Shown one piece after another: positions 1 to 64,000 of a stretch of DNA of 64,000 nt (positions within the stretch are counted from its first letter, which is position 1; each line of letters begins with the position of its first letter). Under the pieces are notes generated by a model. It saw nothing but the letters and a program-made list of their open reading frames with translations. It was not told the DNA's origin and searched no databases. The position numbers and the translations under genes are program-made. Source of the stretch: Escherichia coli (GTDB lineage Bacteria; Pseudomonadota; Gammaproteobacteria; Enterobacterales; Enterobacteriaceae); assembly GCF_013122565.1 (NCBI RefSeq), contig NZ_CP053258.1, one strand, 5' to 3'.

Positions 1-2142
1 TCACTGGATGAAGCGGTTCATGGTGGACAATATCAGTGGGATATCAGTGAACACCGACTAAATTTAACAGTACCACAGGCGTATATCAATGAACTTGAAA
101 GAGGCTACGTTCCCCCAGAAAGTTGGGATCGCGGCATTGATGCTTTTTATACCTCCTATAATTTAAGTCAGTATCGCTCTTATGACAGCAATAATAACAG
201 TAATACAGCCAGTTATGGCCGGTTTAACAGCGGATTAAATTTATTTAGTTGGCAGTTACACTCTGATGCCAGTTATAGCAAACCTGATGATATGAAAGGC
301 AAATGGCAAAGTAATACTCTTTACCTGGAACGTGGCTGGTCGCAGATATTAAGCACAGTTCAGATAGGAGAAAATTACACATCCTCATTCATATTCGACT
401 CTCTGCGATTTAGCGGAATACGCTTATTTCGCGATATGCAGATGCTACCTGATTCTATGCAAAGCTTTACACCTTTAGTACAAGGTGTTGCGCAAAGTAA
501 TGCCTTGATAACGGTTTCGCAAAATGGCTATACCATTTACCAAAAAGAGGTTCCCCCGGGACCATTTACTATCGCAGATTTGCAACTTTCGGGCAGCGGC
601 TCTGATCTCGATGTCAGCATAAAGGAAGCAGATGGTAGTGTTCGTTCCTTTTTGGTGCCCTACTCTTCCGTGCCCAATATGCTGCAACCTGGTGTTTCAA
701 ATTTCGATTTTATCGCCGGACGCAGTAAGATATATGGTGTAAAGAATCAGGAGGACTTTCTCGAGGCAAATTATATATATGGCCTCAACAATCTTTTGAC
801 ACTTTATGGCGGTACGATTTTATCCGATAACTATAATGCTATAACTCTGGGAAATGGTTGGAATACACCGCTGGGTGCCATCTCTTTTGACGCTACCCGA
901 TCGAGTAGTAAGTTAAATAATGATACCAGACACGAAGGTACGAGCTATCAGGTTGCCTATAATAAATATCTATTGCAAACGGCTACTCACTTTAGCGTGG
1001 CCGCCTGGCGTTATGCTTCGCAGGATTACAGGACATTCAGCGACCATCTTTACGAAAATGATAAAATAAATCTTCAGAGTGACTATGACGATTTTTATGA
1101 TATTGGCAGAAAAAATAGCCTTTCTGCCAATATCATGCAACCTTTATCCAATAATCTGGGAAATGTATCATTAAGTGCGCTTTGGCGGAATTACTGGGGG
1201 CGAAGTGGAAATGCTAAAGATTACCAATTCAGTTATTCCAATAGCTGGCAACGCATCAGTTATACTTTCTCTGCCAGCCAATCCTATGATGAAAACGACA
1301 AAGAAGAGGAGCGTTTTAATCTGTTTATCTCCATTCCTTTCTACTGGGGGGATGATATTGCCAAAACACGTCACCAAATTAACTTATCGAATTCGACCTC
1401 ATTTTCCAAAGATGGCTATTCCTCCAACAATACTGGAATTACTGGCATAGCCGGTGAACATGATCAGTTAAATTATGGTATATATGTTAATCAGCAACAA
1501 CAAAATAATGATACATCGCTTGGTACGAATTTAAGTTGGAGAACTCCCATCGCCACAATAGATGGCAGCTATAGCCATTCTAAAAACGCCTGGCAAAGTG
1601 GTGGAAGTATTAGTAGTGGATTAGTTGTCTGGCCCGGTGGTATAAATATAACTAACCAGTTATCCGATACATTTGCAATTCTGGATGCGCCTGGGTTAGA
1701 AGGCGCGCATATTAATGGACAAAAATACAACCGAACAAACAGCAAAGGCCAAGTTGTTTACGACCTGATGATACCTCATCGTGAAAACCATCTGGTACTT
1801 GATATAGCAAACAGTGAAAGTGAAACAGAATTGCAGGGCAATCGTCAAATTATTGCGCCTTACCGTGGAGCAGTTTCTTATGTGCAGTTTACAACTGACC
1901 AACGTAAGCCCTGGTATATACAGGCACTGCGTCCCGATGGTTCGCCATTAACCTTTGGCTATGACGTACTGGATCTCCAGGAAAACAATATTGGAGTCGT
2001 TGGTCAGGGTAGTCGCCTTTTTATTCGCGTAGATGAAATTCCCACTGGCATAAAAGTTGCTCTCAATGATGAACAGAACTTATTCTGTACTATTACTTTT
2101 CAACACGTTATCGATGAAAACAAAACATATATATGCCAGTAA
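1..2142 (+). CDS. Chaperone-usher fimbrial outer-membrane usher, C-terminal 713 codons (5' end lies off-window)
   Basis: Frame 1 is open from base 1 (no stop before the Met at 292 used by the ORF track) to the stop at 2140-2142. The product is beta-rich and N/S/Y/G-rich like an usher (..LNLTVPQAYINELERGYVPPESWD..). A fimbrial-subunit-like gene follows 12 nt later. The region is visibly AT-rich compared with nhaR. Confidence 0.85.
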   Translation, partial: SLDEAVHGGQYQWDISEHRLNLTVPQAYINELERGYVPPESWDRGIDAFYTSYNLSQYRSYDSNNNSNTASYGRFNSGLNLFSWQLHSDASYSKPDDMKGKWQSNTLYLERGWSQILSTVQIGENYTSSFIFDSLRFSGIRLFRDMQMLPDSMQSFTPLVQGVAQSNALITVSQNGYTIYQKEVPPGPFTIADLQLSGSGSDLDVSIKEADGSVRSFLVPYSSVPNMLQPGVSNFDFIAGRSKIYGVKNQEDFLEANYIYGLNNLLTLYGGTILSDNYNAITLGNGWNTPLGAISFDATRSSSKLNNDTRHEGTSYQVAYNKYLLQTATHFSVAAWRYASQDYRTFSDHLYENDKINLQSDYDDFYDIGRKNSLSANIMQPLSNNLGNVSLSALWRNYWGRSGNAKDYQFSYSNSWQRISYTFSASQSYDENDKEEERFNLFISIPFYWGDDIAKTRHQINLSNSTSFSKDGYSSNNTGITGIAGEHDQLNYGIYVNQQQQNNDTSLGTNLSWRTPIATIDGSYSHSKNAWQSGGSISSGLVVWPGGINITNQLSDTFAILDAPGLEGAHINGQKYNRTNSKGQVVYDLMIPHRENHLVLDIANSESETELQGNRQIIAPYRGAVSYVQFTTDQRKPWYIQALRPDGSPLTFGYDVLDLQENNIGVVGQGSRLFIRVDEIPTGIKVALNDEQNLFCTITFQHVIDENKTYICQ

Positions 2143-2154
2143 AAGGAGTTTACT

Positions 2155-3114
2155 ATGAAGTGGCTTTTATTAATCACCTTGAGTCTATATTCTTTTATTG
2201 TGCAAAGTGCTCCCTGTGCATTGACCAATGTCGGTGAACAACGTGGAACATATATACTCAAGCCACTAAGTATGAAAGGTAATCTAACCGCCGAAAAAAT
2301 TGAAAACACCGGGAATATCATTGAGTGTGCAGACTTGCAAGAGACGACCAACGCCATTAAAGTTCATTTCTTAACACAGAACGCTTTAAGGTTTAAAGTC
2401 GGAAGTCGTCATTATATTATTAATTTCCCATTTGAATCTGACGGTAAAAAAATAGAGCTTCCAGGGAAGGCATCTTATAATTTAGAAGAGATGCTATCTG
2501 CGATAAATTTTACCATTCCATATTCTATCGCATCTGTACAAGATAGTTCTAACACCGCAGACATTTTTCCAGGAACTCCTTTTCCTTTGTTGTTCGAAAT
2601 TGAAGTGAGTTCATGTACAGGGAATAATACTAATTGTAATAGTGTCCGTTTTCATTTTAATTTAAATACAATTTTACAGGTAAATTTAATGACCTGTGGT
2701 TTTGAAGATCAATCCATCGACACTGGCCGATTTATACTGTCTCGTATCAATAATGAAAATTATCAGTTTCATCATATAAGATTTGACTGCATCCAGGGCG
2801 AGCAAGGTGAATTAGTTTTTGAACCCAGTGACGTTGAATATTACTTCGAACCAGTGACGATACAGGAGTCAGGAACCAGCATATTAAAAAATGAGTTAGA
2901 AAACAGTGAGGACGGTGCGGGGCAAGTAGGCTTTCAACTCTCCTATGATGGTACGAATGAAATCCAGTATGGTAAAAGCAATTACTACTCTTTTCAGCAT
3001 CCCCATGAAGGAAGTAATCAGATTCCTCTATTTATTCGCCCGCGTACATATGGAAACAATGTATCAAGCGGGCAAATAATGAGCCGAGTCAAAATCGTGG
3101 TAATGTACAACTAA
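2155..3114 (+). CDS. Putative fimbrial tip adhesin / minor subunit (319 aa, signal peptide)
   Basis: AAGGAG Shine-Dalgarno 7 nt upstream. N-terminal signal peptide MKWLLLITLSLYSFIVQSA. C-terminal pilin-like beta strand ..SRVKIVVMYN. Its length suggests two domains, and it is the last gene after the usher. Confidence 0.6.
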   Translation: MKWLLLITLSLYSFIVQSAPCALTNVGEQRGTYILKPLSMKGNLTAEKIENTGNIIECADLQETTNAIKVHFLTQNALRFKVGSRHYIINFPFESDGKKIELPGKASYNLEEMLSAINFTIPYSIASVQDSSNTADIFPGTPFPLLFEIEVSSCTGNNTNCNSVRFHFNLNTILQVNLMTCGFEDQSIDTGRFILSRINNENYQFHHIRFDCIQGEQGELVFEPSDVEYYFEPVTIQESGTSILKNELENSEDGAGQVGFQLSYDGTNEIQYGKSNYYSFQHPHEGSNQIPLFIRPRTYGNNVSSGQIMSRVKIVVMYN

Positions 3115-3119
3115 TCTTT

Positions 3120-3144
3120 CTCCCCCACCTTAACTTTGGGGGAG
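3120..3144. terminator. Hairpin between the convergent adhesin gene and nhaR (possible bidirectional terminator)
   Basis: 8-bp stem CTCCCCCA (3120-3127) / TGGGGGAG (3137-3144) with a 9-nt loop. There is no clear U-tract on either strand. Confidence 0.35.
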
Positions 3145-3151
3145 CTGCCGA

Positions 3152-4057
3152 TTAACGTGCCACTGGACTAAAAAGCGCAGAATAATCTGTATTGCAGATT
3201 CGCTGTACCGCCGGGTGCTGAATCATCCGCTCAGCAAAAATAGCATGGTACTCTTCCATCACATTCTCGACGCGGCCAATTTCTACGACAGTTTTATCGG
3301 CATAAAAGTCATATGCATAAAGCGTTGGAGCAACGAAGATTGCATTGTGCATCGCACCAAAAGCTTTCATCAACGCGGCATCATCAAACTCACCAAGGAT
3401 TTCTACGTTTAATCCCTGGGAGTTAAACCAGTTAAGCAATTTGCGCCCTAACATTGAACGTCGCCCAGGAATCAAAAGCCGCCGTTCTTCCAGACAAGCC
3501 GGGAACGGTTTTTCCGGTGGTGGATTTGTACACCAGAAACTCACGCCACATTCGCCAATTCTCACGGAGAACAGACCTTCCTGCTGCGTAGAATCTATCG
3601 GACAGTCGGAAATGATCATATCCAGTTTATGCTGACTTAATTGCTCCAGCAGCATTTCGTGGGTGGATTCGAAGCAGCGAAGATGAATCGGCTCGCCTTC
3701 TACCACTGCGGCGTTAAGTACGCTACTGACCAGGCGTTTGGAAAGTGCATCAGCCACGCCAACGTCAAACAATAAATTGGATTCTTTGCGATAGTTCACG
3801 ATATCCAGCATTTCCTGGCTTAAGGTGAACATTTTATCGGCATAGCGATAGACCAGCTCTCCCAGCTCGCTGGGTTCGAGGCCACGTCCCTTGCGCTTAA
3901 ATAATTTGCCTTGCAGGCGCTCTTCCAGAGCCCGGATCTGTCCGGTAATGGTTTGTGGTGTTAAATAAAGCGCCTCCGCTGCGCCAACCACGGAACCTTC
4001 TTTATAAACATGCCAGAAGTAATACAGGTGGTTGTAATTGATATGAGACATGCTCAT
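3152..4057 (-). CDS. nhaR: LysR-family activator of nhaA
   Basis: The ORF-track protein from [22 protein letters not shown].. gives 301 aa, matching E. coli NhaR as I recall it. It lies immediately downstream of nhaA. Confidence 0.97.
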
Positions 4058-4070
4058 TTCTCTCCCTGAT

Positions 4071-4102
4071 AACAATGAAAAGGGAGCCGTTTATGGCTCC
4101 CC
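4071..4102 (-). terminator. nhaA-nhaR intercistronic hairpin / partial terminator
   Basis: On the minus strand, GGGAGCC-ataaac-GGCTCCC is followed by TTTTCATTGTT. The stems are at 4082-4088 and 4095-4101. Confidence 0.55.
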
Positions 4103-4116
4103 GGTAAACCGTCCTG

Positions 4117-5283
4117 TCACACTGATGGACGCAAACGAACGCGTAACCAGCTGTATCCAATTACCGCCGAAGAGATAGAACCGACCAGGATACCGAGTTT
4201 CGCCCAGTTAATCAGTTCTGGATCTACGCTACCAAAGGCCAGGCTGGCAATAAAGATAGACATAGTAAAACCGATACCGCACAGGATCCCCACCGCCATA
4301 ATTTGCTGATAAGTCGTTCCCTCAGGCAGATGCGCCAGTTTCAAACGCAGCGCCAACCAGCAGAACAGACTAATCCCCAGCGGTTTGCCAATCAGCAAGC
4401 CAGCGATGATCCCCAATGGCAGAATGGAGGTCAAGCCATCCAGCGTGACGCCTTGCAGTGAAACGCCAGCATTAGCAAATGCAAACAGTGGTAAAATCAG
4501 ATACGCCACCCACGGGTGCAACACATGCTCCAGTCGCTTCGCTGGAGAACGCCCATGCTTCTCTTTCAAAGGAATAAAGAAGCCGACAATTACCCCCGCC
4601 AGGGTTGCGTGAACCCCCGATTTCAACACTGCAGTCCACAACACTACGCCAACCAGAATATAGACGCCCGTGCGGCGTACACCACACAGATTCAATACCG
4701 CGAGTACCGCAATTGCTACAGCCGCGACGCCAAGAGAGGCCATCGATAAGTCATTAGTGTAGAACAATGCGATGATAATGATGGCCCCAAGATCGTCGAT
4801 AATAGCCAGAGCCATCAAAAAGATCTTCAGCGCTAACGGAACACGACTTCCCAATAGCGCCAGCACACCAAGTGCAAAGGCAATGTCAGTCGCCGCCGGG
4901 ATCGCCCACCCTTCGCGGGTAATCGGATCGGCATAGTTAAAGGCCAGATAGAGTAATGCCGGCACAATCATCCCACCAATAGCGGCGATAACTGGAAATG
5001 CAGCCTGGCGTAAGCTGGCTAGCGATCCTTGCATCAGTTCACGTTTAACTTCCAGACCGACTAACAGGAAAAATACCGCCATCAGCGCGTCATTTATCCA
5101 TAACAGCATGTTTTTGTTGATTTCGAGTGAACCAACCCGGAGCTGAACCGGCGTCTCCAGAAAGTCGTGATACCATCCACTGGTTGCGCCACTGTTGGCC
5201 ATAATCATCGCCAGGATAGCGGCAATGATAAGAATAATGCCTCCCGAGGCATCACTGCTAAAGAATCGATGCAGATGTTTCAC
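4117..5283 (-). CDS. nhaA: Na+/H+ antiporter
   Basis: 388 aa, polytopic membrane protein [22 protein letters not shown].., recognised as E. coli NhaA. Confidence 0.97.
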
Positions 5284-5534
5284 TTTTTATTTCTCTTTCA
5301 GGTGAATAGATCGTTTTTCCTATCTTACCCCGCACGAATCATCGTTAAAATCAGATTATAGTGTAGGAATAATTCGTTTTTTACGAACCATTGAAGGAAT
5401 TGTGCCATCAGCGATGAGATGAGTTTTTGACGGCTGTAAGCGCTAACGGGTGACCCTAAGCCCTGATAATCATAGCTTAAGGTGAGGATTTCTGAGGGAT
5501 TAATTAGGAAAAGTAATAATAAAATCGCACTGTG

Positions 5535-6779
5535 CTATAGCTGTTTATTCCAGAGATGCTTGAAAATATCTAATGTGGAGACAACATTGGCAGGCGACAT
5601 TCGGTTTAATGAGGATAGAAAGGGATGAGACTCCAGGAAGTTGATAAAACGAGTCGCGCTTGCTAACGTCGAATACCGCAATTCATTTGCTTTCTTGTTT
5701 CCTGTAAGGTTACAAACAGCCATTGAATAATCACGGGCGGAAAATGCACGCCAAACATTATTTCTCACGCCACCACTCAAAAACAACCGCGGCGGCGTAT
5801 CATAATGAGTCGTTTTCTCGCCGCGTTCTTTCACAAAGGAAATATGGCACCGGCCTTGATGAATATGCTGTAAATTAGCCATTAGACAACCGCCTAATAT
5901 AAAGCACTCGTGATCAAGGTAGTGTTGAATATTTATAGAATATGCTTCAGTCAGTACTCTAACCAGTTCAAAATGGCGATACGCCGGAAGAACCGGTTTC
6001 ACCAGCATCCCCGGATCGTTTTGATGTAATATCGCCCGACCATAATCAATATCAAATAAAGTATCACGTCGCATAGTAAGTAACTCCTTGCGTTGTACGT
6101 GATGCGCCAGTGTACCTGGAGACAAACGCTCTTCATAACTTGATGCATATTGATAATGCGACTCTACCGCTGATGGAGAATAATTTGTTGAAATAGCGAC
6201 GACTCTACCGCTTTGTTCTTCTGCGGTAACAAGGCTATAAAGATAGTTATTACTACCGTTAAACTTTACGCGAAAAGCGCGGGTAGATAGAGAAATATCA
6301 GAAGCAGAAGAGTATTGGTAACTTTCTTTATAGTTTACTTCCCGGGCTAGTTTCATCAATTCACGGTTAAGCCCTGTGCTATTAAGAAGTAATAATTTAC
6401 GGATATCAGCAAGTGAAGCGCCTTGCTCAATCATCAATGCTAAATGTGTTCTTCGCGGCGTTGTATTTACATGATCCAGAGTTATAAAAGTTCTGGAACA
6501 ATGATGACAATACATTCTCCTCTGCCCCTGAGCTGAATAGCCATACTTTTTCATAGATGTGCTTCCGCAAGCTGGACATTGTGAAACCAACCCTCGCCAT
6601 GAATGATTAACACGATTACGATAAATATTAAGAGATCGTTCAGATATCACAGGAAACAAGTACCCGCATTCCCGACATAAAATATTTTTGCCTTGTACAA
6701 TATAATCCTGACTATTCAACAACCCCAAGTTTCTACATCCTGGTGTTTTGCAACAATCAACATTTACGTTGGTAAACAT
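5535..6779 (-). CDS. Uncharacterised protein: two C4 zinc ribbons plus an HTH resembling IS1 InsA, fused to an unknown domain of about 270 aa
   Basis: The ORF track gives 426 aa from 6815. I prefer the ATG at 6779 (MFTNVNVDCC..), which has an AGGAAG SD 6 nt upstream, whereas 6815 abuts a terminator. Motifs present: CCKTPGC..CRECG and CPACGS..(19)..CHHCSRTF, then an HTH-like GASLADIRKLLLLNSTGLNRELMKL. Confidence 0.7.
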   Translation of the reverse strand: MFTNVNVDCCKTPGCRNLGLLNSQDYIVQGKNILCRECGYLFPVISERSLNIYRNRVNHSWRGLVSQCPACGSTSMKKYGYSAQGQRRMYCHHCSRTFITLDHVNTTPRRTHLALMIEQGASLADIRKLLLLNSTGLNRELMKLAREVNYKESYQYSSASDISLSTRAFRVKFNGSNNYLYSLVTAEEQSGRVVAISTNYSPSAVESHYQYASSYEERLSPGTLAHHVQRKELLTMRRDTLFDIDYGRAILHQNDPGMLVKPVLPAYRHFELVRVLTEAYSINIQHYLDHECFILGGCLMANLQHIHQGRCHISFVKERGEKTTHYDTPPRLFLSGGVRNNVWRAFSARDYSMAVCNLTGNKKANELRYSTLASATRFINFLESHPFLSSLNRMSPANVVSTLDIFKHLWNKQL

Positions 6780-6817
6780 ATCCACTTCCTGCGAATATCC
6801 GGATATTATCGTCATAT

Positions 6818-6860
6818 GTCAAAGAAAAGAACCTGATTCAATGTGTAACATTGAATCAGG
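6818..6860 (-). terminator. Rho-independent terminator after the sulfatase gene
   Basis: Perfect 12-bp stem CCTGATTCAATG (6832-6843) / CATTGAATCAGG (6849-6860) with a 5-nt loop. On the minus strand it is followed by TTCTTTTCTTTGA. Confidence 0.8.
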
Positions 6861-6908
6861 CGGGCATAGCCCTGAAAGGCATACATTACATTTATTATGG
6901 TTACCAGG

Positions 6909-8402
6909 TTAGCCCCAGGTTACCGCTTCCGGTTTATCACCTCTGGCTTTCATTAATGAATCATTATCTATATCGGTTTTATATTTTAAGAACTTACCAT
7001 ACATTTGTTTTTCAATGTCTGGTTTTTTACCTATCTGGTTAATGGTCTCAAAACGATCGGTTTTGAGGTTATATAGATACTTGGGCTTATTGTTACGATC
7101 GATGATCATTTTCCAGTCACCATCACGTATCGCCCATTCGTCGGTTGGATCATCCTGGAATGGCATGTCAATTCCGAATATTAATGGCTTTTCACGTTTT
7201 AGCGCTTTGTTCTCAAGGACAGGAACCAACGATTCGCCATCAAAAGTGCGGTCTGTCGGTAATTTGAAGTTCATCATTTTCGCCAGCGTAGGCATCCAGT
7301 CCAGCCCATAAACTGGTGTATCTGAAACCATTCCCTTTGGAAGATGTTTACCGTATTTAATAATTGCCGGAACACGGATGCCGCCTTCCCAAAGATTATC
7401 CTTGCGACCACGTAATCCATCAGTTTCCCCTGCCAAATTCAGTTCATAAACTTTGCGCGCTTCACGCGTTACTGGTCCGTTATCACTGGTAAAAATAACA
7501 ATGGTGTTATCTTCTTCACCCATCGCTTTGATTTTATCCAGCACTTTTCCAACCTGAGCATCCAGATAACTGATGTTGGCATAATATTCTCCTGGACCAC
7601 GCCAGGGTTTATCCGCCCAGTCGCCATAAAATAAATCAGGATGCTGCTTCTGATATTCGCTCATATATTGTGAGTACATGTCGAGGTATTTTTTGGGCGA
7701 AGCCAGGGGACTGTGCACTTCGGTAAAAGCGACATAAAGGAAGAAAGGCTTACTGTCCTTTTTGTTATCCAACCAGTTGACGACTTCCGAACTGACATAC
7801 TCACCACTCATTTTATCGGAACGTGGTGTGGGTTGCCCGTTACGCAACCAGCCCGTTGGATAGACCATGCCAAAACGGGGACGCTCCTTCGCATTATCCA
7901 GAGTAGCGTCGGTAACAAAACCCGCCGTATTAACCAGTGAGTAATCAAAGCCCATATCTTTTGCCTGCGGCTGATCGGTGCGATCGCCGCCTGCATTCAG
8001 ATGCAGCTTACCCATCATGGCCGTGTCGTACCCTTGCGCTTTGAGTAGATTAGCAATCGTGAGTTCATTACGCCCTAATGCCACATCTTTTCCCGTTGGG
8101 ATCCATGAGCGTATGCCGGTACGAAATGGCATCCGCCCTGTTAATAGTCCCGCCCGTGAAGGAGAACTTAAGGGGGCAGGTGCATAATAGTCAGTAAATT
8201 TGACGCCTTCCTGGGCAAGCCTGTCTATATTGGGCGTTTTAACGATCTGATGTCCATATGTTGCCAAATCACCATAGCCTAAATCATCCGCCATAATGAT
8301 GACTAAATTGGGTTGTTTAGTTTCGGCGGCTACGGCTGGATTAAAAGCATTCCCTGTCCAAACTGCAAGGCCGATCAAACTGGCCATTAATGTTTTCTGC
8401 AT
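6909..8402 (-). CDS. Periplasmic Ser-type sulfatase (497 aa)
   Basis: The start at MQKTLMASLIGLAVWTGNAFNPAVAAE (signal peptide) has an AAGGA SD 6 nt upstream. Sulfatase signatures are present: IIMADDLGYGD and the active-site box PLSSPSRAGLLTGR (Ser where Cys-type enzymes have Cys). Confidence 0.9.
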   Translation of the reverse strand: MQKTLMASLIGLAVWTGNAFNPAVAAETKQPNLVIIMADDLGYGDLATYGHQIVKTPNIDRLAQEGVKFTDYYAPAPLSSPSRAGLLTGRMPFRTGIRSWIPTGKDVALGRNELTIANLLKAQGYDTAMMGKLHLNAGGDRTDQPQAKDMGFDYSLVNTAGFVTDATLDNAKERPRFGMVYPTGWLRNGQPTPRSDKMSGEYVSSEVVNWLDNKKDSKPFFLYVAFTEVHSPLASPKKYLDMYSQYMSEYQKQHPDLFYGDWADKPWRGPGEYYANISYLDAQVGKVLDKIKAMGEEDNTIVIFTSDNGPVTREARKVYELNLAGETDGLRGRKDNLWEGGIRVPAIIKYGKHLPKGMVSDTPVYGLDWMPTLAKMMNFKLPTDRTFDGESLVPVLENKALKREKPLIFGIDMPFQDDPTDEWAIRDGDWKMIIDRNNKPKYLYNLKTDRFETINQIGKKPDIEKQMYGKFLKYKTDIDNDSLMKARGDKPEAVTWG

Positions 8403-8421
8403 AATTATTCCTTGATGAAAA

Positions 8422-9183
8422 TTAGAAATCATAACCAAGCATATAAATCATTTGATCGCCAAAACCATCGTAGCCTAACTTATTATCGAAATAACGCCAC
8501 GTCACACTGGCTTTCCAGCGAGGATAGAACTTCCAGGCAACTGTTAAACCGCCATTTAACCCATTCCGACCAAATTGTTGTTCCGCATAGGCATCATTTC
8601 TGTCCAGTTCTATTTCATTCCAGTTAGATAAAACAAATTTTTCGTCAAATAACGTAAAAGGTAATACTGCTGTCCAACCAACAACATAACCATTCCAGCC
8701 ATTTGTTTGACCATATTTGGCTGAGACGTAGTCTCCAGATTGATTATGTAATCCTATATACGGTTTAAAAAATCCCCACGAACCATTCCAGCCGAGGTAG
8801 CCCAAACCATAAAACATATCAAGATCGTCACCCCATGAGTTATCCCATTGACCATAAATCTTGCCAAAGAAAGTCATATCGGAGTCAAAGAGTCTGACAT
8901 GAGTCATAGCAGAAACGGTATGATTACGCCCCGCTACGGCATGGTTAAGCACATTGCTTTCATAAAATGAGTAAAACTCGGCTTCTTTAAAATTCACACC
9001 AAAGTCCGCAGTCACTTTCCATACTTCACCACGGTGAGTGTTAACGAAGCCACTATTCCAGTCAGCATAACCAGCATTTATTGAGCCAAAGGAACCTTTA
9101 TATTCTAATGAAGAATATGCAGGAAGATGATAGATAATCGTTGTCAGGGCACACGCAATAAGAAGCCGTCTTTTGGCAGACAT
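8422..9183 (-). CDS. Tsx-family (nucleoside-channel-like) outer-membrane beta-barrel, 253 aa
   Basis: Signal peptide present. The sequence is rich in W/Y/G/N, with alternating beta-strand patterns and a C-terminal ..MIYMLGYDF (compare Tsx ..YLVVGYNF). Its stop is 19 nt upstream of the sulfatase start. Confidence 0.75.
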   Translation of the reverse strand: MSAKRRLLIACALTTIIYHLPAYSSLEYKGSFGSINAGYADWNSGFVNTHRGEVWKVTADFGVNFKEAEFYSFYESNVLNHAVAGRNHTVSAMTHVRLFDSDMTFFGKIYGQWDNSWGDDLDMFYGLGYLGWNGSWGFFKPYIGLHNQSGDYVSAKYGQTNGWNGYVVGWTAVLPFTLFDEKFVLSNWNEIELDRNDAYAEQQFGRNGLNGGLTVAWKFYPRWKASVTWRYFDNKLGYDGFGDQMIYMLGYDF

Positions 9184-9692
9184 ATAATATGCTCTCCATT
9201 CATTGTTTTTATGTTTCCATAGAAATCAATACATCAGATAATTCATTTTGATTAAGAACGACCCAGAAAGTATATTTAAAGGTGAATGGCAAAGCGTGAT
9301 GAAGATCGCAGATTACTTTTACACCCGGGTGTGGAGGTATCGTGTTTCAAAAAGTGTGTCTATTTTAAATATCACTCATTGATTTATAGACATTTTTTCC
9401 TTATAAAAAAACACTAAATTCTGTACAAGAATATTTTGTATCTTCTATTACTTTCTCCAGTAATAACTCACCTTTCAGGTATAACTTAAATCTACTTGTT
9501 CATAATCTCAATTTTTGTAAATGAAAAGGCACATAAGAGTTAAAATAAATAATGAATTAAACATTAATTACGCAAAAATGCGAGGCGTCTTCAGGATTAG
9601 AATCGATAAAACAGAATGGGTTAAAGAGAGCGATATAATAGCGGCGGGTGCTTGAGGCTGTCTGTCTCAGGCATTAGCTGAACGGCAGATAG

Positions 9693-9747
9693 AGAAAAGC
9701 CCCGAGTGATATTTTACTATCAACCCGAGGCCTCCTATATGCAGAAC
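9693..9747 (-). ncRNA. sokC: Sok-type antisense RNA of the hokC locus
   Basis: Placed by transferring the K-12 sokC position relative to mokC/hokC, from memory. It overlaps the mokC start in antisense. The ends are not verifiable from sequence alone. Confidence 0.45.
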
Positions 9748-9948
9748 ACATGTAGAGTGCCTCTTACTGACCGTAAGGTCAAGGAGAAGAGAGCAATGAA
9801 GCAGCATAAGGCGATGATTGTCGCCCTCATCGTCATCTGTATCACCGCCGTAGTGGCGGCGCTGGTAACGAGAAAAGACCTCTGTGAGGTTCACATCCGA
9901 ACTGGCCAGACGGAGGTTGCTGTTTTCACGGCTTACGAATCCGAGTAA
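9739..9948 (+). CDS. mokC: Overlapping regulatory reading frame of hokC
   Basis: The in-frame upstream ATG gives MQNTCRVPLTDRKVKEKRA- followed by HokC, as in K-12 MokC (K-12 has MLNTC..). Confidence 0.6.
   Translation: MQNTCRVPLTDRKVKEKRAMKQHKAMIVALIVICITAVVAALVTRKDLCEVHIRTGQTEVAVFTAYESE
9796..9948 (+). CDS. hokC: Type I toxin HokC (Gef), 50 aa
   Basis: MKQHKAMIVALIVICITAVVAALVTRKDLCEVHIRTGQTEVAVFTAYESE matches HokC as I recall it. An AAGGAGAAG SD lies upstream. Confidence 0.93.
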   Translation: MKQHKAMIVALIVICITAVVAALVTRKDLCEVHIRTGQTEVAVFTAYESE

Positions 9949-10022
9949 GAGCAACGGCGGGGAGTGATCCCCGCCACTTTACAGGTGCTCGCATATCTTC
10001 AACGCACCCTATTTTTACCCAG

Positions 10023-10044
10023 GCCTGCCCACGAGCAGGCTTTT
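10023..10044 (+). terminator. Terminator hairpin at the 3' end of the hok mRNA (shared convergent region with dnaJ)
   Basis: GCCTGC (10023-10028) - 6-nt loop - GCAGGC (10035-10040), followed by TTTT on the plus strand. Confidence 0.5.
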
Positions 10045-10051
10045 GGGGAGG

Positions 10052-11182
10052 TTAGCGGGTCAGGTCGTCAAAAAACTTCTTCACACCATCAAAGAAGCTC
10101 TTTGAGCGCGGGCTGTTGTGCTCGCCGGTTGGGCCACCGAAGCTTTCTTGCAGCTCTTGCAGCAGCTGTTTCTGCTTCTCGTTCAGGCCTACCGGTGTTT
10201 CGACGACAACGCGGCACAGCAAATCACCCTGTGCGCCACCGCGGACAGACTTGACGCCTTTACCGCGCATACGGAACAGCTTACCGGTCTGGGTTTCGCC
10301 AGGCACTTTCAGTTTGACGCGACCATCAAGGGTCGGTACTTCGATTTCACCCCCCAGCGCCGCCATAGCGAAGTTGATCGGGACTTCGCAATACAGGTTG
10401 TTGCCTTCACGCTCGAAAATCGGGTGCTGTTTAACCTGAACCTGAACGTACAGATCGCCTGCTGGTGCGCCATGCTCGCCCGCTTCACCTTCGCCCGCAA
10501 GACGGATGCGGTCTCCAGTGTCCACCCCTGCCGGGATTTTAACGGACAGCGTTTTGCTGCGCTCAACACGACCATGACCATGACATTTGTTGCACGGATC
10601 TTTGATCAGCGTACCGCGGCCCTGACAGTGTGGACAGGTCTGCTGCACGGCAAAGAAACCCTGGCGCATCTGCACCTGACCAGAACCATGACAGGTCGGA
10701 CAGGTCTGCGGCTGTGTACCTGGTTTTGCACCGCTACCGTGGCAAACGTCACACTCTTCCAGAGTCGGAATGCGGATCTCTTTGGTCACGCCACGTACAG
10801 CTTCTTCGAGGGTGAGCTCCATGTTATAGCGTAAATCAGCACCGCGCGCCGCACGTTGACGACCACGTCCGCCGCCAAAAATATCGCCGAAAACGTCACC
10901 AAAAATATCGCTGAAGTCTGCGCCACCGCCAAAACCGCCGCCGCCCATGCCACCTTGCTCAAACGCAGCATGACCATACTGATCGTATGCCGCACGTTTT
11001 TGTGAGTCGGTCAGAACTTCATAAGCTTCCTTGATCTCTTTAAATTTCGCCTCGGCCTCTTTGTCACCCTGGTTACGGTCCGGGTGGTATTTCATGGCCA
11101 GGCGTTTGTAGGCCTTTTTGATTTCACGCTCTTCCGCTGTTTTGGAAACGCCTAAAATCTCGTAATAATCTTGCTTAGCCAT
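10052..11182 (-). CDS. dnaJ: Hsp40 co-chaperone
   Basis: 376 aa from [38 protein letters not shown] domain, G/F region and CxxCxGxG repeats are all present. Confidence 0.98.
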
Positions 11183-11270
11183 CTTTTTTAAATTGCCCCT
11201 AGATGAATGCACGGGCGGAGAGGAAATTCCCCTTCGCCCGTGTCAGTATAATTACCCGTTTATAGGGCGA

Positions 11271-13187
11271 TTATTTTTTGTCTTTGACTTCTTCAAATTC
11301 AGCGTCGACAACATCGTCATCTTTCGCGTTGTTTGCAGAAGCATCAGCACCGGCAGTCTGCTGCTGGGCATGTTGCTGCTGGGCGATTTCCATCAGTTTC
11401 TGGGAAACCTGTGCCAGTTCCTGCATTTTCGCTTCGATAGCGGCTTTGTCTTCACCTTTCAGAGCAGTTTCCAGTGCAGTCAGCGCAGACTCGATAGCAG
11501 TTTTGTCGTCAGCCGGCAGTTTGTCGCCTGCTTCTTCAACCTGCTTACGGGTGCTGTGCAGCAGATGGTCGCCCTGGTTGCGAGTCTGTACCAGCTCTTC
11601 AAACTTACGGTCAGCTTCGGCGTTAGCTTCTGCGTCGCGTACCATTTTCTGGATTTCATCTTCGTTCAGACCAGAAGAAGCCTTGATGGTGATCTTCTGC
11701 TCTTTACCGCTGTTTTTATCTTTCGCGGAAACGTGCAGGATACCGTCAGCATCAATATCGAAGGTAACTTCGATCTGCGGCATGCCGCGCGGTGCCGGGT
11801 TGATACCATCCAGGTTGAACTGACCCAGAGATTTGTTATCAGCCGCACGTTTACGTTCACCCTGCAGCACGTGGATGGTTACCGCAGACTGGTTGTCTTC
11901 AGCGGTAGAGAACACCTGGCTGTGCTTGGTCGGGATAGTGGTGTTTTTCGCGATCAGCGTCGTCATCACACCGCCCATGGTTTCGATACCCAGAGACAGC
12001 GGGGTAACGTCCAGCAGCAGTACGTCTTTCACGTCACCAGTCAGAACACCACCCTGAACAGCAGCACCGATTGCTACAGCTTCGTCCGGGTTAACGTCTT
12101 TACGCGGCTCTTTACCAAAGAACTCAGCAACTTTCTTCTGAACCATTGGCATACGAGTCTGACCACCAACGAGGATAACGTCGTCGATATCAGATACGGA
12201 CAGGCCAGCGTCCTGCAGTGCAACTTTCAGCGGCTCAATGGAACGGTTTACCAGATCTTCAACCAGGCTTTCCAGTTTCGCACGAGTCACTTTGATGTTC
12301 ATGTGTTTCGGACCGGTCGCGTCTGCAGTGATGTACGGCAGGTTAACGTCGGTCTGCTGAGCAGAAGACAGTTCGATTTTCGCTTTTTCTGCCGCTTCTT
12401 TCAGGCGCTGCATTGCCAGCGGATCGTTGCGCAGGTCAATGCCCTGATCTTTCTTGAATTCTTCAACCAGGTAGTTGATCAGACGGCTGTCGAAGTCTTC
12501 ACCACCCAAGTGTGTATCACCGTTGGTTGCCAGAACTTCAAAGGTTTTTTCGCCGTCAACTTCGTCGATTTCGATAATAGAAATATCGAAAGTACCACCA
12601 CCCAGGTCATAAACCGCGATAGTACGGTTGCCAGTACCTTTGTCCAGACCGTAAGCCAGCGCAGCTGCGGTTGGTTCGTTAATGATACGTTTTACTTCCA
12701 GACCAGCGATACGGCCTGCGTCTTTCGTTGCCTGACGCTGAGCATCGTTAAAGTATGCCGGTACGGTAATAACAGCTTCAGTTACCGGTTCACCCAGGTA
12801 ATCTTCAGCGGTTTTCTTCATTTTTTTCAGCACTTCAGCAGAAATCTGCGGCGGTGCCATTTTTTGGCCTTTAACTTCGACCCATGCGTCGCCGTTATCA
12901 GCAGCAATAATTTTGAACGGCATGATGGAAACATCACGCTGTACTTCTTCGTCCTGGAAGCGGCGGCCAATCAGGCGTTTAATCGCAAACAGGGTGTTTT
13001 GCGGGTTCGTCACTGCCTGACGTTTAGCCGGCTGACCAACCAGAGTTTCACCATCCTGGGTATAGGCAATGATAGAAGGCGTGGTGCGATCGCCTTCGGC
13101 GTTCTCCAGCACACGAGGAGTGGTGCCATCCATAATCGCTACACAAGAGTTGGTAGTACCCAGGTCGATACCAATTATTTTACCCAT
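11271..13187 (-). CDS. dnaK: Hsp70 chaperone
   Basis: 638 aa, [21 protein letters not shown]-type sequence, ending ..EFEEVKDKK. Confidence 0.99.
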
Positions 13188-13234
13188 CTAAACGTCTCCA
13201 CTATATATTCGGTCATCATGTGGTTGTGAGTCTG

Positions 13235-13337
13235 TAATAGGGGCGAAACGTCTGGTTTCAACTGCCCAATTTCATTTTTTTGCAGACTCACTCACTGCGG
13301 TTGACTACTAAATGGGGTCGTAACCCACGTCATCAAG
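13235..13337 (-). promoter_or_regulatory. dnaK heat-shock (sigma32) promoters P1 and P2
   Basis: Minus-strand CTTGAT (13332-13337) - 14 nt - CCCCATTTAG (13308-13317), and TTGAAA (13256-13261) - 12 nt - CCCCTATTA (13235-13243). Both fit the sigma32 consensus CTTGAAA/CCCCATNT. Confidence 0.65.
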
Positions 13338-13563
13338 GGGGAGATGCAAAAATTTTTCGTGCTTTTGCGCAGAAATTTCGCGATATAGCAGGACAAGACG
13401 TAAAACTGAGAGCAATTTTATTCATATAAAGAATGAATCGCAGCCAAGGCATTCATCAAAAAATTGTAATAAAAAGAAAACATTACGTACCTGAATCTTC
13501 TCTTTATCAGCAGTAAACTAATGGGTATTCATCCCCCTACCTCTCCCTACTAAGAGAATCCTT

Positions 13564-13968
13564 ATGAAATCCGTTTTTACGATTTCCGCCAGCCTGGCGA
13601 TTAGTCTGATGCTGTGCTGCACGGCACAGGCAAACGACCATAAAATCCTCGGCGTCATTGCGATGCCACGTAACGAAACCAACGATCTGGCGCTGAAACT
13701 TCCTGTTTGTCGCATTGTTAAACGCATACAACTCTCTGCCGACCATGGCGATTTACAGTTAAGCGGTGCATCGGTTTATTTCAAAGCCGCACGTAGCGCC
13801 AGTCAGACCCTGAATATTCCTTCAGAAATAAAAGAAGGGCAAACCACTGACTGGATCAACATTAACAGTGATAACGACAATAAACGCTGCGTCTCAAAAA
13901 TCACCTTTTCTGGTCATACGGTGAACTCAACGGATATGGCCACGCTGAAAATTATCGGCGACGACTAA
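13564..13968 (+). CDS. yaaI: DUF2541-family periplasmic protein
   Basis: 134 aa with a signal peptide. Sequence and position match K-12 yaaI. Confidence 0.9.
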
Positions 13969-13993
13969 CGCCAGAATATAGAAGCCACAAAAA

Positions 13994-14707
13994 ATGAATG
14001 TTAATTACCTGAATGATTCAGATCTGGATTTTCTCCAGCATTGTAGTGAGGAACAGTTGGCAAATTTCGCCCGATTGCTCACCCATAATGAAAAAGGCAA
14101 AACTCGCCTCTCCAGCGTACTGATGCGCAACGAACTGTTTAAATCGATGGAAGGGCATCCCGAGCAACATCGCCGCAACTGGCAGCTGATTGCCGGAGAA
14201 TTACAGCATTTTGGTGGCGATAGTATCGCCAACAAACTGCGTGGACACGGTAAATTGTATCGGGCCATTTTGCTCGATGTTTCAAAGCGATTGAAGCTGA
14301 AAGCCGACAAAGAGATGTCTACGTTTGAGATTGAGCAACAGTTACTGGAACAATTTCTGCGTAATACCTGGAAGAAAATGGACGAGGAACATAAGCAGGA
14401 GTTTCTGCACGCGGTCGATGCCAGGGTGAATGAGCTGGAAGAGCTGCTGCCGCTGCTGATGAAAGACAAATTATTGGCAAAAGGTGTGTCGCATTTGCTT
14501 TCCAGCCAATTGACCCGCATTTTACGCACCCACGCAGCAATGAGCGTGCTTGGGCATGGTTTGCTGCGCGGCGCGGGTCTGGGAGGCCCTGTGGGTGCAG
14601 CATTAAATGGGGTTAAAGCGGTCAGCGGCAGCGCCTATCGCGTGACGATTCCAGCCGTACTGCAAATCGCCTGCCTGCGCCGGATGGTTAGCGCCACTCA
14701 GGTCTGA
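13994..14707 (+). CDS. yaaW: UPF0174-family protein
   Basis: 237 aa. Sequence and position match K-12 yaaW. Confidence 0.9.
   Translation: MNVNYLNDSDLDFLQHCSEEQLANFARLLTHNEKGKTRLSSVLMRNELFKSMEGHPEQHRRNWQLIAGELQHFGGDSIANKLRGHGKLYRAILLDVSKRLKLKADKEMSTFEIEQQLLEQFLRNTWKKMDEEHKQEFLHAVDARVNELEELLPLLMKDKLLAKGVSHLLSSQLTRILRTHAAMSVLGHGLLRGAGLGGPVGAALNGVKAVSGSAYRVTIPAVLQIACLRRMVSATQV
14005..14529 (-). CDS. mbiA: Antisense ORF embedded in yaaW (mbiA/htgA-like; coding status doubtful)
   Basis: A 174-aa ORF lies fully inside yaaW on the opposite strand. K-12 annotates a similar antisense ORF here. There is no clear SD, and the product is Ser/Cys-rich and low-complexity. Confidence 0.25.
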   Translation of the reverse strand: MRKMRVNWLESKCDTPFANNLSFISSGSSSSSSFTLASTACRNSCLCSSSIFFQVLRRNCSSNCCSISNVDISLSAFSFNRFETSSKMARYNLPCPRSLLAILSPPKCCNSPAISCQLRRCCSGCPSIDLNSSLRISTLERRVLPFSLWVSNRAKFANCSSLQCWRKSRSESFR

Positions 14708-14855
14708 TACCGGAAACCGGGGAAAATTTTCATTTTCCCCTCAAAAGATCGTAGACACTGCCCCACTGGCTGATTATTATGCCGCGCCCTGAAAACACTA
14801 CAGTTATTCAGGGAAATTATTTCACCATTCATTCGATGATGATTTTTGAGGAATT

Positions 14856-15422
14856 ATGGGCAACACTAAGTTGGCTAATCCGGCACCGCTGGGCCTGATG
14901 GGCTTCGGCATGACCACCATTCTGCTTAACCTGCACAACGTGGGTTATTTCGCTCTGGACGGTATTATTCTTGCCATGGGCATTTTCTACGGCGGCATCG
15001 CGCAAATTTTTGCCGGTCTGCTGGAGTACAAAAAAGGCAACACTTTCGGTTTAACCGCATTCACCTCTTACGGTTCTTTCTGGCTGACGCTGGTTGCGAT
15101 TCTGCTGATGCCGAAACTGGGTCTGACCGATGCGCCAAATGCACAGTTCCTTGGTGTCTACCTGGGGCTGTGGGGCGTATTTACGCTGTTTATGTTCTTC
15201 GGCACGCTGAAAGGCGCACGCGTCCTGCAATTCGTTTTCTTTAGCCTGACCGTGCTGTTTGCCCTGCTGGCGATCGGTAACATTGCCGGTAATGCCGCGA
15301 TCATCCACTTTGCCGGCTGGATTGGTCTGATCTGCGGTGCCAGCGCAATCTATCTGGCGATGGGTGAAGTGCTGAACGAGCAGTTTGGTCGCACCGTTCT
15401 GCCGATTGGTGAATCCCACTAA
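14856..15422 (+). CDS. satP: Succinate-acetate/proton symporter
   Basis: 188 aa membrane protein MGNTKLANPAPLGLMGFGMTT.. (YaaH/SatP). Confidence 0.96.
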   Translation: MGNTKLANPAPLGLMGFGMTTILLNLHNVGYFALDGIILAMGIFYGGIAQIFAGLLEYKKGNTFGLTAFTSYGSFWLTLVAILLMPKLGLTDAPNAQFLGVYLGLWGVFTLFMFFGTLKGARVLQFVFFSLTVLFALLAIGNIAGNAAIIHFAGWIGLICGASAIYLAMGEVLNEQFGRTVLPIGESH

Positions 15423-15432
15423 TTGTTTTGAG

Positions 15433-15458
15433 ATCCCCCCGCTCGGGGGGATTTTTTT
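15433..15458 (+). terminator. satP terminator (overlaps the convergent mog stop codon)
   Basis: ATCCCCCC (15433-15440) - GCTC - GGGGGGAT (15445-15452), then TTTTTT. Confidence 0.75.
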
Positions 15459-16044
15459 ATTCGCTAACGTCGCGTCTTGCACTCTTCGGTCTGAATGCAG
15501 CAACCACTTCTGGTGCCGTTTCAACGTATGGCCCTTCCAGCAACTGAATGCAGTACGGTACGCTGGCAAAAATACCGTGTACCACAACGTTACCCTCAGC
15601 GTCCTTCACACCTTCCAGCGTCTCTTTAATAGACTTCGGCTGACCGGGTAAGTTAAGGATCAGCGCCTGTTTGCGAATCACGCCCACCTGACGCGAAAGG
15701 ATCGCAGTTGGTACAAAATGCAGGCTGATCTGGCGCATCTGTTCACCAAAGCCAGGCATCTCGCGGTCCGCTACTGCCAGCGTCGCATCGGGCGTTACGT
15801 CACGACGCGCCGGGCCAGTTCCGCCCGTGGTGAGCACCAGATGGCAACTCATTTCATCCACCAGCTCACACAACGTTTGCTCGATGATCGCCTGCTCATC
15901 GGGGATTAAGCGGGTTTCCAGTTCAAACGGCGTGGTTAGCGCCGATGTCAGCCATTCTTCCAGCGCAGGGATGCCTTTATCCTGATAAACGCCGCTGGAT
16001 GCGCGATCAGAGATGGAAACTAAGCCAATACGTAAAGTATTCAT
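15457..16044 (-). CDS. mog: Molybdopterin adenylyltransferase
   Basis: 195 aa from MNTLRIGLVSISDRASSGVYQDKGIPALEEWL.. Confidence 0.96.
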   Translation of the reverse strand: MNTLRIGLVSISDRASSGVYQDKGIPALEEWLTSALTTPFELETRLIPDEQAIIEQTLCELVDEMSCHLVLTTGGTGPARRDVTPDATLAVADREMPGFGEQMRQISLHFVPTAILSRQVGVIRKQALILNLPGQPKSIKETLEGVKDAEGNVVVHGIFASVPYCIQLLEGPYVETAPEVVAAFRPKSARRDVSE

Positions 16045-16124
16045 CAAGATTTTTCCGTTTAAACAGTCTCGTTAAACAGAATGATACACTGCGAAGGGAG
16101 TGACAGACAGGCTTCAGAAGAGGT

Positions 16125-16150
16125 AGCGTGACCGACTTCCCGGTCACGCT
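16125..16150 (-). terminator. Hairpin downstream of talB
   Basis: 10-bp perfect stem AGCGTGACCG (16125-16134) / CGGTCACGCT (16141-16150). The U-tract is weak. Confidence 0.5.
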
Positions 16151-16158
16151 AAGAATGA

Positions 16159-17112
16159 TTACAGCAGATCGCCGATCATTTTTTCCAGTTTTTCCTGGTC
16201 AATAGCAAACTTACGGATACCTTCCGCCAGTTTATCTACTGCCATTGGATCCTGGTTGTGCTGCCACAGGAACTCGGACTCAGTGATACGCGCCGGACGC
16301 GCTTTCACTTCGCCGGTGTAAGACAGTTTACGTTCGATAGCCCCTTCGCTCTCCGCCAGCTCTTTCAGCAGTGCCGGTGCGATGGTCAGACGGTCACAGC
16401 CTGCCAGTTCCAGAATTTCGCCGATGTTACGGAAGCTTGCGCCCATAACCACGGTTTCATAACCGTGCTCTTTGTAGTACTGGTAGATTTCAGATACAGA
16501 AACCACGCCCGGATCTTCTGCCGGAGCGTACTCTTTCTTATCGGTATTCGCTTTGTACCAGTCAAGAATACGGCCAACAAACGGCGAGATCAGGAACACG
16601 CCCGCTTCCGCACAAGCACGAGCCTGAGCGAAGGAGAACAGCAGGGTCAGGTTACAGTTGATGCCTTCTTTTTCCAGCTGTTCCGCAGCACGGATACCCT
16701 GCCAGGTAGAAGCCAGTTTGATCAGAATACGATCGTTGCTAATACCTGCATCGTTGTAGAGTTTGATCAGGCGTTTTGCTTTCGCAATTGACGCTTCGGT
16801 GTCATAGGAAAGACGCGCATCAACTTCAGTTGAGATACGGCCCGGAACCAGTTTCAGGATTTCCAGACCAATATTTACTGCCAGTTTGTCGGTCGCGTCC
16901 ACGATCTGCTGCGCGCGATCGTTGCTCTGCTGTTTCGCCCAGGCGACAGCATCATCAATCAACTTACGGTATTCCGGAATCTGCGCTGCGTTAAGAATGA
17001 GAGAAGGGTTGGTTGTGGCATCCTGCGGTTGATACAGCTTCATTGCCGCGATGTCCCCAGTGTCGGCCACTACGGTGGTGTACTGACGAAGGGAGGTCAA
17101 TTTGTCCGTCAT
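16159..17112 (-). CDS. talB: Transaldolase B
   Basis: 317 aa from [38 protein letters not shown].. Confidence 0.98.
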
Positions 17113-17390
17113 GATAGTATTTCTCTTTAAACAGCTTGTTAGGGGGATGTAACCGGTCTGCCCTGATGATATCACGACGCAACGTCAGCGCAACCGCCGA
17201 CAAGACGGTTATCGCCAGGCGAGACTGTTTCGGATTTCTGACACTGCGTTGATATCGCCCGCCATTTTTAAACAAAACCTCATGTATGCTACGCAGAAGT
17301 TATCAAGTACCTCGTAGCGTATATAATTCTTAAACAATTGGTAACGTTTACACAGGAAAGTCATCGCGACCGGCAATAAGAGGGATATGC

Positions 17391-18821
17391 ATGCCAGATT
17401 TTTTCTCCTTTATTAACAGCGTCCTTTGGGGATCGGTAATGATTTACCTGCTCTTCGGCGCAGGTTGTTGGTTCACTTTTCGCACCGGATTTGTGCAGTT
17501 TCGCTACATCCGCCAGTTTGGCAAAAGTCTTAAAAATAGCATTCATCCACAGCCAGGCGGTTTAACCTCATTTCAGTCATTGTGTACCAGTCTTGCGGCG
17601 CGCGTGGGTAGCGGCAACCTGGCTGGCGTTGCGCTGGCTATTACCGCCGGTGGACCTGGAGCCGTCTTCTGGATGTGGGTTGCTGCGTTTATCGGCATGG
17701 CGACCTCGTTTGCCGAATGTTCCCTGGCACAACTATATAAAGAACGTGACGTCAATGGGCAGTTTCGTGGCGGACCGGCATGGTATATGGCGCGCGGGCT
17801 GGGGATGCGCTGGATGGGCGTTCTGTTCGCCGTCTTTTTGCTCATCGCCTACGGCATAATTTTCAGCGGAGTTCAGGCGAACGCCGTTGCCCGCGCCCTA
17901 AGTTTTTCTTTTGATTTTCCTCCGCTGGTGACAGGCATTATTCTCGCTGTCTTTGCTCTGCTGGCAATCACTCGAGGTCTTCATGGCGTCGCCCGGCTCA
18001 TGCAAGGGTTTGTCCCGTTGATGGCGATAATCTGGGTGCTGACCAGCCTGGTGATTTGCGTAATGAATATCGGGCAACTTCCCCACGTCATTTGGTCTAT
18101 TTTTGAGAGTGCTTTTGGCTGGCAGGAAGCGGCAGGCGGCGCGGCGGGATATACCTTAAGCCAGGCGATTACTAACGGTTTTCAGCGCAGTATGTTTTCC
18201 AATGAGGCGGGAATGGGTTCGACGCCAAACGCGGCAGCAGCAGCGGCGTCCTGGCCTCCGCATCCGGCAGCGCAAGGAATTGTCCAGATGATTGGCATTT
18301 TTATCGACACCCTGGTCATCTGTACGGCAAGCGCCATGCTGATATTACTGGCGGGTAACGGCACAACCTACATGCCGCTGGAAGGTATTCAGCTTATCCA
18401 GAAGGCGATGCGGGTGCTAATGGGTTCCTGGGGTGCTGAGTTTGTTACCCTCGTGGTTATTCTGTTTGCCTTCAGCTCCATCGTTGCCAACTACATTTAT
18501 GCCGAAAACAATCTCTTCTTTTTACGCCTGAATAACCCTAAAGCGATCTGGTGTTTGCGGATCTGCACCTTCGCAACGGTCATCGGCGGCACCTTGCTAA
18601 GTCTTCCGCTGATGTGGCAACTGGCAGATATCATAATGGCCTGCATGGCTATTACCAATTTGACCGCCATTTTACTGCTCTCGCCTGTAGTTCATACCAT
18701 TGCCAGTGATTATCTACGCCAGCGTAAACTCGGCGTGCGCCCGGTGTTTGAACCGTTGCGTTATCCGGATATCGGTCGCCAGCTTTCTCCGGACGCGTGG
18801 GATGATGTTTCGCAGGAGTAA
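17391..18821 (+). CDS. yaaJ: Alanine/glycine:cation symporter family transporter
   Basis: 476 aa polytopic membrane protein. Sequence and position match K-12 yaaJ. Confidence 0.93.
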   Translation: MPDFFSFINSVLWGSVMIYLLFGAGCWFTFRTGFVQFRYIRQFGKSLKNSIHPQPGGLTSFQSLCTSLAARVGSGNLAGVALAITAGGPGAVFWMWVAAFIGMATSFAECSLAQLYKERDVNGQFRGGPAWYMARGLGMRWMGVLFAVFLLIAYGIIFSGVQANAVARALSFSFDFPPLVTGIILAVFALLAITRGLHGVARLMQGFVPLMAIIWVLTSLVICVMNIGQLPHVIWSIFESAFGWQEAAGGAAGYTLSQAITNGFQRSMFSNEAGMGSTPNAAAAAASWPPHPAAQGIVQMIGIFIDTLVICTASAMLILLAGNGTTYMPLEGIQLIQKAMRVLMGSWGAEFVTLVVILFAFSSIVANYIYAENNLFFLRLNNPKAIWCLRICTFATVIGGTLLSLPLMWQLADIIMACMAITNLTAILLLSPVVHTIASDYLRQRKLGVRPVFEPLRYPDIGRQLSPDAWDDVSQE

Positions 18822-18890
18822 TCACAACTATCGATCAACTCATTCTCTTTTTTTGCTAAAGTCGGCATAAATTTCCTGCAAGGACTGGAT

Positions 18891-19667
18891 ATGCTGATTC
18901 TTATTTCACCTGCGAAAACGCTTGATTACCAAAGCCCGTTGACCACCTCGCGCTATACGCTGCCGGAACTGTTAGACAATTCCCAGCAGTTGATCCATGA
19001 AGCGCGGAAACTGACGCCTCCGCAGATTAGCACGCTGATGCGCATCAGCGACAAACTGGCGGGTATCAACGCCGCTCGCTTTCATGACTGGCAGCCAGAT
19101 TTCACGCCGGAGAATGCCCGCCAGGCGATTCTGGCGTTTAAAGGTGATGTCTACACCGGCTTGCAGGCCGAAACCTTCAGCGAAGACGATTTCGATTTTG
19201 CCCAACAGCATTTGCGAATGCTTTCCGGCTTGTATGGCGTACTGCGCCCGCTCGATTTAATGCAGCCTTATCGTCTGGAAATGGGGATCCGTCTTGAGAA
19301 TGCCCGAGGGAAAGATCTGTATCAATTCTGGGGAGATATCATCACCAACAAGCTGAACGAGGCGCTCGCAGCACAAGGCGATAATGTGGTGATTAATCTG
19401 GCGTCAGATGAGTATTTTAAATCGGTGAAGCCGAAGAAATTGAATGCCGAGATTATCAAGCCGGTGTTCCTCGATGAGAAGAACGGCAAATTTAAGATCA
19501 TCAGCTTCTACGCTAAGAAAGCACGCGGTCTGATGAGTCGTTTCATTATTGAAAATCGGCTGACCAAACCAGAGCAACTGACTGGTTTTAATAGCGAAGG
19601 TTACTTCTTTGATGAAGCTTCCTCCAGCCATGGCGAACTGGTGTTTAAACGCTACGAGCAGCGTTAA
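18891..19667 (+). CDS. yaaA: Peroxide-stress protein YaaA (DUF328)
   Basis: 258 aa, [17 protein letters not shown].. Confidence 0.95.
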
Positions 19668-19680
19668 GTTTGTAGTCAAT

Positions 19681-19790
19681 GTCGGATGCGGCGTGAACAC
19701 CTTATCCGGCCTACAAAAGCATGCAGATTCAATATATTGCAGAATTCACGTAGGCCTGATAAGACGCGCCAGCGTCGCATCAGGCGCTGA
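19681..19790. repeat. REP/BIME element (two inverted REPs)
   Basis: GTCGGATGCGGCGTGAACACCTTATCCGGCCTAC and GTAGGCCTGATAAGACGCGCCAGCGTCGCATCAGGC are canonical REP sequences. Confidence 0.9.
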
Positions 19791-19819
19791 ATGGCGGACT
19801 GTTACCCGGCATTTGTTAT

Positions 19820-20119
19820 TTAGCGGTGATGTTTGCCTGGACCATTACCGCCGTGATGATCATGATGAGCTTTCTTATGGTGACGCGGCGGCGGTGGCGG
19901 CGGTCCGTGTGAGTGCCAGCGATTGCCTCGCCATTCATAATGTTGTTTCCACCAGCTGTGGTCGCGCCAGTGACCGCCATCCCAGTAATAGCCACGATTA
20001 TCACGATCGCCTATCTGTAATTTTACTGACGGGACTAACGTAATTTCCGCAGCCTGCGCTGCCATGGGAGCGACCAGAACCAGGGAAAGTGCGAGTACGA
20101 TAGATTGCATCTTTTTCAC
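19820..20119 (-). CDS. yaaX: Small secreted His/Pro/Trp-rich protein (DUF2502)
   Basis: 99 aa, signal peptide [23 protein letters not shown], contains [20 protein letters not shown]. Confidence 0.85.
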
Positions 20120-20276
20120 AGGTTACTCCTTTTATCATTGCCCGTTATGGGTCGATATCCGGAGATTACGCGATGAGAACGGCGGTTGTTATTCTCCGCA
20201 ATCCTAATCTCTAAGTTACCGCATTTATTGAGAATTTCTCCTTTTTCCCTGTCGTTTCTCTCCATATTTTCTTCAC

Positions 20277-20309
20277 AAAAAAGCCGGGCTGCATAAAAGC
20301 AAACCCGGC
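20277..20309 (-). terminator. thr operon terminator
   Basis: Minus strand reads GCCGGG-tttgcttttatgca-GCCCGGC followed by TTTTTT. Stems are at 20283-20288 and 20304-20309, and the A-run is at 20277-20282 on the plus strand. Confidence 0.8.
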
Positions 20310-20332
20310 CTGATTGAGATAATGAATAGATG

Positions 20333-21619
20333 TTACTGATGATTCATCATCAATTTACGCAACGCAGCAAAATCGGCGGGCAGATTATGCGAAAGCAAGG
20401 GTAAATCGGCACGTTCTGCCAGCTCTTTTGGCAGATCCAACGTTTCACCGAGAATCGCTTCCACGCTCTCTTTAAATTTCGCCGGATGCGCGGTGCCGAG
20501 GAACAAGCCATATTCGCCTGGATTCAACTGGTCACGCAGCGCACGATACGCTACGGCAGCGTGCGGCTCCGAAGTGTAGCCCAGTTCTTTTAACTCACGC
20601 ATTGTCTGTTGCGTGGTTTCATCATCCACGGCTGCATAACCCAGCTCTTTCAGTTGCCAGATTTTGCGGCGGAACAATTCTTCCACACGCGGCCAGTTGT
20701 TCGGCTGGCTCACGTCCATCGCGTTGGATAACGTCGCCTGAGTCGCTTTGGGTGACCACTGACCGTCGTGCAGGAAACGTGGCACGGTATCGTTCACGTT
20801 GGTCGCAGCAATAAAACGTTTCACCGGCAGACCGAGTGACTTCGCCAGCAGACCCGCCGTCAAATCGCCGAAGTTTCCGCTTGGCACCGAGACAACCAGC
20901 TGGTTACGCGCTTCCTGCGGCAGCTGCGCAACAGCTTCAAAGTAATAGCAAATCTGCGCCAGCAAACGGCTGATGTTAATCGAGTTAGCTGAGTTTAACC
21001 CCAGCGCCACTTTCAGTTCTTCATCATCAAACGCCTGCTTCACCAGTGCCTGACAGGCATCGAAATCGCCGTCGATGGCAACAGTTTCGATATTGCCGCC
21101 CAATGTACAGAACAGTTTTTCTTGCAGTGGACTGATTTTGCCTCGTGGATAGAGGATAACCACTTTCACATTCGGTAAACCGTAGAAAGCATGAGCCACT
21201 GCCGCTCCGGTATCACCGGAGGTCGCGGTCAGAATGGTCACTGGCTTATCGCCCGCAATATGGGTCAGCATTTGTGCCATAAAGCGACCGCCGAAATCTT
21301 TAAATGCCAGCGTTGGCCCGTGAAACAATTCCAGACAACCGACATCGCTTTCAACATTAGCGACCGGAGCCGGGAAGGCAAACGCCACGCGCACGCGCTC
21401 TTCCAGGATTTCCTGCGGGATTTCATCACCAATAAACGCCGAGAGGATCTTCGCACTGCGGGTGACAAAATCCAGCTTCAGCATCTCATCAATTTCAGTC
21501 AGGCTGAATTCCGGCAGGTCGTGCGGAAAAAACAGCCCCTGATTTTTGCCCAACCCCTGGGTTACGGCTTGCGCAAAGCTGACCTGCTCATTGTGATCTT
21601 TAAGATTGTAGAGTTTCAT
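20333..21619 (-). CDS. thrC: Threonine synthase
   Basis: 428 aa, [32 protein letters not shown].. Confidence 0.98.
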
Positions 21620-22551
21620 TTAATTTCCAGTACTCGTGCGCCCGCCGTATCCAGCCGGCAAATATGAACAAAACCTTCCTGATTTTGCAGGTAGTTCTTA
21701 CCCAACCAGTCGGCAACGCGCTGGGCGGTATCCGGCTTGTCACACAGAGCGAACAAGGTCGGGCCGGAGCCGGAGATACCGCTCGCTACCGCGCCGATTT
21801 CCGCGACCGCCTGCCGCGCCTGCCGGAAGCCAGGCAGTAACCGTTCACGGTAGGGTTCTGCGATAACATCTTTCATCAGCTTCGCGGCAAGCTCAGGCTG
21901 ACGGGAATAGCAGGCGTGAATGAAGCCTGCCAGATGTCGCCCGTGCGCAATGCAATCCTGGCGGCGATACTGCGCCGGTAAAATAGCCCGGGCTTCTGCC
22001 GTCGAGACTTTAATCCCCGGATACGCCAGCACCCACAGCCACTCATCAAACCCTGGCACTTGCTGGCTGATGATGTCGTTTTCTTCGATCATCAACTGCA
22101 TACCACCAAGAAAACACGGTGCCACGTTGTCGTAATGAATGCTGCCGGAGATTCGTCCTTCCAGCTCGCCCATCAAAGCCAGCAAACGAGTGTCATTAAG
22201 CGGCTTGCCACAGTGTTCATTCATCGCCATCAGCGCCGCGACCACCGAACAGGCGCTGGAGCCTAAGCCCGAACCGATCGGCATATTCTTTTCCAGAGTC
22301 ATCGCCACTGGAATTTGCTTCCCAAGCTCCTGGCAAAAACGCTCCCAGCACTGATAAACGATATTTTCCCGTGGTTCTGACGGCAGCTTATCGGCAAAGC
22401 GTCCGAGGTTGTTGAGACTGAATGTCTCTGCCGCCTCAACCGTTACTACATCTCCGAGCAATGCACCATCAACGGGTGTCACCGCCGCCCCGAGCACATC
22501 AAACCCGACGCTCATATTGGCACTGGAAGCCGGGGCATAAACTTTAACCAT
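21616..22551 (-). CDS. thrB: Homoserine kinase
   Basis: 311 aa, [21 protein letters not shown]... The C-terminus here is ..ARVLEIK, and its TGA overlaps the thrC ATG (ATGA). Confidence 0.97.
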
Positions 22552-22552
22552 G

Positions 22553-25015
22553 TCAGACTCCTAACTTCCATGAGAGGGTACGTAGCAGATCGGCAAAGAC
22601 ACCGGCAGCTGTAACGTCATTGCCCGCACCATATCCGCGCAGCACCAACGGCAGCGGCTGATAATAGTGGCTATAGAAGGCCAGGGCGTTTTCGCCATTT
22701 TTCACTTTGAACAGCGGATCATTACCATCCACTTCGGCAATCTTCACGCGGCAGACGCCATCTTCATCAATATTGCCAACATAGCGCAAAACTTTTCCTT
22801 CATCACGGGCCTTCGCCACGCGCGCGGCAAAGAGCTCGTCGAGCTGTGACAGATTCGCCATAAAAGCGGCAACATCACCCTCGGCGTTAAACTCTGCGGG
22901 CAGCACAGGTTCAATTTCAATATCCGCCAGCTCCAGTTCACGTCCCGTTTCACGAGCGAGAATCAATAGTTTACGCGCCACATCCATACCAGAAAGATCA
23001 TCTCGCGGGTCCGGTTCGGTATAACCCATTTCCCGCGCCAGCGTGGTCGCCTCGGAGAAACTCATGCCTTCGTCTAACTTGCCGAAGATATAAGAAAGCG
23101 AACCTGAAAGAATGCCGGAGAACTTCATCAATTCATCACCAGCATTGAGCAGATTTTGCAGGTTCTCAATAACCGGTAATCCAGCCCCAACGTTGGTGTC
23201 ATAGAGGAATTTACGCCGCGATTTTTCCGCCGCATGACGCAACAGATGGTAGTAATCCATCGACGAGGTGTTGGCCTTTTTGTTCGGCGTGACAACGTGG
23301 AAACCTTCGCGCAAGAAGTCGGCATATTGATCCGCCACTGCCTGGCTGGAGGTGCAGTCAACAATGACCGGGTTCAGCAGATGATATTCTTTCACGAGGC
23401 GAATTAAGCGCCCGAGATTAAACGGCTCTTTGGCTTGCGCCAGTTCTTCCTGCCAGTTTTCCAGATTTAGGCCATGCACATTGGTGAGCAGTGCCTTCGA
23501 GTTGGCAACACCGCAGACACGTAAGTCGATATGTTTATTCTTCAGCCAGCTTTGTTGACGCTTCAGTTGCTCCAGCAGCGCACCGCCAACGCCACCGACG
23601 CCAATCACAAACACTTCGATAACCTGATCGGTATTGAACAGCATCTGATGAGTAACGCGCACGCCAGTGGTCGCATCATCGTTATTTACCACGACAGAGA
23701 TTGAGCGTTCAGAAGATCCCTGAGCAATAGCGACAATGTTGATATTGGCGCGGGCCAGCGCGGCAAAGAATTTCGCCGAGATCCCACGCAAGGTACGCAT
23801 ACCATCACCTACCACCGAGATAATGGCCAGCCGTTCCGTCACCGCCAGCGGCTCCAGTAAGCCTTCTTTCAGTTCCAGGTAGAACTCTTCCTGCATTGCC
23901 CGTTCAGCTCGCACACAGTCGCTTTGTGGAACGCAGAAACTGATACTGTATTCGGAAGATGATTGCGTAATCAGCACCACGGAAATACGGGCGCGTGACA
24001 TCGCTGCAAACACGCGCGCCGCCATGCCAACCATCCCTTTCATCCCCGGGCCGGAAACGCTGAACATTGCCATGTTATTCAGATTGGAAATGCCCTTGAC
24101 CGGTAATTCGTCTTCATCACGGCTGGCACCAATGAGCGTACCTGGTGCTTGAGGATTTCCGGTATTTTTAATCAGGCAAGGGATCTGGAACTGGGCGATG
24201 GGGGTAATGGTGCGGGGGTGAAGAACTTTAGCGCCGAAGTAGGAAAGCTCCATCGCTTCCTGGTAGGACATCGACTTCAACAACCTCGCATCGGGCACCT
24301 GACGCGGGTCGCAGGTATAGACCCCGTCAACGTCCGTCCAAATCTCGCAACAATCGGCGCGTAAACAGGCAGCCAGCACCGCCGCGGAGTAGTCGGAACC
24401 GTTACGTCCAAGCACCACCAGTTCGCCTTTTTCATTACCGGCGGTGAAACCTGCCATCAGCACCATGTGATCAGCCGGAATACGACTTGCCGCAATACGG
24501 CGGGTGGACTCTGCAATATCGACAGTAGATTCGAGGTAATGCCCCACTGCCAGCAGTTTTTCGACCGGATCGATAACGGTAACGTTGTGACCACGCGCTT
24601 CTAACACGCCGGCCATAATGGCGATCGACATTTTCTCGCCACGGCAAATCAGCGCAGCGTTAATGCTATCCGGGCACTGCCCCAATAAACTAATGCCATG
24701 CAGGACATGTTTTATTTGGGCAAATTCCTGGTCGACGAAAGTTTTCAATTGCGCCAGCGGGAATCCCGGCTGGGCGGCGGCGAGTCCCGTCAGAAGTTCG
24801 GCAAAAATACGTTCGGCATCGCTGATATTGGGTAAAGCATCCTGGCCGCTAATGGTTTTTTCAATCATCGCCACCAGGTGGTTGGTGATTTTGGCGGGGG
24901 CAGAGAGGACGGTGGCCACCTGCCCCTGCCTGGCATTGCTTTCCAGAATATCGGCAACCCGCAGAAAACGTTCTGCATTTGCCACTGATGTACCGCCGAA
25001 CTTCAACACTCGCAT
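22553..25015 (-). CDS. thrA: Aspartokinase I / homoserine dehydrogenase I
   Basis: 820 aa from [32 protein letters not shown]... The ORF-track start at 25057 lies upstream inside the attenuator and is rejected. Confidence 0.98.
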
Positions 25016-25041
25016 GGTTGTTACCTCGTTACCTTTGGTCG

Positions 25042-25071
25042 AAAAAAAAGCCCGCACTGTCAGGTGCGGGC
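25042..25071 (-). terminator. thr attenuator terminator
   Basis: Minus strand reads GCCCGCACCTGACAGTGCGGGC followed by a T8 run, between thrL and thrA. Confidence 0.9.
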
Positions 25072-25095
25072 TTTTTTCTGTGTTTCCTGTACGCG

Positions 25096-25164
<69 letters not shown>

Positions 25165-25374
25165 TGTTGTGTACTCTGTAATTTTTATCTGTCTGTGCGC
25201 TATGCCTATATTGGTTAAAGTATTTAGTGACCTAAGTCAATAAAATTTTAATTTACTCACGGCAGGTAACCAGTTCAGAAGCTGCTGTCAGAGACTCTTT
25301 TTTTAATCCACACAGAGACATATTGCCCGTTGCAGTCAGAATGAAAAGCTGAAAAATACTTACTAAGGCGTTTT

Positions 25375-26061
25375 TTATTTGGTGATATTTTTTTCAATAT
25401 CATGCAGCAAACGGTGCAACATTGCCGTGTCTCGTTGCTCTAAAAGCCCCAGGCGTTGTTGTAACCAGTCGACCAGTTTTATGTCATCTGCCACTGCCAG
25501 AGTCGTCAGCAGTGCCATGGCTCGTTCGCGTAAAGCTTGCAGTTGATGTTGGTCTGCCGTTGTGTCACTTTTCGTCGGTTGTTGTATTAATGTTGCTAAT
25601 TGATAGCAATAGACCATCACCGCCTGCCCCAGATTGAGCGAAGGATAATCCGCCACCATCGGCACACCAGTAAGAACGTCAGCCAACGCTAACTCTTCGT
25701 TAGTCAGCCCGGAATCTTCGCGACCAAACACCAGCGCGGCATGGCTCATCCATGAAGATTTTTCCTCTAACAGCGGCACCAGTTCTACTGGCGTAGCGTA
25801 GTAATGATATTTCGCCCGACTGCGCGCAGTGGTGGCGACAGTGAAATCGACATCGTGTAACGATTCAGCCAGCGTCGGGAAAACTTTAATATTATCAATA
25901 ATATCACCAGATCCATGTGCGACCCAGCGGGTGGCTGGCTCCAGATGTGCCTGACTATCGACAATCCGCAGTTCGCTAAAACCCATCGTTTTCATTGCCC
26001 GCGCCGCTGCCCCAATATTTTCTGCTCTGGCGGGTGCGACCAGAATAATCGTTATACGCAT
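25375..26061 (-). CDS. lasT: SpoU-family tRNA/rRNA methyltransferase
   Basis: 228 aa from MRITIILVAPARAENIGAAARAMKTMGF.. (YjtD/LasT). Confidence 0.93.
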   Translation of the reverse strand: MRITIILVAPARAENIGAAARAMKTMGFSELRIVDSQAHLEPATRWVAHGSGDIIDNIKVFPTLAESLHDVDFTVATTARSRAKYHYYATPVELVPLLEEKSSWMSHAALVFGREDSGLTNEELALADVLTGVPMVADYPSLNLGQAVMVYCYQLATLIQQPTKSDTTADQHQLQALRERAMALLTTLAVADDIKLVDWLQQRLGLLEQRDTAMLHRLLHDIEKNITK

Positions 26062-26460
26062 ATTGCCACTCTTCTTGACCAAATAACCGCGAACAGGGTG
26101 ATCACTGTCAACTTATTACGCGGTGCGAATTTACAAATTCTTAACGTAAGTCGCAGAAAAAGCCCTTTACTTAGCTTAAAAAAGGCTAAACTATTTCCTG
26201 ACTGTACTAACGGTTTAATTGTTAAAAAATGCTACATATCCTTCTGTTTACTTAGGATAATTTTATAAAAAATAAATCTCGACAATTGGATTCACCACGT
26301 TTATTAGTTGTATGATGCAACTAGTTGGATTATTAAAATAATGTGACGAAAGCTAGCATTTAGATACGATGATTTCATCAAACTGTTAACGTGCTACAAT
26401 TGAACTTGATATATGTCAACGAAGCGTAGTTTTATTGGGTGTCCGGCCCCTCTTAGCCTG

Positions 26461-26601
26461 TTATGTTGCTGTTAAAATGGTTAGGATGACAGCCGTTTTT
26501 GACACTGTCGGGTCCTGAGGGAAAGTACCCACGACCAAGCTAATGATGTTGTTGACGTTGATGGAAAGTGCATCAAGAACGCAATTACGTACTTTAGTCA
26601 T
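26461..26601 (-). CDS. yjjY: Small protein YjjY (46 aa)
   Basis: Found by hand because it is below the ORF-track cutoff: ATG at 26601 and stop at 26461-26463, product MTKVRNCVLDALSINVNNIISLVVGTFPQDPTVSKTAVILTILTAT. The position equals K-12 yjjY. Confidence 0.6.
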   Translation of the reverse strand: MTKVRNCVLDALSINVNNIISLVVGTFPQDPTVSKTAVILTILTAT

Positions 26602-26696
26602 GTTACGCCGATCATGTTAATTTGCAGCATGCATCAGGCAGGTCAGGGACTTTTGTACTTCCTGTTTCGATTTAGTTGGCAATTTAGGTAGCAAAC

Positions 26697-27413
26697 ATGC
26701 AGACCCCGCACATTCTTATCGTTGAAGACGAGTTGGTAACACGCAACACGTTGAAAAGTATTTTCGAAGCGGAAGGCTATGATGTTTTCGAAGCGACAGA
26801 TGGCGCGGAAATGCATCAGATCCTCTCTGAATATGACATCAACCTGGTGATCATGGATATCAATCTGCCGGGTAAGAACGGTCTTCTGTTAGCGCGTGAA
26901 CTGCGCGAGCAGGCGAATGTTGCGTTGATGTTCCTGACTGGCCGTGACAACGAAGTCGATAAAATTCTCGGCCTCGAAATCGGTGCAGATGACTACATCA
27001 CCAAACCGTTCAACCCGCGTGAACTGACGATTCGTGCACGCAACCTGCTGTCCCGTACCATGAATCTGGGTACTGTCAGCGAAGAACGTCGTAGCGTTGA
27101 AAGCTACAAGTTCAATGGTTGGGAACTGGACATCAACAGCCGTTCGTTGATCGGCCCTGATGGCGAGCAGTACAAGCTGCCGCGCAGCGAGTTCCGCGCC
27201 ATGCTTCACTTCTGCGAAAACCCAGGCAAAATTCAGTCTCGTGCTGAACTGCTGAAGAAAATGACCGGCCGTGAGCTGAAACCGCACGACCGTACTGTAG
27301 ACGTGACGATCCGCCGTATTCGTAAACATTTCGAATCTACGCCGGATACGCCGGAAATCATCGCCACCATTCACGGTGAAGGTTATCGCTTCTGCGGTGA
27401 TCTGGAAGATTAA
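26697..27413 (+). CDS. arcA: Aerobic respiration control response regulator
   Basis: 238 aa, [33 protein letters not shown].. Confidence 0.99.
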
Positions 27414-27430
27414 TCGGCTTTACCACCGTC

Positions 27431-27465
27431 AAAAAAACGGCGCTTTTTAGCGCCGTTTTTATTTT
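27431..27465. terminator. Bidirectional terminator between arcA and creD
   Basis: A7-CGGCGC-TTTTTA-GCGCCG-T5ATTTTT. The stem is flanked by an A-run and a T-run. Confidence 0.8.
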
Positions 27466-27471
27466 TCAACC

Positions 27472-28824
27472 TTATTTCCAGATACGTAATTCATCGTCCG
27501 TTGTAACTTCTTTACTGGCTTTCATTTTCGGCAGTGAAAACGCATACCAGTCGATATTACGCGTCACAAACATCATGCCGGCCAGCGCCACCACCAGCAC
27601 ACTGGTTCCCAACAACAGCGCGCTATCGGCAGAGTTGAGCAGTCCCCACATCACACCATCCAGCAACAACAGCGCGAGCGTAAACAACATGCTGTTGCGC
27701 CAGCCTTTCAATACCGCCTGCAAATAAACACCGTTCATTAACGCCCCAATCAGACTGGCGATTATCCATGCCACGGTAAAACCGGTATGTTCAGAAAGCG
27801 CCAGCAAGAGCAAATAAAACATCACTAATGAAAGCCCCACCAGTAAATATTGCATTGGGTGTAAACGTTGCGCGGTGAGCGTTTCAAAAACAAAGAATGC
27901 CATAAAAGTCAGCGCAATCAGAAGAATGGCGTACTTAGTCGCCCGGTCCGTTAATTGGTATTGATCGGCTGGCGTCGTCACTGCGACGCTAAACGCCGGG
28001 AAGTTTTCCCAGCCGGTATCATTGCCTGAAGCAAAACGCTCACCGAGATTATTAGCAAACCAGCTGCTTTGCCATTGCGCCTGAAAACCTGACTCACTAA
28101 CTTCCCGTTTGGCTGGTAGAAAATCACCTAAAAAACTGGGATGCGGCCAGTTGCTGGTTAAGGTCATTTCGCTATTACGCCCCGCAGGCACCACAGAAAG
28201 ATCGCCGGTACCGCTTAAATTCAGTGCCATATTCAGCTTCAGGCTCTGCTTCCGCCAGTCCCCTTCGGGTAAAGGGATATGCACGCCCTGCCCGCCTTGC
28301 TCTAACCCGGTGCCGGGTTCAATGGTCAGCGCCGTTCCGTTAACTTCAGGCGCTTTCACCACACCAATACCACGCGCATCCCCGACGCTAATCACGATAA
28401 ATGGCTTGCCTAAGGTGATATTTGGCGCGTCGAGTTCGCTAAGACGCGAAACATCGAAATCGGCTTTTAGCGTTAAATCACTGTGCCAGACCTGACCGGT
28501 ATAAATCCCAATCTTGCGTTCTTCCACGTTCTGATTGCCATCAACCATCAATGACTCAGGTAACCAAAAATGGATAAAACTTCGTTTCCGCTCCACGGTT
28601 TTATCCTCTTCCTGCACCGTATAAAGCTCGGTCACAGGAATAGCGATAAGCGGCCCAACGAGTTTTTGCGGCCCGCTGGTACTTTGGCGAATCGCATCTT
28701 CCACATCGCTACGGTAATCGGCACGTTCGACAATCACCTGCCGAATCAGCATTATCGGAATCAACAACAGCAATACTGCACCAAACAGGGTGGTCATTTT
28801 CCAGAACAGGGGGGATTTCAACAT
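27472..28824 (-). CDS. creD: Inner-membrane protein CreD
   Basis: 450 aa. Sequence and position match K-12 creD. Confidence 0.95.
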   Translation of the reverse strand: MLKSPLFWKMTTLFGAVLLLLIPIMLIRQVIVERADYRSDVEDAIRQSTSGPQKLVGPLIAIPVTELYTVQEEDKTVERKRSFIHFWLPESLMVDGNQNVEERKIGIYTGQVWHSDLTLKADFDVSRLSELDAPNITLGKPFIVISVGDARGIGVVKAPEVNGTALTIEPGTGLEQGGQGVHIPLPEGDWRKQSLKLNMALNLSGTGDLSVVPAGRNSEMTLTSNWPHPSFLGDFLPAKREVSESGFQAQWQSSWFANNLGERFASGNDTGWENFPAFSVAVTTPADQYQLTDRATKYAILLIALTFMAFFVFETLTAQRLHPMQYLLVGLSLVMFYLLLLALSEHTGFTVAWIIASLIGALMNGVYLQAVLKGWRNSMLFTLALLLLDGVMWGLLNSADSALLLGTSVLVVALAGMMFVTRNIDWYAFSLPKMKASKEVTTDDELRIWK

Positions 28825-28881
28825 AGTCTTCTCCTTTGCAATGGCAGCAGGATACGAAGGCTATGTGGAAAGAATTTGAAG

Positions 28882-30306
28882 CTATGTGAAGTGACGGTGA
28901 AGTCGAAGCGAGGCCAGCACGCCACCGTCCTGCACGTTGCGCAGAGTGACTTCGCCGTTAAACAAACGGGCGACCTCACTGACGAACGCCAACCCCAGAC
29001 CGCTGCTTTTTTGCCCATTTGCACGCGGCAAAGAGTAAAAGCGTTCAAAAATACGTGACAGCGCGTAGTCAGGAATACCACTACCGGTATCCAGCACCTT
29101 AAGCGTGACGTGTTCATGATCCACTTCGGCGCTTAGCGTGATGCAACCGCTCTCGGGAGTAAAATCGATGGCGTTATCCAGTAAATTCCCCAGCGCCTGC
29201 TCCAGTAACGCCGGTTCAGCAGCAACGTTAACCTCAGTAGGCATAACATGCAAAGTGATGTTTTTTTCTGCCAATTGCACGGTGCGCGCTTCGCTGACGC
29301 GGCGAAATAATGCCGCCACATCAACAGCAGTCAGAACGACTTCCTGACGATTCTCCAGTCTTGCCTGGCGTAGTAACGTTTCCACCAGCGCCTGCATTCG
29401 CGCATTTTGCGTCAGAATGTTGTCAGTAAAACGAGCCACCACTTCCGGCGGCGGACCTTCGCGTAAAATTTCCGCCGCGCCACGAATCGCCGCCAGTGGG
29501 CTTTTTAGCTCATGAGTTAACGCATAAACATATTGCTCAATATAGTTTTTCCCCTCCAGCTTCACGCGCATACTTTCCAGCGCCTGCGCGAGTTTACGCA
29601 GCTCGCTACTGCCGAGTTCAGGAAGAGGAACGGGCTTATTGTCAGTGACGGAATCAGCATAGCGAGTGAGCCGGGCAATGGAGCGGTTGATCCACCAAAC
29701 CATGCCTGCGCCAATCACCAGTGCAATCCCCAACAAAATGGCGCTGGCCCATAAAATTCGCCGCTCGCTACGCTTTATGACCGGAGCCATCGCCGCGTTC
29801 GGTTTGCCTACGCTCAAAACGCCAATAAGCCGCGAGCCGTCCATAATCGGCGCGGCAACATACATCACCGAACTTTCGGGATCGGCAGGATTTTGCAACG
29901 TGCTGCGCGCACCATACTGACCACGCAACGTTAGCCAGACGTCATTCCAGCGCGAATAATCCTGTCCAACGGCTTTATTTGCCGAATCGAACAATACTTT
30001 GCCCTGCGCATCGGTCATATAGACATGATATTCATTGCGCACTTTGTTAATGCCACCGATATTGGCGCGAAACGGGCGATGTTGTAGCTGATTAAACGCC
30101 TGCGCCAGTTGCCCATGCGTTGGGTCCCCAGAGAGCAAATCGGGACGCGCCAGCTCCGCCAGCAACGTTGCGGTGTCGATTAACGTCCCCTCCGTTGCTC
30201 TTCGCACGCCCGGTTTAACTTCTTTGACAAAAATTGCCAGTACGAACCAGGCTGCCACCGCCACCAGTAAAAAATAGCCCAGCAACAACCGCATGCCGAT
30301 ACGCAT
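28882..30306 (-). CDS. creC: Sensor histidine kinase CreC
   Basis: 474 aa with HAMP, the H-box ALTHELKSPLAAI and an ATPase domain. It overlaps creB by 1 nt. Confidence 0.96.
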   Translation of the reverse strand: MRIGMRLLLGYFLLVAVAAWFVLAIFVKEVKPGVRRATEGTLIDTATLLAELARPDLLSGDPTHGQLAQAFNQLQHRPFRANIGGINKVRNEYHVYMTDAQGKVLFDSANKAVGQDYSRWNDVWLTLRGQYGARSTLQNPADPESSVMYVAAPIMDGSRLIGVLSVGKPNAAMAPVIKRSERRILWASAILLGIALVIGAGMVWWINRSIARLTRYADSVTDNKPVPLPELGSSELRKLAQALESMRVKLEGKNYIEQYVYALTHELKSPLAAIRGAAEILREGPPPEVVARFTDNILTQNARMQALVETLLRQARLENRQEVVLTAVDVAALFRRVSEARTVQLAEKNITLHVMPTEVNVAAEPALLEQALGNLLDNAIDFTPESGCITLSAEVDHEHVTLKVLDTGSGIPDYALSRIFERFYSLPRANGQKSSGLGLAFVSEVARLFNGEVTLRNVQDGGVLASLRLHRHFT

Positions 30307-30995
30307 TACAGGCCCCTCAGGCTATATCCCATGCCGCGATGAGTATTAATCGGTGAAAGATCGGGGTTGATGGCGCGCAGCTTGGCACGCAGCGTTTTAA
30401 TGTGGGTATCGACGGTGCGATCGTAGGTGTCCTGCGCATCTTCCCACACGCTATCCATTAGTTGCTGGCGGGACCAGACGCGGCCCGGCGACTTGAGTAA
30501 CGTCTTCAGCAATAAAAACTCATACCGCGTCAGCGTTAATGGCGTGTCAAACCAGCTGATCTGCGCCGCGGGTTCATTCAATTCAAAATGACCAATACGG
30601 ATGACGGGAGACGGCGTCGAGAACTTCTTCACCCGACGCAGTAAGGTGCGCACCCTGGCGCACACTTCGCGGGGTGAAAACGGTTTAGCCACATAGTCGT
30701 CAGCGCCAATTTCCAGCCCAAGCAGGCGATCGACCTCTTCACTTCGGGCCGTCAGGAACAGTACAGGTAACGCCGGATGGAGCGCCAGTAACTGGCGGCA
30801 CAATTCAAAGCCGCTGATATCAGGCAAACCAACATCGAGAATCATGACGTCGGGAACCTGCTGGCGAGCTTTATCCAGCACCGGCAAGCCTCGCTCAAAG
30901 ACCTCGACGGCAAAACCTTCCTGCTGCAACATGTAGACCAGCGTGTCGGCTATCCCTTGCTCGTCTTCTACTAACCAGACCGTTTCGCGTTGCAT
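30306..30995 (-). CDS. creB: Response regulator CreB
   Basis: 229 aa OmpR-family regulator. Confidence 0.96.
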   Translation of the reverse strand: MQRETVWLVEDEQGIADTLVYMLQQEGFAVEVFERGLPVLDKARQQVPDVMILDVGLPDISGFELCRQLLALHPALPVLFLTARSEEVDRLLGLEIGADDYVAKPFSPREVCARVRTLLRRVKKFSTPSPVIRIGHFELNEPAAQISWFDTPLTLTRYEFLLLKTLLKSPGRVWSRQQLMDSVWEDAQDTYDRTVDTHIKTLRAKLRAINPDLSPINTHRGMGYSLRGL

Positions 30996-31007
30996 AAATC
31001 GCCTCTG

Positions 31008-31481
31008 TTATTGCCGCCACGGCATGACAGGAACCGCGCTAATCGCGTTTTTCGGCGAACCTTCTACAACTTTGTCGGAGTAAGCCAGATAAGCGAGCGC
31101 GTTGCGTTTAGCATCATAAAAGCGCACGACCTGTAACGACTTAAAGACCAGGGACGTGCGTTTTTTGAATACTACCTCGCCCTGAGCTTTGCCGTTTTTA
31201 ATACGATCCGACAGTTCAATCGGCCCGACTTGCTGACAAGAAATGGCCGCATCGGAGGTATCTTCCGCCAGCCCCAATCCCCCTTTAATACCCCCGGTTT
31301 TCGCCCGGCTCACATAACAGGTGACATTTTTCACATCGGGATCGTCAAAGGCTTCCACAACAATTTTGTGATCCGGGCCGATCATTTTAAATACGGTGTC
31401 GACCGAACCAATCTCTTCTGCATGAGCCAATGGCCCCAGCATTATCAGGCTTAAAGACAGGATCAAATGCTTGTATTTCAT
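31008..31481 (-). CDS. creA: Periplasmic protein CreA
   Basis: 157 aa with a signal peptide. First gene of creABCD. Confidence 0.93.
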
Positions 31482-31692
31482 ATTGTTACCATTTTTATCT
31501 ATTACACGAGCAATTAGTTCGTCACGGTAAATAACATATTGATTAAGAACAAAATCTCAATACTTTTATTTCCGTCAAGCCCTAAAACATACTCTAATAA
31601 GAAAAAAAACACTGAATGCTAAAACAGCAAAAAATGCTATTATCCAATTACCTGATGTCAGGTGCTCGTTGTTGAAAGGATGAGGATATTTT

Positions 31693-32562
31693 ATGGATCA
31701 GGCCGGCATTATTCGCGACCTTTTAATCTGGCTGGAAGGTCATCTGGATCAGCCCCTGTCGCTCGACAATGTAGCGGCGAAAGCAGGTTATTCCAAGTGG
31801 CACTTACAGAGAATGTTTAAAGATGTCACTGGCCATGCTATTGGCGCGTATATTCGTGCTCGTCGTTTGTCGAAATCGGCGGTCGCACTACGCCTGACTG
31901 CGCGTCCGATTCTGGACATCGCGCTGCAATACCGCTTCGACTCTCAACAGACATTTACCCGCGCATTCAAGAAGCAGTTTGCCCAGACTCCTGCACTTTA
32001 CCGCCGTTCTCCTGAATGGAGCGCCTTTGGTATTCGCCCGCCGCTACGTCTGGGTGAATTCACTATGCCAGAGCACAAATTTGTCACCCTGGAAGATACG
32101 CCGCTGATTGGTGTTACCCAGAGCTACTCCTGTTCGCTGGAGCAAATCTCTGATTTCCGCCATGAAATGCGTTATCAGTTCTGGCACGATTTTCTCGGCA
32201 ACGCGCCGACCATTCCGCCAGTGCTCTACGGCCTGAATGAAACGCGTCCGAGTCAGGATAAAGACGACGAACAAGAGGTATTCTATACCACCGCGTTAGC
32301 CCAGGATCAGGCAGATGGCTATGTACTGACGGGGCATCCGGTGATGCTGCAGGGCGGCGAATATGTGATGTTTACCTATGAAGGTCTGGGAACCGGCGTG
32401 CAGGAGTTTATCCTGACGGTATACGGAACGTGCATGCCAATGCTCAACCTGACGCGCCGTAAAGGTCAGGATATTGAGCGATACTACCCGGCAGAAGATG
32501 CCAAAGCGGGAGATCGCCCAATTAATCTGCGCTGTGAACTGCTGATTCCGATCCGTCGTTAA
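31693..32562 (+). CDS. rob: AraC/XylS-family right-origin-binding protein
   Basis: 289 aa, MDQAGIIRDLLIWLEGHLDQPLSLDNVAAKAGYSKWHLQRMFKD.. Confidence 0.98.
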   Translation: MDQAGIIRDLLIWLEGHLDQPLSLDNVAAKAGYSKWHLQRMFKDVTGHAIGAYIRARRLSKSAVALRLTARPILDIALQYRFDSQQTFTRAFKKQFAQTPALYRRSPEWSAFGIRPPLRLGEFTMPEHKFVTLEDTPLIGVTQSYSCSLEQISDFRHEMRYQFWHDFLGNAPTIPPVLYGLNETRPSQDKDDEQEVFYTTALAQDQADGYVLTGHPVMLQGGEYVMFTYEGLGTGVQEFILTVYGTCMPMLNLTRRKGQDIERYYPAEDAKAGDRPINLRCELLIPIRR

Positions 32563-33206
32563 CGCTGCAGCTCATCTAATGCAGGGGCGTCCAGATGCGA
32601 GATGTCCCCTGCGGTTTCAACGACCCAGCCAGACGCCAGCCACAGGCTTTCCTGATAATCCACGCGCGAAATAGAACAGTTACGCAGACGTAAGCGGCGC
32701 TCTGCCCATGCTGGTAATCCGAGAATCGTACTCACCAGACATCCCAGTGCAATACCATGGCTCACCAGCAGCGGTCGGCTTCCCTGCGGTAAGTCCCGGC
32801 AAGATTCCAGTGCCGCATTGACGCGATCGCTGAGCTCCTGCATTGACTCGCCTTCAGGAATACGCCCATCAACGGTGCCATTGACCAGCTGCCGACGCCA
32901 GTTCTCTTCTTCTTCGGTCAGAGAATCGATATGTCTTTTTTCCAGCACACCCATGTTTAATTCACGCAGGCGAGAATCAAAGATGATGTCACAGCCGCAG
33001 GCCTGGGCGATGATTTCCGCCGTACGCCGGGTGCGTCCTAAATCGCTACTGATGATATGCGTAATGCCAAGCTCTTTGGCACGGGTTGCCACCTGCATCG
33101 CCTGTTGCTCACCTTTGGCGGTCAGCGGGCTGTCAGACTGGCCCTGAATACGTCGCTCGGCGTTCCACTGCGTTTCACCGTGGCGGACTAGGTATACCTG
33201 TAACAT
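32559..33206 (-). CDS. gpmB: Phosphoglycerate-mutase-family phosphatase
   Basis: 215 aa, MLQVYLVRHGETQWNAERRIQGQSDSPL... Its 3' end overlaps the convergent rob by 4 nt. Confidence 0.96.
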   Translation of the reverse strand: MLQVYLVRHGETQWNAERRIQGQSDSPLTAKGEQQAMQVATRAKELGITHIISSDLGRTRRTAEIIAQACGCDIIFDSRLRELNMGVLEKRHIDSLTEEEENWRRQLVNGTVDGRIPEGESMQELSDRVNAALESCRDLPQGSRPLLVSHGIALGCLVSTILGLPAWAERRLRLRNCSISRVDYQESLWLASGWVVETAGDISHLDAPALDELQR

Positions 33207-33245
33207 GCTTTTTTTCCGTATACTGCTGTAACGTTAATTTTCTGA

Positions 33246-33770
<525 letters not shown>

Positions 33771-33912
33771 GCGCCTGATGCGACGCTGCCGCGTCTTATC
33801 ATGCCTACCAAACATATTGAAATTACGGGTATTTGTAGGACGGATAAGGCGTTCACGCCGCATCCGGCATTCGGTGCACGATGCCTGATGCGCCACGTCT
33901 TATCAGGCCTAC
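33771..33912. repeat. BIME cluster (three REP units)
   Basis: GCGCCTGATGCGACGCTGCCGCGTCTTATCATGCCTAC, GTAGGACGGATAAGGCGTTCACGCCGCATCCGGCA and GCCTGATGCGCCACGTCTTATCAGGCCTAC. Confidence 0.9.
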
Positions 33913-33916
33913 AAAA

Positions 33917-34258
<342 letters not shown>

Positions 34259-34290
34259 TTAGCGGGGGAAGCAAAATGCCTCCCCCGGTT

Positions 34291-34308
34291 GTACTCGCTA
34301 AAGAGTAC
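34291..34308. promoter_or_regulatory. TrpR autoregulatory operator in the trpR promoter
   Basis: Palindrome GTACTC-GCTAAA-GAGTAC, 47 nt upstream of the trpR ATG. It fits the Trp-repressor operator half-site GTACT/AGTAC. Confidence 0.7.
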
Positions 34309-34332
34309 GATAGCATATCATAAACGTGCGGA

Positions 34333-36270
34333 TCAGTAACGACGTCCCCATTCCGTGGCGCTCATCAACGTCGGTTTATCCCCCATGAAATAGCGGTAGT
34401 AAGCGTCATAAGCCAGCACGTTCTTCACATAACCGCGCGTCTCGGAGAACGGAATACTCTCGACAAATGCCACAGCGTCGATACGCCCGGCGCTGTTGCC
34501 AAGCCAGGTTCGCACCCGTCCAGGTCCGGCGTTATAAGCTGCTGAGGAGAAAATACGGTTATTGCCAAACTGCTGATAAACATATTGCAGGTAACTGGTG
34601 CCAATGTTGATATTCGTTTCCGGATCCAGCAATTGCCCAGGGCTGCTATAACCAGGAATAGAGAACATCTTCACCGTATGGGTCGCTGTACCAGGCATAA
34701 TCTGCATCAGGCCGCTGGCCCCTACCGGTGATTTCACTTTCGGATTCCAGGCGCTCTCCTGACGGGCAATCGCCATCGCATAGCTTTGCGGGATCTCTTT
34801 CCCACTGGTGTAACGTTTGAAAAGATCGTTGTAAGCCAGCGGGAATCGCTCTTCCAGATGATCCCAAAGCTTCCCGGCGATCGTTGCCTGAACGCTAAGA
34901 TCCCACCATTGGTTATTGAAAGCATACCGAGCCAGTTGAGCCTGCTCTGTTTTTGACTTGCTCTTCACCAGATTGGCCCACTCGCTACGCGCGGTGTTAT
35001 CGAGATTCCAGTACATCAACTCGCGCACGCGCGCCATCTCCGGCCCCTGAGTCAGGGTGCTGTCAACATTCTGCGGCGCTTTATCAATCTTCAGCTCATA
35101 CTCTTCACCGATGCGTTGTGCTGCAACCATCGGGTAGAAACCACGCTGTTGCATGAGTTGATGCAAAATCTCTTTTGCTTCAGCTTCACGTCCGCGTTCC
35201 AGCAGTAAATCCGCCTGCCAGTAACGCCATTCATCTTTCTCTTTCGCCTCCATCGGCAAACGCGCCAGCCAGGTATTCAGGCCACGACGATCGCCGGTGC
35301 CAAGCGCCATTCGCACACGGCGTTCAATTAACGACGTGGATTGCGAGCGCATAATGGCGTCATCGCGCCATTTCGCCTGCTCGTCGGTGACATCGTTGCC
35401 CATCAAACGCCAGGCGACGATATCGCGCAGCTCCTGAATCTGATCTTCATTAAGCTGCTGCGCCTGGGCAAGCGATGGGATCATCAGCCGTGCATTCTCA
35501 GCATCCTGCCGCGCCACACTGGCAAACGCCACCGCCGCCATTTGACGGGTAAAATCGGTCGCTCCGGTTGTACGCGCGAAGGTCAGTACCGTATTAGGGT
35601 TGTTCGCCAGTGAAATGATTGCCGAGGCGATAGTCTGGTAATCGGCAGGCATCTGCCCTGCCAGCACTGTTACCAGGCCTGTGTTACCCGCTTTCATCGC
35701 CAAACGGATACGCTCTAAATACGCCAGCGGATCTTGTTTACCTGACGCACGCCAGACACTAAATAACTTGTCACAGGCGTTAGGCTGGCTCTTGCCGGTT
35801 AGCCACAGCTCTTTCGCCCCTTGCCAGGCTTCTTCACTCTGCCCGGTGTTCCATTTCGCATAGTAGTAATTACATTGCGCTTCGGTAGTTCCGGGCTTTT
35901 CCGGGCTAAAGGCTAACAAGCCACGCCAGTCTTCACGCCGCGCCAGTTCATTGACGAAACGAGATTGCAGCGTGCGAGCGGGAGGAAGCGTGGGGTTAGC
36001 GCGAACAAAGTTAGTGACCGTCACCGCCGGTTGATTCATCAGGTCATCGGTGATCTGGCGGTATTCCAGGTAGGGATAAAGCGGATAATCCTTCAGTCCA
36101 GGCATCATTTGTTCGACCACATCCATCTGTCGATTATCCCAGGCCTGCTTGATTTGCGCGTAACGGCTACGCTGCTCATCCAGTGAGTCGGCTCGCGCCA
36201 CGCTGCTGACCGTCAGCAGACAGACACCGGCAGCCAACAGCCGCCAGGTAACTTGTTTGGCTTTTTCCAC
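34333..36270 (-). CDS. slt: Soluble lytic murein transglycosylase Slt70
   Basis: 645 aa from the GTG at 36270 ((M)EKAKQVTWRLLAAGVCLLTVSSVARA), with a GAGGA SD upstream. The upstream ORF-track Met at 36300 is rejected. Confidence 0.96.
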   Translation of the reverse strand: MEKAKQVTWRLLAAGVCLLTVSSVARADSLDEQRSRYAQIKQAWDNRQMDVVEQMMPGLKDYPLYPYLEYRQITDDLMNQPAVTVTNFVRANPTLPPARTLQSRFVNELARREDWRGLLAFSPEKPGTTEAQCNYYYAKWNTGQSEEAWQGAKELWLTGKSQPNACDKLFSVWRASGKQDPLAYLERIRLAMKAGNTGLVTVLAGQMPADYQTIASAIISLANNPNTVLTFARTTGATDFTRQMAAVAFASVARQDAENARLMIPSLAQAQQLNEDQIQELRDIVAWRLMGNDVTDEQAKWRDDAIMRSQSTSLIERRVRMALGTGDRRGLNTWLARLPMEAKEKDEWRYWQADLLLERGREAEAKEILHQLMQQRGFYPMVAAQRIGEEYELKIDKAPQNVDSTLTQGPEMARVRELMYWNLDNTARSEWANLVKSKSKTEQAQLARYAFNNQWWDLSVQATIAGKLWDHLEERFPLAYNDLFKRYTSGKEIPQSYAMAIARQESAWNPKVKSPVGASGLMQIMPGTATHTVKMFSIPGYSSPGQLLDPETNINIGTSYLQYVYQQFGNNRIFSSAAYNAGPGRVRTWLGNSAGRIDAVAFVESIPFSETRGYVKNVLAYDAYYRYFMGDKPTLMSATEWGRRY

Positions 36271-36379
36271 AAGCGCATCCTCTAAGTGTAAATACATCAA
36301 TGCAGCGTCATGCCGCGTAATAGATTTATGCTAACCAGTCATTGCCGTTTACGCCACGTTATGGACACTTTTTTACTTT

Positions 36380-36506
36380 TATACTCTAAATAATTCGAGT
36401 TGCAGGAAGGCGATAAGTGAGTGAGTCCCCAGGAGCTTACAGAAGTAAGTGACTGGGGTGAGCGAGCGTAAGCGCAGCACATGCAACTTGAAGTATGACG
36501 AGTATA
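36380..36506. repeat. ERIC (IRU) element, 127 bp
   Basis: Contains both ERIC core motifs: GTGAGTCCCCAGGAGCTTACA (ERIC1R-like) and AAGTAAGTGACTGGGGTGAGCG (identical to the ERIC2 primer). Terminal inverted repeats are TATACTC (36380-36386) and GAGTATA (36500-36506). Confidence 0.9.
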
Positions 36507-36605
36507 CTGCGAAGGTGATCGACCAACTGGGATTAGGCGGGGAAAAAGGCTACACTTCGCCTTTGAAAACTCATCATCACGATAAACATAGAGGCGAAGT
36601 CCAAC

Positions 36606-38273
36606 GTGGCTCAATTCGTTTATACCATGCATCGTGTCGGCAAAGTTGTTCCGCCGAAACGTCATATTTTGAAAAACATCTCTCTGAGTTTCTTCCCTGG
36701 GGCAAAAATTGGTGTCCTGGGTCTGAACGGCGCGGGTAAGTCTACCCTGCTGCGCATTATGGCGGGCATTGATAAAGACATCGAAGGTGAAGCGCGTCCG
36801 CAACCGGATATCAAGATTGGTTATCTGCCGCAGGAACCGCAGCTGAACCCGGAACACACCGTGCGTGAGTCCATTGAAGAAGCGGTTTCTGAAGTGGTTA
36901 ACGCCCTGAAACGTCTAGATGAAGTGTATGCGCTGTACGCCGATCCGGATGCCGATTTTGACAAGCTGGCCGCTGAACAAGGTCGTCTGGAAGAGATCAT
37001 TCAGGCTCACGACGGTCACAACCTGAACGTTCAGCTGGAGCGTGCGGCGGATGCGCTGCGTCTGCCGGATTGGGACGCGAAAATCGCTAACCTCTCCGGT
37101 GGTGAGCGTCGTCGCGTGGCGTTGTGCCGCCTGCTGCTGGAAAAACCAGACATGCTGCTGCTCGACGAACCGACCAACCACCTGGATGCCGAATCCGTGG
37201 CCTGGCTGGAACGCTTCCTGCACGACTTCGAGGGCACCGTGGTGGCGATTACCCACGACCGTTACTTCCTCGATAACGTTGCAGGCTGGATCCTCGAACT
37301 TGACCGCGGTGAAGGTATTCCGTGGGAAGGTAACTACTCCTCCTGGCTGGAGCAGAAAGATCAGCGCCTGGCGCAGGAAGCTTCACAAGAAGCAGCGCGT
37401 CGTAAGTCGATCGAGAAAGAGCTGGAGTGGGTGCGTCAGGGCGCGAAAGGCCGTCAGTCGAAAGGTAAAGCACGTCTGGCACGTTTTGAAGAGCTGAACA
37501 GCACCGAATATCAGAAACGTAACGAAACCAACGAACTGTTTATTCCACCTGGACCGCGTCTGGGCGATAAAGTGCTGGAAGTCAACAACCTGCGTAAATC
37601 CTATGGCGATCGTCTGCTGATTGATTCCCTGAGCTTCTCGATCCCGAAAGGAGCGATCGTCGGGATCATCGGTCCGAACGGCGCGGGTAAATCGACCCTG
37701 TTCCGTATGATCTCCGGTCAGGAACAGCCGGACAGCGGCACCATCACTTTAGGTGAAACGGTGAAACTGGCGTCGGTTGATCAGTTCCGTGACTCCATGG
37801 ATAACAGCAAAACCGTTTGGGAAGAAGTTTCCGGCGGGCTGGATATCATGAAGATCGGCAACACCGAGATGCCAAGCCGCGCCTACGTTGGCCGCTTTAA
37901 CTTTAAAGGGGTTGATCAGGGTAAACGCGTTGGTGAACTCTCCGGTGGTGAGCGCGGTCGTCTGCATCTGGCGAAGCTGCTGCAGGTTGGCGGCAACATG
38001 CTGCTGCTCGACGAACCAACCAACGACCTGGATATCGAAACCCTGCGCGCGCTGGAAAACGCCCTGCTGGAGTTCCCGGGCTGCGCGATGGTTATCTCGC
38101 ACGACCGTTGGTTCCTCGACCGTATCGCCACGCACATCCTGGACTACCAGGATGAAGGTAAAGTTGAGTTCTTCGAAGGTAACTTTACCGAGTACGAAGA
38201 GTACAAGAAACGCACGCTGGGCGCAGACGCGCTGGAGCCGAAGCGTATCAAGTACAAGCGTATTGCGAAGTAA
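36606..38273 (+). CDS. ettA: ABC-F translation throttle protein
   Basis: 555 aa, GTG start, (M)AQFVYTMHRVGKVVPPKRHILKNISLSFFPGAKIGVLGLNGAGKST... Two ABC cassettes. Confidence 0.98.
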   Translation: MAQFVYTMHRVGKVVPPKRHILKNISLSFFPGAKIGVLGLNGAGKSTLLRIMAGIDKDIEGEARPQPDIKIGYLPQEPQLNPEHTVRESIEEAVSEVVNALKRLDEVYALYADPDADFDKLAAEQGRLEEIIQAHDGHNLNVQLERAADALRLPDWDAKIANLSGGERRRVALCRLLLEKPDMLLLDEPTNHLDAESVAWLERFLHDFEGTVVAITHDRYFLDNVAGWILELDRGEGIPWEGNYSSWLEQKDQRLAQEASQEAARRKSIEKELEWVRQGAKGRQSKGKARLARFEELNSTEYQKRNETNELFIPPGPRLGDKVLEVNNLRKSYGDRLLIDSLSFSIPKGAIVGIIGPNGAGKSTLFRMISGQEQPDSGTITLGETVKLASVDQFRDSMDNSKTVWEEVSGGLDIMKIGNTEMPSRAYVGRFNFKGVDQGKRVGELSGGERGRLHLAKLLQVGGNMLLLDEPTNDLDIETLRALENALLEFPGCAMVISHDRWFLDRIATHILDYQDEGKVEFFEGNFTEYEEYKKRTLGADALEPKRIKYKRIAK

Positions 38274-38283
38274 TGCGTAAAAT

Positions 38284-38315
38284 GCCGGATGCGGCGCGCC
38301 AGCATCGCATCCGGT
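38284..38315. repeat. REP-like hairpin / ettA terminator
   Basis: GCCGGATGCG (38284-38293) ... CGCATCCGGT (38306-38315), immediately after the ettA stop. Confidence 0.5.
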
Positions 38316-38328
38316 AATAGTTAAATGA

Positions 38329-38613
38329 TTAATGGGAGGCAAGTTCCCGGAAAAAGGCAGGATTTTCTTTAATTGTGGCAAGTACTTTTGCAGCCAATCC
38401 CGTAGGATTTCTTCGCTTCGATTCCCAGCTTTTAATGGTATCCACACTGGTTCCCAGAGCTTTTGCCATCTCACTTTGCGAAACGTTGAGTTGCTCACGA
38501 ATAGCTTTAACATCCGCAATTTCGTAGCGGGTCACCCGTGCAGGTTCTTTTAAACCTTGTTTAATCTCGACAGCCTCTTCCAGAGAGGTTTTCAACTCAT
38601 CAAAAAAACTCAT
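38329..38613 (-). CDS. Small XRE-type HTH protein resembling type II antitoxins (94 aa)
   Basis: The ATG at 38613 has an AAAGGTGAGG SD; the ORF-track GTG at 38625 is less likely. The product is MSFFDELKTSLEEAVEIKQG.. followed by the HTH LNVSQSEMAKALGTSVDTIKSWESKRRNPTG, the architecture of HigA/MqsA-like antitoxins. It starts 33 nt downstream of the nadR stop on the same strand. Confidence 0.75.
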   Translation of the reverse strand: MSFFDELKTSLEEAVEIKQGLKEPARVTRYEIADVKAIREQLNVSQSEMAKALGTSVDTIKSWESKRRNPTGLAAKVLATIKENPAFFRELASH

Positions 38614-38646
38614 TTTATACCTCACCTTTGAGCAGTTTCGTCACGG

Positions 38647-39879
38647 TTATCCCTGCTCCCCCATCATCTCCCGCACCAGTTCCACACAGCGCAGGAAACG
38701 GCTGTCGTAATCGTCCTCTTCAACCCGCACAAATTCGATATTGTTCTCTTCCAGCATCTCCACCAGCAAGTTCTGGAACTCTTTGCGATCCACCGAACTG
38801 CCGAGGCTGCGTAAACCATCCGCTACCCATGGGGTGTTGTTCTCCAGCAAGATCACCAGATCGAAACGGTATTCATCAATCAACGCCTGCACGAACGGAT
38901 GCTCACGCCCTTCGTACTTTTTGCAGAACGCCTGGGTAGTGACAAAATCAGTGTCGATAAACGCCACTTTATTGGCGTATTTCACTGCAAAATCAATGTA
39001 TTGAGCATGGCCCAGCGCGATTTTATCGTAGTCGGAATACTGCAATGCGATCTCATCACCGCCGAGGTGTGAAAAGACATAATCGCGACCATATTCCCAC
39101 GCACTGGTGGTATTGAAGATATTGGCAAGTTTGTTTACCAGGGTGGATTTACCGCTCGACTCGCCACCAAGGATCGCCACGGTACGCACAAAGAACGGCT
39201 TCACTTCCGTAGGAATATATTCCCAGTAGCGGAACGGGTTTTCGCGGATCTGCGCACCGCTGATACTCATAAAGGTACGCTTCGGATCGACCAGCACCGT
39301 CTCGATCCCCAGATGTTCCATATACTGTGGCGCATCGGCTTCTTCCGAGGTGTAGATCAGGTCCGGCTGGATCCCCTTTTCAGCCATAAACTTTTTGATG
39401 CCGTTGCTCCACACATCCCAGCCGTGCGGATATGGCTCCATGCCCTCTTCGTTGAAAGCATGAATGCGAATATTTTTCTGATATTTAAAAGTTTGCAATA
39501 ACCAGCGCAGACGATCCGGCACGGTCGGCTGCTGCGACATGGCACTGTCTTCGAACAACGCGCGGTCACGGGTATCGTCAAAACCCATAATGATATGCAG
39601 CTCGTCAACCTGGCTACAGGCGCGCTGGATAAGGTAGATATGTCCGGTATGCAGTGGGTAGAACTTACCGAATACCACACCAATGGTTTTCTTCTGTCGG
39701 GGAAATTCAAGCCCCAAAAAACGGTGCAATGCCTCCAGCTTTTGCGCGCTGGGGCTTTTAATTTTGGCATTCAGTAACTGGCTTAAATACCCTTTGGTCA
39801 TACCGCTGGCATCAGCCACCTGCTGTAGCGTGCAGCCCTGTTGCTTGATGGCAGTTTTCAGGTAATCAAATGACGACAT
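38647..39879 (-). CDS. nadR: NAD regulator / NMN adenylyltransferase / ribosylnicotinamide kinase
   Basis: 410 aa from MSSFDYLKTAIKQQGCTLQQVADASGMTKGYLSQLLN.. Confidence 0.97.
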   Translation of the reverse strand: MSSFDYLKTAIKQQGCTLQQVADASGMTKGYLSQLLNAKIKSPSAQKLEALHRFLGLEFPRQKKTIGVVFGKFYPLHTGHIYLIQRACSQVDELHIIMGFDDTRDRALFEDSAMSQQPTVPDRLRWLLQTFKYQKNIRIHAFNEEGMEPYPHGWDVWSNGIKKFMAEKGIQPDLIYTSEEADAPQYMEHLGIETVLVDPKRTFMSISGAQIRENPFRYWEYIPTEVKPFFVRTVAILGGESSGKSTLVNKLANIFNTTSAWEYGRDYVFSHLGGDEIALQYSDYDKIALGHAQYIDFAVKYANKVAFIDTDFVTTQAFCKKYEGREHPFVQALIDEYRFDLVILLENNTPWVADGLRSLGSSVDRKEFQNLLVEMLEENNIEFVRVEEDDYDSRFLRCVELVREMMGEQG

Positions 39880-39899
39880 ATCTCCCTCCGTATCTCTCA

Positions 39900-41282
39900 T
39901 TATAAGTCGTCGAACACGCTAAGCGCGTCGGAGAGTTTTTTAACGCCAAAAATCTGCATCCCTTCCGGCGCTTTTTTCGGTACGTTAGCCGCCGGAACAA
40001 TCGCCCGGCGAAAACCGTGTTTCGCCGCTTCAGAGATTCGTTCCTGACCGCTGGGCACCGGGCGGATCTCCCCTGCCAGCCCGACTTCACCAAACACCAC
40101 CAGATCCTGCGGCAGCGGTCTGTCACGCAGGCTGGAAACCATCGCCAGCAGTAACGCTAAGTCGGCGCTGGTTTCCGTCACCTTCACGCCGCCGACCACG
40201 TTCACAAATACATCCTGATCGGCCATTTGCAGACCACCGTGACGGTGCAAGACAGCCAGCAGGATCGCCAGACGGTTTTGCTCCAGACCTACCGCCACGC
40301 GGCGTGGATTCGCCATCATCGAGTGATCGACCAGCGCCTGAATCTCCACCAGCAGCGGACGCGTTCCTTCCCATACCACCATCACTGAGCTACCGGAGGT
40401 CACTTCATCGCCGCGGCTTAGAAAGATGGCGGAAGGGTTGCTGACTTCACGCAGCCCCTGTTCGGTCATCGCGAAGACGCCCAGCTCATTCACCGCGCCG
40501 AAGCGGTTTTTATGGCTGCGTAAGGTGCGAAAACGGGAGTCGGCATCGCCATCCAAAAGCACCGAACAGTCGATACAGTGTTCCAGCACTTTAGGGCCAG
40601 CCAGCGAACCATCTTTGGTTACGTGCCCGACCATGACAATCGCCACACCGCGCGTTTTGGCGAAGCGCGTCAGATAAGCCGCTGTTTCACGCACCTGCGC
40701 CACGCTGCCAGGCGATGACTGTACATCCGCCATATGCATCACCTGGATCGAGTCAATTACCATCAGCTTCGGTTGCTCTTCTTCGGCAATCAGGCAGATC
40801 TGCTCGATGCTGGTTTCCGATAACATATTGAGATTGTCAGTCGGCAGGCCAAGGCGATGAGCGCGCATTGCCACCTGTTGCAGCGACTCTTCGCCGGTGA
40901 CATACAGCGTTTTCATCTGCTGGGCCAGTTTGCACAGCGTTTGCAGTAGCAGCGTGGATTTCCCCGCACCAGGGTTACCGCCAATCAGAATGGCACTTCC
41001 TGGCACCACGCCTCCGCCTAGTACGCGGTCGAACTCTTTGAATCCGGTGGAAAAACGCGGCAGCTCTTCAAGGCTGATATCGGAGAGTTTCTGGACTTTT
41101 GCCACCCCGGCGCTACCGGCATAGCCGCTGAGACGCTCGTTACGCGCCACCGTTGGCGACGCAGCAAGACGCACCTCGGTGATGGTGTTCCAGGCATGAC
41201 AGGCACTGCACTGCCCCTGCCAGCGCGGATAATCGGCCCCGCATTCATTACAAACAAAGGCGCGTTTTGGAGCTTTTGCCAC
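39900..41282 (-). CDS. radA: DNA repair protein RadA/Sms
   Basis: 460 aa from the GTG at 41282 ((M)AKAPKRAFVCNECGADYPRWQGQCSACHAWNT..), with a GAGG SD upstream. Confidence 0.97.
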   Translation of the reverse strand: MAKAPKRAFVCNECGADYPRWQGQCSACHAWNTITEVRLAASPTVARNERLSGYAGSAGVAKVQKLSDISLEELPRFSTGFKEFDRVLGGGVVPGSAILIGGNPGAGKSTLLLQTLCKLAQQMKTLYVTGEESLQQVAMRAHRLGLPTDNLNMLSETSIEQICLIAEEEQPKLMVIDSIQVMHMADVQSSPGSVAQVRETAAYLTRFAKTRGVAIVMVGHVTKDGSLAGPKVLEHCIDCSVLLDGDADSRFRTLRSHKNRFGAVNELGVFAMTEQGLREVSNPSAIFLSRGDEVTSGSSVMVVWEGTRPLLVEIQALVDHSMMANPRRVAVGLEQNRLAILLAVLHRHGGLQMADQDVFVNVVGGVKVTETSADLALLLAMVSSLRDRPLPQDLVVFGEVGLAGEIRPVPSGQERISEAAKHGFRRAIVPAANVPKKAPEGMQIFGVKKLSDALSVFDDL

Positions 41283-52485: not shown

Positions 52486-53555
52486 GCCAAATCCTCATTG
52501 TTAAATGCCGGGTCGTTCGCCTGTGGAGCATCGCTCACTTCGGCAACCAGCGTATCGTTGGCGACTGGCGCAGGCGGAATAACGATCGATTCCGGCGTCA
52601 CCACCGGCACCAGATGGCGGGTAAGCGGCGCTTTTTCAGTCAATAACTTACCGACCGTTGCCAGAAAATAACGACCGCATAAACGCCCAAGTTTATAGTC
52701 TTCACGCAGCGCCGGAATCCGACTGCCAAGCGCGATACTATGTAATGGCTTCGGCGGATAAATTTCGAATATCCGCAGCTTGCCCGGTGGTTTCTCAATA
52801 AATTGCTGAATGTCACGATAGCTGGTTTCATGATGCTGCACCAGATTGACCAGCGGCTGCAGGCTACTGTCACCCAGCCAGCGTTCCATGCGTTTGAACC
52901 ACTGCGGCGTGTAGTACATTTGTGACGGCACAGTGCGAATGACGACCAACGTTTTAGCGCCCTGCCTTGCCGCCTCTTTAACCGGAATCGCATCACTGAT
53001 CCCGCCATCCAGGTAGTTAATGCCTTCCAGCGACACTCCGCTACGATAAAAGCCAGGTATCGCACTGGAGGCGCGAATCACATCCAGCCAGTTTTGTTTG
53101 GTTGGTAAAAAGTAATTCGGCGCGTAGTCATCCTGACGACAGGCGCACATATAAAACGATTTGCCGCTGTCAAACAACCGCGCGGCGGTATCCATTTGCA
53201 ACGGCATCTGGCTTGCGGTGGCCTCCACCAGCCAGTCGAGATCGATAAGATTTCCTCCACGGACAAAGCGCAATGGATCGAAAAATTCGCGTTTTGTGGT
53301 ATAGCGCATGATGACTTTGCGCGCGTAACCGGGCTGATTGCAGATATACGCCGAGAGGTTCTGCGCCCCGGCAGATGTGCCGAGATAAAGATCGAAAGGA
53401 TTAAACTGCGCGCGCATAAACTCATCCAGCACGCCAGCCGTGAAAATTCCACGCTGCCCGCCGCCTTCGCACACCAGAGCTATTCGTCCAGGCTGGAACG
53501 GCCTTAGCGACAACGGCGCAATATTACCAAGCGTTACAGGTATTCGCTGCCCCAC
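52482..53555 (-). CDS. yjjU: Patatin-like phospholipase family protein
   Basis: 357 aa from the GTG at 53555 (AGGAAGG SD 5 nt upstream). GGGQRG and GTSAG patatin motifs are present. The ORF-track start at 53591 is a TTG without an SD. Confidence 0.9.
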   Translation of the reverse strand: MGQRIPVTLGNIAPLSLRPFQPGRIALVCEGGGQRGIFTAGVLDEFMRAQFNPFDLYLGTSAGAQNLSAYICNQPGYARKVIMRYTTKREFFDPLRFVRGGNLIDLDWLVEATASQMPLQMDTAARLFDSGKSFYMCACRQDDYAPNYFLPTKQNWLDVIRASSAIPGFYRSGVSLEGINYLDGGISDAIPVKEAARQGAKTLVVIRTVPSQMYYTPQWFKRMERWLGDSSLQPLVNLVQHHETSYRDIQQFIEKPPGKLRIFEIYPPKPLHSIALGSRIPALREDYKLGRLCGRYFLATVGKLLTEKAPLTRHLVPVVTPESIVIPPAPVANDTLVAEVSDAPQANDPAFNNEDLA

Positions 53556-53676
53556 CTCTGCCTTCCTGTTTTTGTTGTGAAAGAATGACAAAGTAACGCA
53601 ATTTATTATTCGCTAAAACCGCAAAAGCCAGTCCGCTGGACTGGCTTTGGATAAAATTTTCTTAATGGTCTGAAAT

Positions 53677-53838
53677 CTAGGGTCGTTTTCGGCCCATGAA
53701 CAAACTCACCAGGAACAGAATAATCCCGACGACAAAGACAATTTTAGCTGCGCCTGCAGCGGTACCGGCCAGACCACCAAACCCAAGTGCGGCGGCGATT
53801 AACGCGATAACCAGAAATATGATGCCCCAACGAAACAT
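53677..53838 (-). CDS. ytjA: Small membrane protein (53 aa, DUF1328)
   Basis: [53 protein letters not shown]. Confidence 0.85.
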
Positions 53839-53964
53839 AAGCGTCTCCTTTACCATAGTTAATGTCACCGCTTGATATGAGCGTGAAAATCACTCAATGC
53901 GATATTTTTAGTGTGGTGCACATCGCGCCTCCCGACAAAGTTCGGGAGGACGAATTACGACGAA

Positions 53965-54570
53965 TTACTTAGTTTTCAGATCATTTTTAACGCTTTTCAC
54001 ACCATCTACCGCTTTGGCGATACTTTCAGCACGGTCACTTTGTGCCTGAGAATCTACGGTACCGGAGAGCTGAACCACGCCATCGGTGGTTTCAACTTTC
54101 ACATGACGGGAAGGGACGATATCGTCCGCCAGCAGTTTGGCTTTGATTTCACTGGTGGTGGCGGTGTCACCCGCGTAGCCTTTCACCGAGCCTTCTTTAG
54201 CGTCGCGAACGTGCAGTTTGTCGCTGACAGAGGTCACGCCTTCAACGCCTTTCGCCACTTTCACTGCCTCTTCGGCCTGAGCCTGGCTTTCAACGAAACC
54301 GCTCAGGGTCACGACTTTTTGATCGGTTTTGACAGAGATATCGGTGCTCTTGATGTTGTCATGATCCACCAGCGCCGCCTTCACTTTCGCGGTGATGGCG
54401 CTGTCATCCATGAAATTACCGACTTTATTCATAGAGCTATCGACTTTTTGCCCTGCGCTTTCATTGGTAGTCTGCGCGTTGTTTTCCGCGTAGGCAGAGC
54501 CGGTCGCGACGGCAGAGGTCAACATTACAGCCAGCAGAGTTTTCGAAATCTTCAGTCTTGTCATAGTCAT
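53965..54570 (-). CDS. osmY: Hyperosmotically inducible periplasmic protein (two BON domains)
   Basis: 201 aa from [28 protein letters not shown].. Confidence 0.97.
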
Positions 54571-54962
54571 CGATTTATTCCTGTATGTTTGCTCGTAATT
54601 TGAGCCTGGCAACACGAGGTTGCATTGCTGAATAGGGAGAGACTTCACCCTCTACAGAAGTCAATGGTCGCCATCACAAAAGCGATGGGTGATGAATAAC
54701 GACCATTACAGCCTCTGAATCAGTTATTAATATCGGTAGAATGACAATCGACGGCTTTAGATACTGATATCTACGCATTGAACGGTATTTAACGCCGTCA
54801 GAAATGTCATCACTTTGTTAAATATAGATCACAATTTTGAAACCGCTCGGGATATCAGCGAAAACATAAGCAAAAGTGAATGTTTTAAGAACATTCCGTA
54901 AGCGGCTAATAAGGAAGGGAAATTGACAGGGCGCAGCGGCTACCGCGCCCTGGAGGCAAGAA

Positions 54963-56552
54963 TTAATGCTCGCGGGTCTGGTGGAACTGAACGTCCGGAT
55001 AACGTTCCTGCGCCAGGCGCAGGTTAACCATGCTGGTAGCGATGTAAGCGAGGTTATCGCCGCCATCAAGCGCCAGTTGGCTTTCGTTCTTACGCTTGAA
55101 CTCTTCGAATTTCTTCGCGTCCGCACATTCTACCCAGCGGGCAGTGGCAACGTTGACTGACTCATACACTGCTTCAACGTTGTATTCGCTCTTCAGGCGC
55201 GCTACCACCACATCAAACTGCAGCACACCAACTGCACCAACGATCAGGTCGTTGTTGGAGATCGGACGGAACACCTGCACCGCGCCCTCTTCGGAAAGCT
55301 GTACCAGCCCTTTGAGTAGCTGTTTTTGCTTCAGCGGATCTTTCAGACGGATACGACGGAACAGTTCTGGCGCGAAGTTCGGAATACCGGTGAACTTCAT
55401 CATCTCACCCTGGGTAAAGGTGTCGCCGATCTGAATGGTGCCGTGGTTGTGCAGACCAAGGATATCGCCAGGATACGCTTCTTCAACGTGCGAACGGTCA
55501 CCCGCCATAAAGGTCAGCGCGTCGGAGATCACCACATCTTTCGCAGTACGCACCTGGCGCAGCTTCATGCCTTTTTCATATTTACCGGACACCACACGCA
55601 TAAACGCCACGCGGTCGCGGTGTTTCGGGTCCATGTTGGCCTGAATTTTAAATACGAAGCCGGTAAATTTATCTTCGCTCGCTTCTACGGTACGGGTATC
55701 GGTCTGACGCGGCATCGGCGCAGGCGCCCACTCCACCAGGCCATCCAGCATATGATCGACGCCGAAGTTACCCAGCGCAGTACCGAAGAATACCGGAGTG
55801 ATTTCGCCCGCAAGGAACAATTCTTTGTCGAACTCGTTAGACGCGCCTTTCACCAGTTCCAGTTCGTCACGCAGCTGCTGTGCCAGATCTTCACCAACCG
55901 CAGCGTCGAGATCCGGGTTGTTCAGCCCTTTAACAATACGGACTTCTTGAATCGTGTGACCTTTACCGCTCTGATAGAGATAGGTTTCGTCTTTATAAAG
56001 GTGGTAAACGCCTTTAAACAGCTTGCCGCAGCCAATCGGCCAGGTGATCGGCGCACAGCCGATTTTCAGCTCGTTCTCAACTTCATCGAGCAGCTCCATC
56101 GGGTCGCGGATATCACGGTCAAGTTTGTTCATAAAGGTGAGGATCGGCGTGTCGCGCAGACGGGTAACTTCCATCAGCTTACGGGTACGATCTTCAACAC
56201 CTTTTGCAGCGTCGATAACCATCAGGCAGCAGTCCACCGCCGTCAGGGTACGATAGGTATCTTCCGAGAAGTCTTCGTGCCCCGGGGTGTCGAGGAGGTT
56301 AACCAGGCAATCGTGATACGGAAACTGCATCACAGACGTAGTAATGGAGATCCCACGCTGCTTTTCCATCTCCATCCAGTCCGACTTAGCGTGCTGGTTG
56401 GAACCACGGCCTTTTACTGTACCGGCGGTCTGAATGGCCTGTCCGAACAGCAGCACCTTCTCGGTGATGGTAGTCTTACCGGCGTCCGGGTGAGAAATAA
56501 TGGCAAAAGTGCGGCGCTTCGCCACCTCTTGCAAATAAGGAGACAACGTCAT
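54963..56552 (-). CDS. prfC: Peptide chain release factor 3
   Basis: 529 aa from [32 protein letters not shown].. Confidence 0.98.
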
Positions 56553-56642
56553 AATTCTTTCTTCTTGAGTAAGCGGCATCGCGCCGCGCTTGTTGAAAAC
56601 GAAAAATTGCGGCTATTTTACCCATCAACGGGGGGGAGGCAA

Positions 56643-57320
56643 TCAGTGTTTACACAGGAGCTGCTCCAGTTCGTGCAACGAAGAAACGGTCCAGGTGGGC
56701 GCGATGCCTTCTGGTTGCTCGCGATTGTGCGCATTCAGCCAGCAGGTCGCAAGCCCGGCGTTGATGCCACCGAGAATATCGGACTCGGCAGTGTCGCCAA
56801 CCATCAGCACGCGTGAACGGTCAGGATTGCCCGCCTGTTCCAGCGCATAATCGAAAATTTTCTTATTCGGTTTAGCAACGCCAACTTCTTCGGAAATCAC
56901 CAGCAAATCGAAATAATCACGCAGGCCCGTGCGTTCCAGACGCACTTGCTGCAAGGCGCTAAAGCCGTTGGTGATGATGCCAATTTTAGCGTTGCCACGA
57001 ATGGCGTTAAGCAGAGAAACCGCGCCCGGCAGCGGCGTACAGATTTCCGCCATCGCATTAATAAAGGCTTCGTTGAGTTTACCCGGCTCGACGTTCAGCC
57101 GTTCGGCCCAGCTCTCAAACCGCCCGTGCTGAAGCTGTAATGAAGTGATCGCGCCGTTTTGATAATCCACCCACAGTGGCTTGTTAACGGCCTGATAGTC
57201 CTGAAAATCTTCAGCGGTAAAGGTGACGCTGTAATCAAGAAACATCCGCTGCAGGCCGGTGAATGAGTCAAAGGTAAACAGCGTTTCATCGGCATCAAAG
57301 AAAATCCAGTCCCACTTCAT
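56643..57320 (-). CDS. yjjG: HAD-family pyrimidine 5'-nucleotidase
   Basis: 225 aa, [19 protein letters not shown].. Confidence 0.95.
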
Positions 57321-57334
57321 TATTCCACCTTGTA

Positions 57335-57781
57335 TTACATACTGATTGGCAACGCCATGATGATGGCGTCTTCGCGACCGTCCGTGGTGGGGTAGTAATT
57401 GCGGCGAATTGTCGCCTCGTTAAAGCCTAAACTTTCGTACAGGGCAATGGCGGCAGCATTTGAGGCACGGACTTCCAGCCATAGCGTCGCCACGCCGCGT
57501 TTTTCCAGTTCGTCGATCAGATGTTCCAGCAGCGCCCTTCCCAATCCCTGACGCTGATAGTCAGGATCGACCGCAATATTGAACAATGTAGCTTCATCCA
57601 GCACCACTTGCGTAATCGCAAACGCCGCCATTTTGCCGTTTTGCGTTAACTGAAAGTTGAGATAACGCTCGCCCTGGTTGCTGGCAAAGGTTTTTTCACT
57701 CCACGGAAAGGCGTGGGCGCGTTGTTCAATGTGGTAAGCCGCTGGTAAATCAGTCGTTTCGAGGGAAGAAATCGTGTTCAT
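57335..57781 (-). CDS. rimI: Ribosomal protein S18 alanine N-acetyltransferase
   Basis: 148 aa GNAT protein. It overlaps holD by 32 nt. Confidence 0.95.
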
Positions 57782-58163
57782 ATGTGCAAATTTGTTGCCA
57801 TAACGCGGCGCGTGCCGTTGGGTTTGCCCGTAATTCGGTGAGCGCCGGTGATGCCACCTGAGCGCCTTCCAGTGATAGCGGTTCGTCAGTACCCAACCGC
57901 CAGCTGTTGCAGCGACTGCCTTGCGGCAGCATCGCGATTTTTTCTGGCGTCAGTTGCAGCACTTGATCGGGGCTGACGGTTAATGCGCGCAGAACATCAC
58001 TCACTAATGGATCGGTCAGGGCGGGAAGATCGTTTGCCACCATCACCAGACGGACGTGTGCCGGGATCGCAATGGCAATCTCCCCCTGCAACGCGCCAGG
58101 GCGACGCAGCGACCACTGGGTAATGCCCAGTTGCTGTAACTGCCAGTCTCGTCGGGATGTCAT
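57750..58163 (-). CDS. holD: DNA polymerase III psi subunit
   Basis: 137 aa, MTSRRDWQLQQLGITQWSLRRPGALQGE.. Confidence 0.95.
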   Translation of the reverse strand: MTSRRDWQLQQLGITQWSLRRPGALQGEIAIAIPAHVRLVMVANDLPALTDPLVSDVLRALTVSPDQVLQLTPEKIAMLPQGSRCNSWRLGTDEPLSLEGAQVASPALTELRANPTARAALWQQICTYEHDFFPRND

Positions 58164-58265
58164 AGCGAATCGCTCCTGTTGTCAGGGGCGCAAATATAGC
58201 AAATTCGTCGATACCGCGCCAACATATGGCTATAATCGCCGCCAGTATCAATTGAGGAGCATTCC

Positions 58266-59297
58266 ATGTCTGCATTTACCCCGGCAAGTGAAGTCTTGCT
58301 GCGTCACAGTGATGATTTCGAACAAAGCCGTATTCTGTTTGCCGGAGACTTACAGGATGACCTGCCCGCGCGTTTAGATACCGCGGCCAGCCGTGCTCAT
58401 ACCCAGCAATTCCACCACTGGCAGGTGTTAAGCCGCCAGATGGGGGATAACGCCCGTTTTAGTCTGGTCGCCACGGCGGATGATGTCGCAGATTGCGATA
58501 CGCTGATTTACTACTGGCCGAAGAACAAACCGGAAGCCCAGTTCCAGTTGATGAATTTACTTTCTCTGCTGCCAGTGGGGACAGATATTTTTGTCGTTGG
58601 CGAGAACCGCAGCGGCGTGCGCAGCGCCGAGCAGATGCTGGCTGATTATGCGCCGTTGAATAAAGTCGACAGCGCCCGTCGCTGTGGCCTCTATTTTGGT
58701 CGTCTGGAAAAACAGCCGGTATTTGATGCCGATAAATTCTGGGGCGAATACAGCGTCGATGGCCTGACGGTCAAAACGCTGCCTGGCGTGTTTAGCCGCG
58801 ACGGTCTGGATGTCGGTAGTCAGTTGCTGCTCTCGACGTTAACCCCGCACACGAAAGGTAAAGTGCTGGATGTCGGCTGTGGCGCGGGCGTGCTTTCGGT
58901 TGCCTTTGCGCGCCATTCGCCGAAAATTCGTCTCACTCTGTGCGATGTCTCTGCCCCGGCGGTAGAAGCCAGCCGCGCAACACTTGCGGCCAACGGTGTT
59001 GAAGGTGAAGTCTTTGCCAGCAACGTCTTTTCCGAGGTGAAAGGTCGTTTTGATATGATCATCTCCAACCCGCCGTTCCACGATGGGATGCAAACCAGCC
59101 TCGATGCGGCGCAAACGCTGATTCGCGGCGCGGTGCGTCATCTTAATAGCGGCGGCGAGCTGCGAATTGTAGCGAACGCCTTCCTGCCTTACCCGGACGT
59201 GCTGGATGAGACATTTGGCTTCCATGAAGTTATCGCGCAAACCGGGCGCTTCAAGGTGTATCGCGCCATTATGACCCGCCAGGCGAAGAAAGGTTAA
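58266..59297 (+). CDS. rsmC: 16S rRNA m2G1207 methyltransferase
   Basis: 343 aa with the SAM motif [12 protein letters not shown] and NPPFH. Confidence 0.96.
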
Positions 59298-59315
59298 TTA
59301 TCTCGCCGCAAGCCT

Positions 59316-59461
<146 letters not shown>

Positions 59462-59528
59462 AAAACCTGCACGTTAGTCTCCTGATGGACATTTTTCCAG
59501 CAATTACACATCAGGCGATAATTAACTA

Positions 59529-59556
59529 TTGACGAAAAGCTGAAAACCACTAGAAT
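59529..59556 (+). promoter_or_regulatory. leuV-type tRNA promoter
   Basis: TTGACG (59529-59534) - 16 nt - TAGAAT (59551-59556), followed by a GC-rich discriminator GCGCCTCC typical of stringently controlled stable-RNA promoters. Confidence 0.75.
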
Positions 59557-59597
59557 GCGCCTCCGTGGTAGCAATTCTTTTTAAGAATTGATGGTAT

Positions 59598-59684
59598 GCG
59601 AAGGTGGCGGAATTGGTAGACGCGCTAGCTTCAGGTGTTAGTGTCCTTACGGACGTGGGGGTTCAAGTCCCCCCCCTCGCACCA
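59598..59684 (+). tRNA. leuV: tRNA-Leu (anticodon CAG), 87 nt with encoded CCA
   Basis: GCGAAGGTGGCGGAATTGGTAGACGCGCTAGCTTCAGGTGTTAGTGTCCTTACGGACGTGGGGGTTCAAGTCCCCCCCCTCGCACCA. The anticodon loop is TTCAGGT, with a long variable arm. Confidence 0.97.
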
Positions 59685-59722
59685 ATTATCTTTACTTCCT
59701 TTCTTGTTTCTTCCTTGATTTT

Positions 59723-59959
59723 TCATCCCTGATTCAAATTCATTAGCATCAGCATGATGCCAGCACTAAGCGCCAGGCACGATGGTAGCAAAACGTAATG
59801 CCGTAACTGTTTGTGATACAGCATCACCGGCGTCAATATCAATCCCATCAGAATGACAATCCGCCACTGATCCGGCGATAAATCCGCATACATCAGCCCT
59901 GCAATCAGCAATCCCGGCAGCAACACTCCCCAGCCACTGCCCAGCGTACGTTGCAACAT
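59723..59959 (-). CDS. yjjZ: Small membrane protein YjjZ (78 aa)
   Basis: From MLQRTLGSGWGVLLPGLLIAGLMYADLS... The ORF-track extension to 60070 runs across the Fur operator region and is rejected. Confidence 0.8.
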   Translation of the reverse strand: MLQRTLGSGWGVLLPGLLIAGLMYADLSPDQWRIVILMGLILTPVMLYHKQLRHYVLLPSCLALSAGIMLMLMNLNQG

Positions 59960-59977
59960 GGTTTCATCTCTTTCATT

Positions 59978-60092
59978 GATAATGATAACCAATATCATAT
60001 GATAATTTTTATCATTTGCAAGCCAGAGAAATCCCTTGCTATCGGGTAAACCTATCGCTAGGATTAGCAATCATTATCATTTAGATTATTAT
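59978..60092. promoter_or_regulatory. Fur boxes in the divergent yjjZ-fhuF control region
   Basis: GATAATGATAACCAATATC (59978-59996) matches 17/19 positions of the Fur consensus GATAATGATAATCATTATC. Further GATAAT/ATCATT units lie at 60001-60016 and 60067-60092. Confidence 0.8.
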
Positions 60093-60099
60093 CACGATT

Positions 60100-60888
60100 A
60101 TGGCCTATCGTTCCGCACCGCTCTATGAAGATATCATCTGGCGAACGCATCTCCAGCCACAGGATGCTGGGCTTGCACAAGCCGTACGTGCGACGATCGC
60201 CGAACATCGTGAACATTTGCTCGAGTTTATCCGCCTGGATGAACCCGCTCCGCTTAACGCCATGACGCTGGCGCAATGGTCATCACCGAATGCGCTAAGT
60301 TCTCTACTCGCGGTCTATTCCGATCATATCTATCGCAACCAACCAACGATGATCCGCGAGAACAAACCGCTGATCTCACTATGGGCACAATGGTATATCG
60401 GCCTGATGGTGCCACCATTAATGCTGGCGCTACTGACGCAGGAAAAAGCATTAGATGTATCGCCGGAACATTTCCATGCTGAGTTTCACGAAACCGGACG
60501 CGTCGCCTGTTTCTGGGTCGATGTGTGTGAAGATAAAAACGCAACACCACATTCGCCGCAGCAGCGAATGGAAACGTTAATCAGCCAGGCGCTGGTTCCG
60601 GTTGTGCAGGCACTAGAAGCGACCGGAGAGATCAACGGCAAACTTATCTGGAGTAATACCGGTTATTTGATCAACTGGTATCTCACTGAGATGAAGCAAC
60701 TGCTCGGCGAGGCGACGGTTGAATCGCTGCGCCATGCCCTCTTTTTTGAGAAAACGCTTACTACCGGTGAAGATAATCCACTCTGGCGTACCGTGGTGCT
60801 ACGCGACGGCCTGCTGGTGCGCCGCACTTGCTGCCAGCGTTATCGCTTACCGGATGTGCAGCAATGTGGCGATTGTACGCTGAAATGA
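60100..60888 (+). CDS. fhuF: Ferric-siderophore reductase (2Fe-2S)
   Basis: 262 aa, MAYRSAPLYEDIIWRTHLQPQD.., with the C-terminal cluster motif CCQRYRLPDVQQCGDCTLK. Confidence 0.96.
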   Translation: MAYRSAPLYEDIIWRTHLQPQDAGLAQAVRATIAEHREHLLEFIRLDEPAPLNAMTLAQWSSPNALSSLLAVYSDHIYRNQPTMIRENKPLISLWAQWYIGLMVPPLMLALLTQEKALDVSPEHFHAEFHETGRVACFWVDVCEDKNATPHSPQQRMETLISQALVPVVQALEATGEINGKLIWSNTGYLINWYLTEMKQLLGEATVESLRHALFFEKTLTTGEDNPLWRTVVLRDGLLVRRTCCQRYRLPDVQQCGDCTLK

Positions 60889-60925
60889 AAGCACTGCCGG
60901 GGAAGTAAACCCGGCATCATGCGGA

Positions 60926-61603
60926 TTAATAGGGATGCAACACATTACTTGTTTCGCAATGCCGCATACATAATAGAATATCTGCGGCCTCCAACAACCC
61001 TGCGTCAGAACTTACGCCCAGTTTCGACATCACATTAAATTTATGTGCACGGATCGTTTTGATATTGCGTTTAAGCTGCTCGGCAATTTGTGTCATTGAG
61101 TAGCCACGCGACATAAAACGCAATATTTCTCTCTCCGTCGGGCTTAACGTCCGGCTTTGGTTAATGTACCACTGATTGTTTAGTCGGTCGGTCGCCTGAC
61201 GTACACCATTTAATGACAAAAAGAGTTCCTGATGAAAAATCTCCAGCGTTGACGCTTTACTTAATACACCGTCCAGCGGTGATGGCGACAATGAACCAAT
61301 CAGCCGAGCTTCAATATCATCATCCGCAATAACTAAACGCCGGGTACGCGGAAACTTAATCGCCAGTTCAGTCAGGCAAGATAATCCCTCTCTGCGCTCA
61401 CTTCTCATGGCAGAAAAAGAAAAAATGACCGCCGCAAACGAGATCCGCGACATGGCATCCTGAAATGACTCCTGACTGGTATAGGTATGGAGCTTATAAG
61501 GGTTACCCGCAAACTTTCTGAATAAACTCTCAATACCGATACTACTCATGACGCATTTTTCTATGAGTGCGACATTTCTCTTCTTAATTCGGCTGTGTTC
61601 CAT
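60926..61603 (-). CDS. bglJ: LuxR-family transcriptional activator
   Basis: 225 aa, [28 protein letters not shown].., with a C-terminal LuxR HTH. Confidence 0.95.
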
Positions 61604-62286
61604 TCTGCGGCATCTCCATAAACAGAAGGCAAGTTAAGTTCTCTTGCACCCTGCGCGCTATTTATCCATGCATACATTTCAGCGTTGCTGTGAATTGCCA
61701 GTCGACGCATCGCACTGTTTTTTTGGGCGCTGATAGTTTTATTACTTTTCTTAAGCAATGAAGCTATCTGGTTGATGCCCCATCCTTTACCTAATAGCCG
61801 CAGTACCTTGCGCTCTGAAAGAGTGAGAATGACGGAGCGATAGCTAAAATCATGAGTTTCAGTCATTGCCGGGGAGGTCAGCATAGCGCTGATACGCTCT
61901 GCGTGCGTATTGCCGGAACGTACGGTCTTGACCAGATTCTCAATGGGTTCAACATCAGACAATAACGTCGCCGTAGGGCACATGAGCAGTTCTACTGCCT
62001 GGGAATACCAGGAACGTGACACCATGAAAACCCAGTGAATTTCCCGATATTGTGAGATTAAAGAATAATAATGTTCACAAACAGAACGTGGATCTTCACT
62101 TTCACCGGCTAAATCAGCAATGACTAGTACAGAACGACGTAATTGTAATAAGGTAAGGTCCTCCGCAGAGGCGCTGGATATTATTTCATATTCAGGGAAG
62201 TGAGTCCTCATGACCTCTTTTAACCCTGCTTGCATAACAGGTATTTTACTGATAACAATTCCATTTTTGCAGCATCCTGGCAACAT
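61561..62286 (-). CDS. yjjQ: LuxR-family transcriptional regulator
   Basis: 241 aa with a C-terminal LuxR HTH. It overlaps bglJ by 43 nt. Confidence 0.93.
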
Positions 62287-62903
62287 ATTTCCTCCACATC
62301 CACTGTCTAAAAATCATGATGGTTTATTCAGGATATTCATTCCTTAAATGTTTCCAGCAAATTAATAGATTAAGCGAATAAATTATCCTTAGCATTCACT
62401 TTCATATCAGCATACTCCTGCTGCACAACAACTCCACTGCATGTGTCAGAAGGTTAGCATCAAATGATAACCTGGTGAAATAGCCTGGAGACATTTAAAA
62501 TATCTACATTATGTTGTTAGAAATACTTAATGAAAAATAGAAATTCCATTCATTTAATTTATAATAAACAATATCCTTTCCCGCAGAATGCGGAATCACA
62601 CAATCAATATTTATTCAATAAAATCTGATAGTTTTAACTTGTTAACATTAAAAAACGCGCCCAGTTATCTATTATCCTGATTCGTAAAGGCTAAATAATG
62701 AATTCATTATAGTGATAATATTCATGTGATAGTTTGTTTGCGGCGAGAGATAATTCGCTTTTTATCACCGTGCTTCTCCCGATAACCAGGATTAATCAGC
62801 GCAATTTTGATCTTAACCTACCGCAAAACAACCGTGCTTCATGATACAAATAGATTCTCATTATCTGAACTATACGCAACACGTCTATGACAAAGGGCGA
62901 GTT

Positions 62904-64000
<1,097 letters not shown>

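Follow-up and report, generated by a model that had tools for sequence, protein, structure and literature searches.

An old channel and sulfatase cassette between nhaA and hokC in Escherichia coli, with an apparent loss of its maturase gene and a serine at the catalytic position

The insert between nhaA and sokC/hokC in this E. coli chromosome is an old cassette common to Enterobacteriaceae and Vibrio, not a freshly acquired island, and comparison of loci indicates that its Escherichia form has lost its own maturase gene and carries, at the catalytic position of its sulfatase, an Escherichia-specific change from cysteine to serine. On balance, we favor the view that the Escherichia locus is a vertically inherited form of a four-gene cassette serving the use of sulfate esters, with an enzyme matured in trans by AslB/YdeM and a Zn-ribbon protein as regulator. 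Within the window (the whole 64,000-nucleotide stretch of DNA analyzed), blastn against the locus of island-free E. coli O104:H4 delimited an insert of 4,013 bp (5521..9533; this and every feature below lie on the minus strand) standing in place of 88 unrelated bp. It holds three intact genes, encoding a Tsx/OmpK-family channel (8422..9183, 253 aa), an S1 sulfatase (6909..8402, 497 aa), and a 414-aa Zn-ribbon protein (5535..6779), exactly where the first-pass annotation had placed three same-strand reading frames; its statement that less than 0.5 kb separates sokC from nhaA in K-12 was also accurate (478 bp). The three genes occur together and are mostly intact, with all reading frames whole in five of six further E. 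coli genomes checked as well as in the window itself. At least 80% of the insert is present, always as a single chromosomal copy, in 1,271 of 5,426 complete E. coli genomes (23%). The sulfatase gene is broken by an internal stop in ECONIH1, the cassette is disrupted by ISEc52 in LHM10-1, and the channel gene is split in the type strain of E. albertii. Given these occasional breaks and its absence from 77% of complete E. coli genomes, the cassette is dispensable. The channel and the sulfatase are under strong purifying selection (dN/dS 0.02–0.05), which indicates that both are still used: values for the sulfatase were 0.029 against the B2 allele (dS 0.59) and 0.022 against E. albertii (dS 0.90), as low as that of nhaA, and those for the channel ranged from 0.036 (against the B2 allele) to 0.051.

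The dnaJ-nhaA slot holds the same cassette in at least eight genera other than Escherichia, among them Klebsiella, Citrobacter, Salmonella, Kosakonia, Phytobacter, and Yokenella, and the cassette is also found in E. albertii, E. whittamii, and a cryptic Escherichia clade (MOD1-EC7003), and thereby in all Escherichia species sampled. The full gene order outside Escherichia is channel, sulfatase, radical-SAM maturase (anSME), and Zn protein, seen in the dnaJ-nhaA slot of Klebsiella quasipneumoniae, Citrobacter amalonaticus, and ∼12 further species, and at other sites in Scandinavium, Buttiauxella, Franconibacter, one further enterobacterial contig, and Vibrio. With either the Zn protein or the channel as search anchor, the channel and sulfatase genes lie side by side in almost every related locus, in agreement with the tight coupling that had been proposed for the pair, whose stop and start are indeed 19 nt apart.

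The locus had first been taken for a horizontally acquired island, and a recently acquired, H-NS-silenced accessory island that entered some E. coli lineages between nhaA and hok/sok would be consistent with the patchy presence of the cassette and with its base composition (G+C 0.42, versus 0.50–0.52 in the flanks), the leader being as extremely AT-rich as originally reported (29.5% G+C over 9184–9640, with exactly 10 G+C in 9361–9420). Multiple module gains and losses around nhaAR were inferred by Lescat et al. 2014 (PMC4182557), who described five variable modules in this region gained and lost along the E. coli tree, and the window and B2 alleles of the cassette are 13.6% apart as compared to 1.4% for dnaJ, which points to recombination as the source of at least one of the two. 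However, the same slot is filled in many genera and in every Escherichia species sampled, and in each of the four genera measured (E. coli, Klebsiella, Kosakonia, and Salmonella) the cassette is poorer in G+C than its flanks, which makes low G+C a trait of the cassette itself. In addition, the insert lacks an integrase and a tRNA gene and is not flanked by convincing repeats, and its promoter and terminator elements are kept across genera. The island claim is thus not supported, and we consider recent acquisition unlikely. A loss in most E. coli is a better fit than a gain: the cassette would be a vertical inheritance that most E. coli lineages have since deleted, although the 88-bp filler of island-free strains is unrelated to the cassette, so simple deletion is not the whole story.

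The sulfatase is a periplasmic S1 (formylglycine-type) enzyme, with a Sec-type signal peptide, its family assignment being borne out by a Pfam Sulfatase match (E 1e-58) and a 1,110-bit match over residues 6–497 to the crystal structure PDB 3ED4 (‘arylsulfatase’, E. coli). The motif L-S-S-P-S-R places it, as had been suggested, among Ser-type sulfatases, with Ser79 (codon AGT) at the formylglycine position, and the catalytic motifs DD, K-H, H, DN, and K are invariant in the alignment. Gene orders, tblastn, and spacer comparison locate the maturase of other genera, a 380–400-aa radical-SAM/SPASM protein, at the equivalent of the 129 bp that separate the sulfatase gene from the Zn gene (6780..6908). 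No anSME was found by tblastn in any Escherichia locus examined (n = 11), and all 11, comprising E. coli with three allele classes, E. albertii, E. whittamii, and clade MOD1-EC7003, have LSSPSR, whereas 30 non-Escherichia loci have LCSPSR. No sulfatase column other than residue 79 shows a fixed difference between the two groups, and the change from Cys to Ser is a single-base one (TGY to AGT). Both the fourth gene and its deletion from Escherichia at the terminator site were overlooked in the first-pass annotation, as were the restriction of the Cys-to-Ser change to Escherichia, the existing structure 3ED4, and the 2014 description of the module. Four other lineages have lost the maturase while retaining Cys, so maturase loss does not force the switch to Ser.

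Trans maturation by AslB/YdeM is the most likely mechanism for the Escherichia sulfatase; their own partner sulfatases in K-12, AslA (SSPTR) and YdeN (SGPSR), are Ser-type. In the full cassette, anSME would make formylglycine in the cytoplasm before export of the sulfatase; once Cys had given way to Ser, or as a result of that switch, the core enzymes AslB and/or YdeM would assume this role. The aslB gene is present in 5,424 of 5,426 genomes and ydeM in 5,334, and the cassette maturase shares 48% identity with AslB and 44% with YdeM. Counting against trans maturation, the classical Ser-type AtsA of Klebsiella needs co-expression of AtsB in E. coli. In its favor, one paper reports a Ser-type sulfatase that could be rendered active in E. 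coli in the absence of its cognate maturase (PMC8379841).

It could instead be that the Escherichia enzyme is no longer a formylglycine sulfatase and that an unmodified Ser79 serves as a nucleophile in an altered chemistry (e.g., on phosphate esters, as elsewhere in the alkaline-phosphatase superfamily) or belongs to a protein that only binds its ligand. The missing maturase gene and the genus-wide Ser switch, the sole fixed active-site difference, are in keeping with such a change, and a paper using 3ED4 puts that structure among active-site mutants without sulfate-metal contact. Against this, the full maturase recognition signature S-x-P-x-R-x(4)-T-G-R is invariant along with all metal- and sulfate-binding motifs, the same genomes hold two Ser-type sulfatase/maturase pairs, and selection on the gene is as strict as on nhaA; such a change of function seems improbable to us. 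Ser-type sulfatases are the class thought to need anSME, which counts in favor of the change.

The channel matches Pfam Channel_Tsx above the gathering score (E 7e-14), which upholds its initial description as a Tsx-family barrel; its N terminus resembles a signal peptide and its last residue is Phe. PGAP labels it ‘outer membrane protein OmpK’; it matches NCBIfam PRK11528, which we take to be YdiY, at E 4.6e-35 but with 121.7 bits, under the equivalog cut-off of 282 bits, and a search of solved structures returned none at E ≤ 1. Upstream lies the AT-rich leader (9184..9533), the putative promoter region of the channel gene, which was read directly and in an alignment of 11 upstream regions. 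This alignment revealed two blocks conserved across genera, the imperfect palindrome TCTGCGATCTTCATCACG (9312–9295), ∼17 nt upstream of a -10-like TAAATA (9278–9273), and ATAGACACACTTTTTGAAACACGAT (9363–9339). The sulfatase gene in turn ends in a conserved 3' element (6820..6884) composed of the block GTATGCCnnTnAGGGCnnTGCCC, a 14-bp terminator hairpin (6831–6861), and a T tract. The strong terminator noted at the outset was recovered by a terminator scan and by RNAalifold on 17 sequences (18 pairs, 11 with compensatory double changes across genera); no Rfam family matched the element. It is kept with or without a maturase gene downstream and would reduce expression of the gene(s) that follow.

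The channel would admit small sulfate esters to the periplasm, where their hydrolysis would yield sulfate and a free alcohol or phenol. The likeliest substrates, in view of the channel type and the recurrent arylsulfate sulfotransferase neighbors, are planar aromatic or phenolic esters, a guess drawn only from gene neighborhood and general knowledge of Tsx-type channels. Arylsulfate sulfotransferase genes lie beside the cassette at 14 of the loci compared and also at L047 and L048, and six sulfotransferase-flanked loci are at other chromosomal sites (L010, L033, L038, L039, L047, and L048). A nucleoside- or nucleotide-related substrate, such as a sulfated nucleotide or nucleoside, might be expected of a channel in the family of the nucleoside channel Tsx, the more so as in Salmonella, Citrobacter, K. 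spallanzanii, and Atlantibacter the locus also has a second Tsx subtype paired with a gene of the 5'-nucleotidase family, this same family is found next to the Zn-protein relatives of Vibrio, and the Vibrio cassette adjoins deoCABD-like genes. However, the 5'-nucleotidase partners the other channel subtype (56% identity) and not the sulfatase-linked one, the arylsulfate sulfotransferase is the commoner neighbor, and we know of no natural sulfated nucleoside nutrient; we thus give this substrate little credence beside an aryl sulfate.

The third gene encodes a cytoplasmic protein that looks transposase-derived and is probably a regulator of the cassette, which it would control by binding DNA like InsA. 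A 426-aa reading frame from 6815 is also available, and the ATG at 6779 is the start in all orthologues, hence 414 aa. Its description as an InsA-like Zn-ribbon protein was correct as to the ribbon (NCBIfam IS1/IS1595 Zn domain, E 2e-9; hhalign to K-12 InsA, 91.7% probability, E 7.8e-7) but incomplete, as the protein is transposase-like over its full length, with two CxxC Zn ribbons, an InsA-like HTH (∼residues 65–150), and an RNase-H-like C-terminal domain (structure model of modest confidence, pLDDT 65). Neither sequence similarity to IS1 InsB (hhalign) nor a Pfam DDE domain was found. Distant Vibrio relatives adjoin, or diverge from, a periplasmic-type 5'-nucleotidase gene, and in Atlantibacter the Zn gene is divergent from the channel and 5'-nucleotidase pair. 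That the gene is simply an insertion sequence, resident or in decay, with no tie to the sulfatase genes, as NCBIfam matches to IS1, IS1595, and IS1249 transposase N termini and the PGAP name ‘IS1 family transposase’ of some relatives might imply, is scarcely credible given its occurrence as a single copy in each of 1,281 E. coli genomes, full-length orthologues (29–96% identity) that keep their place behind the sulfatase/maturase genes from Escherichia to Vibrio, purifying selection that is clear though weaker than on the channel and sulfatase (dN/dS 0.09–0.12), no terminal inverted repeats around the gene, and no conserved Asp for a DDE triad in the family.

The locus itself was previously known, its genes being already annotated and the module noted in 2014: the ‘putative cerebroside sulfatase’ module of the nhaAR region (PMC4182557) is the same locus, and its gene content, missing maturase, Ser/Cys difference, and synteny outside Escherichia, which that paper did not analyze, are all addressed here. 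3ED4 (‘putative arylsulfatase from Escherichia coli’, New York SGX structural genomics, unpublished) is the same protein with the same SSPSR motif, in a different allele (∼18 substitutions from the window sulfatase), and we found no published function, substrate, or modification state for it. The channel falls within the Pfam family of Tsx, Vibrio OmpK, and E. coli YdiY and is of similar size (∼250 aa), but is genetically tied to a sulfatase rather than to nucleoside genes. Unlike IS1 InsA/InsAB' and IS1595-family transposases, the Zn protein has an additional N-terminal Zn ribbon and is single-copy and syntenic, without inverted repeats or a Pfam DDE domain. Klebsiella AtsA/AtsB and E. coli AslA/AslB and YdeN/YdeM likewise pair a periplasmic S1 sulfatase bearing the C/S-x-P-x-R signature with an adjoining radical-SAM/SPASM maturase, as does the cassette outside Escherichia, although its sulfatase is only 25–29% identical to YdeN and AslA. 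The cassette differs from such pairs in its additional dedicated Tsx-type channel and transposase-derived protein, and the Escherichia form differs further in lacking its own maturase and in having switched Cys to Ser.

Within the dnaK-dnaJ-hokC/sokC ... nhaA-nhaR setting of the E. coli chromosome, the window carries three minus-strand genes that the ORF list places, in all details, exactly where the first-pass annotation had reported them: a channel of 253 aa (8422-9183), a sulfatase of 497 aa (6909-8402), and a Zn protein of 414 aa (5535-6779). Their family assignments were upheld by matches to Pfam Channel_Tsx (E 7e-14; 52.6 bits against a cut-off of 27.2), Pfam Sulfatase (PF00884, E 1e-58, residues 31-378), and the IS1/IS1595 zinc-binding domain (E 2e-9). 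Equally accurate were the 19-nt gap between the channel stop and the sulfatase start, the strong terminator after the sulfatase gene (a hairpin with a 14-bp stem followed by a T tract, 6831-6861), the AT-rich leader (29.5% G+C over 9184-9640, with exactly 10 G+C in 9361-9420), and the sokC-nhaA interval of less than 0.5 kb in K-12, which measured 478 bp. A start for the Zn gene at 6815, giving a 426-aa ORF, was dismissed as no orthologue uses it. The sole Rfam match in a scan of 5200-10100 was sok (9646-9798).

The locus has been described in part before. We found no functional study of the cassette genes in the literature (the CFT073 and UTI89 locus tags queried were guesses), where the yield was limited to one drawn module, one table line for STM0036 in an SsrB regulon, and mentions of the structure 3ED4. 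The genes are already annotated in RefSeq, the channel as "outer membrane protein OmpK," the sulfatase as "sulfatase family protein," and the Zn protein as either "hypothetical" or [quoted passage not shown] The sulfatase structure has been solved as an unpublished structural-genomics entry (PDB 3ED4, "putative arylsulfatase from E. coli"), and in a drawing by Lescat et al. 2014 (PMC4182557) the locus figures, next to nhaAR, as one of the variable modules, labeled "putative cerebroside sulfatase," for which they inferred repeated gain and loss. The gene calls and the observation are correct, and the cassette is neither a new island nor unannotated. It is of an ordinary kind (a sulfatase with its maturase) but an undescribed variant, set apart by a private Tsx-type channel, a transposase-derived fourth gene, and, in Escherichia, loss of the maturase together with a genus-wide Cys-to-Ser change.

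Compared with the island-free E. coli O104:H4, the insert spans 5521-9533 and stands in place of 88 unrelated bp. This filler, found at the junction of island-free E. coli (3238-3325 of L003, the O104:H4 locus), has no detectable similarity to the cassette, so absence in these strains is not a clean deletion of the sequence present here. The proposal that the island was horizontally acquired is unsupported, because the cassette also adjoins hok, at the corresponding position, in E. albertii, E. whittamii, and a cryptic clade, because low G+C recurs in other genera, and because no integrase, tRNA gene, or flanking repeat was found at the island or its ends. The dnaJ-nhaA slot is also filled in Klebsiella, Citrobacter, Kosakonia, Phytobacter, and Yokenella, so the cassette is not absent from sister taxa. 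Its G+C content lies below that of the flanks in the window (0.42 vs 0.50-0.52), and the same offset is seen in Klebsiella (0.49 vs 0.56), Kosakonia (0.47 vs 0.52-0.56), and Salmonella (0.48 vs 0.54-0.56); composition therefore does not date acquisition to E. coli. Elsewhere in this neighborhood, the interval between hokC and dnaJ (9950-10050) is free of insertion sequences in the window but holds IS421 in its closest relative (L001, 8744-9856) and IS186 in K-12 (L041, 1388-2732).

A scan of one genome per species yielded 30 loci, and the cassette was surveyed by tblastn with all components. In Klebsiella quasipneumoniae the slot contains four genes, encoding Channel_Tsx, Sulfatase, Radical_SAM+SPASM (390 aa; the maturase, anSME), and Zn proteins, and the same four-gene order occupies the slot in Citrobacter, Pseudescherichia, Kosakonia, Phytobacter, Yokenella, and an uncultured enterobacterium. 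The cassette lies at other sites in Scandinavium, Buttiauxella, Franconibacter, Atlantibacter (where the Zn gene occurs without the sulfatase), and other Citrobacter. Salmonella keeps the sulfatase-maturase-Zn run, with the channel on the opposite strand beside a 5'-nucleotidase gene and two arylsulfate sulfotransferase genes around it. A search anchored on the channel recovered the same cassette in C. amalonaticus, another enterobacterial contig, and a Vibrio, in which the Zn homologue is convergent (29% identity, E 4.5e-52). The coupling of channel and sulfatase suggested by the first-pass annotation is thus both real and old, as the pair recurs across genera to Vibrio.

Of the 5,426 complete E. 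coli genomes, 1,271 (23%) contain the whole insert, without exception in a single chromosomal copy. Three allele classes are distinguished by their identity to the window: ∼220 genomes reach at least 95%, a second class that includes PMV-1 and APEC O1 lies around 89.5%, and a large third one with ST131, F11, and ATCC 25922 lies around 86.6%. We take the strains of the latter two classes to be phylogroup B2, and the E. coli cassette presumably survives mainly in recognized B2 extraintestinal pathogens (ST131, F11, APEC O1, ATCC 25922). Over 5535-9183, the B2 allele shares 96.4% identity with E. whittamii and only 86.4% with the window allele (compared loci L002 of F11, L012, and L008 of E. albertii), although dnaJ is 98.6% identical between the window and F11; dS of nhaA is also high, at 0.32. 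This is a deep allelic split or introgression, and it carries the nhaAR anomaly of Lescat 2014 on into the sulfatase module. All three ORFs are intact in five of six further E. coli loci. Individual inactivations were seen in ECONIH1, whose sulfatase gene (1689-3182 of locus L052) has an internal stop at codon 201, in LHM10-1 (H2), where ISEc52 sits inside the island, and in the E. albertii type strain (L013), where the channel gene is split.

The sulfatase signature C/S-x-P-x-R-x(4)-T-G is present as S-S-P-S-R-A-G-L-L-T-G-R; so are the motifs DD, GK(L/W)H, H(S/T)P, SDNG, and GRKDN, and the catalytic D, K, H, and N are invariant across 31 orthologues. At the formylglycine position, all 11 Escherichia loci encode Ser (L-S-SPSR, codon AGT), whereas all 30 non-Escherichia loci encode Cys (L-C-SPSR, codon TGY). 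When 6 Escherichia orthologues are aligned with 25 from elsewhere, this residue, number 79, is the only column that is invariant within each group yet different between them. Most of the Cys-type cassettes outside Escherichia carry an adjacent maturase, while tblastn detected no maturase gene in the window or in any Escherichia locus, where only 128-153 bp separate the sulfatase and Zn genes. Of the traits of an AtsA/AtsB-type system, the Escherichia cassette has Ser and Sec-type export (the N terminus, MQKTLMASLIGLAVWTGNAFNPAVAA, has no twin arginine when read by eye) but not an adjacent radical-SAM maturase. The post-sulfatase sequence and the ribosome-binding region of the Zn gene are common to both forms, so the deletion took essentially just the maturase ORF. 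The maturase is also missing in K. oxytoca, K. spallanzanii, Kluyvera intermedia, and Phytobacter massiliensis, and differing spacer lengths among these four lineages show the losses to be independent.

The cassette has nonetheless remained under selection. Comparison of the window with the B2 allele gives dN/dS values of 0.029 for the sulfatase (dS 0.59), 0.036 for the channel (dS 0.51), and 0.094 for the Zn protein (dS 1.05), and comparison with E. albertii gives 0.022 for the sulfatase (dS 0.90), purifying selection of the same order as that on nhaA (dN/dS 0.015). This selection acted over divergence later than both the maturase loss and the Ser switch, and the cassette proteins therefore function without a cassette maturase. 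We infer that the Escherichia sulfatase would be matured in trans by the core maturases AslB and YdeM. In K-12 these share 48% and 44% identity, respectively, with the cassette maturase, and they are nearly universal (aslB in 5,424 and ydeM in 5,334 of the 5,426 genomes). Their neighbors AslA (S-S-P-T-R; L042, 4353-6008) and YdeN (S-G-P-S-R; L043, 4843-6525) are both Ser-type by sequence, so that all maturase-linked E. coli sulfatases, like the window sulfatase, are Ser-type. There is also a precedent (PMC8379841) in which E. coli produced an active Ser-type sulfatase although the cognate maturase was not supplied, and its authors name AslB and YdeM as candidates. The Ser switch would then fit the sulfatase to maturases already serving Ser-type partners. 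That Ser79 is instead left unmodified we consider unlikely. The genus-wide Cys-to-Ser change with maturase loss offers a clean natural experiment on sulfatase maturation in E. coli, including the roles of AslB and YdeM and of a suspected third system.

Upstream of the channel gene, in its presumed promoter region, two blocks are shared among genera (9295-9363, minus strand). Block 1 (9312-9295) is an imperfect palindrome, TCTGCGATCTTCATCACG in the window and TGTGAT-ATCTCT-ATCACA in Kosakonia, that lies ∼17 nt before a -10-like TAAATA; this TGTGAT-N6-ATCACA-like palindrome is placed like a putative class II activator site. Block 2 occupies 9363-9339. At the 3' end of the sulfatase gene (6820-6884, minus strand), the element GTATGCCnnTnAGGGCnnTGCCC is followed by the hairpin and T tract in cassettes with and without the maturase. 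The hairpin is genuine, as 11 of its 18 pairs show compensatory double changes among 17 sequences. The block preceding it is highly conserved in at least eight genera, matches no Rfam family, and is not repeated above chance (8 matches vs 8.1 expected); a weak copy at 5460-5474 was taken as chance. It may act as an attenuator, bind a protein, or give rise to a small RNA from the 3'UTR. In most slot-type loci with a maturase, the maturase start codon follows ∼10-40 nt past the terminator, so the downstream genes are probably expressed at a lower level by read-through. A promoter-like site upstream of the Zn gene (6822-6794) is not claimed, as it is unconserved in the closest Escherichia clade. 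In Salmonella the cassette maturase is presumably STM0036. In a Salmonella SsrB study, SL0037-SL0038 (STM0036) is listed as a two-gene unit whose expression falls 4-fold when ssrB is mutated, and a ChIP peak lies in its 5' intergenic region.

The channel has the signal peptide (N terminus MSAKRRLLIACALTTIIYHLPAYS) and C-terminal aromatic residue (...MLGYDF) of an outer-membrane barrel, and its gene context argues for a substrate other than nucleosides. A second Tsx-family subtype, ∼56% identical to the window channel, is paired with a Metallophos/5'-nucleotidase gene and divergent from the sulfatase operon in Salmonella, Citrobacter, K. spallanzanii, and Atlantibacter (L004, 4168-6599; L016, L017, L019, L021, and L036). 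Apart from 3ED4, the nearest solved relatives of the sulfatase (human steryl-sulfatase, E 4e-54; GalNAc-6-sulfatase; carrageenan sulfatases; arylsulfatase A) are distant, so the substrate cannot be read from its sequence. The cassette is flanked by arylsulfate sulfotransferase genes in 14 loci of the first set and in two others (L047 and L048); six of all these loci lie at unrelated chromosomal sites. Channels of the Tsx type have a narrow barrel that binds planar aromatic rings. Our low-confidence guess is that the substrates may be small aryl or phenolic, possibly steroid, sulfate esters. Because the cassette occurs in B2 strains and adjoins nhaAR, already tied to B2 virulence (Lescat 2014, PMC4182557), its substrate, once defined (e.g., aryl or steroid sulfates of urine or bile), may prove relevant to niche adaptation.

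The Zn protein consists of two CxxC ribbons, an InsA-like HTH, and ∼250 further residues. Its N terminus matches NCBIfam NF050000 (E 2e-9) and NF033558 (over model positions 1-86), and hhalign relates it to K-12 InsA over the ribbon and HTH (91.7% probability, E 7.8e-7). In a modest AlphaFold model (pLDDT 65, pTM 0.70), the order of secondary structure appears RNase-H-like; a Foldseek comparison with viral structures gave no informative match. A DDE domain was not found by Pfam or, in two attempts, by hhalign to K-12 InsB (E 0.3-0.4), and a DDE remnant drawn from a hand alignment was dropped after that result. The ribbon cysteines, R88, R238, H269, and W343 are invariant in an alignment of 31 sequences, in which no Asp is invariant or nearly so. 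Orthologues are full length at 36-96% identity across the Enterobacteriaceae, and a profile search of 1.84 billion representatives returned 492 relatives, including full-length ones in Vibrio. The gene occupies one place per genome, is syntenic from Escherichia to Vibrio, and has no inverted repeats that we could find flanking it. Distant Vibrio relatives (∼21-23% identity) lie directly after, or divergent from, a 5'-nucleotidase-family gene with no sulfatase (L044, 6387-9386; L045, 1761-4704), which suggests a general link between the family and periplasmic ester hydrolases. In Atlantibacter the Zn gene faces a channel and 5'-nucleotidase pair. InsA is a repressor. On the simplest reading, the Zn protein would derive from a transposase that was domesticated and lost its catalytic activity, and would be a putative DNA-binding regulator of periplasmic ester-hydrolase operons; if true, it is a clear bacterial case of transposase domestication.

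The broadest proposal joins these threads, holding both that the catalytic residue of the Escherichia sulfatase went from Cys to Ser in concert with maturase loss (a natural example of substrate adaptation to the resident AslB and YdeM, or else of an S1 fold that works without formylglycine) and that a catalytically dead IS1-like transposase has been retained throughout the history of the Enterobacteriaceae and Vibrionaceae, dedicated to transcriptional control of operons for periplasmic ester hydrolases (sulfatase, 5'-nucleotidase). As a whole, we regard this as doubtful. The Zn protein has the Zn ribbon and HTH in common with IS1/IS1595 transposases but not their DDE triad, terminal repeats, or multiple copies. 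Sulfatase/maturase pairs are well known; the cassette, which persists from Vibrio to Escherichia, supplements such a pair with an outer-membrane channel of its own and a transposase-derived protein.

Follow-up and report, generated by a model that had tools for sequence, protein, structure and literature searches.

A minus-strand gene in the window, the whole 64-kb stretch of Escherichia coli DNA analyzed here, appears to encode a domesticated, immobile, and catalytically dead transposase of the IS1/IS1595 type that now likely serves as a sequence-specific regulator of a Tsx-like channel/sulfatase module. We hold this reading with moderate confidence; DNA binding to the motifs described below, the direction of regulation, and the ligand are points that we infer. 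The earlier note had favored a transposase-derived protein over an active IS, and this preference is supported by the homology of the head, the fold of the body, the lost catalytic Asp, the lack of inverted repeats, and the single copy.

The gene lies in an intact, uninterrupted open reading frame (5535-6815, minus strand, in the ORF list) whose long form has 426 aa. The true start is probably M13 of this form, giving a CDS of 414 aa at 5535-6779, and the upstream ATG at 6815 is probably not used. M13 is favored because it is the start used by PGAP in a near-identical genome, because 48/48 aligned orthologues begin at the equivalent Met (MF..NVD.CKT), and because a ribosome-binding site (AGGAAG) is located 5 nt upstream of it. 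Residue numbers in the text refer to the 414-aa form. Directly upstream of the gene is a promoter-like site, TTGACA-17-GATATT (6794-6822, minus strand), a 10/12 sigma-70-type match and the best such match within 5200-9800. An intrinsic-terminator-like hairpin with a 14 bp stem and a T run (6831-6861, minus strand) separates the gene from the stop codon of the sulfatase.

DNA-binding head and RNase H-like body

The N-terminal head combines two Cys4 modules with a predicted HTH domain. The first is a zinc-ribbon-like module of residues 8-45 (C10, C15, C35, and C38; 6645-6758, minus strand), which is delimited by conservation and by the structure model, where beta hairpins occupy residues 26-43. 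All sequences of the enterobacterial clade keep its four cysteines, which are conserved in at least 90% of the sequences across the superfamily; the second Cys cluster that had been noticed ahead of the InsA-like ribbon is real and nearly invariant. The second module is an IS1/IS1595-type zinc ribbon of residues 66-100 (C68, C71, C91, and C94; 6480-6584, minus strand), identified by NCBIfam profile matches. Its CPACG...CHHCSRTF stretch (residues 68-97) matches the IS1_IS1595_Zn model NF050000 with 37.9 bits and an E value of 1.9e-9 (cutoff 28), and the ribbon also matches IS256_N_4Cys with 32.6 bits (cutoff 27). Across 45 sequences, C68, C91, and C94 are invariant and C71 is conserved in at least 90%. 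A three-helix HTH DNA-binding domain is predicted for residues 106-153 (6321-6464, minus strand).

Residues 68-151 align to positions 1-86 of the 199 positions of the IS1 transposase model NF033558 (E value 1.3e-7), and the score of 31.7 bits covers the head only, the full-length cutoff being 100. The same model is matched by 22/29 superfamily members, and the Vibrio taketomensis protein P0102 matches the IS1 profile over positions 1-130. In a profile-profile comparison (hhalign), the family aligns with IS1 InsAB' over ribbon and HTH with 94% probability and an E value of 1.1e-7. Judged by these profiles, the homology of the head to IS1 InsA is well above chance, and the InsA-like ribbon and HTH proposed in the earlier note are confirmed. 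Pfam models run on the protein returned sub-threshold zinc-ribbon noise only and no transposase domain.

The body, which the earlier note had described as unknown, is now modeled as an RNase H-like (DDE-transposase-type) core without a catalytic triad (residues 160-414; 5538-6302, minus strand). The AlphaFold2 model built from a diverse alignment is confident (pLDDT 91.8) and replaced an earlier, poor model from close orthologues alone (pLDDT 65.8). In the model, the core topology b1-b2-b3-a1-b4-a2-b5-a is that of the RNase H-like or transposase-integrase fold, with predicted strands b1, b2, and b3 at residues 161-173, 178-187, and 193-198, and the body further includes an insertion of four beta strands at residues 311-357 and ends in a helical bundle. 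The closest structural matches of the body model are DDE transposases and integrases, the nearest being of the IS256/Mutator family; the Foldseek matches against PDB are weak and have low TM scores. Nothing significant was found between the family profile and the sequences of solved structures, and no IS transposase was recovered by the body profile from 1.84 billion representatives. The body also shows no significant sequence match to IS1 InsB and could not be aligned by hhalign, for which the IS1 profile was shallow because its homologue search gave almost only near-identical IS1 copies. Predicted strands b1-b3 agree with the alignment proposed in the earlier note, which matches LSTRAF to the InsB catalytic segment EMDEQW and NYLYSLVTAEE..VVAISTNY to the InsB strands that come next; sequence statistics do not confirm this alignment, since hhalign confidence fades past the HTH.

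The expected positions of the catalytic aspartates are occupied by T166 (T or S in 44/45 relatives) and P262 (45/45), and E291, which is E or D throughout the 45 relatives, is the sole acidic position of the catalytic type; these three residues were placed by fold topology, not by residue-level superposition. The first catalytic Asp had been reported missing, and both the first and the second position are in fact non-acidic across all 45 relatives. D289 and E291 are the only body columns with conserved acids in the 45 sequences, which rules out an intact DDE triad, a check that the earlier note had suggested. D161-D245-E271 was also considered as a cryptic DDE and rejected: none of the three is conserved in the superfamily, and D161 is at the very start of b1.

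Module, wider family, and upstream sites

The protein is not the orphan that it was taken for: its orthologues form 55 clusters in Enterobacteriaceae, and it also belongs to a wider superfamily. Named sources of the enterobacterial orthologues include Salmonella, Klebsiella, Citrobacter, and Kluyvera, and STM0037 is presumably the homologue in Salmonella LT2. A check of co-occurrence with the sulfatase, also suggested in the earlier note, showed that a Tsx-like channel gene and a sulfatase gene adjoin the gene in 9/9 enterobacterial contexts at four chromosomal sites. In the window, the Tsx-family/OmpK-like outer-membrane channel gene (8422-9183, minus strand; Pfam Channel_Tsx 52.6 bits, PGAP name) is the first of the module and is followed by the sulfatase gene (6909-8402, minus strand; Pfam Sulfatase 199 bits, PGAP coordinates). 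The gene is last or next to last in the sulfatase operon in most enterobacterial loci and is not divergent, and in Salmonella, Klebsiella, Citrobacter, and Kluyvera it stands at the 3' end of a sulfatase-maturase operon. The E. coli module lacks a dedicated sulfatase maturase, and the formylglycine motif of its sulfatase reads SSPSR, with Ser replacing Cys at the formylglycine position, which may mean that part of the module has decayed or been rewired in this species. The region is of low G+C.

The sulfatase island adjoins nhaAR and is carried by about a quarter of E. coli. According to Lescat et al. (PMC4182557), B2 strains are sharply distinct from non-B2 strains in this adjacent nhaAR operon. 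Literature searches on STM0035-37, on OmpK/sulfatase/nhaA, and on cerebroside sulfatase found no study of the protein, and the sulfatase region is mentioned only in Lescat 2014 (PMC4182557).

The wider family (18-33% identical) is gammaproteobacterial, extends over several orders, and is previously undescribed. Several databases label relatives of the protein "IS1 family transposase." Among the distant relatives, the gene is divergent to deoD/deoB/deoC/deoA/TAL in 23/30 loci. P0099 is flanked on one side by a deo operon and on the other by a nucleoside ABC transporter in a 17-kb nucleoside supercluster (locus L012), among whose called genes no other regulator-type (HTH) Pfam family was found, and P0088 is divergent to nupC-udp. 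A paralogue in K. pneumoniae and Salmonella is divergent to a 5'-nucleotidase gene; a paralogue in E. coli KE47, from a record without annotation, shares the conserved upstream region of the 5'-nucleotidase type; and the Thaumasiovibrio copy adjoins Endonuclease I. These neighbors (deo, nupC, 5'-nucleotidases, and extracellular nucleases) suggest that the family is generally concerned with controlling how nucleosides and nucleotides are scavenged.

In the wider family, sites built on a CAAC/GTTG core are conserved upstream. A 19-bp site, GTTAACAAAATATGTTGTT, is located upstream of the gene in 26/28 deo-type loci, with further copies ahead of nupC and TAL, and when a position weight matrix (PWM) trained on Psychromonas alone is run over 12 loci from other genera, the highest-scoring match anywhere in the locus falls immediately upstream of the gene in 7/12. 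The loci of the 5'-nucleotidase type carry a conserved repeat, CAACGA-N11-TCGTTG. On enterobacterial loci the deo-type PWM scores below a useful level; its best match in the 64-kb window (13.5 bits, position 9607, minus strand, upstream of ompK) was set aside, being barely above the next matches.

The enterobacterial promoters contain two conserved blocks, which emerged in alignments only; a k-mer conservation search of the eight promoters gave nothing above shuffles. A PWM of block 1, GCAACAT-N4-TGACAC, trained on divergent-type loci, has its top match at the Tsx promoter in 3/3 operon-type loci outside E. coli (Klebsiella, Kluyvera, and locus L009). The E. coli copy, AGACACACTTTTTGAAACAC (9342-9361, minus strand), is degenerate and is not picked up by the PWM, and we regard it as a candidate operator. 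Block 2, TCTGCGATCTTCATCACG (9295-9312, minus strand), was defined by alignments of the eight orthologous promoters and has the family consensus TGTGA-N8-TCACA. It resembles a CRP site, yet its spacer is 8 bp, and by count it would be centered about 41 bp upstream of a candidate -10 element, TATACT, at 9269-9274. Another regulator could be the one that recognizes the conserved motifs, in which case the gene would simply be one member of its regulon.

Proposed function and alternative explanations

The gene is present in 1279/5426 E. coli genomes, in exactly one place per genome and never on a plasmid; apparent plasmid copies were rejected because they lie on chromosome-sized records or on a record with chromosomal housekeeping genes (metF, metL, and katG). 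This answers the question of multiple copies raised in the earlier note. The terminal inverted repeats that had not been seen there are indeed missing, both around the gene in the window and at the module borders in the window and in loci L005, L010, and L046. The one similarity seen between module borders, in locus L047, comes from a GC-rich palindrome resembling intergenic repeats of the REP type. The gene is a single ORF and lacks an insA/insB arrangement with its programmed -1 frameshift, in contrast to the frameshifted IS1 CDS in locus L008. A comparison of the two E. coli allele classes gives a dN/dS ratio of 0.093 (0.11 for the head and 0.08 for the body), and one of Klebsiella with Kluyvera gives 0.12; dS is saturated between genera, and Psychromonas paralogues within one genome are 58-61% identical. 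The whole protein is under purifying selection, and the low ratio together with the saturated dS indicates long-term vertical maintenance rather than IS turnover.

In the mechanism that we propose, the protein has retained the head with which the ancestral transposase bound DNA, comprising zinc ribbon and HTH, with the second Cys4 ribbon in front, and also the RNase H-like core, in which Thr and Pro have replaced the catalytic aspartates. The proposed regulator role, which the earlier note had raised as a possibility, gains backing from the ties of the whole superfamily to nucleoside and nucleotide genes and from the motifs conserved upstream. The head would bind conserved sites in the module promoter, namely block 1 and/or the block 2 palindrome at about -41. 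The ex-catalytic domain may serve oligomerization and perhaps small-molecule sensing.

An extended version of this reading, which we put forward only tentatively, is that the family is a new class of one-component regulators made from a dead DDE transposase. The head would read an operator derived from a transposon end, the pocket of the former RNase H-like active site would sense a nucleoside- or nucleotide-derived signal, and the family would fill the role of CytR/DeoR in Psychromonas, Agarivorans, Motilimonas, and Gilliamella, the enterobacterial branch having been recruited to the Tsx-channel/5'-nucleotidase/sulfatase module. The proposed sensor pocket comprises T166, P262, H269, H286, E291, and W343, and the CAAC core common to IS1 ends, block 1, and the deo-type and 5'-nucleotidase-type sites could mean that the operator descended from a transposon end. 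If the enterobacterial recruitment is true, an unrecognized sulfated nucleoside or nucleotide substrate would be expected in the gut.

Instead of being a regulator, the protein could take part in the scavenging of nucleotides or sulfate esters as an enzyme or accessory factor, with a non-DDE RNase H-like site and a head that binds nucleic acid substrates, and we consider this unlikely. Across the relatives, H269 never varies, 43/45 have H286, and E291 is always acidic; these three residues could make up a metal site that has some role in catalysis. The 3'-end operon position described above for four genera is also typical of pathway genes. However, no signal peptide is apparent in the protein, while the neighboring channel is an outer-membrane protein, and the head is a sequence-specific DNA-binding module of transposases. 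The divergent orientation with short intergenic regions containing palindromic sites is a classic regulator layout, and the lack of any other HTH-Pfam gene in the 17-kb supercluster likewise argues for a regulator.

We find it improbable that the protein is an InsA-like repressor damping IS1 transposition at IS1-type ends, or a general DNA-binding protein unrelated to its neighbors. Its head is homologous to InsA, and the IS1 ends in locus L008 read CCAACTTAyTGAT, which has the CAAC...TGA pattern in common with block 1; but this likeness is short and beyond statistical test, and the family is conserved alongside nucleoside and sulfatase genes in genera where no IS1 was seen here, and co-varies with these partners rather than with IS1. 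An active or recently inactivated transposase, either as a lone-ORF IS or with the whole channel-sulfatase module as transposon cargo, would explain the four chromosomal sites, the low G+C, and the database names of the relatives, but is highly improbable given module borders without inverted repeats (on which the transposon was rejected), one copy per genome in 1279 genomes, T and P at the catalytic positions across several orders, a dN/dS of 0.09 with saturated intergeneric dS, and 31.7 bits against the IS1 equivalog cutoff of 100.

Should the regulator reading be confirmed, it would define a new family of DNA-binding regulators with an RNase H-like effector domain, for which the neighborhoods already supply testable operators and target genes. 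It would also correct widespread "IS1 family transposase" labels in databases, name a candidate for the missing local deo/nupC regulator in the sampled Psychromonas, Agarivorans, Motilimonas, and Gilliamella lineages, and give a handle on the uncharacterized sulfatase island beside nhaAR.

Comparison with known systems

The likeness to IS1 InsA/InsAB' consists of the same Cys spacing in the ribbon followed by an HTH. InsA is a DNA-binding repressor that recognizes the IS1 ends, so the head would already be suited to the role of a regulator. In contrast to IS1, the protein is encoded by a single 414-aa ORF without a frameshift and has an extra N-terminal Cys4 ribbon, and it has no DDE triad, no inverted repeats, and a single copy. 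Its body is twice as large as InsB, contains the beta insertion, and has no significant sequence match to it. ISCth4 (PDB 6xg8), a transposase of the IS256/Mutator family, is about 7-9% identical, and its catalytic residues are absent here; the matches to models of IS1249 and of zinc-binding IS256 variants end after the head.

The resemblance to CytR and DeoR is a functional analogy only, in that these regulators are tied to deo, nupC, tsx, and udp genes and have CRP-like sites nearby. The motifs found here (ATyAAC-N7-GTTrAT and GCAACAT-N4-TGACAC) differ from the CytR boxes, TGCAA / GTTGCATT (PMC3454398). CytR is of the LacI type and DeoR of the DeoR type, and neither is homologous to the transposase-derived protein.

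In eukaryotes, transposases domesticated as transcription factors are a major theme, with FHY3/FAR1 (from Mutator), THAP, and ZBED as examples; in bacteria TldR is derived from TnpB, and for bacterial DDE transposases such domestication is barely documented. We are not aware of any bacterial case in which a DDE-type IS transposase has become a metabolic regulator of a one-component-like kind, and literature searches on domesticated IS1 and on transposase-derived nucleoside regulators found nothing on this family. By analogy with FHY3/FAR1, THAP, ZBED, and TldR, the protein described here would have followed the same route, in which the DNA-binding domain is kept, catalysis is lost, the locus is fixed, and the gene is maintained by purifying selection.

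Locus, transcription and copy number of the target gene

The locus lies on the E. coli chromosome and reads nhaR (3152-4075), nhaA (4117-5283), target, sulfatase (6909-8402/8438, in the minus-strand series after nhaA), Tsx-family/OmpK-like channel (8422-9183), mokC/hokC and then dnaJ. The G+C content is 39-45% in the 5-10 kb stretch, against about 50-55% in the surroundings. The target ORF (5535-6815, minus strand) is intact, and because Met13 (MF..NVD.CKT) is the start in PGAP and in every orthologue and has AGGAAG 5 nt upstream, we took the CDS as 5535-6779 (414 aa). A strong terminator hairpin with a 14-bp stem and a T run (6831-6861, minus) lies 3' of the sulfatase stop, and the region's best sigma-70-like match, TTGACA-17-GATATT (6794-6822, minus), follows immediately, so the E. 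coli gene is probably transcribed on its own. The target starts 21-27 nt past a sulfatase-maturase gene in Klebsiella, Salmonella, Citrobacter, Kluyvera and locus L009. Strains differ in what lies between the channel gene and dnaJ (9184-10051): the window has mokC/hokC only, in L001 an IS421 (IS4-like) element separates mokC from dnaJ, and L008 has an IS1 inserted ahead of mokC on the channel-gene side.

The earlier note had named multiple copies and terminal inverted repeats as signs of an active insertion sequence; the results show neither. Of 5426 complete E. coli genomes, 1279 have the target, each as one copy, with no plasmid copies in this survey, and no inverted repeats flank the gene or, in four loci, the module borders. 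Plasmid carriage was suggested by PLSDB matches (NZ_CP134663.1, NZ_CP141089.1, CP099174.1 and NZ_CP092913.1) and was rejected, as these records look like mislabelled chromosomal sequence: several are chromosome-sized (0.8-4.9 Mb), and NZ_CP092913.1 (80 kb) bears the housekeeping genes metF, metL, metB, metJ and katG. At both module borders of the enterobacterial contig L047 (2230-2460 and 8220-8420) there are copies of a palindromic element rich in GC, CCCTCTCCC..GGGAGAGGG, which looks like a REP-type intergenic repeat and not an IS end.

The E. coli copies fall into two deeply diverged allele classes, one of 230 genomes (95-99% identity) and one of 1049 (about 81%), and the window's allele belongs to the rarer class. 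Across target and island, the classes (L052 versus the window) show ~81% nucleotide and 83% protein identity with a dS of about 1.05, a split that echoes the B2/non-B2 split of the adjacent nhaAR operon (PMC4182557). The dN/dS between the classes is 0.093 (head 0.11, body 0.08); dS between genera is saturated.

The IS1-like head and the RNase H-like body

A Pfam search of the target protein gave nothing significant. The ribbon (C68, C71, C91, C94) exceeds the cutoff of 28 bits for NCBIfam IS1_IS1595_Zn, reaching 37.9 bits. Positions 1-86 of the IS1 transposase model align with residues 68-151 (E 1.3e-7), and IS1 InsAB' matches the family profile with 94% probability (E 1.1e-7). These scores point to real homology rather than chance, bearing out the IS1-type ribbon recognized in the earlier note; the second Cys cluster that it placed ahead of the ribbon (C10, C15, C35, C38) is also conserved.

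A profile of the body (residues 150-414), run against 1.84 billion representatives, retrieved 71 proteins; every full-length match retrieved shares the target architecture, and no IS transposase is among the matches. The AF2 model built from close orthologues alone is poor (pLDDT 65.8), and that from 45 diverse family members reaches a pLDDT of 91.8 and a pTM of 0.92. The latter model begins with two ribbons and an HTH of three helices (108-153), ahead of strands b1 161-173, b2 178-187, b3 193-198, b4 258-260 and b5 283-288, with helices at 224-237 (between b3 and b4), 263-280 (between b4 and b5) and 292-307 (past b5); it ends with an insertion of four strands (311-357) and a helical C-terminus. 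This predicted order indicates an RNase H-like core of the transposase/integrase type. Such folds carry catalytic Asp residues in b1 and just past b4, and a Glu on the helix past b5. Assigned by topology and conservation, not by coordinates or residue-level superposition, these places correspond to T166 (T/S in 44/45), K261-P262 (P invariant) and E291 (E41/D4). A Thr at the b1 position agrees with the earlier reading of LSTRAF in place of InsB EMDEQW. Among the 45 sequences, D289 is the only acid-conserved body column besides E291, and this, with the non-acidic residues at the two Asp places, overturned a candidate hidden triad, D161-D245-E271.

Gene neighbourhoods of the family

Orthologues are 50-96% identical across Enterobacteriaceae, including Escherichia, Salmonella, Klebsiella, Citrobacter and Kluyvera. 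The co-occurrence with the sulfatase that the earlier note proposed to test is found: the Tsx-like channel and sulfatase adjoin the target in 9/9 contexts read, at four chromosomal sites (dnaJ-nhaA, mscK-priC, near dld and near hrpA). Between sulfatase and target there is often a gene for an anaerobic sulfatase-maturing radical-SAM enzyme, and 5'-nucleotidase and aryl-sulfotransferases are often nearby. Lescat et al. 2014 (PMC4182557) mention no more of this region than 'putative cerebroside sulfatase' genes beside nhaAR.

The sulfatase formylglycine motif (residue 79, 497-aa form) is SSPSR in 4/4 E. coli alleles (window, L001, L008, L052) and CSPSR in Salmonella, Klebsiella, Citrobacter, Kluyvera, L009, L010 and L047. 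The E. coli module lacks the maturase gene, which sits between sulfatase and target in Salmonella, Klebsiella, Citrobacter, Kluyvera and L009; the Ser-type sulfatase may be inactive or reliant on AslB/YdeM-type enzymes encoded elsewhere. In addition, the Salmonella, Citrobacter and Kluyvera modules (L002, L045, L046) contain 1-2 aryl-sulfate sulfotransferase genes (Arylsulfotran_N + Arylsulfotrans), and those of Salmonella and Citrobacter a periplasmic-type 5'-nucleotidase. Together, the Tsx channel, 5'-nucleotidase, sulfatase and sulfotransferase may point to a sulfated nucleoside/nucleotide, as yet unrecognised, or to a sulfate-ester substrate.

Distant members (18-33% identical, 378-478 aa) mostly share the double-ribbon/HTH/body plan, two lacking the first Cys cluster, and Y211, R238, P262, H269, F270 and W343 are invariant in the family. 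Databases name relatives 'cytoplasmic protein', 'hypothetical' or 'IS1 family transposase'. The distant member P0099 has a TAL-add-deoCABD operon on one side and a Bmp-type nucleoside ABC transporter on the other, with no other regulator-type (HTH) Pfam family among the genes called over its 17 kb, and P0088 is divergent to nupC-udp. A genome scan found 30 loci in Psychromonas, Agarivorans, Motilimonas, Gynuella, Thaumasiovibrio and Gilliamella, 23 of which have deoD, deoB, deoC, deoA or TAL upstream on the opposite strand; for 3 of the other 7, the contig is just 2-2.5 kb long. In Motilimonas, a Tsx-like channel gene and add are found downstream as well, and Agarivorans has nupC in between. 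Endonuclease I and an LTD-domain protein are encoded next to the Thaumasiovibrio copy, and an SNase homologue is near one Psychromonas copy. At 58-61% identity, two copies in one Psychromonas genome are old paralogues and not IS copies. A further group of paralogues (23-25% identical, about 375 aa) occurs in K. pneumoniae (L048), Salmonella (L050) and E. coli KE47 (L051), the K. pneumoniae cluster alone having 2053 member sequences. The Klebsiella and Salmonella paralogues are divergent to a UDP-sugar hydrolase/5'-nucleotidase gene between metF and metL, and the KE47 paralogue, in a record without annotation, has the same conserved upstream region. The theme common to these neighbourhoods is scavenging of nucleic-acid breakdown products.

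Upstream DNA elements and the proposed role

In 26/28 deo-type loci, a 19-bp imperfect palindrome, GTTAACAAAATATGTTGTT, lies 35-220 nt upstream of the gene, and more copies precede nupC and TAL. A PWM trained on Psychromonas alone, to avoid circularity, was run over both strands of complete loci of 17-19 kb; in 7/12 loci from other genera its best match lies immediately upstream of the gene. The PWM's best match in the 64-kb window, TTTAACCCATTCTGTTTTA (9607-9625, minus), falls within the upstream region of the channel-sulfatase operon and, at 13.5 bits against 13.0 and 12.9 for the next, may be due to chance.

Two blocks recur in the enterobacterial channel-sulfatase promoter and in both promoters of the divergent, Salmonella-type arrangement: GCAACAT-N4-TGACAC (block 1) and, about 29 nt downstream, TGTGA-N8-TCACA (block 2). 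With a block 1 PWM from the divergent loci, the best match falls at the Tsx promoter in Klebsiella, L009 and Kluyvera. The E. coli Tsx promoter, where the element (9342-9361) is degenerate, is not picked up. Block 2 is retained in E. coli (9295-9312), centred by our count ~41 bp upstream of the candidate -10 box TATACT, as in class II activator-site geometry; alternatively, it could be a CRP site with the 8-bp type of spacer. In the short intergenic region of 5'-nucleotidase-type loci (the L048, L050, L051 group), a conserved CAACGA-N11-TCGTTG repeat stands beside a canonical CRP-like TGTGA-N6-TCACA. A yAAC/GTTr core is common to the deo-type, enterobacterial and 5'-nucleotidase-type sites. 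The sequence CCAACTTAyTGAT in genuine IS1 ends, read from L008, resembles it, a likeness too short for a statistical test and a lead only.

That the gene is a domesticated transposase is highly probable. We consider a domesticated IS1/IS1595-type transposase acting as a local transcription regulator the best-supported and a fairly likely reading, its regulator part being drawn from gene order and motifs; the dead RNase H-like core may then act as an oligomerisation or ligand-sensing domain. The main rival, a non-regulatory enzymatic or accessory role, would use the conserved His/His/Glu residues and seems unlikely. That the protein represses IS1 is quite improbable. Single copies without inverted repeats leave a mobile element with next to no likelihood.

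NCBI annotation of the target covers the N-terminal domain only, no Pfam family covers the body, and we found no study of the protein or its family in the literature. That transposases can be exapted as regulators is already known, and the domesticated-regulator reading, if true, would add a new bacterial form of it.
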